A stretch of 7,173 nt of DNA from a virus. Taxonomy: Duplodnaviria > Heunggongvirae > Uroviricota > Caudoviricetes. The notes under the pieces were generated by a model that made no database searches, was not told the origin of the DNA, and was given only the letters and a program-made list of their open reading frames with translations. Below, one piece after another: positions 1-7,173 of the stretch (positions are counted from its first letter, which is position 1; each line of letters starts with the position of its first letter). The position numbers were made by a program, and so were the translations under genes. The DNA lies in the IMG/VR virus record IMGVR_UViG_2687453466_000006; one strand, written 5' to 3'.

Positions 1-54
1 CATCCAACCGCAGCATGTTCTTGCTTAAGACGTGCTGCGGCATAATCCCAATGA

Positions 55-798
55 TTACTCCCTGACAGGGTTCGTAGGCCACTCAATATCAGGTGCAGTT
101 GATGTATCAACACGGTTCAGCAACACCCGATATTTTTTCCAGGCTTCCAGCAATGAGGTTTCTTCCTCCGTTGCGATTTCCAGATCTACAGCATCCTGAA
201 GTGGCGCAATATGCTCACTGGCTACCTGCATCAGGCTGTTTTTTGTTTCTTCCGCCTCCCGAATCCGGAACAGTTTTTCTGCTTCTGCATCTTTCACCCA
301 GGCTGTACCGTTCCACTTCTGAAACTCCCCTTCCGGCGATAACCAGGTAACATTTTCCGGTAACGGACCGAGTTCAGAAATAAATAACGCGTCCCCTGAC
401 GCTACGTCATAAACCGTTTTACCCCGATGATCTTCAACGAGATGCCACGATGACTCATCACTGTTGAAAACAGCCACGAAGCCAGCTGGAATAAGGGTGT
501 TGCGCTGCTTATGCTCTATAAAGTAGGCATAAACACCCAGCAGCATTTTGGAATAACCGACACGGGCAGACTTCACCACATTCACCTCACGGATGTAGTC
601 GCTGCCCATCGCATTCATGATGGCCCGCTGAAAGGGCAGTGTTTCCCAGCGCCCTTCCTGGTATGCGGATTCTTTCGGGAGATAGTAATTAGCATCCGCC
701 CATTCAACGGCGGTCTGTGGCTCCGGCCTGAACAGTGAGCGAAGCCCGGCGCGGACAAAATGCCGCAGCCTGTTAACCTGACTGTTCGATATATTCAC
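55..798 (-). CDS. Chimeric prophage-remnant ORF (247 aa): terminase large subunit (lambda gpA-like) N-terminal ~103 aa fused in frame to tail-fibre assembly protein (lambda Tfa-like) C-terminal ~144 aa; probably a pseudogene
   Basis: ORF track 55..798 minus. ATG at 798..796, TAA at 57..55. Residues 1-103 ([18 protein letters not shown]...EHKQRNTLI) match the lambda gpA N-terminus as I remember it; residues 104-247 ([12 protein letters not shown]...[11 protein letters not shown]) match the lambda Tfa C-terminus. Junction at about nt 487-492. The start overlaps the upstream Nu1 gene by 26 nt (773..798), as in lambda Nu1/A. Resembles the adjacent aaaD/tfaD pseudogene pair of K-12 DLP12. Confidence 0.8.
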
Positions 799-1318
799 TC
801 AGCAACCCCGGTATCAGTTCATCCAGCGCGGCTGCTTTGTTCATGGCTTTGATGATATCCCGTTTCAGGAAATCAACATGTCGGTTTTCCAGTTCCGGAA
901 AACGCCGCTGCACCGACAGGGGGATCCCGTCGAGAATACTGGCAATTTCACCTGCGATCCGCGACAGCACGAAAGTACAGAATGCGGTTTCCACCACTTC
1001 AGCGGAGTCTCTGGCATTTTTCAGCTCCTGTGCATCGGCCTGCGCACGCGTAAGTCGATGGCGTTCGTACTCAATAGTCCCTGGCTGGAGATCTGTCTCG
1101 CTGGCCTGCAGCAGTTCTTCAACCTCCCGGCGCAGCTTTTCGTTCTCAATTTCAGCATCCCTTTCGGCATACCATTTTATGACGGCGGCAGAGTCATAAA
1201 GCACCTCATTACCCTTGCCACCGCCTCGCAGAACGGGCATTCCCTGTTCCTGCCAGTTCTGAATGGTACGGATACTCGCACCGAAAATGTCAGCCAGCTG
1301 CTTTTTGTTGACTTCCAT
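773..1318 (-). CDS. nohD: Terminase small subunit, lambda Nu1 homolog (181 aa)
   Basis: ORF track 773..1336 minus begins at a TTG; the first ATG (1318..1316) gives [39 protein letters not shown]..., which I recognise as near-identical to lambda Nu1 including its N-terminal helix-turn-helix region. Sits immediately downstream of a lambda-type cos site. Symbol is by resemblance to K-12 DLP12. Confidence 0.9.
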
Positions 1319-1545
1319 TGCACATTCCACGGACAAAAACAGAGAAAGGAAACGACAGAGGCCAAAAAGCTCGCTTTCAGCACCTGTCGTTTCCTTTCTT
1401 TTCAGGGGGTATTTTAAATAAATACATTAAGTTACGACGAAGAAGAACGGAAACACCTTAAACCGGAAAATTTTCATAAATAGCGAAAACCCGCGAGGTC
1501 GCCGCCCCGTAACCTGTCGGATCGCCGGAAAGGACCCACAAAATG
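1319..1545. other. Lambda-type cos packaging site (cosB with R-site-like motifs, cosN 12-nt cohesive-end sequence at 1496-1507, presumptive cosQ side at about 1508-1545)
   Basis: The reverse complement of 1381-1507 reads GGGCGGCGACCTCGCGGGTTTTCGCTATTTATGAAAATTTTCCGGTTTAAGGTGTTTCCG..., which is the lambda left end with a few substitutions (from memory). CGTTTCC-type motifs at 1348-1358, 1384-1394 and 1449-1457 sit where the lambda R1/R2/R3 Nu1-binding sites lie. Confidence 0.8.
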
Positions 1546-1706
1546 ATAATAATTATCATCTACATGTCACAACGTGCATCTACGCCATCAAACCACGTCA
1601 AATAATCAATTATGACGCAGGTATCGTATTAATTGATCTGCATCAACTTAACGTAAAAACAACTTCAGACAATACAAATCAGCGACACTGAATACGGGGC
1701 AACCTC

Positions 1707-1901
1707 ATGTCAACTAAGAACAGAACCCGCAGAACAACAACCCGCAACATCCGCTTTCCTAACCAAATGATTGAACAAATTAACATCGCTCTTGAGCAAA
1801 AAGGGTCCGGGAATTTCTCAGCCTGGGTCATTGAAGCCTGCCGTCGGAGGCTAACGTCAGAAAAGAGAGCATATACATCAATTAAAAGTGATGAAGAATG
1901 A
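1707..1901 (+). CDS. ylcI: Small conserved prophage protein, YlcI/YnfO-like (DUF3950), 64 aa; possible ribbon-helix-helix fold
   Basis: ATG at 1707 with a GGGG Shine-Dalgarno-like element 7 nt upstream. Basic N-terminus (KNRTRRTTTRN) followed by IRFP...MIEQINIALEQ...FSAWVIEACRRRL, which looks like a strand-helix-helix pattern. Same position relative to cos as in lambda and DLP12. Confidence 0.75.
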   Translation: MSTKNRTRRTTTRNIRFPNQMIEQINIALEQKGSGNFSAWVIEACRRRLTSEKRAYTSIKSDEE

Positions 1902-2065
1902 ACATCCCGCGTTCTTCCCTCCGAACAGGACGATATTGTAAATTCACTTAATTACGAGGGCATTGCAGTAATTGAGTTGCAGTTTTACCACTTTCCTGAC
2001 AGTGACAGACTGCGTGTTGGCTCTGTCACAGGTTAAGTAGTTTGAATGATTAGCAGTTATGGTGA

Positions 2066-2272
2066 TCAGTCAACCACCAGGGAATAATCCTTCATATTAT
2101 TATCGTGCTTCACCAACGCTGCCTCAATTGCCCTGAATGCTTCCAGAGACACCTTATGTTCTATACATGCAATTACAACATCAGGGTAACTCATAGAAAT
2201 GGTGCTATTAAGCATATTTTTTACACGAATCAGATCCACGGAGGGATCATCAGCAGATTGTTCTTTATTCAT
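2066..2272 (-). CDS. ybcW: Small prophage protein of unknown function, YbcW-like (68 aa)
   Basis: ATG at 2272..2270 with GGAG 8 nt upstream on the minus strand. Translation [40 protein letters not shown]... is recognised as YbcW-like. Convergent with ylcI and divergent from ybcV. Confidence 0.75.
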
Positions 2273-2557
2273 TTTGTCGCTCCATGCGCTTGCTCTTCAT
2301 CTAGCGGTTAAAATATTACTTCAAATCTTTCTGTATGAAGGTTTGAGCACGTTGGCCTTACATACATCTGTCGGTTGTATTTCCCTCCAGAATGCCAGCA
2401 GGACCGCACTTTGTTACGCAACCAATACTATTAATTGAAAACATTCCTAATATTTGACATAAATCATCAACAAAACACAAAGAGGTCAGACCAGATTGAA
2501 GCGATAAAAACGATAATGCAAACTACGCGCCCTCGTATCACATGGAAGGTTTTACCA

Positions 2558-2968
2558 ATGGCTCAGGTTGCCATTTTTAAAGAAATATTCGATCAAGTGC
2601 GAAAAGATTTAAACTGTGAATTGTTTTATTCTGAACTAAAACGTCACAATGTCTCACATTATATTTACTATCTAGCCACAGATAATATTCACATTGTGTT
2701 AGAAAACGATAACACCGTGTTAATAAAAGGACTTAAAAAGGTTGTAAATGTTAAATTCTCAAGAAATACGCATCTTATAGAAACGTCCTATGATAGGTTG
2801 AAATCAAGAGAAATCACATTTCAGCAATACAGGGAAAATCTTGCTAAAGCAGGAGTTTTCCGATGGATTACAAATATCCACGAACATAAAAGATATTACT
2901 ATACCTTTGATAATTCATTACTATTTACTGAGAGCATTCAGAACACTACACAAATCTTTCCACGCTAA
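2558..2968 (+). CDS. ybcV: Prophage protein of unknown function, YbcV-like (DUF1398 family by recollection), 136 aa
   Basis: The ORF track extends to a TTG at 2435. I call the start at ATG 2558 ([19 protein letters not shown]...), which has GGAAGG 8-9 nt upstream. An in-frame ATG at 2516 has no Shine-Dalgarno element. Confidence 0.75.
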
Positions 2969-3060
2969 ATCATAACGTCCGGTTTCTTCCGTGTCAGCAC
3001 CGGGGTGTTGGCATAATACAATACATGTACGCGCTAAACCCTGTGTGCATCGTTTTTAAT

Positions 3061-3125
3061 TATTCCCGGACACTCCCGCAGAGAAGTTCCCCGTCAGGGC
3101 TGTGGACATAGTTAATCCGGGAATA
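3061..3125. repeat. Pair of perfect 10-bp inverted repeats (TATTCCCGGA / TCCGGGAATA) separated by 45 bp, upstream of bor
   Basis: Arms at 3061-3070 and 3116-3125 by direct inspection. Lies in the 290-bp ybcV-bor intergenic region. Function unknown. Confidence 0.4.
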
Positions 3126-3258
3126 CAATGACGATTCATCGCACCTGGCATACATTAATAAATATTAACAATATGAAATTTCAACTCATTGTTTAGGGTT
3201 TGTTTAATTTTCTACACATACGATTCTGCGAACTTCAAAAAGCATCGGGAATAACACC

Positions 3259-3552
3259 ATGAAAAAAATGCTACTCGCTACTGCGCTGGCCCTGCTTATT
3301 ACAGGATGTGCTCAACAGACATTTACTGTTCAAAACAAACAGACAGCAGTAGCACCAAAGGAAACCATCACCCATCATTTCTTCGTTTCTGGAATTGGGC
3401 AGAAGAAAACTGTCGATGCAGCTAAAATTTGTGGCGGCGCAGAAAATGTTGTTAAAACAGAAACCCAGCAAACATTCGTAAATGGATTGCTCGGTTTTAT
3501 TACTTTAGGCATTTATACTCCGCTGGAAGCGCGTGTGTATTGCTCAAAATAA
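3259..3552 (+). CDS. borD: Bor outer-membrane lipoprotein (serum-resistance moron), 97 aa
   Basis: MKKMLLATALALLITGCAQQ... has a signal peptide with lipobox ITG|C. I recognise it as near-identical to lambda Bor. It is convergent with Rz, which is the lambda arrangement. Confidence 0.95.
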   Translation: MKKMLLATALALLITGCAQQTFTVQNKQTAVAPKETITHHFFVSGIGQKKTVDAAKICGGAENVVKTETQQTFVNGLLGFITLGIYTPLEARVYCSK

Positions 3553-3583
3553 TTGCATGAGTTGCCCATCGATATGGTCAGCT

Positions 3584-4045
3584 CTATCTGCACTGCTCAT
3601 TAATATACTTCTGGGTTCCTTCCAGTTGTTTTTGCATAGTGATCAGCCTCTCTCTGAGGGTGAAATAATCCCGTTCAGCGGTGTCTGCCAGTCGGGGGGA
3701 GGCTGCATTATCCACGCCGGAGGCCGTGGTGGCTTCACGCACTGACTGACAGACTGCTTTGATGTGCAACCGACGACGACCAGCGGCAACATCATCACGC
3801 AGAGCATCATTTTCAGCTTTCGCATCAGCTAACTCCTTCGTGTATTTTGCATCGAGCGCAGCAACATCACGCTGACGCATCTGCATGTCAGTAATTGCCG
3901 CGTTCGCTAGCTTCAGTTCTCTGGCATTTTTGTCGCGCTGGACTTTGTAGGCGATTGCGTTATCACGGTAATGATTGACCGCCCATGACAGGCTGACGAT
4001 GATGCAGATAATCAGAGCGGATATAATCGCGGTTACTCTGCTCAC
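3584..4045 (-). CDS. rzpD: Spanin inner-membrane subunit (i-spanin) Rz, 153 aa
   Basis: Near-identical to lambda Rz ([10 protein letters not shown]...QKYINEQCR), with an N-terminal transmembrane segment. Start is placed at GTG 4045..4043, overlapping the endolysin TGA stop (GTGA), by analogy with the lambda ATGA overlap. An alternative GTG at 4057 would give 157 aa. Confidence 0.85.
3643..3825 (-). CDS. rzoD: Spanin outer-membrane lipoprotein subunit (o-spanin) Rz1, 60 aa, embedded in the +1 frame of Rz
   Basis: ATG at 3825..3823. [24 protein letters not shown]... has lipobox VVG|C and a proline-rich C-terminus ([15 protein letters not shown]), near-identical to lambda Rz1. Lies entirely within Rz in a different frame. 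Confidence 0.85.
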
Positions 4046-4539
4046 TGTTGCCCCCACAAACAGACTTCACGCTCAATCTCACGACGAGTCATCAGGCCTT
4101 TCCATTGCTTACCGCCAGCGTATGTCCAGCGACGCAGCTGATCACATGCGCCTTTGATATCGCCCTGGTTTATTTTGCGAAGAAGCGTCGATGTTCTAAA
4201 ATTGCCAGCACCCACGTTGTAAACGAATGAGTAAAGAGCGCCGCGCGTTGTTTCCGGTATATCGACTTTGATATACGGGTTAATTTGTCTGGCGACAGTG
4301 GCAAGGTCTTTATTCAAGAGTGCTTTGCATTCTGCTTTGGTATACGTTTTACCGAGCATGATGTCTTTTCCGGTGTGTCCGTGACATACAGTCCATACAC
4401 CAACAATATCTTTGTATGGTATGTAGCTGACACCTTCCAGACCATCGTTACCACTTGGGCCAGTGATTAACACTGATGCTATAGCAATTGCTCCGCCACC
4501 AATAGCAGCAGCAACGGCTTTTCGTAATGATGGAGGCAT
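4042..4539 (-). CDS. rrrD: SAR (signal-anchor-release) endolysin, phage 21 R-type lysozyme, 165 aa
   Basis: ATG at 4539..4537. The N-terminus has a Gly/Ala-rich weakly hydrophobic segment ([18 protein letters not shown]) typical of SAR domains. E35, D44 and T50 are present at the catalytic triad positions of T4-lysozyme-like R21 (by recollection). Start overlaps the holin stop by 1 nt (TAATG). Confidence 0.93.
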
Positions 4540-4754
4540 TATTCACCTCTCGCAGCCTTGCGCTTATCTTCTTTAATCTTGAAATAAAGGTTTGTCAGGT
4601 ACGTCAGCAGGCCAAATACCAGGCTACCCAGCACACCTATTGCTGCCCACTGTGAGGGAGTGACTTTATCTAGCAGCTGTAAAAACCAGTACCCGGCACT
4701 ACCTGCTGAGGTGCCATAGGCGACACCCGTTGTTAACTTATCCATGGATTTCAT
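4539..4754 (-). CDS. essD: Class II holin (pinholin, phage 21 S-type), 71 aa with dual start Met1/Met4
   Basis: ATG at 4754..4752 and a second in-frame ATG at 4745..4743 (MKSMDK...), the S21 antiholin/holin dual-start arrangement. Two predicted transmembrane segments and a charged C-terminus ([13 protein letters not shown]). GAGGTGG Shine-Dalgarno-like sequence upstream. Confidence 0.9.
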
Positions 4755-4863
4755 AACCCCACCTCGCAGACAAAGCGGGTGTAAATTGAGGGAATACTAC
4801 GAAACGTAACAGACTCGGAGTCAGTGAATAACTCAGGTATTGGGTTATCAGCTAATATCGAGA

Positions 4864-4899
4864 CTCAAAAAATGGAAAAACCCGCTCGACGGCGGGTTT
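4864..4899 (-). terminator. Putative intrinsic terminator oriented toward the lysis genes (tR'-like)
   Basis: The minus strand reads AAACCCGC-CGTCGA-GCGGGTTT followed by TTCCATTTTTT: an 8-bp stem with a 5-bp GC core, a 6-nt loop and a U-rich tract. On the plus strand no T-tract follows it. Lies about 110 nt upstream of the holin start. Confidence 0.5.
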
Positions 4900-4943
4900 A
4901 AGCTGTGTGACGAAGTAACCACTCTTAACAGCATAACCAATTT

Positions 4944-4957
4944 TTTACGTACGTAAA
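4944..4957. repeat. Perfect 14-bp palindrome TTTACGTACGTAAA, 7 bp from the IS5 left end
   Basis: Self-complementary by direct inspection. Overlaps a weak sigma70-like candidate on the minus strand (TTTACG, 16 nt spacer, TATGCT). Confidence 0.4.
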
Positions 4958-4964
4958 CCACTAA

Positions 4965-4980
4965 GGAAGGTGCGAACAAG
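4965..4980. repeat. IS5 left terminal inverted repeat
   Basis: GGAAGGTGCGAACAAG; matches the right end in inverse orientation at 15 of 16 positions. Confidence 0.85.
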
Positions 4981-4987
4981 TCCCTGA

Positions 4988-6013
<1,026 letters not shown>

Positions 6014-6144
6014 AAACTGGGGATAACGCCTTAAATGGCGAAGAAACGGTCTAAATAGGCTGATTCAAGGCATTTACGGGAGAAAAAAATCGGCTCAAAC
6101 ATGAAGAAATGAAATGACTGAGTCAGCCGAGAAGAATTTCCCCG

Positions 6145-6160
6145 CTTATTCGCACCTTCC
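6145..6160. repeat. IS5 right terminal inverted repeat
   Basis: CTTATTCGCACCTTCC; reverse complement GGAAGGTGCGAATAAG. Confidence 0.85.
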
Positions 6161-7173
6161 TAGGGGATTTACCTGATGTCACTTTTGAAGAGGCCTGCCT
6201 AAGATGGCTTGAGGAAAAAGCTGATAAAAAATCTCTCGATTCAGATAAAAGCCGGATTGAGTTCTGGCTTGAACATTTTGAGGGTATAAGGCTTAAAGAT
6301 ATCTCGGAGGCAAAGATTTACTCTGCTGTAAGCAGAATGCATAACAGAAAGACGAAAGAAATATGGAAACAGAAAGTTCAGGCCGCCATCAGGAAAGGTA
6401 AAGAACTGCCTGTTTATGAACCAAAGCCAGTATCAACTCAGACAAAGGCAAAGCATCTTGCCATGATAAAGGCCATTCTCCGTGCTGCAGAACGCGACTG
6501 GAAGTGGCTGGAAAAAGCGCCTGTCATCAAGATACCAGCGGTCAGAAACAAGCGAGTCAGATGGCTGGAAAAGGAGGAAGCAAAACGCCTTATTGATGAG
6601 TGCCCCGAACCACTGAAATCTGTCGTCAAGTTTGCGCTGGCAACTGGTCTGAGAAAGTCGAACATCATAAATCTGGAATGGCAACAAATCGACATGCAGC
6701 GACGAGTTGCCTGGGTGAATCCAGAAGAGAGCAAATCAAACCGCGCCATTGGTGTGGCGCTGAACGATACCGCCTGTAAAGTGTTGCGTGATCAAATAGG
6801 CAAGCATCACAAATGGGTGTTTGTACATACCAAGGCGGCTAAGCGAGCAGATGGAACATCAACGCCTGCGGTCAGGAAGATGCGCATCGACAGCAAGACA
6901 TCATGGCTATCAGCTTGTCGTCGTGCAGGAATTGAAGATTTCCGTTTCCATGACCTCAGACACACCTGGGCAAGCTGGCTGATTCAGTCAGGCGTCCCAT
7001 TATCAGTGCTTCAGGAAATGGGCGGATGGGAGTCCATAGAAATGGTTCGTAGGTATGCTCACCTTGCGCCTAATCATTTGACAGAGCATGCGAGGAAAAT
7101 AGACGACATTTTTGGTGATAATGTCCCAAATATGTCCCACTCTGAAATTATGGAGGATATAAAGAAGGCGTAA
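6161..7173 (+). pseudogene. Phage-type tyrosine integrase, 5'-truncated by IS5 (N-terminal arm-binding region and start codon missing); longest ATG-initiated ORF is 6337..7173 (278 aa)
   Basis: The reading frame of ORF 6337..7173 stays open upstream to the IS5 boundary (in-frame stop only at 6115-6117, inside IS5), encoding ...[55 protein letters not shown], typical of an integrase core-binding domain, with no in-frame start codon. The C-terminal catalytic domain is intact: TGLRKSN (box I Arg), HDLRHTWAS (HxxR), [15 protein letters not shown] (Trp and catalytic Tyr). TAA at 7171-7173. Confidence 0.85.

Follow-up and report, generated by a model that had tools for sequence, protein, structure and literature searches.

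Phage lambda (NC_001416) provides the closest described parental genes for the feature analyzed here, i.e., A (711-2636), encoding the large terminase subunit gpA, and tfa (orf-194; 21973-22557), encoding the tail fibre assembly protein Tfa. In the large subunits of terminases (TerL), the packaging ATPase occupies the N-terminal domain and an endonuclease the C-terminal one (PMC4856287, PMC7229814), and the C-terminal region of the lambda small subunit (TerS) binds TerL (PMC9611059). The same two parental genes are present in PhiR29_1 (PV340556.1), a phage whose annotated genome is complete and follows the gene order of DLP12, the cryptic lambdoid prophage of Escherichia coli K-12. Within DLP12 itself, the K-12 MG1655 reference (NC_000913.3) contains aaaD (b4634, pseudogene; 581354-581662) and tfaD (b0561, CDS, formerly ybcX; 581534-582097), which lie in the same frame and overlap by 129 nt. 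The PGAP annotation reports two pseudogenes meeting at one junction, namely a terminase large subunit truncated at the C-terminus and a tail fibre assembly protein truncated at the N-terminus. In the literature, tfaD has been used as a locus name, as a target of lambda recombination (PMC545071), in deletion lists, and as a control for antisense transcription that Rho suppresses (PMC5909445); no report of a TfaD protein was found in the papers mentioning tfaD/ybcX.

The stretch of DNA analyzed in this work (7173 bases in total, hereafter the window) is over its whole length 100% identical to the E. coli K-12 DH1/DH5alpha/XL1-Blue/JM109 group, and its positions 1-4964 are 100% identical to MG1655. 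It lies within DLP12, adjoining the tRNA-Arg gene argU, and it is reversed relative to MG1655 (window position x equals MG1655 582152 - x). Both the 100% identity and the position between nohD and ybcY at argU identify the feature of interest as the annotated aaaD/tfaD remnant of DLP12, its sequence, both fragments and the junction all agreeing with MG1655; the feature is therefore already known, and it is the very locus that a preliminary description of the window, made from its sequence, had suspected. The strain studied here, of the DH1/DH5alpha lineage, differs from MG1655 in that quuD is missing, as is the sequence upstream of essD. The present analysis adds the position of the breakpoint at the level of single bases, an intact phage of the parental type, and the recognition that the 187-aa TfaD is a gpA-Tfa hybrid.

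Whereas the MG1655 reference splits the reading frame into a pseudogene and a 187-aa CDS, reading from the inherited GTG gives one open reading frame (ORF) of 247 aa, located at window positions 55-798 on the minus strand (MG1655 581354-582097), with zero internal stops in the ORF listing. The aaaD' fragment (491-798, minus strand) comprises gpA codons 1-102 and 2 further nt, is identical at 308/308 nt to A of both lambda and PhiR29_1, and encodes the N-terminal segment of gpA followed by the first ~56 residues of the packaging ATPase domain. The 'tfaD fragment (55-493, minus strand) comprises Tfa codons 50-194 and the stop codon, with a complete Caudo_TAP domain. At the protein level, residues 1-103 of the chimera are identical at 103/103 positions to gpA of lambda and of PhiR29_1, and residues 103-247 match residues 50-194 of the lambda Tfa at 134/145 positions (92%) and Tfa of PhiR29_1 at 143/145 positions (99%).

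Searching of the Pfam database placed two unrelated families within this one ORF, i.e., GpA_ATPase at aa 47-102 (E-value 4.1e-10; only positions 3-60 of the 247-position model) and Caudo_TAP, the tail fibre assembly family, at aa 125-244 (E-value 4.8e-45; positions 1-130 of 131). As both family matches are strong and the identity to gpA is 100%, a chance resemblance can be ruled out. The preliminary description, which had recognized a single 247-aa ORF built of about 103 gpA-like and 144 Tfa-like residues in one frame, agrees with the ORF listing, the Pfam matches and the alignments: the C-terminal half is indeed Tfa-like, and neither a stop nor a frameshift occurs at the junction. Its claim that both the ATPase and the nuclease domain are lost needs to be divided, since the Pfam scan of the ORF gave no nuclease-domain match, whereas the ATPase domain is truncated and still recognizable. 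In a PDB sequence search, the sole match was TfaMu of phage Mu (5yvq_B), which aligns to the C-terminal 65 aa of the chimera (E-value 1.7e-9) and hence to the Tfa part only, and no matching structure was found for the N-terminal gpA part. The exact 247-aa sequence is present on 395 contigs in the protein collection, where other gene callers report this full version.

The beginning of the ORF retains the parental arrangement, as had been proposed. GTG is the start codon of A in lambda, in PhiR29_1 and in the window alike. Upstream lies nohD (773-1318, minus strand), a homolog of the small terminase gene Nu1 whose product covers positions 1-164 of the 164-position Phage_Nu1 model and differs from lambda Nu1 by 3 residues in 181 aa. 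It ends at 773, and the chimeric ORF starts at 798, which gives an overlap of 26 nt (773-798), equal to that of lambda, in which Nu1 ends at nt 736 and A starts at nt 711. The cos region and the order of the flanking genes are likewise shared with lambda and PhiR29_1. A lambda-type cos region (window 1340-1520) is intact beside nohD and includes the cosN 12-mer GGGCGGCGACCT (1496-1507, minus strand), where the lambda-like late region has its left end; overall, the window and the left 1010 nt of lambda share ~98.6% identity. In contrast to the window, both phages contain the 21.1-21.7 kb between the two breakpoints, with all head and tail genes.

The breakpoint was placed by base-by-base alignment of the window with the A and the tfa regions of lambda and PhiR29_1. 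The A-side parent reads ...ACACCCTTAT followed by CTGG, the tfa-side parent reads ...CCAGATAT followed by TCC, and the window reads ...ACACCCTTATTCCAGC..., so that the deletion junction (491-493, minus strand) consists of 3 bp, TAT, common to both parents, without any filler. Correspondingly, phage matches on the Nu1-A side end at window position 491 and those on the tfa side at position 493. The Ile codon 103 (window 490-492) serves both as codon 103 of gpA and as codon 50 of Tfa, and the protein at the junction reads ...KQRNTLI/PAGFVAVFN..., exactly where the preliminary description had put it. That description had also recommended looking for microhomology at the breakpoint in alignments to lambda A and tfa, and the TAT is what these alignments revealed. 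Microhomology of at least 3 bp has a chance of ~0.05 at a random junction; it fits illegitimate recombination and is typical of it, and it is statistically not decisive.

Lambda A nt 1019-2636 is missing from the window, and the whole deleted segment amounts to 21,672 bp in the coordinates of PhiR29_1 and to 21,100 bp in those of lambda. The gene order of PhiR29_1 is int ... Q, porin, S, R, Rz, bor, ybcV, ybcW, ylcI-like, Nu1, and A, then the head and tail set, and after it lom, stf, tfa, ybcY, a tfa fragment, and ompT. To the left of the junction, K-12 and PhiR29_1 share S-R-Rz-bor-ybcV-ybcW-ylcI-Nu1-A up to PhiR29_1 nt 18276, and the window is 99.2% identical to this phage from upstream of S to this point within A. 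The similarity resumes at nt 39949 within tfa, with 95.3% identity on the tfa side, and K-12 beyond the window continues colinearly with PhiR29_1 through ybcY, a tfaX-like fragment, and ompT at 96-97% identity.

Because PhiR29_1 is colinear on both sides, the scar fits one deletion within the prophage, and a single event of ~21.7 kb in DLP12 probably produced it, as had been suggested from the sequence of the window. None of the results spoke against a deletion scar. Under this reading, an ancestor resembling PhiR29_1 or lambda would have lost ~21.7 kb in one illegitimate recombination between codon 103 of gene A and codon 50 of tfa, at the 3-bp TAT. The event would have removed the rest of A, W, B, C, Nu3, D, E, FI, FII, Z, U, V, G, T, H, M, L, K, I, and J, and further lom, stf, and tfa up to codon 49. 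That both breakpoints fell in the same frame would be a matter of chance (the prior for an in-frame outcome of a random deletion is 1 in 3), and, since they share one frame, the gpA GTG start, overlapped with nohD, would now run into the Tfa frame and give the 247-aa ORF. This offers a base-level reconstruction of the loss of the morphogenetic genes of DLP12, made with the use of its intact relative PhiR29_1.

Two other histories of the junction have to be weighed against a single deletion. The scar might have arisen through several nested deletions, one after another; cryptic prophages decay stepwise, and DLP12 of this strain carries further deletions associated with IS5. We regard such a course as unlikely, given that the junction is flush, has 3 bp of microhomology and neither filler nor any remnant of the intervening genes, and that no intermediate allele was found in 5426 complete genomes, in which the matches either run through the junction or end exactly there; moreover, a stepwise course would alter only the history of the feature and not its nature. 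Far less credible still is a chromosomal rearrangement joining two prophages, i.e., the left arm of DLP12 and a foreign tfa. The presence of several tfa paralogs in K-12 (PMC545071) and the unequal identity to PhiR29_1 (99.2% on the left versus 95.3% on the tfa side) would favor it, whereas the tfa side runs colinearly into ybcY, the tfaX-like fragment, and ompT, as in PhiR29_1, and phages PhiR26_1 and PhiR30_1 match the tfa part at 97.8%, so that the gap in identity between both sides is explained by ordinary lambdoid mosaicism.

The distribution of the junction was determined with a 70-nt probe centred on it, compared with the 5426 complete E. coli genomes, and it was found in 360 of them. 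Its presence in 360 independent complete genomes led us to reject a sequencing or assembly artefact. The 60 carriers listed among the 360 are all named K-12 stocks or K-12-like in genome size and strain origin, and they include MG1655, BW25113, DH5alpha, HB101, MC4100, C600-type recipients, mouse-gut O16:H48 isolates, and the early stock WG1. PJ-T13 (4.9 Mb), the sole genome of atypical size that was inspected, has the DLP12 gene set of K-12 with the same protein accessions and with IS5 in nmpC. Thus, among these 60 of the 360 carriers, there was no sign of the junction outside the K-12 lineage and no evidence of an older or wider spread. All matches in other E. coli and in phages split exactly at window positions 491-493.

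Several peculiarities were seen among these genomes. In some K-12 stocks, IS1 splits the match to window positions 1-1500 in two, and two DNA-packaging-protein features are annotated there; a 113-kb plasmid record contains the aaaD-tfaD junction; and in PSJ-16 a 200-nt junction probe is split across 730 bp. The genomes with the IS1, the plasmid or the split probe are NZ_CP010438-40, NZ_CP009789, and NZ_CP009644, as well as NZ_CP110860.1 and NZ_AP027632.1.

The same K-12 genome contains an independent deletion of a morphogenetic region, located at nohA-stfQ of Qin (NC_000913.3 1634885-1636367; positions 4886-6368 of the respective MG1655 segment), the other lambdoid remnant of K-12 that has a Nu1 homolog. 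As in DLP12, the Qin scar links gene A to the side-tail-fibre region, in frame and from the gpA GTG start. There, lambda-like homology over cos-Nu1-A extends to the third base of A codon 3 (lambda nt 719), after which stf continues from PhiR29_1 nt 38896/7, so the StfQ protein (320 aa) begins with VNI, the start of gpA. Unlike in DLP12, A codon 3 is joined to stf codon ~665 with a 2-nt overlap, only 3 gpA residues are left, tfaQ is of full length, and the C-terminus of nohA is altered. Both scars being in frame (two of two, chance ~1/9) is at best suggestive; no other observation keeps a small probability on selection.

When compared with functional terminases, the chimera shows the N-terminal gpA homology and a start overlapping the small-subunit gene. 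The complete GpA_ATPase domain of 247 model positions is absent from it, only positions 3-60 being matched, and so are the C-terminal endonuclease domain and the portal-binding tail. As a protein without about three-quarters of the ATPase domain, without the nuclease domain and without the portal-binding C-terminus, the predicted product cannot, even if it is made, be a terminase. Since its gpA part breaks off within the ATPase fold, this part is unlikely to form a stable domain. In comparison with the Tfa proteins (lambda Tfa, Mu U), the Caudo_TAP domain is complete, and the protein is not of full length with its own N-terminus and start, Tfa residues 1-49 being replaced by gpA residues 1-102. 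Moreover, the gene does not directly follow a cognate stf, which lies in the deleted segment; its place upstream is taken by nohD and the gpA fragment.

The context for expression was also considered. Transcription of the DLP12 late genes was reported to depend on a Q-type antiterminator, RpoE, and Hha (PMC7918800). In the window, IS5 (4965-6159, plus strand) is located between essD (210 nt off) and a 5'-truncated intD, an arrangement common to DH1, DH5alpha, NEB5-alpha, XL1-Blue, and JM109, and relative to MG1655 deletions are found on both of its flanks. In the numbering of the MG1655 segment L004, in which 12754 equals MG1655 576753, these cover L004 11793-13188 and L004 1830-10591 (~10.2 kb together) and take nmpC, quuD, rusA, ybcK-ybcO, emrE, IS3, and xisD/exoD/renD; the latter one spans from the intD N-terminus to nmpC, including quuD (Q). 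The described fragment with the lysis-cassette promoter (-121 to +650; PMC7918800) maps to L004 12754-~13523 (MG1655 576753-~577522), the forward primer matching exactly and the reverse primer only with indels allowed, hence approximately. Its +1 is located near L004 12875, inside the missing L004 11793-13188. As both quuD and the start site of the lysis cassette are deleted, we infer that the known late-transcription route to nohD and to the chimeric ORF is gone in this strain, and the expression of the ORF is probably low. No excess over chance was found near the ORF for promoter-like sites (3 versus 2.0 expected) or for terminator-like sites (2 versus 2.1 expected), and no promoter-like site was found between IS5 and essD. 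In this last interval, a strong terminator-like hairpin (8-bp stem followed by a T-run) is located at window positions 4878-4899 on the minus strand; it is a candidate late-operon terminator, of the kind through which Q would allow transcription to pass.

Taking these data together, we consider ordinary prophage decay by this deletion highly probable, with the chimera most likely a non-functional, dispensable pseudogene fusion. An alternative would be an expressed, domesticated protein, translated from the gpA start in coupling to nohD and acting either as a decoy that binds, through the gpA N-terminus, NohD or the Nu1 of a superinfecting lambdoid phage, by which packaging would be hindered, or as a residual Tfa chaperone for fibres encoded elsewhere, in which case both in-frame K-12 scars would reflect selection for ongoing translation. 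The intact ORF with its native GTG and its preserved 26-nt overlap with nohD, the complete Caudo_TAP domain, the second in-frame fusion (A'-'stf) in Qin, and the listing of tfaD as a CDS and not as a pseudogene in the current reference annotation are all in line with such a role. In addition, the chimera keeps the extreme N-terminus of gpA, of which the first ~48 residues are the segment that sets the specificity of Nu1 binding. K-12 is, however, the classical permissive host of lambda, and an in-frame outcome is expected once in three deletions (two of two, ~1/9), the gpA part stops within the ATPase fold, the carriers (60 of 360 listed) are all K-12 stocks or derivatives, leaving no detectable time for selection, Q and the late promoter are missing in this strain, and promoter-like sites near the ORF stay within the chance level. 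The reported binding of TerL by the C-terminal region of lambda TerS (PMC9611059) would be compatible with a decoy, and a functional analogy for a host-resident protein of phage origin that could bind a phage small terminase, without any sequence relationship seen to the chimera, is offered by the Rpp proteins of PICIs, which bind TerS, redirect packaging and show that such binding can block phage packaging (PMC6739421). On the other hand, the reduced-genome strain DGF-298 is viable without the whole block containing tfaD, i.e., the region is deletable without noted harm (PMC10652928). On balance, domestication appears very improbable; if the protein were made and bound a small terminase, it would exemplify interference of a prophage remnant with phage packaging.

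For the decayed fusion, the consequences concern mainly annotation, and beyond annotation hygiene its importance is small. The 187-aa reference TfaD (b0561; UniProt TFAD_ECOLI) starts with MNAMGSDY... at the ATG of gpA Met61 (616-618, minus strand), contains 43 gpA residues and reads across the junction. No Shine-Dalgarno-like sequence was seen just upstream of this ATG, and the annotated start is arbitrary, the inherited one being the GTG located 180 nt upstream. At the other end of the ORF, a 45-aa "nucleocapsid protein" annotated by PGAP/RefSeq (WP_071592174.1; window 1-82, minus strand, and past the window start) overlaps the 3' end of the chimera, and its name looks spurious at this locus. 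Furthermore, the ybcV ORF (window 2435-2968, plus strand) has 177 aa when read from TTG, as in PhiR29_1 (534 nt), and K-12 annotations use 136 aa.

Follow-up and report, generated by a model that had tools for sequence, protein, structure and literature searches.

In Escherichia coli MG1655, De Paepe and coworkers (De Paepe et al. 2014, PMC3945230) have previously described the cos carried by DLP12, a defective lambdoid prophage, and proposed, without demonstrating it, that cos breaks occur there. According to that work, lambda and DLP12 share 3353 bp of homology at 98% identity, extending from R/Rz to nu1/A with cos in between, and recombinants of lambda with DLP12 outnumber those with Rac or Qin by about 100-fold. 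The right-hand junctions lie immediately beside cos in 10 of 19 cases and beyond it in 3 of 19, all the lambda-DLP12 recombinants tested were active, including three with a right junction past cos, and the DLP12 nu1 was functional once recombined into lambda. This clustering of junctions could also result if only the phage copy were broken. The DLP12 cos, the break idea and the functionality of the small terminase NohD are already known for this exact locus.

Lambda itself (NC_001416) carries a complete gpA together with its head and tail genes, whereas DLP12 lacks them and there is no processing in cis. Concerning packaging that starts from a chromosomal site, Sternberg and Weisberg reportedly found in 1975 that the cos of an unexcised lambda prophage starts packaging into host DNA, giving 'docL' particles, and in 1992 Kotani et al. 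are said to have cut the E. coli chromosome in vitro with lambda terminase and to have named nohA and nohB. A passage of PMC8008629 likewise traces packaging from a chromosomal prophage cos into host DNA to Sternberg and Weisberg (1975, Nature 256:97). The initiation and the one-way course predicted for DLP12 are the same as for the unexcised lambda prophage, but the latter has its own terminase, whereas DLP12 would need a helper.

The Qin prophage of K-12 hosts an orphan lambda-type cos as well, accompanied by the Nu1 homologue nohA and lacking gpA, with identical cosQ and cosN; K-12 has no cos besides these two. It differs from the DLP12 site in its R3 variant, which is G54A and not C53T, and in its deletion partner, which is stfQ. 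The cosN of Qin maps to about position 1,636,545 of MG1655, on the minus strand. Since it is ~1.06 Mb away from the DLP12 cos and convergent with it, the pair is unable to bracket a packageable unit.

Another related system is that of the cos-type PICIs, such as EcCICFT073, which have no TerL of their own and whose cos is cut and packaged by the terminase of a lambda or phage 80 helper (PMC6739421). These elements excise, replicate and are capsid-sized, and their cosB, which is not of the phage type, is used together with Rpp, an adaptor by which the helper TerS is retargeted (PMC6739421). DLP12, in contrast, shows the phage's own cosB, a plain Nu1, a truncated intD and no second cos within 61 kb, and a PICI-like satellite was rejected on the phage-type cosB, the truncated integrase and the missing second cos.

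The stretch of DNA analyzed here, referred to as the window, comprises 7173 nt and is 100% identical over all of them to the chromosomes of the E. coli K-12 strains DH1, DH5alpha/NEB5-alpha, JM109 and XL1-Blue. In MG1655, the DLP12 prophage matches positions 1-4964 and 6160-7173 of the window at 100% identity, its gene order and annotation agree with those of the window, and the cos region is without any difference. This region of cos, nohD (formerly nohB), aaaD' and tfaD' in the prophage DLP12 (qsr') lies at about 580.4-582.1 kb of NC_000913 and is the same locus, not a relative. Membership of DLP12 is given by both identity and synteny with the annotated locus, a tRNA-Arg gene flanking the truncated integrase at the position of argU/intD in MG1655. 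On these grounds, the window represents the late, right-hand end of the defective (cryptic) lambdoid prophage DLP12, in its DH1/DH5alpha-lineage version. Hence, publications on the MG1655 region apply to it base for base, and the site, being the DLP12 cos itself, is a known object and not a new family member. The features of the window, in the order of the DH1 annotation, are as follows.

55-492, minus strand: 'tfaD, C-terminal part of a tail-fibre-assembly protein (Caudo_TAP, residues 125-244 of the 247-aa fusion ORF), annotated as a pseudogene and in frame with the gpA remnant
490-798, minus strand: aaaD', large terminase gpA remnant, residues 1-103 of 641, a RefSeq pseudogene
773-1318, minus strand: nohD (RefSeq annotation), intact small terminase (Nu1/TerS) of 181 aa
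next: ylcI, ybcW, ybcV and bor
next, minus strand: rzpD, rrrD and essD
4959-6160: IS5
last: integrase pseudogene without its N-terminus, adjoining the tRNA-Arg gene

An Rfam scan of the window gave a single match, a full-length RF02111 (IS009) at 98-296 on the minus strand inside the tfaD remnant, which scores 227.8 bits, where the gathering score is 117, and bears no relation to cos.

With respect to MG1655, the DH1/DH5alpha lineage has lost positions 565,829-577,187 beyond the lysis genes (xisD to quuD, nmpC), IS5 alone remaining in their place. The genes absent are xisD, exoD, renD, emrE, ybcK-ybcO, rusA, quuD and both nmpC fragments. On one side (flank 4755-4964) IS5 joins DNA that lies ~210 bp upstream of essD, while on the other (flank 6160-7173) it adjoins an intD 5'-truncated by roughly its first 50 codons. 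Both flanks are unlike MG1655, which implies more than one event. Since the deletion takes the quuD region, where the late promoter should lie judging from lambda, late-operon transcription of essD, rrrD, rzpD and nohD is probably absent from DH1, DH5alpha, JM109 and XL1-Blue.

The state of the two terminase subunits is very different. NohD matches the Pfam profile PF07471 (Phage_Nu1) over positions 1-164 of 164 (E = 6e-100). Its only changes with respect to lambda Nu1 are R70L, A75T and L132I, residues 1-69, including the DNA-binding domain, being identical. Thus, the intact Nu1 gene claimed by an earlier note on this DNA is indeed a full-length Phage_Nu1 gene with three substitutions. The large subunit, which the same note had seen as an N-terminal fragment of gpA, is precisely that: it is 100% identical to lambda gpA over residues 1-103, diverges afterwards, covers positions 3-60 of 247 of the GpA_ATPase profile and, in a Pfam search of the remnant, gave no match to the gpA nuclease domain. 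A functional lambda terminase holoenzyme, with complete gpA ATPase and nuclease, is therefore not encoded in the window. Since gpA ends at residue 103, before the catalytic Glu179, reported as essential in a passage of PMC6379665, and without the nuclease domain, DLP12 is unable to process its own cos, and the statement that the element cannot cut its own cos holds.

The remnant aaaD' overlaps nohD by 26 nt, the same as the overlap of Nu1 and A in lambda, and continues in frame into 'tfaD. What RefSeq lists as two pseudogenes is a single open frame of 247 aa (55-798, minus strand) with the GTG start of gpA, which encodes a gpA(1-103)-Tfa fusion. As the fusion overlaps nohD exactly as A overlaps Nu1, its translation is possible if nohD is transcribed. 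The junction, found in 366 complete E. coli genomes, marks the deletion of the head and tail genes.

A minor observation concerns residue 70 of NohD (window 1109-1111), which is Leu in NohD and in the Nu1 of phage PhiR29_1 (see below) and Arg in lambda. In phage 80 TerS, mutations that escape interference by the PICI Rpp were selected at residues 68-70 (D68G, L69R, R70P; PMC6739421). The correspondence between Leu70 and these escape sites may be a coincidence.

To describe the cos site itself, the window was mapped on NC_001416, where lambda bp n corresponds to window position 1508-n for n up to 137. Over 1319-1545, the alignment with the circularized lambda cos gives 97.2% identity over 216 nt (E = 8e-106). 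Positions 1496-1507 read AGGTCGCCGCCC, which on the other strand gives GGGCGGCGACCT, the left cohesive end of lambda; the chance expectation for a given 12-mer in the window, on both strands, is about 0.0009. The subsites are the following.

1531-1537, minus strand: cosQ heptamer GGGTCCT, the packaging-termination signal (lambda 48473-48479), exact and at the lambda-equivalent distance from cosN
1496-1507, minus strand: cosN, 12-nt cohesive end GGGCGGCGACCT (lambda bp 1-12)
1508|1507, minus strand, and 1496|1495, plus strand: putative cosN nicks, placed by lambda homology
1458-1490, minus strand: I2 spacer between cosN and cosB (lambda bp 18-50), identical, with its extent as in PMC4856287
1444-1455, minus strand: R3 core TGTTTCCGTTCT (lambda CGTTTCCGTTCT, bp 53-64), the TerS site closest to cosN
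1417-1429, plus strand: best IHF-consensus match (WATCAANNNNTTR) in the I1 region (lambda bp 79-91), a consensus match only
1388-1399, plus strand: R2 core CGTTTCCTTTCT (lambda bp 109-120), identical, inverted relative to R3 and R1
1343-1354, minus strand: R1 core CGTTTCCTTTCT (lambda bp 155-166), identical

Order, orientation and spacing of the subsites are those of lambda, and cosQ, cosN, I2, R2 and R1 are identical to it. From lambda 48487 to bp 52, a segment that covers the ~22-bp cosN, I2 and the cosN-R3 spacing, there is no substitution or indel. The best IHF-consensus match shows one mismatch in lambda and in DLP12 alike, and the change T85A concerns a base that the consensus leaves as N. 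By its subsites, the cos is of lambda packaging specificity, not of the 21 or N15 type. The earlier note is thus sustained as regards cosN, for which the flanking bases are also identical to lambda, and as regards the R-site motifs of cosB, all three of which are present, with R2 and R1 unchanged and R3 differing at bp 53. Just upstream of cosQ, a sigma-70-like match (1543-1570, minus strand; GTGACA, a 16-nt spacer and TATCAT, 10 of 12) points towards cos and nohD; a promoter and terminator scan of 700-2100 yielded only consensus-level matches, in numbers near those of shuffled sequence, with 3 sigma-70-like sites against 1.2 expected from shuffles.

Relative to NC_001416, there are seven substitutions between 48471 and bp 102, and two more by the Nu1 start codon.

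48471 A>G and 48472 C>T: beside cosQ, immediately outside the heptamer
48486 T>C: between cosQ and cosN
C53T: first base of the R3 core
A73G, T85A and T102C: between R3 and R2
AA>TG at 187/188: upstream of the Nu1 start codon

The relevance of these positions can be judged from the work of the Feiss laboratory (PMC4669245), in which bp 56 and 59 of R3 are critical and bp 58 is important for recognition by TerS, the distance between cosN and R3 is critical and the 7-bp cosQ is highly conserved, while the importance of I2 is described in PMC4856287. In DLP12, bp 56, 58 and 59 are unchanged and C53T lies outside them. C53T is the first base of the CGTTTCC core common to all three lambda R sites, and the same T is found in the phages PhiR29_1 and 2H10. 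None of the aligned phages shares the T at 48472 (window 1538). On the base-by-base alignment with lambda cos, every critical position reported in cosQ, cosN and the R sites is unaltered. A functional lambda cos cosmid requires only lambda 48442-178 (PMC4856287), a segment that corresponds to window 1331-1568.

A loss of 1 bp between R2 and R1, at lambda bp 138, was considered as a DLP12 lesion and rejected, given that the G in question is also missing from PV340536, DE3, PhiR29_1 and Qin. At this place (window 1371), NC_001416 reads GCGAGGCTTTTT, while the resequenced lambda PV340536, DE3, PhiR29_1, Qin and DLP12 all read GCGAGCTTTTT, so the extra G looks like a peculiarity of the NC_001416 reference record.

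A very similar phage cos is that of PhiR29_1 (PV340556), a temperate relative of lambda with host ECOR13, deposited as a complete genome, which matches 1319-1545 at 99.1% over all 227 nt. It shows all four cosB variants of DLP12 (53T, 73G, 85A and 102C), together with 48471G and 48486C, and differs at two positions only, 1538 (5' of cosQ) and 1322 (ahead of the start codon). The Nu1 of PhiR29_1 and NohD are 100% identical and, unlike in DLP12, this full-length Nu1 is followed downstream by A, W, B and the head genes, with a full-length gpA. According to a passage of PMC13190303, the PhiR series consists of temperate phages related to lambda and serves in plaquing assays, and PhiR29_1 is taken as an infectious phage from its database record and from the plaquing of the series reported there. 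The cosB variants being natural in PhiR29_1, and its Nu1 being identical to NohD, a TerS with the lambda DNA-binding domain works on this same cosB in a phage. The base-level intactness of the site, with all variants from cosQ to R1 except 1538 occurring in a deposited phage of identical TerS, is what the present comparison adds to the previous description.

Altogether, we consider it very probable that the DLP12 cos is a structurally complete cos of lambda specificity, left beside nohD as the remainder of a deletion, which is inert alone and which a helper terminase could cut. The substitutions of cosB shared with PhiR29_1 and the conservation of the critical positions indicate that the site should be cleavable in trans by a lambda-specificity terminase, while being inert on its own; its actual cutting in the chromosome we infer. 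The recognition by such a terminase foreseen in the earlier note finds support in the unchanged cosQ, cosN, I2, spacing and R3 critical positions and in the match to PhiR29_1, as judged from alignment. As for its further idea of a terminase-dependent break hotspot, it had already been put forward in PMC3945230, where the junctions cluster beside cos.

The behaviour expected in the presence of a helper phage can be outlined by analogy with lambda. An infecting or induced phage would supply the lambda-specificity terminase, TerS and IHF would bind the R3-I1-R2-R1 array, and TerL would nick cosN at 1508|1507 on the minus strand and at 1496|1495 on the plus strand. After cutting, terminase stays bound to the cosB end (PMC4856287); in DLP12 it would be kept on the end carrying cosB and nohD and would translocate towards lower window coordinates. 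The path in DH1 would run through nohD, appY, ompT, envY, ybcH, nfrA, nfrB, cusSR/CFBA and pheP, towards the ent/fep genes. The other end, on the cosQ side, would be left free and exposed to recombination and to nuclease attack. Chi (GCTGGTGG) was not found on either strand of the window, and the first correctly oriented Chi for a nuclease entering the cosQ-side end is ~13 kb away.

Termination of packaging needs a downstream cosQ and cosN (PMC4669245). Over the 61 kb downstream, neither strand gave a match to the 22-bp cosN core when up to 5 mismatches were allowed, and a cos-to-cos packageable unit was rejected, this region giving only 12-mers with 2 mismatches and without cos context. As there is no downstream cos within 61 kb, packaging would proceed without normal termination and mature transducing particles should be rare; initiation at the DLP12 cos is plausible, its normal completion is not. 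Hence, the main effect would be recombination with incoming lambdoid phages near cos, and not efficient transduction. A search of the literature found no sequencing-based evidence for packaging from the DLP12 cos.

Among the other explanations, the one that survives best sees the DLP12 cos region above all as a source of homology and modules, with R, Rz, cos and nu1 passing into phages by exchange, and with chromosomal cutting and packaging as minor processes. We regard it as somewhat probable, and it should be noted that it overlaps with the explanation preferred above and differs from it only in the dominant consequence. The lambda-like late region of roughly 3.3 kb, the ~100-fold excess of lambda-DLP12 recombinants over those with Rac or Qin and their viability (PMC3945230) are in line with it, and so is the fact that the next 61 kb contain no terminal cos, due to which finished transducing particles are unexpected. 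It is, however, compatible with cutting of the chromosomal copy, and the 10 of 19 junctions beside cos are what a break at cos predicts, PMC3945230 invoking breaks in both partners.

Returning to the helper-cleavable cos, a stronger version of it is that a helper terminase cuts the orphan site often enough for packaging of host DNA, or for a decoy or suicide break. If true, it could mean one-directional packaging of appY, ompT, envY, nfrAB, cus and ent, as a cos-phage analogue of lateral transduction, or else a chromosomal decoy or suicide break that reduces the phage yield or kills the infected cell. We find this version very doubtful, since lambda grows normally on K-12 and no terminal cos follows within 61 kb, two facts that speak for small packaging and decoy effects.

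That the cos is decayed and non-functional, the changes at 53, 73, 85, 102, 48471, 48472 and 48486 crippling terminase binding or termination, seems to us equally improbable. Such decay could be expected of a prophage that has been under no packaging selection since its deletion, and it would be consistent with C53T altering a base conserved across all three lambda R cores and with position 48472 (window 1538) being unlike that of every phage aligned. Nevertheless, deposited phages, PhiR29_1 among them, show all the cosB variants as well as 48471 and 48486, no change touches cosN, I2, the 7-bp cosQ or the critical positions of R3, and all the lambda-DLP12 recombinants tested were active, three of them having acquired a right junction past cos (PMC3945230).

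Finally, we give next to no credence to cos and nohD being kept for the benefit of the host, as a terminase decoy or through a NohD that poisons the phage holoenzyme and confers partial phage resistance: although nohD is perfectly intact among truncated neighbours, Qin provides K-12 with another orphan cos and Nu1 homologue, and PICIs interfere with phage packaging via a TerS-like protein (PMC6739421), lambda grows well on K-12, NohD is a normal Nu1 that is identical to that of a phage and works in lambda, cos and nohD have diverged from lambda about as much as the late region around them, in keeping with recent decay and not with selection, and with the quuD region and (by homology) the late promoter deleted in the DH1 lineage the expression of nohD is doubtful.

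The importance of the helper-cleavable DLP12 cos beyond annotation is small, as it lies in the best-studied bacterial genome, where the cos site and the Nu1 homologue are already named and annotated, and a published study has already used this region, both for the cos-proximal recombination with lambda and for the functionality of DLP12 nu1. Regarding its wider distribution, 3983 of the 5426 complete genomes of E. coli contain a lambda-type cos with at least 80% coverage of 1319-1545. Occurrence in about three quarters of the genomes makes helper-dependent cutting a general possibility, not one special to the window. The cloning strains DH1, DH5alpha, JM109 and XL1-Blue have two lambda-type cos, those of DLP12 and Qin, which could be cut if lambda terminase were present. 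Among E. coli genomes with any match, the number of cos places has a median of two and reaches up to eight, and 37 of these places are on plasmids.

Follow-up and report, generated by a model that had tools for sequence, protein, structure and literature searches.

The lysis cassette at positions 3584 to 4754 of the window, the 7,173-bp stretch of DNA analyzed here, is the four-gene lysis operon of the cryptic prophage DLP12 of Escherichia coli K-12, and all four of its genes are coding-intact. Judging from the sequence on either side of it, the cassette has lost its regulatory context through an IS5-associated deletion and persists as what is probably an orphaned remnant, since the Q gene and everything else beyond 210 nt upstream of the first lysis gene, in all likelihood including the promoter, have been replaced by a copy of this insertion sequence.

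The window was assigned to DLP12 on the basis of both sequence identity and chromosomal position. Over its entire length, it was 100% identical to the corresponding region of strains DH5alpha, NEB 5-alpha, DH1, XL1-Blue and JM109, 99.9% identical to that of ST18, and covered in full at 99.7% identity in S17-1 and the ER strains; at least 80% of it was found in one place in 332 complete genomes. The annotation of DH5alpha lists, in this region, an integrase pseudogene, an IS5 transposase, essD, rrrD, rzpD, bor, ybcV, ybcW, ylcI and nohD, together with fragments of terminase and tail-fibre-assembly genes. As in MG1655, the DLP12 locus of DH5alpha is flanked by the tRNA-Arg gene argU and fimZ on one side and by appY and ompT on the other, argU being located just past the end of the window, beyond the intD remnant. 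The lysis module of MG1655 DLP12 is 100% identical to that of the window at the nucleotide level over the four genes and a 210-nt leader, and has the same neighbors (borD, ybcV, ybcW, ylcI and nohD). Unlike the window, however, MG1655 keeps the full 572-bp intergenic region upstream of essD, an IS5-interrupted nmpC gene (nmpC::IS5), quuD and the early region of the prophage. The features of the window relevant to this analysis are listed in Table 1.

Table 1. Lysis genes, upstream elements and integrase remnant, in positions of the window
Feature	Coordinates	Strand	Description	Evidence
rzpD	3584-4045	minus	GTG...TAG, 153 aa	ORF and translation
rzoD	3643-3825	minus	ATG...TGA, 60 aa, out of frame within rzpD	
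rrrD (ybcS)	4042-4539	minus	ATG...TGA, 165 aa	ORF and translation
essD	4539-4754	minus	ATG...TAA, 71 aa, MKSM dual start	ORF and translation
essD leader	4755-4964	minus	210 nt, last part of the 572-nt nmpC-essD intergenic region; GAGGTG ribosome-binding site	
Terminator-like hairpin	4868-4899	minus	AAACCCGC-CGTCGA-GCGGGTTT then TTCCATTTTTT	Terminator scans
IS5	4965-6159	plus	1195 bp; inverted repeats located	DDE_Tnp_1 and DUF772 (Pfam)
insH	5033-6013	plus	Transposase gene of IS5, divergent from essD	Annotation
intD remnant	6160-7173	plus	Codon 51 to stop	PF00589; pseudogene annotation

In agreement with an earlier, sequence-only reading of this DNA, which had described four lysis genes with intact frames and start codons, all four open reading frames were recovered, and their translation revealed no internal stop in the essD, rrrD, rzpD or rzoD frames. 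The overlaps that it had pointed out were likewise present: a TAATG overlap within GTGAATAATGCC, where the TAA of essD and the ATG of rrrD have one A in common, a GTGA overlap within CAACAGTGAGC, where the GTG of rzpD overlaps the TGA of rrrD, and the embedding of the Rz1 gene (rzoD) in the Rz gene (rzpD). All four genes have a Shine-Dalgarno-like sequence in front of them (GAGGTG, GAGAGG, GGGGG and AAGGAG). A second GTG occurs in the same frame four codons upstream of the rzpD start, at position 4057. Homology with the Rz genes of phage 21 and lambda, which begin with ATG, places the start at 4045, as does RefSeq. Profile searches against Pfam returned PF04971 (121 bits), PF00959 (155 bits), PF03245 (181 bits) and PF06085 (72 bits). 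Because all four scores are several-fold above the gathering cut-offs (26 bits in the case of PF04971), the assignment of these proteins to lysis families is not a matter of chance. The PHROG lysis families agreed with the Pfam assignments, PHROG holin families matching EssD, and none of the four lysis proteins had a match above cut-offs in NCBIfam.

The S21 holin is known to form small depolarizing pores, or pinholes, as its first transmembrane domain (TMD1) leaves the membrane. EssD belongs to the same S21 family of class II (pin)holins, with the PF04971 profile (Phage_holin_2_1, 'P21 holin S') spanning residues 5-67. Initiation at Met1 yields the 71-residue antiholin form, and initiation at Met4 (start at position 4745) the 68-residue holin form; this MKSM dual start is common to S21, and the annotation of phage 434B, whose sequence is identical here, lists both products. 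In the hydropathy profile of EssD, residues 36-54 stand out as the one strongly hydrophobic segment, the N-terminal region being weakly so. RrrD, in turn, is a GH24 enzyme with the T4-lysozyme fold (PF00959, Phage_lysozyme). The catalytic triad and the SAR domain attributed to it from the sequence were both borne out: residues E35, D44 and T50 are present, Glu35/Asp44/Thr50 being tabulated for both RrrD and R21 (PMC8228626, Table 3), and residues 8-26, which are identical in R21, are hydrophobic (Kyte-Doolittle value of 2.11) and yet consist to 63% of Gly, Ala, Ser and Thr, as is typical of a SAR-like segment. RrrD is identical at 165 of 165 residues to the protein whose crystal structure is deposited as 'Lysozyme RrrD' (PDB 4ZPU), and at 163 of 165 (99%) to R21, of which crystal structures are available (PDB 3HDE, used in this comparison, and 3HDF). 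This near-identity suggests that RrrD would be released and activated upon membrane depolarization.

RzpD is the i-spanin (PF03245), with a transmembrane segment at residues 5-23 and cysteines at positions 14, 99 and 152. RzoD is the o-spanin lipoprotein (PF06085), harboring a VVGC lipobox with Cys20 as well as a further cysteine, Cys29. The sequence-only reading had counted two intact lipoboxes in the cassette. That of RzoD is indeed intact, but a regular-expression scan found no lipobox in RzpD, leaving RzoD as the sole match within the cassette; the second lipobox nearby (ITGC, Cys17) is that of BorD, whose gene at 3259-3552 falls outside 3584-4754.

We compared the cassette to that of phage 21 (OL657228), which shows the same gene order, the TAATG overlap, the MKSM holin start and a SAR endolysin with the E35/D44/T50 triad. 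The proteins of the two modules are related to different degrees: R is identical at 163 of 165 residues and Rz1 at 59 of 60 (the exception being P34R), with 95% amino acid identity for Rz and 86% for S. At the nucleotide level, the R genes share 96% identity, whereas the S gene of phage 21 is only 77% identical to essD, with synonymous sites that are saturated. The Rz gene starts with ATG in phage 21 (ATGA overlap) and with GTG in the window (GTGA overlap). Upstream of essD, the leader bears no relation to that of phage 21, in which the gene for a 162-residue Q is immediately followed by pR', the QBE, a terminator and two tRNA genes. Lambda, on the other hand, provides no counterpart for the first two genes, in that no similarity was detectable between its S protein (a class I holin) and EssD or between its R protein (a transglycosylase) and RrrD. 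Its spanins are close relatives of those of the window (149 of 153 residues, or 97%, between Rz and RzpD; 58 of 60 between Rz1 and RzoD), and lambda likewise has an embedded Rz1 gene and bor as the downstream neighbor. RzpD is thus slightly closer to the Rz protein of lambda (97%) than to that of phage 21 (95%). The designation of the cassette as being of the phage 21 type therefore applies to the pinholin and SAR endolysin pair only, the Rz/Rz1 spanins being of a type that lambda and phage 21 share, and the leader being unrelated.

The steps of lysis have been worked out in phage 21 and lambda. By analogy, the S21-type pinholin encoded by the cassette would build up in the inner membrane and, upon triggering, form small pores, and the membrane potential would collapse as a result. 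Presumably tethered and inactive until then because of its Gly/Ala-rich N-terminal segment, the SAR endolysin would be freed into the periplasm, where it would refold and cut peptidoglycan by means of E35, D44 and T50. Finally, the spanin complex made of Rz in the inner membrane and the lipoprotein Rz1 in the outer membrane would be expected to disrupt the outer membrane.

The exact sequence of the cassette also occurs in a viable phage. Phage 434B (OL657227), a derivative of 434 that forms plaques, is 100% identical to positions 3584-4964 of the window, and its annotation recognizes an antiholin, a class II holin, a SAR endolysin, an i-spanin and an o-spanin. Its original Q gene, late promoter and lysis region have been swapped for a DLP12 segment, with which came the Q gene of DLP12, nmpC::IS5 and the intergenic region in full, a regulatory part that is missing from the window. 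Plaque formation by 434B is the best evidence that the very sequence found here is likely competent for lysis. The same arrangement, consisting of a Q gene, a porin gene on the opposite strand, an intergenic region of ~570 bp and S-R-Rz, is found at 96-98% identity in phages mEp332, ev243 and PhiR29_1.

To reach essD in MG1655, one passes from intD to quuD (the Q gene), the oppositely oriented nmpC::IS5 and the 572-bp intergenic region. Alignment of the junctions showed that, in the window, one IS5 takes the place of MG1655 positions 565,829-577,187 (11,359 bp, or 11.36 kb), an interval whose genes include xisD, exoD, emrE, ybcK-ybcO, rusA, quuD and nmpC. Homology to MG1655 upstream of essD ends 210 nt before the ATG, at TTAG, where IS5 starts; on the other side, alignment with MG1655 intD showed homology to resume at nucleotide 151 of the gene, corresponding to codon 51. 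The sequences flanking IS5 are CTAA and CTAG and do not match as a target-site duplication would, so that a deletion or recombination mediated by IS5 is a better explanation than a simple insertion. In XL1-Blue, the deletion and the accompanying IS5 insertion have already been described (PMC11148124). Neither a Q antiterminator gene nor a late promoter was found ahead of the holin gene in the window, whereas MG1655, 434B and the active phages have both. What is left is the leader, which over its 210 nt is 100% identical to MG1655 and phage 434B; the full nmpC-essD intergenic region is conserved in mEp332, ev243 and PhiR29_1. The leader carries, between IS5 and essD and on the essD strand, a terminator-like hairpin followed by a T-run, a candidate for the terminator that Q-modified polymerase would read through; it is conserved in active phages and, according to RNA folding, only moderately stable (positions 4899-4868; stem of about -12 kcal/mol, z = -1.75).

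The position of the promoter relative to the deletion was derived from published primers. The regulatory fragment cloned by Pasqua et al. is described as extending from '-121 to +650', with reference to Rueggeberg 2015. The forward primer maps to position 13754 of L002 and the reverse primer inside essD, and the amplicon length fits. From these coordinates, we infer that the essD transcription start lies near position 13875 of L002, about 524 nt upstream of essD. Given a start at -524, the absence of the forward primer sequence from the window and the end of homology at -210, the deletion has removed the promoter as published, along with 314 nt of leader and with quuD; the sigmaE- and Q-dependent promoter of essD would accordingly have lain in the deleted part. 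A sigmaE-like motif (TGAACTA-N16-TCACT) ends 6 nt before this start; weak as it is (8/12), with matches of its kind occurring at about chance frequency, it is noteworthy only for the coincidence in position.

Motif scans of the retained leader revealed neither a sigma70-like nor a sigmaE-like site on the essD strand, and a sigma70 consensus scan of the same strand from 4700 to 6400, IS5 included, did not yield any promoter-like site. The negative sigma70 results carry little weight, since the scan also came up empty in the intergenic region of MG1655, where promoter activity has been established, and downstream of quuD. The sequence-only reading had spoken of a functional lysis module; for the window, this part of the claim is unsupported, quuD and the essD promoter region being gone and only the 210-nt leader with its terminator-like hairpin being left. 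On the strength of what has been deleted, we consider it fairly probable that the cassette is transcriptionally orphaned and largely silent in the DH1/DH5alpha-type lineage. A literature search for rrrD expression in DH5alpha and for other accounts of the DH1 deletion found nothing useful. Against silence, read-out transcription from the minus-strand open reading frames of IS5 may occur.

IS5 insertions are known to activate neighboring genes, as in the bgl, flhDC and glpFK cases. With IS5 sitting 210 bp upstream of essD and abutting its leader, the element might similarly have rewired the operon by supplying or activating transcription independently of Q and sigmaE. If so, common cloning strains would express a pinholin, a SAR endolysin and spanins, with consequences for traits such as leakiness, vesiculation and transformability. 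We find this improbable, because insH is divergent from essD, no promoter-like site was found on the essD strand between 4700 and 6400, the single sigmaE-like match in IS5 is at chance level, and a terminator-like hairpin stands between IS5 and essD in a strain whose antiterminator gene is gone. The mirror image, namely that these strains behave as naturally occurring regulatory nulls and reproduce the phenotypes published for deletion of the cassette in MG1655, is more likely than rewiring.

No mark of decay was apparent in the K-12 copy when the lysis proteins were compared in a five-way alignment with those of phages. EssD was identical to the holins of mEp332 and ev243, RrrD and RzoD were identical to their counterparts in PhiR29_1, and V35 of Rz was the single residue in the panel to be found in DLP12 alone. 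The GTG start of Rz and the P34R substitution in Rz1 were considered as decay marks and rejected, as PhiR29_1 has both (GTG and Arg34). Among phage-type copies, pN/pS amounted to 0.00-0.04 for rrrD, 0.00-0.09 for essD and 0.2-0.4 for rzpD; values for rzoD were undefined for want of any synonymous difference, and dN/dS could not be calculated for essD versus S21, as 39 of 50 synonymous sites differed and were saturated. Since phage-type copies were compared, the low ratios reflect selection for lysis in phages, not selection in the host, and 'recent' and 'domesticated' are inseparable on these pN/pS data.

The sequence-only reading had taken the retention of an intact lysis module in an otherwise gutted prophage as a sign of either recent decay or host benefit, and had mentioned a report on biofilm and cell-wall phenotypes. 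Such a report is that of Toba et al. (2011), which PMC7918800 cites. As to retention, the window settles neither alternative. The additional gutting is specific to the K-12 laboratory lineage and already published, and is therefore uninformative with regard to selection versus recent decay; and because the deletion is of the laboratory era and confined to the DH1/DH5alpha/XL1-Blue/JM109-type lineage, intactness of the cassette in this particular setting amounts to recency.

For the DLP12 cassette in general, published work reports that the operon responds to environmental stress and is under the control of RpoE, Hha and an antiterminator of the Q type, and that the lysis genes have roles in cell-wall maintenance, biofilm formation and the production of outer-membrane vesicles. 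In line with such roles, the cassette may have been domesticated (Toba 2011, Pasqua 2021), the host keeping it for the benefits of low-level expression in peptidoglycan turnover, curli and biofilm formation and in limiting outer-membrane vesiculation. We regard this as possible but rather unlikely. Deletion of the module in MG1655 reportedly raises vesicle production ~4-fold, which, together with the reported regulation, the low pN/pS of rrrD and essD and the abundance of the cassette type (3,586 of the 5,426 complete genomes of E. coli have 80% or more of it), speaks in its favor; the pN/pS values, however, pertain to phage lysis as noted above, active phages encode the very same proteins as K-12, and the cassette exchanges with infecting phages, as in 434B. 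Moreover, widely used strains have lost the promoter and Q without a noted defect, Shigella has reportedly lost the module, and selection at the level of the host is beyond the reach of the sequence of this window.

Since active phages encode the same proteins as K-12, or very nearly so, the intactness of the K-12 copy does not call for selection in the host. The cassette may simply have been retained without any host function, the time elapsed having been too short for decay or the sequence having been renewed periodically by recombination with incoming lambdoid phages; to this we assign about an even chance. Apart from the near-identity to active-phage copies, with its single private residue, neutral retention is consistent with the mosaic structure of the module, evident from the divergence of S and R in their nucleotide identity to phage 21, with the DLP12-to-phage transfer documented in 434B, and with the piecemeal, IS-driven decay of other parts of DLP12. 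It sits less well with the reports of regulated expression and with the published phenotypes of MG1655 mutants, which suggest some physiological effect. The question of host benefit rests on these MG1655 phenotypes, and the window adds nothing to it.

As the cassette, its proteins, their structure, their regulation and this deletion have all been published, the window is of little scientific weight in itself, and its significance is mainly practical. The DLP12 phenotypes described in MG1655 and BW25113, namely those relating to biofilm and curli, peptidoglycan turnover, vesicle yield and Hha toxicity, are not to be assumed in strains bearing the deletion, i.e. DH1, DH5alpha, XL1-Blue, JM109, S17-1 and their relatives, which lack Q and the upstream promoter region although their lysis genes are present and annotated. 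For these strains, annotation pipelines present essD, rrrD and rzpD as intact and do not signal the regulatory loss; rzoD, for its part, is annotated in MG1655 and missing from the PGAP annotation of DH5alpha.

In the window, 11,359 bp of DLP12 present in MG1655 (565,829-577,187), including quuD, nmpC, rusA and emrE, have been swapped for an IS5 element. The element is flanked by CTAA and CTAG and lacks a target-site duplication, a junction structure suggesting that the lesion arose through IS5-mediated deletion or recombination. The same IS5/DLP12 lesion has already been published for strain XL1-Blue (PMC11148124).

The entire ~570-bp region separating nmpC from essD in MG1655 was found to be kept in the active phages mEp332, ev243 and PhiR29_1, in which the lysis genes are separated from Q by an inserted porin gene. 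An invariant CTATAAT lies ~190 nt 5′ of a terminator-like hairpin in MG1655 and all three phages; the position of the late promoter or Q-binding element of the 127-aa Q type is annotated in no record. Alignment of the leaders upstream of essD (A7) further revealed a 16-bp insertion, CTGCTTTTTTGCGATA, in ev243 and PhiR29_1 (columns 527-542), located after the terminator-like hairpin but ahead of the ribosome-binding site of essD, at approximately window 4783-4784. In contrast, the DLP12 and mEp332 leaders are devoid of this insertion.

Within the lysis cassette, the embedded rzoD gene is annotated in the MG1655 record but is missing from the DH5alpha RefSeq (PGAP) annotation, where rzpD is present (7584-8045 of the DH5alpha locus, L001). 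Automated annotation readily drops embedded o-spanin genes of this kind. At codon 34 of rzoD (window 3724-3726, minus strand), a single C-to-G difference from phage 21 and lambda leaves Rz unaltered (Thr, ACC to ACG) but replaces Pro34 with Arg within the proline-rich stretch of Rz1. PhiR29_1 carries the same Rz1 replacement, and the change is thus not private to K-12. Four codons 5′ of the GTG annotated as the rzpD start is a second in-frame GTG (4046-4057, minus strand); because it coincides in part with the G-run presumed to be the Shine-Dalgarno sequence of this gene, it is probably not used. Convergent with rzpD across a 31-bp gap is borD, an arrangement of bor and the Rz gene shared with lambda and phage 21. 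The sequence-only reading had spoken of two lipoboxes in connection with the cassette, the second of which was probably that of borD.

Features of the window and of the MG1655 locus
Feature	Position	Strand	Details
Terminase/tail-fibre-assembly ORF	55-798	-	247 aa; N-terminus lambda-A-like terminase large subunit, C-terminus tail-fibre-assembly
Rfam IS009 (RF02111) match	98-296	-	227.8 bits; gathering score 117
ybcV (DUF1398) open frame	2435-2968	+	177 aa from TTG at 2435
borD, Bor lipoprotein	3259-3552	+	Lipobox ITGC, Cys17
rzoD	3643-3825	-	
IS5	4965-6159		Junctions 4964/4965 and 6159/6160
MG1655 nmpC-essD intergenic region	13827-14398 of L002 (MG1655 locus)		Counterparts in mEp332, ev243 and PhiR29_1 (L005, L006, L007)

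The 247-aa fusion ORF, in which GpA_ATPase spans residues 47-102 and the C-terminal part corresponds to Caudo_TAP, is the known aaaD/tfaD scar, left by a deletion that took out every head and tail gene. The IS009 match falls within its tfaD-like tail-fibre-assembly coding remnant. Finally, the ybcV product is shorter in RefSeq (136 aa), with a start at 2558.

Follow-up and report, generated by a model that had tools for sequence, protein, structure and literature searches.

In phage lambda, a constitutive late promoter gives rise to a short terminated RNA, and read-through into the lysis genes S, R and Rz depends on the Q protein. The terminated product, 6S RNA (pR'-tR'), is 194 nt long, and lambdoid pR' promoters are normally located directly after the Q gene. 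Phage 21 has a Q protein of another, unrelated family: Q of lambda belongs to PF03589, Q21 (PDB IDs: 6jnx and 6p18) to PF06530. The annotated order in the phage 21 genome is -35 hexamer, Q-binding element (QBE), -10 hexamer, transcription start, pause element (+2 to +8) and terminator (+3 to +50). The QBE of Q21 is a direct repeat (PMC6606751), ATTGAGCA/AATGAGCA, placed between the two hexamers at -27 to -12. PF06530 also includes Q of phage 933W, and 'the Q21/Q933W family' is used as a group name in a bioRxiv preprint (10.1101/651190). In Stx phages of the Sakai strain, the start of pR' has been mapped by dRNA-seq and the 3' end of its RNA by Term-seq; this RNA has 258 nt and is cut by RNase E at +173, between GU and AUU (PMC7547250).

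The stretch of DNA analysed here (the window, 7,173 nt, virus record IMGVR_UViG_2687453466_000006) is the DLP12 prophage of the DH1/DH5alpha/JM109/XL1-Blue lineage of Escherichia coli K-12. Its full 7173 bases match DH1, save for two 1-bp indels within IS5. These two compensating indels, at ~6082-6160 in the 3' part of IS5 and near an A-run, may be assembly errors or strain polymorphism. Both junctions of this IS5 are found in 55-56 of 5,426 complete E. coli genomes, mostly of DH1, DH5alpha, JM109 and XL1-Blue type; among the matches listed, all are laboratory strains. Read on the minus strand, which is the late-gene direction, open reading frames and database matches give the order IS5, a 210-nt leader, essD, rrrD, rzpD/rzoD, bor, ybcV, ybcW, nohD and a terminase/tail-fibre-assembly remnant. 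In this remnant, a 247-aa ORF (55-798) fuses the N-terminus of a terminase large subunit to the C-terminus of a tail-fibre-assembly protein; it is a junction of the degraded prophage, and RefSeq treats it as two partial pseudogenes.

The segment between IS5 and essD (4958-4867, minus strand) is very probably the late promoter pR' of DLP12 with a promoter-proximal intrinsic terminator, together a lambdoid switch of the Q21/Q933W (PF06530) type, orphaned by an IS5-associated deletion. The original prediction had proposed a lambdoid pR'/tR' arrangement without Q, and comparison with relatives supports it. Positions 4958-4876 (minus strand) are 77% identical over 82 nt to a region of 933W annotated as 'pR' putative late promoter', 'qut' and 'rho-independent terminator', and the -35 hexamer, 16-nt spacer, -10 hexamer and hairpin stay in register column for column. 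The -35 hexamer TTTACG (4952-4957, minus strand) aligns with the annotated -35 of 933W pR' (NC_000924, 20666-20693) and with a promoter called by our scan in Sakai Sp5. The -10 hexamer TATGCT (4930-4935, minus strand), 16 nt further on, aligns with TATCAT of both phages. Apart from this -10 difference, 933W and Sp5 share with DLP12 the TTTACG hexamer, the spacer, the position of the -10, the conserved start region AGTGGTTAC and a hairpin with U-tract at about +24 to +50. A perfect 14-bp palindrome occupies the same place in both prophage types, reading TTTACGATCGTAAA in 933W and TTTACGTACGTAAA in DLP12. To judge from the sequence, DLP12 has here its own version of a known regulatory module, a switch like the one by which Shiga toxin is controlled in 933W.

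The transcription start is predicted at 4923 (minus strand), an A that is the second-to-last base of a conserved TAAGAG and is homologous to position 746 of our Sp5 locus (L010). Positions in Sp5 were assigned via internal distances in the sequence; the genome record has been renumbered since the mapping was published (PMC7547250). When the Sp5 start is set at A746, 7 nt after TATCAT, position +258 is the last T in the T-tract of a second terminator, and +173 coincides with the only GUAUU of the region. This start agrees with what dRNA-seq, Term-seq and RNase E mapping have shown (PMC7547250). Homology would then put the DLP12 start at 4923. The block following it, GTGGTTACTTCGTCACACAGCTT (4900-4922, minus strand; +2 to +24), is conserved and spans the equivalent of the 933W 'qut' (4909-4916). 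In U00096.3 the predicted start presumably lies at about 576,452. The E. coli Term-seq supplements that were covered (PMC7815308) have neither an essD entry nor matching coordinates.

The original prediction also named a minus-strand terminator-like hairpin with a U-tract upstream of the holin, and it is indeed present at 4867-4899. It consists of an 8-bp stem with 5 G-C pairs (AAACCCGC, 4899-4892, and GCGGGTTT, 4885-4878), a 6-nt loop CGTCGA (4891-4886) and the tail TTCCATTTTTT (4877-4867). It is the sole stem kept in the centroid fold, at -12 kcal/mol, and it is also detected by the terminator scan, which found one terminator in the 600 bases scanned, compared with 0.6 expected. An Rfam search of 4700-5000 with E up to 10 returned only sub-threshold, terminator-like matches (Trp_leader, isrK and sroH). 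The terminated RNA is predicted to have ~48-57 nt. The rest of the leader, up to the start codon of essD (4755-4866, minus strand), is devoid of a second terminator. As the 4899-4867 hairpin is the only terminator-like element between promoter and essD, it must act as tR'. The genes that follow are essD (4539-4754, minus strand), the first late gene downstream, coding for an S21-type pinholin with the dual start M-K-S-M, then rrrD (4042-4539, minus strand), coding for a SAR endolysin, and rzpD/rzoD. All these lysis genes lie downstream of the promoter on the same strand.

Beyond the first hairpin, DLP12 departs from the Stx phages. Similarity to 933W and Sp5 stops there, and a comparison with StxS RNA revealed no DLP12 homology to its 3' 74-nt segment or to the terminator at +258. 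In 933W this second terminator is the mapped tR' that yields StxS, whereas DLP12 lacks it and, unlike in the 933W arrangement, its lysis genes begin 110 nt past the hairpin. The Sp5 hairpin homologous to the DLP12 terminator is located at +24 to +52 (L010 769-797, the second terminator being at 973-1003), yet the published RNA has 258 nt. This first hairpin of Sp5 is either inefficient, or its short product went undetected. Because the 258-nt RNA passes the homologous hairpin (PMC7547250), the hairpin is no complete block, and that of DLP12 may leak too. The pR'/tR' reading needs a qualification here: at least part of the transcription in Sp5 continues past the first hairpin, and it is the second terminator, at +258, that has been mapped as tR'.

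The individual signals are modest. The weak sigma70-like candidate of the original prediction, TTTACG, 16 nt and TATGCT overlapping the palindrome, is present as described (4957-4952 and 4935-4930). Its hexamers match the sigma70 consensus in 4/6 and 4/6 positions (8/12), with a spacer within the range of 16-18 nt. A promoter scan requiring 9 of 12 matches did not call the pair, and the window contains 39 sites with equally good hexamer matches. With an 8/12 match and IS5 DNA upstream, the promoter may be weak in the DH1/DH5alpha lineage, which counts against the pR' interpretation. The same holds for the initial transcribed region, in which no clear sigma-dependent pause element was recognised. 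The candidates there are (T)AAGAGT at -4 to +3 and the invariant GTGGTTAC at +2 to +9, to be compared with TAAGCTG at +2 to +8 in phage 21. The palindrome TTTACGTACGTAAA (4944-4957, minus strand; -34 to -21 from the predicted start) overlaps the -35 hexamer and was foreseen correctly together with the beginning of IS5 7 bp beyond it, at 4965. It is the only perfect 14-bp palindrome of the window, and 0.46 such palindromes are expected per window by chance, at least one being seen in 37% of simulated windows. One could regard all these features as chance matches in AT-rich intergenic DNA beside IS5, each of them taken singly being within chance expectation. As palindrome, hexamers and terminator are each of this kind, their significance comes wholly from homology and conservation. 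Comparative data refute the chance explanation, which we regard as extremely improbable: the features stay in register across ~100 loci, the hairpins vary in sequence yet still pair, and the dyads remain symmetric.

The arrangement resembles that of phage 21 and of lambda to different degrees. Phage 21 shares with DLP12 the Q family PF06530, QuuD (the Q protein of intact DLP12) being distantly related to Q21, and the whole layout of promoter, start-proximal terminator (annotated at +3 to +50), S21-type pinholin, SAR endolysin and spanins. The comparison with phage 21 suggested in the original prediction holds for the layout. It does not extend to the DNA, which cannot be aligned and has no real sequence similarity, nor to the QBE: that of phage 21 is a direct repeat between the hexamers, while the candidate in DLP12, at -34 to -21, is a conserved inverted repeat. 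A QBE of the phage 21 type, (A/T)TGAGCA in two copies, is missing, as there is no TGAGCA within 4924-4964. With lambda, DLP12 shares the logic of the switch, but there is no sequence similarity between lambda and the DLP12 module. QuuD is 77% identical to Q933W; it matches PF06530 with E 3.5e-53 and detects the Q21 structures at E 7.6e-7.

Viral contigs scanned for TGNTAAGAGTGGTTAC gave 120 loci, about a dozen of them being chance matches in coding DNA. Wherever a genuine copy of the module is preceded by enough DNA, this DNA encodes, on the strand of the module, a Q homologue that shares 43-100% identity with one of four Q queries. Many loci have a gap of only tens of bp between Q and the module (it is 22 bp in 933W, where the module directly follows Q), and loci with inserted cargo have one of ~630-2930 bp. 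In DLP12-type elements it amounts to ~1.68 kb and contains a porin gene; quuD of intact DLP12 is 1.7 kb upstream of the promoter, or 2.9 kb when IS5 is included. In contrast to 933W, intact DLP12, PA-2 and many relatives thus carry a reverse-oriented porin gene, nmpC/lc, between quuD and the promoter. We also considered a pR' directly next to quuD, with the hairpin being a porin-related element or a secondary terminator. This was rejected, since the annotated pR' of 933W is a homologue of the module and the module occurs with gaps from tens of bp to ~2.9 kb; moreover, in Stx2a_1447 a convergent gene ends just 22 bp from the stop codon of Q, so there is no room for pR' at that place.

The leaders downstream of the start support the role of the hairpin. 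A hairpin followed by four or more consecutive T, the last of them at +47 to +61, is found in 45 of 48 distinct leaders, formed by 26 different hairpin sequences, and two of the three exceptional leaders have a hairpin with an interrupted T-run. As hairpin and T-run are kept across differing leaders, the DLP12 hairpin represents a conserved promoter-proximal terminator.

The cargo between Q and the late promoter (L006 1884-3447; L007 2990-3436; L002 2554-3636) differs among phages. It is the porin in DLP12 and PA-2, and other reverse-oriented genes in Stx2a_1447 and PhiR40_1. Three proteins encoded by the reverse-oriented cargo of L006 and L007 had no match in Pfam. The gaps measure 0.6-2.9 kb, and moron genes seem to have been inserted repeatedly at the junction between Q and promoter.

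The presence of a porin in this position raises the question of whether the segment, including a CRP site, belongs to the upstream control region of the divergent porin gene nmpC/lc; palindrome and hairpin would then be incidental. In intact DLP12 it does lie inside the 573-bp divergent nmpC-essD intergenic region, nmpC being transcribed away from essD and toward quuD, and GenBank record J02580 (PA-2) annotates a CRP site (1067-1087) equal to window 4903-4923. We consider this interpretation very unlikely. The segment is 363-463 bp away from the nmpC start codon, and the U-tract of the hairpin is present on the essD strand only. The annotated CRP site has just one good half-site (TGTGA-N6-AACCA compared with the consensus TGTGA-N6-TCACA), and 933W has CGTGG in place of TGTGA. 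About 80 bp (4958-4876) recur in phages without a porin, downstream of a QuuD homologue and reverse-oriented cargo, and the block is conserved in the absence of any porin gene in 933W, Stx2a_1447, PhiR40_1 and dozens of contigs, which makes the CRP assignment doubtful. The window contains no porin gene. The original prediction had named a porin promoter as the finding that would speak against it, and the conservation of the module in many phages devoid of porins shows otherwise. In the predicted late transcript, the CRP site of the PA-2 record, which dates from 1986, corresponds to +1 to +21.

Published work on this operon concerns essDp, a sigmaE-dependent and Q-responsive promoter (Rueggeberg et al. 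2013, 2015, as cited in PMC7918800), which belongs to the same operon and answers to the same Q protein as the proposed pR' of DLP12. If the lysis cassette were driven by essDp, ~520 bp upstream of essD and beside the start of nmpC, the TTTACG/TATGCT pair would be inactive and the hairpin a mere terminator or attenuator of upstream transcripts, left alone here after deletion of essDp. RpoE control of essDp is attributed to Rueggeberg 2015 in PMC7918800. The 'regulatory region' was cloned as -121 to +650 (PMC7918800), and the primers map to positions 3567 and ~4337 of our MG1655-type DLP12 locus (L001), which puts the +1 of essDp at L001 3688; a sigmaE-like GAACTA-N16-TCACT is found just upstream of it. 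The 8/12 match of the DLP12 hexamers to the sigma70 consensus also favours this explanation. What relatives share, even those phages in which nmpC and the DNA upstream of it are missing, is nevertheless the 80-bp module and not the region of L001 3688, and the module homologue in Sp5 has a start consistent with published mapping. We therefore consider exclusive control by essDp unlikely; besides, essDp and pR' are not mutually exclusive. The pR'/tR' reading is nonetheless qualified on this side too, as the published sigmaE promoter has its +1, derived from the PMC7918800 construct, 354 bp upstream of the predicted pR' start, in DNA deleted from the window.

Genomic SELEX with RpoS holoenzyme has a peak between insH and essD, near the start of nmpC, at MG1655 576032 (PMC5493296). 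The portion of the RpoE table that was covered has no essD entry.

In the relatives, the palindrome changes in sequence but keeps its place. All of 40 distinct upstream variants have a dyad-symmetric element with its centre at -27.5 or -28, although the sequence of this element varies; examples are TTTACGTACGTAAA (with QuuD), TTTACGATCGTAAA (with Q933W), GCGTACGC, GCGGTCCGC, TTCGTTACGAA, TGTTATAACA, TGGAATTCCA and TGTCATGACA. When Q proteins are clustered at 80% identity, 13 clusters result, and each is accompanied by one type of dyad core or its close variants, whatever the cargo size and downstream sequence, an association to which physical linkage contributes. One Q cluster combines 11 gap sizes and 12 downstream types, always with GCGTACGC. 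Symmetry that outlasts sequence change and tracks the type of Q is what a Q binding site would look like, and the dyad at -34 to -21 is thus a candidate Q-binding element of DLP12. We give roughly even chances to a broader proposal based on these comparisons: that the dyad centred at -27.5 and overlapping the -35 hexamer would be the QBE of the QuuD/Q933W branch, read as an inverted repeat; that it would exist in at least eight specificity classes (cores ACGTACGT, ACGATCGT, GCGTACGC, GCGGTCCGC, TTCGTTACGAA, TGTTATAACA, TGGAATTCCA and TGTCATGACA) co-varying with Q across 0.6-3 kb of reverse-oriented cargo; and that the junction between Q and pR' would be a preferred insertion site of lysogenic-conversion genes. 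If so, conversion genes such as porins, transcribed against the late direction, would escape Q control. This covariation of dyad and Q type across the family, together with the recurrent reverse-oriented cargo between Q and promoter, is the more interesting by-product of the analysis. The comparative set offers a testable candidate DNA site for antiterminators of the Q933W type, which control production of Shiga toxin 2.

Two loci, L017 and L074, have the same L006-type Q and the same GCGTACGC dyad but different downstream leaders, that of L017 being identical to the DLP12 leader. They look like recombinants in which the pairing of Q and dyad has been preserved.

By analogy with the family, the DLP12 switch would work as follows. 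Sigma70 RNA polymerase would start at ~4923 and, without Q, would stop at the hairpin and U-tract (4899-4867), releasing an RNA of ~50 nt. With QuuD, whose binding site is probably the dyad at -34 to -21, polymerase would be modified near the promoter and would read through into essD-rrrD-rzpD/rzoD. Late transcription of DLP12 thus most probably starts between the inverted porin gene and essD, ~170 nt before the latter, and neither beside quuD nor at the published essDp.

In the lineage of the window, this switch has lost its upstream part. IS5 (4965-6160, plus strand) starts with GGAAGGTGCG, has its transposase pointing away from the promoter, abuts position -42 and replaces all DNA upstream of -41. 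The tetranucleotide at 4961-4964 (-41 to -38), which reads CTAA or, in late-gene orientation, TTAG, is the usual IS5 target; it is present as a single copy in MG1655-type DLP12 (L001 4001-4004), 363 bp before the start codon of nmpC. The opposite edge of the IS5-associated deletion is formed by the integrase gene intD without its N-terminus (6161-7173, plus strand). A simple insertion of IS5 was not supported, as there is no 4-bp target duplication: CTAA is present on one flank and CTAG/TAGG on the other (4961-4964 and 6160-6164). The lack of a duplication agrees with the deletion documented in XL1-Blue, which extends from intD codon 51 nearly to essD and is accompanied by IS5 (PMC11148124). 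The deletion in the DH1/DH5alpha lineage took out quuD, nmpC, the sigmaE promoter essDp and everything else upstream of -41. At the surviving edge, palindrome, both hexamers, start and terminator are intact, and native AT-rich upstream DNA is swapped for that of IS5.

IS5 has the same orientation relative to essD as the IS5 residing in nmpC of MG1655-type strains. Its flanks and orientation fit two successive outward deletions from this resident copy, or recombination between separate copies.

The late unit without Q is accordingly an orphan created by deletion, not another kind of element. We assume that K-12 has a single QuuD-family gene. A Q gene is missing from the window (tblastn, E > 0.1), as had been noticed from the open reading frames, and from the DLP12 locus of DH1 (locus annotation; PMC11148124). 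With quuD and essDp gone, the lysis genes can be reached only via leak-through of the terminator, either from pR' or by read-out from IS5, and some leak is plausible given that the homologous hairpin of Sp5 is partly passed. In DH1, DH5alpha, JM109 and XL1-Blue the promoter and terminator remain, but the antiterminator and the sigmaE promoter described in the literature are lost, which makes these strains natural controls when expression of the DLP12 lysis genes or biofilm and vesicle phenotypes are studied.

Two minor features of the leader deserve mention. In its predicted fold, the Shine-Dalgarno region of essD (GAGGTGGGG) is part of a hairpin just before the dual start (4755-4790), which recalls the structures controlling dual starts of S genes. 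In copies of the PA-2 and 55989 type (L002 and L005), a G-to-T change breaks one pair of the terminator stem (alignment A1, column 183), the best hairpin reaching ~-6.7 compared with -10.9 kcal/mol in our terminator-finder script, and a 16-bp insertion, CTGCTTTTTTGCGATA, is found later in the leader (alignment A1, columns 265-280).
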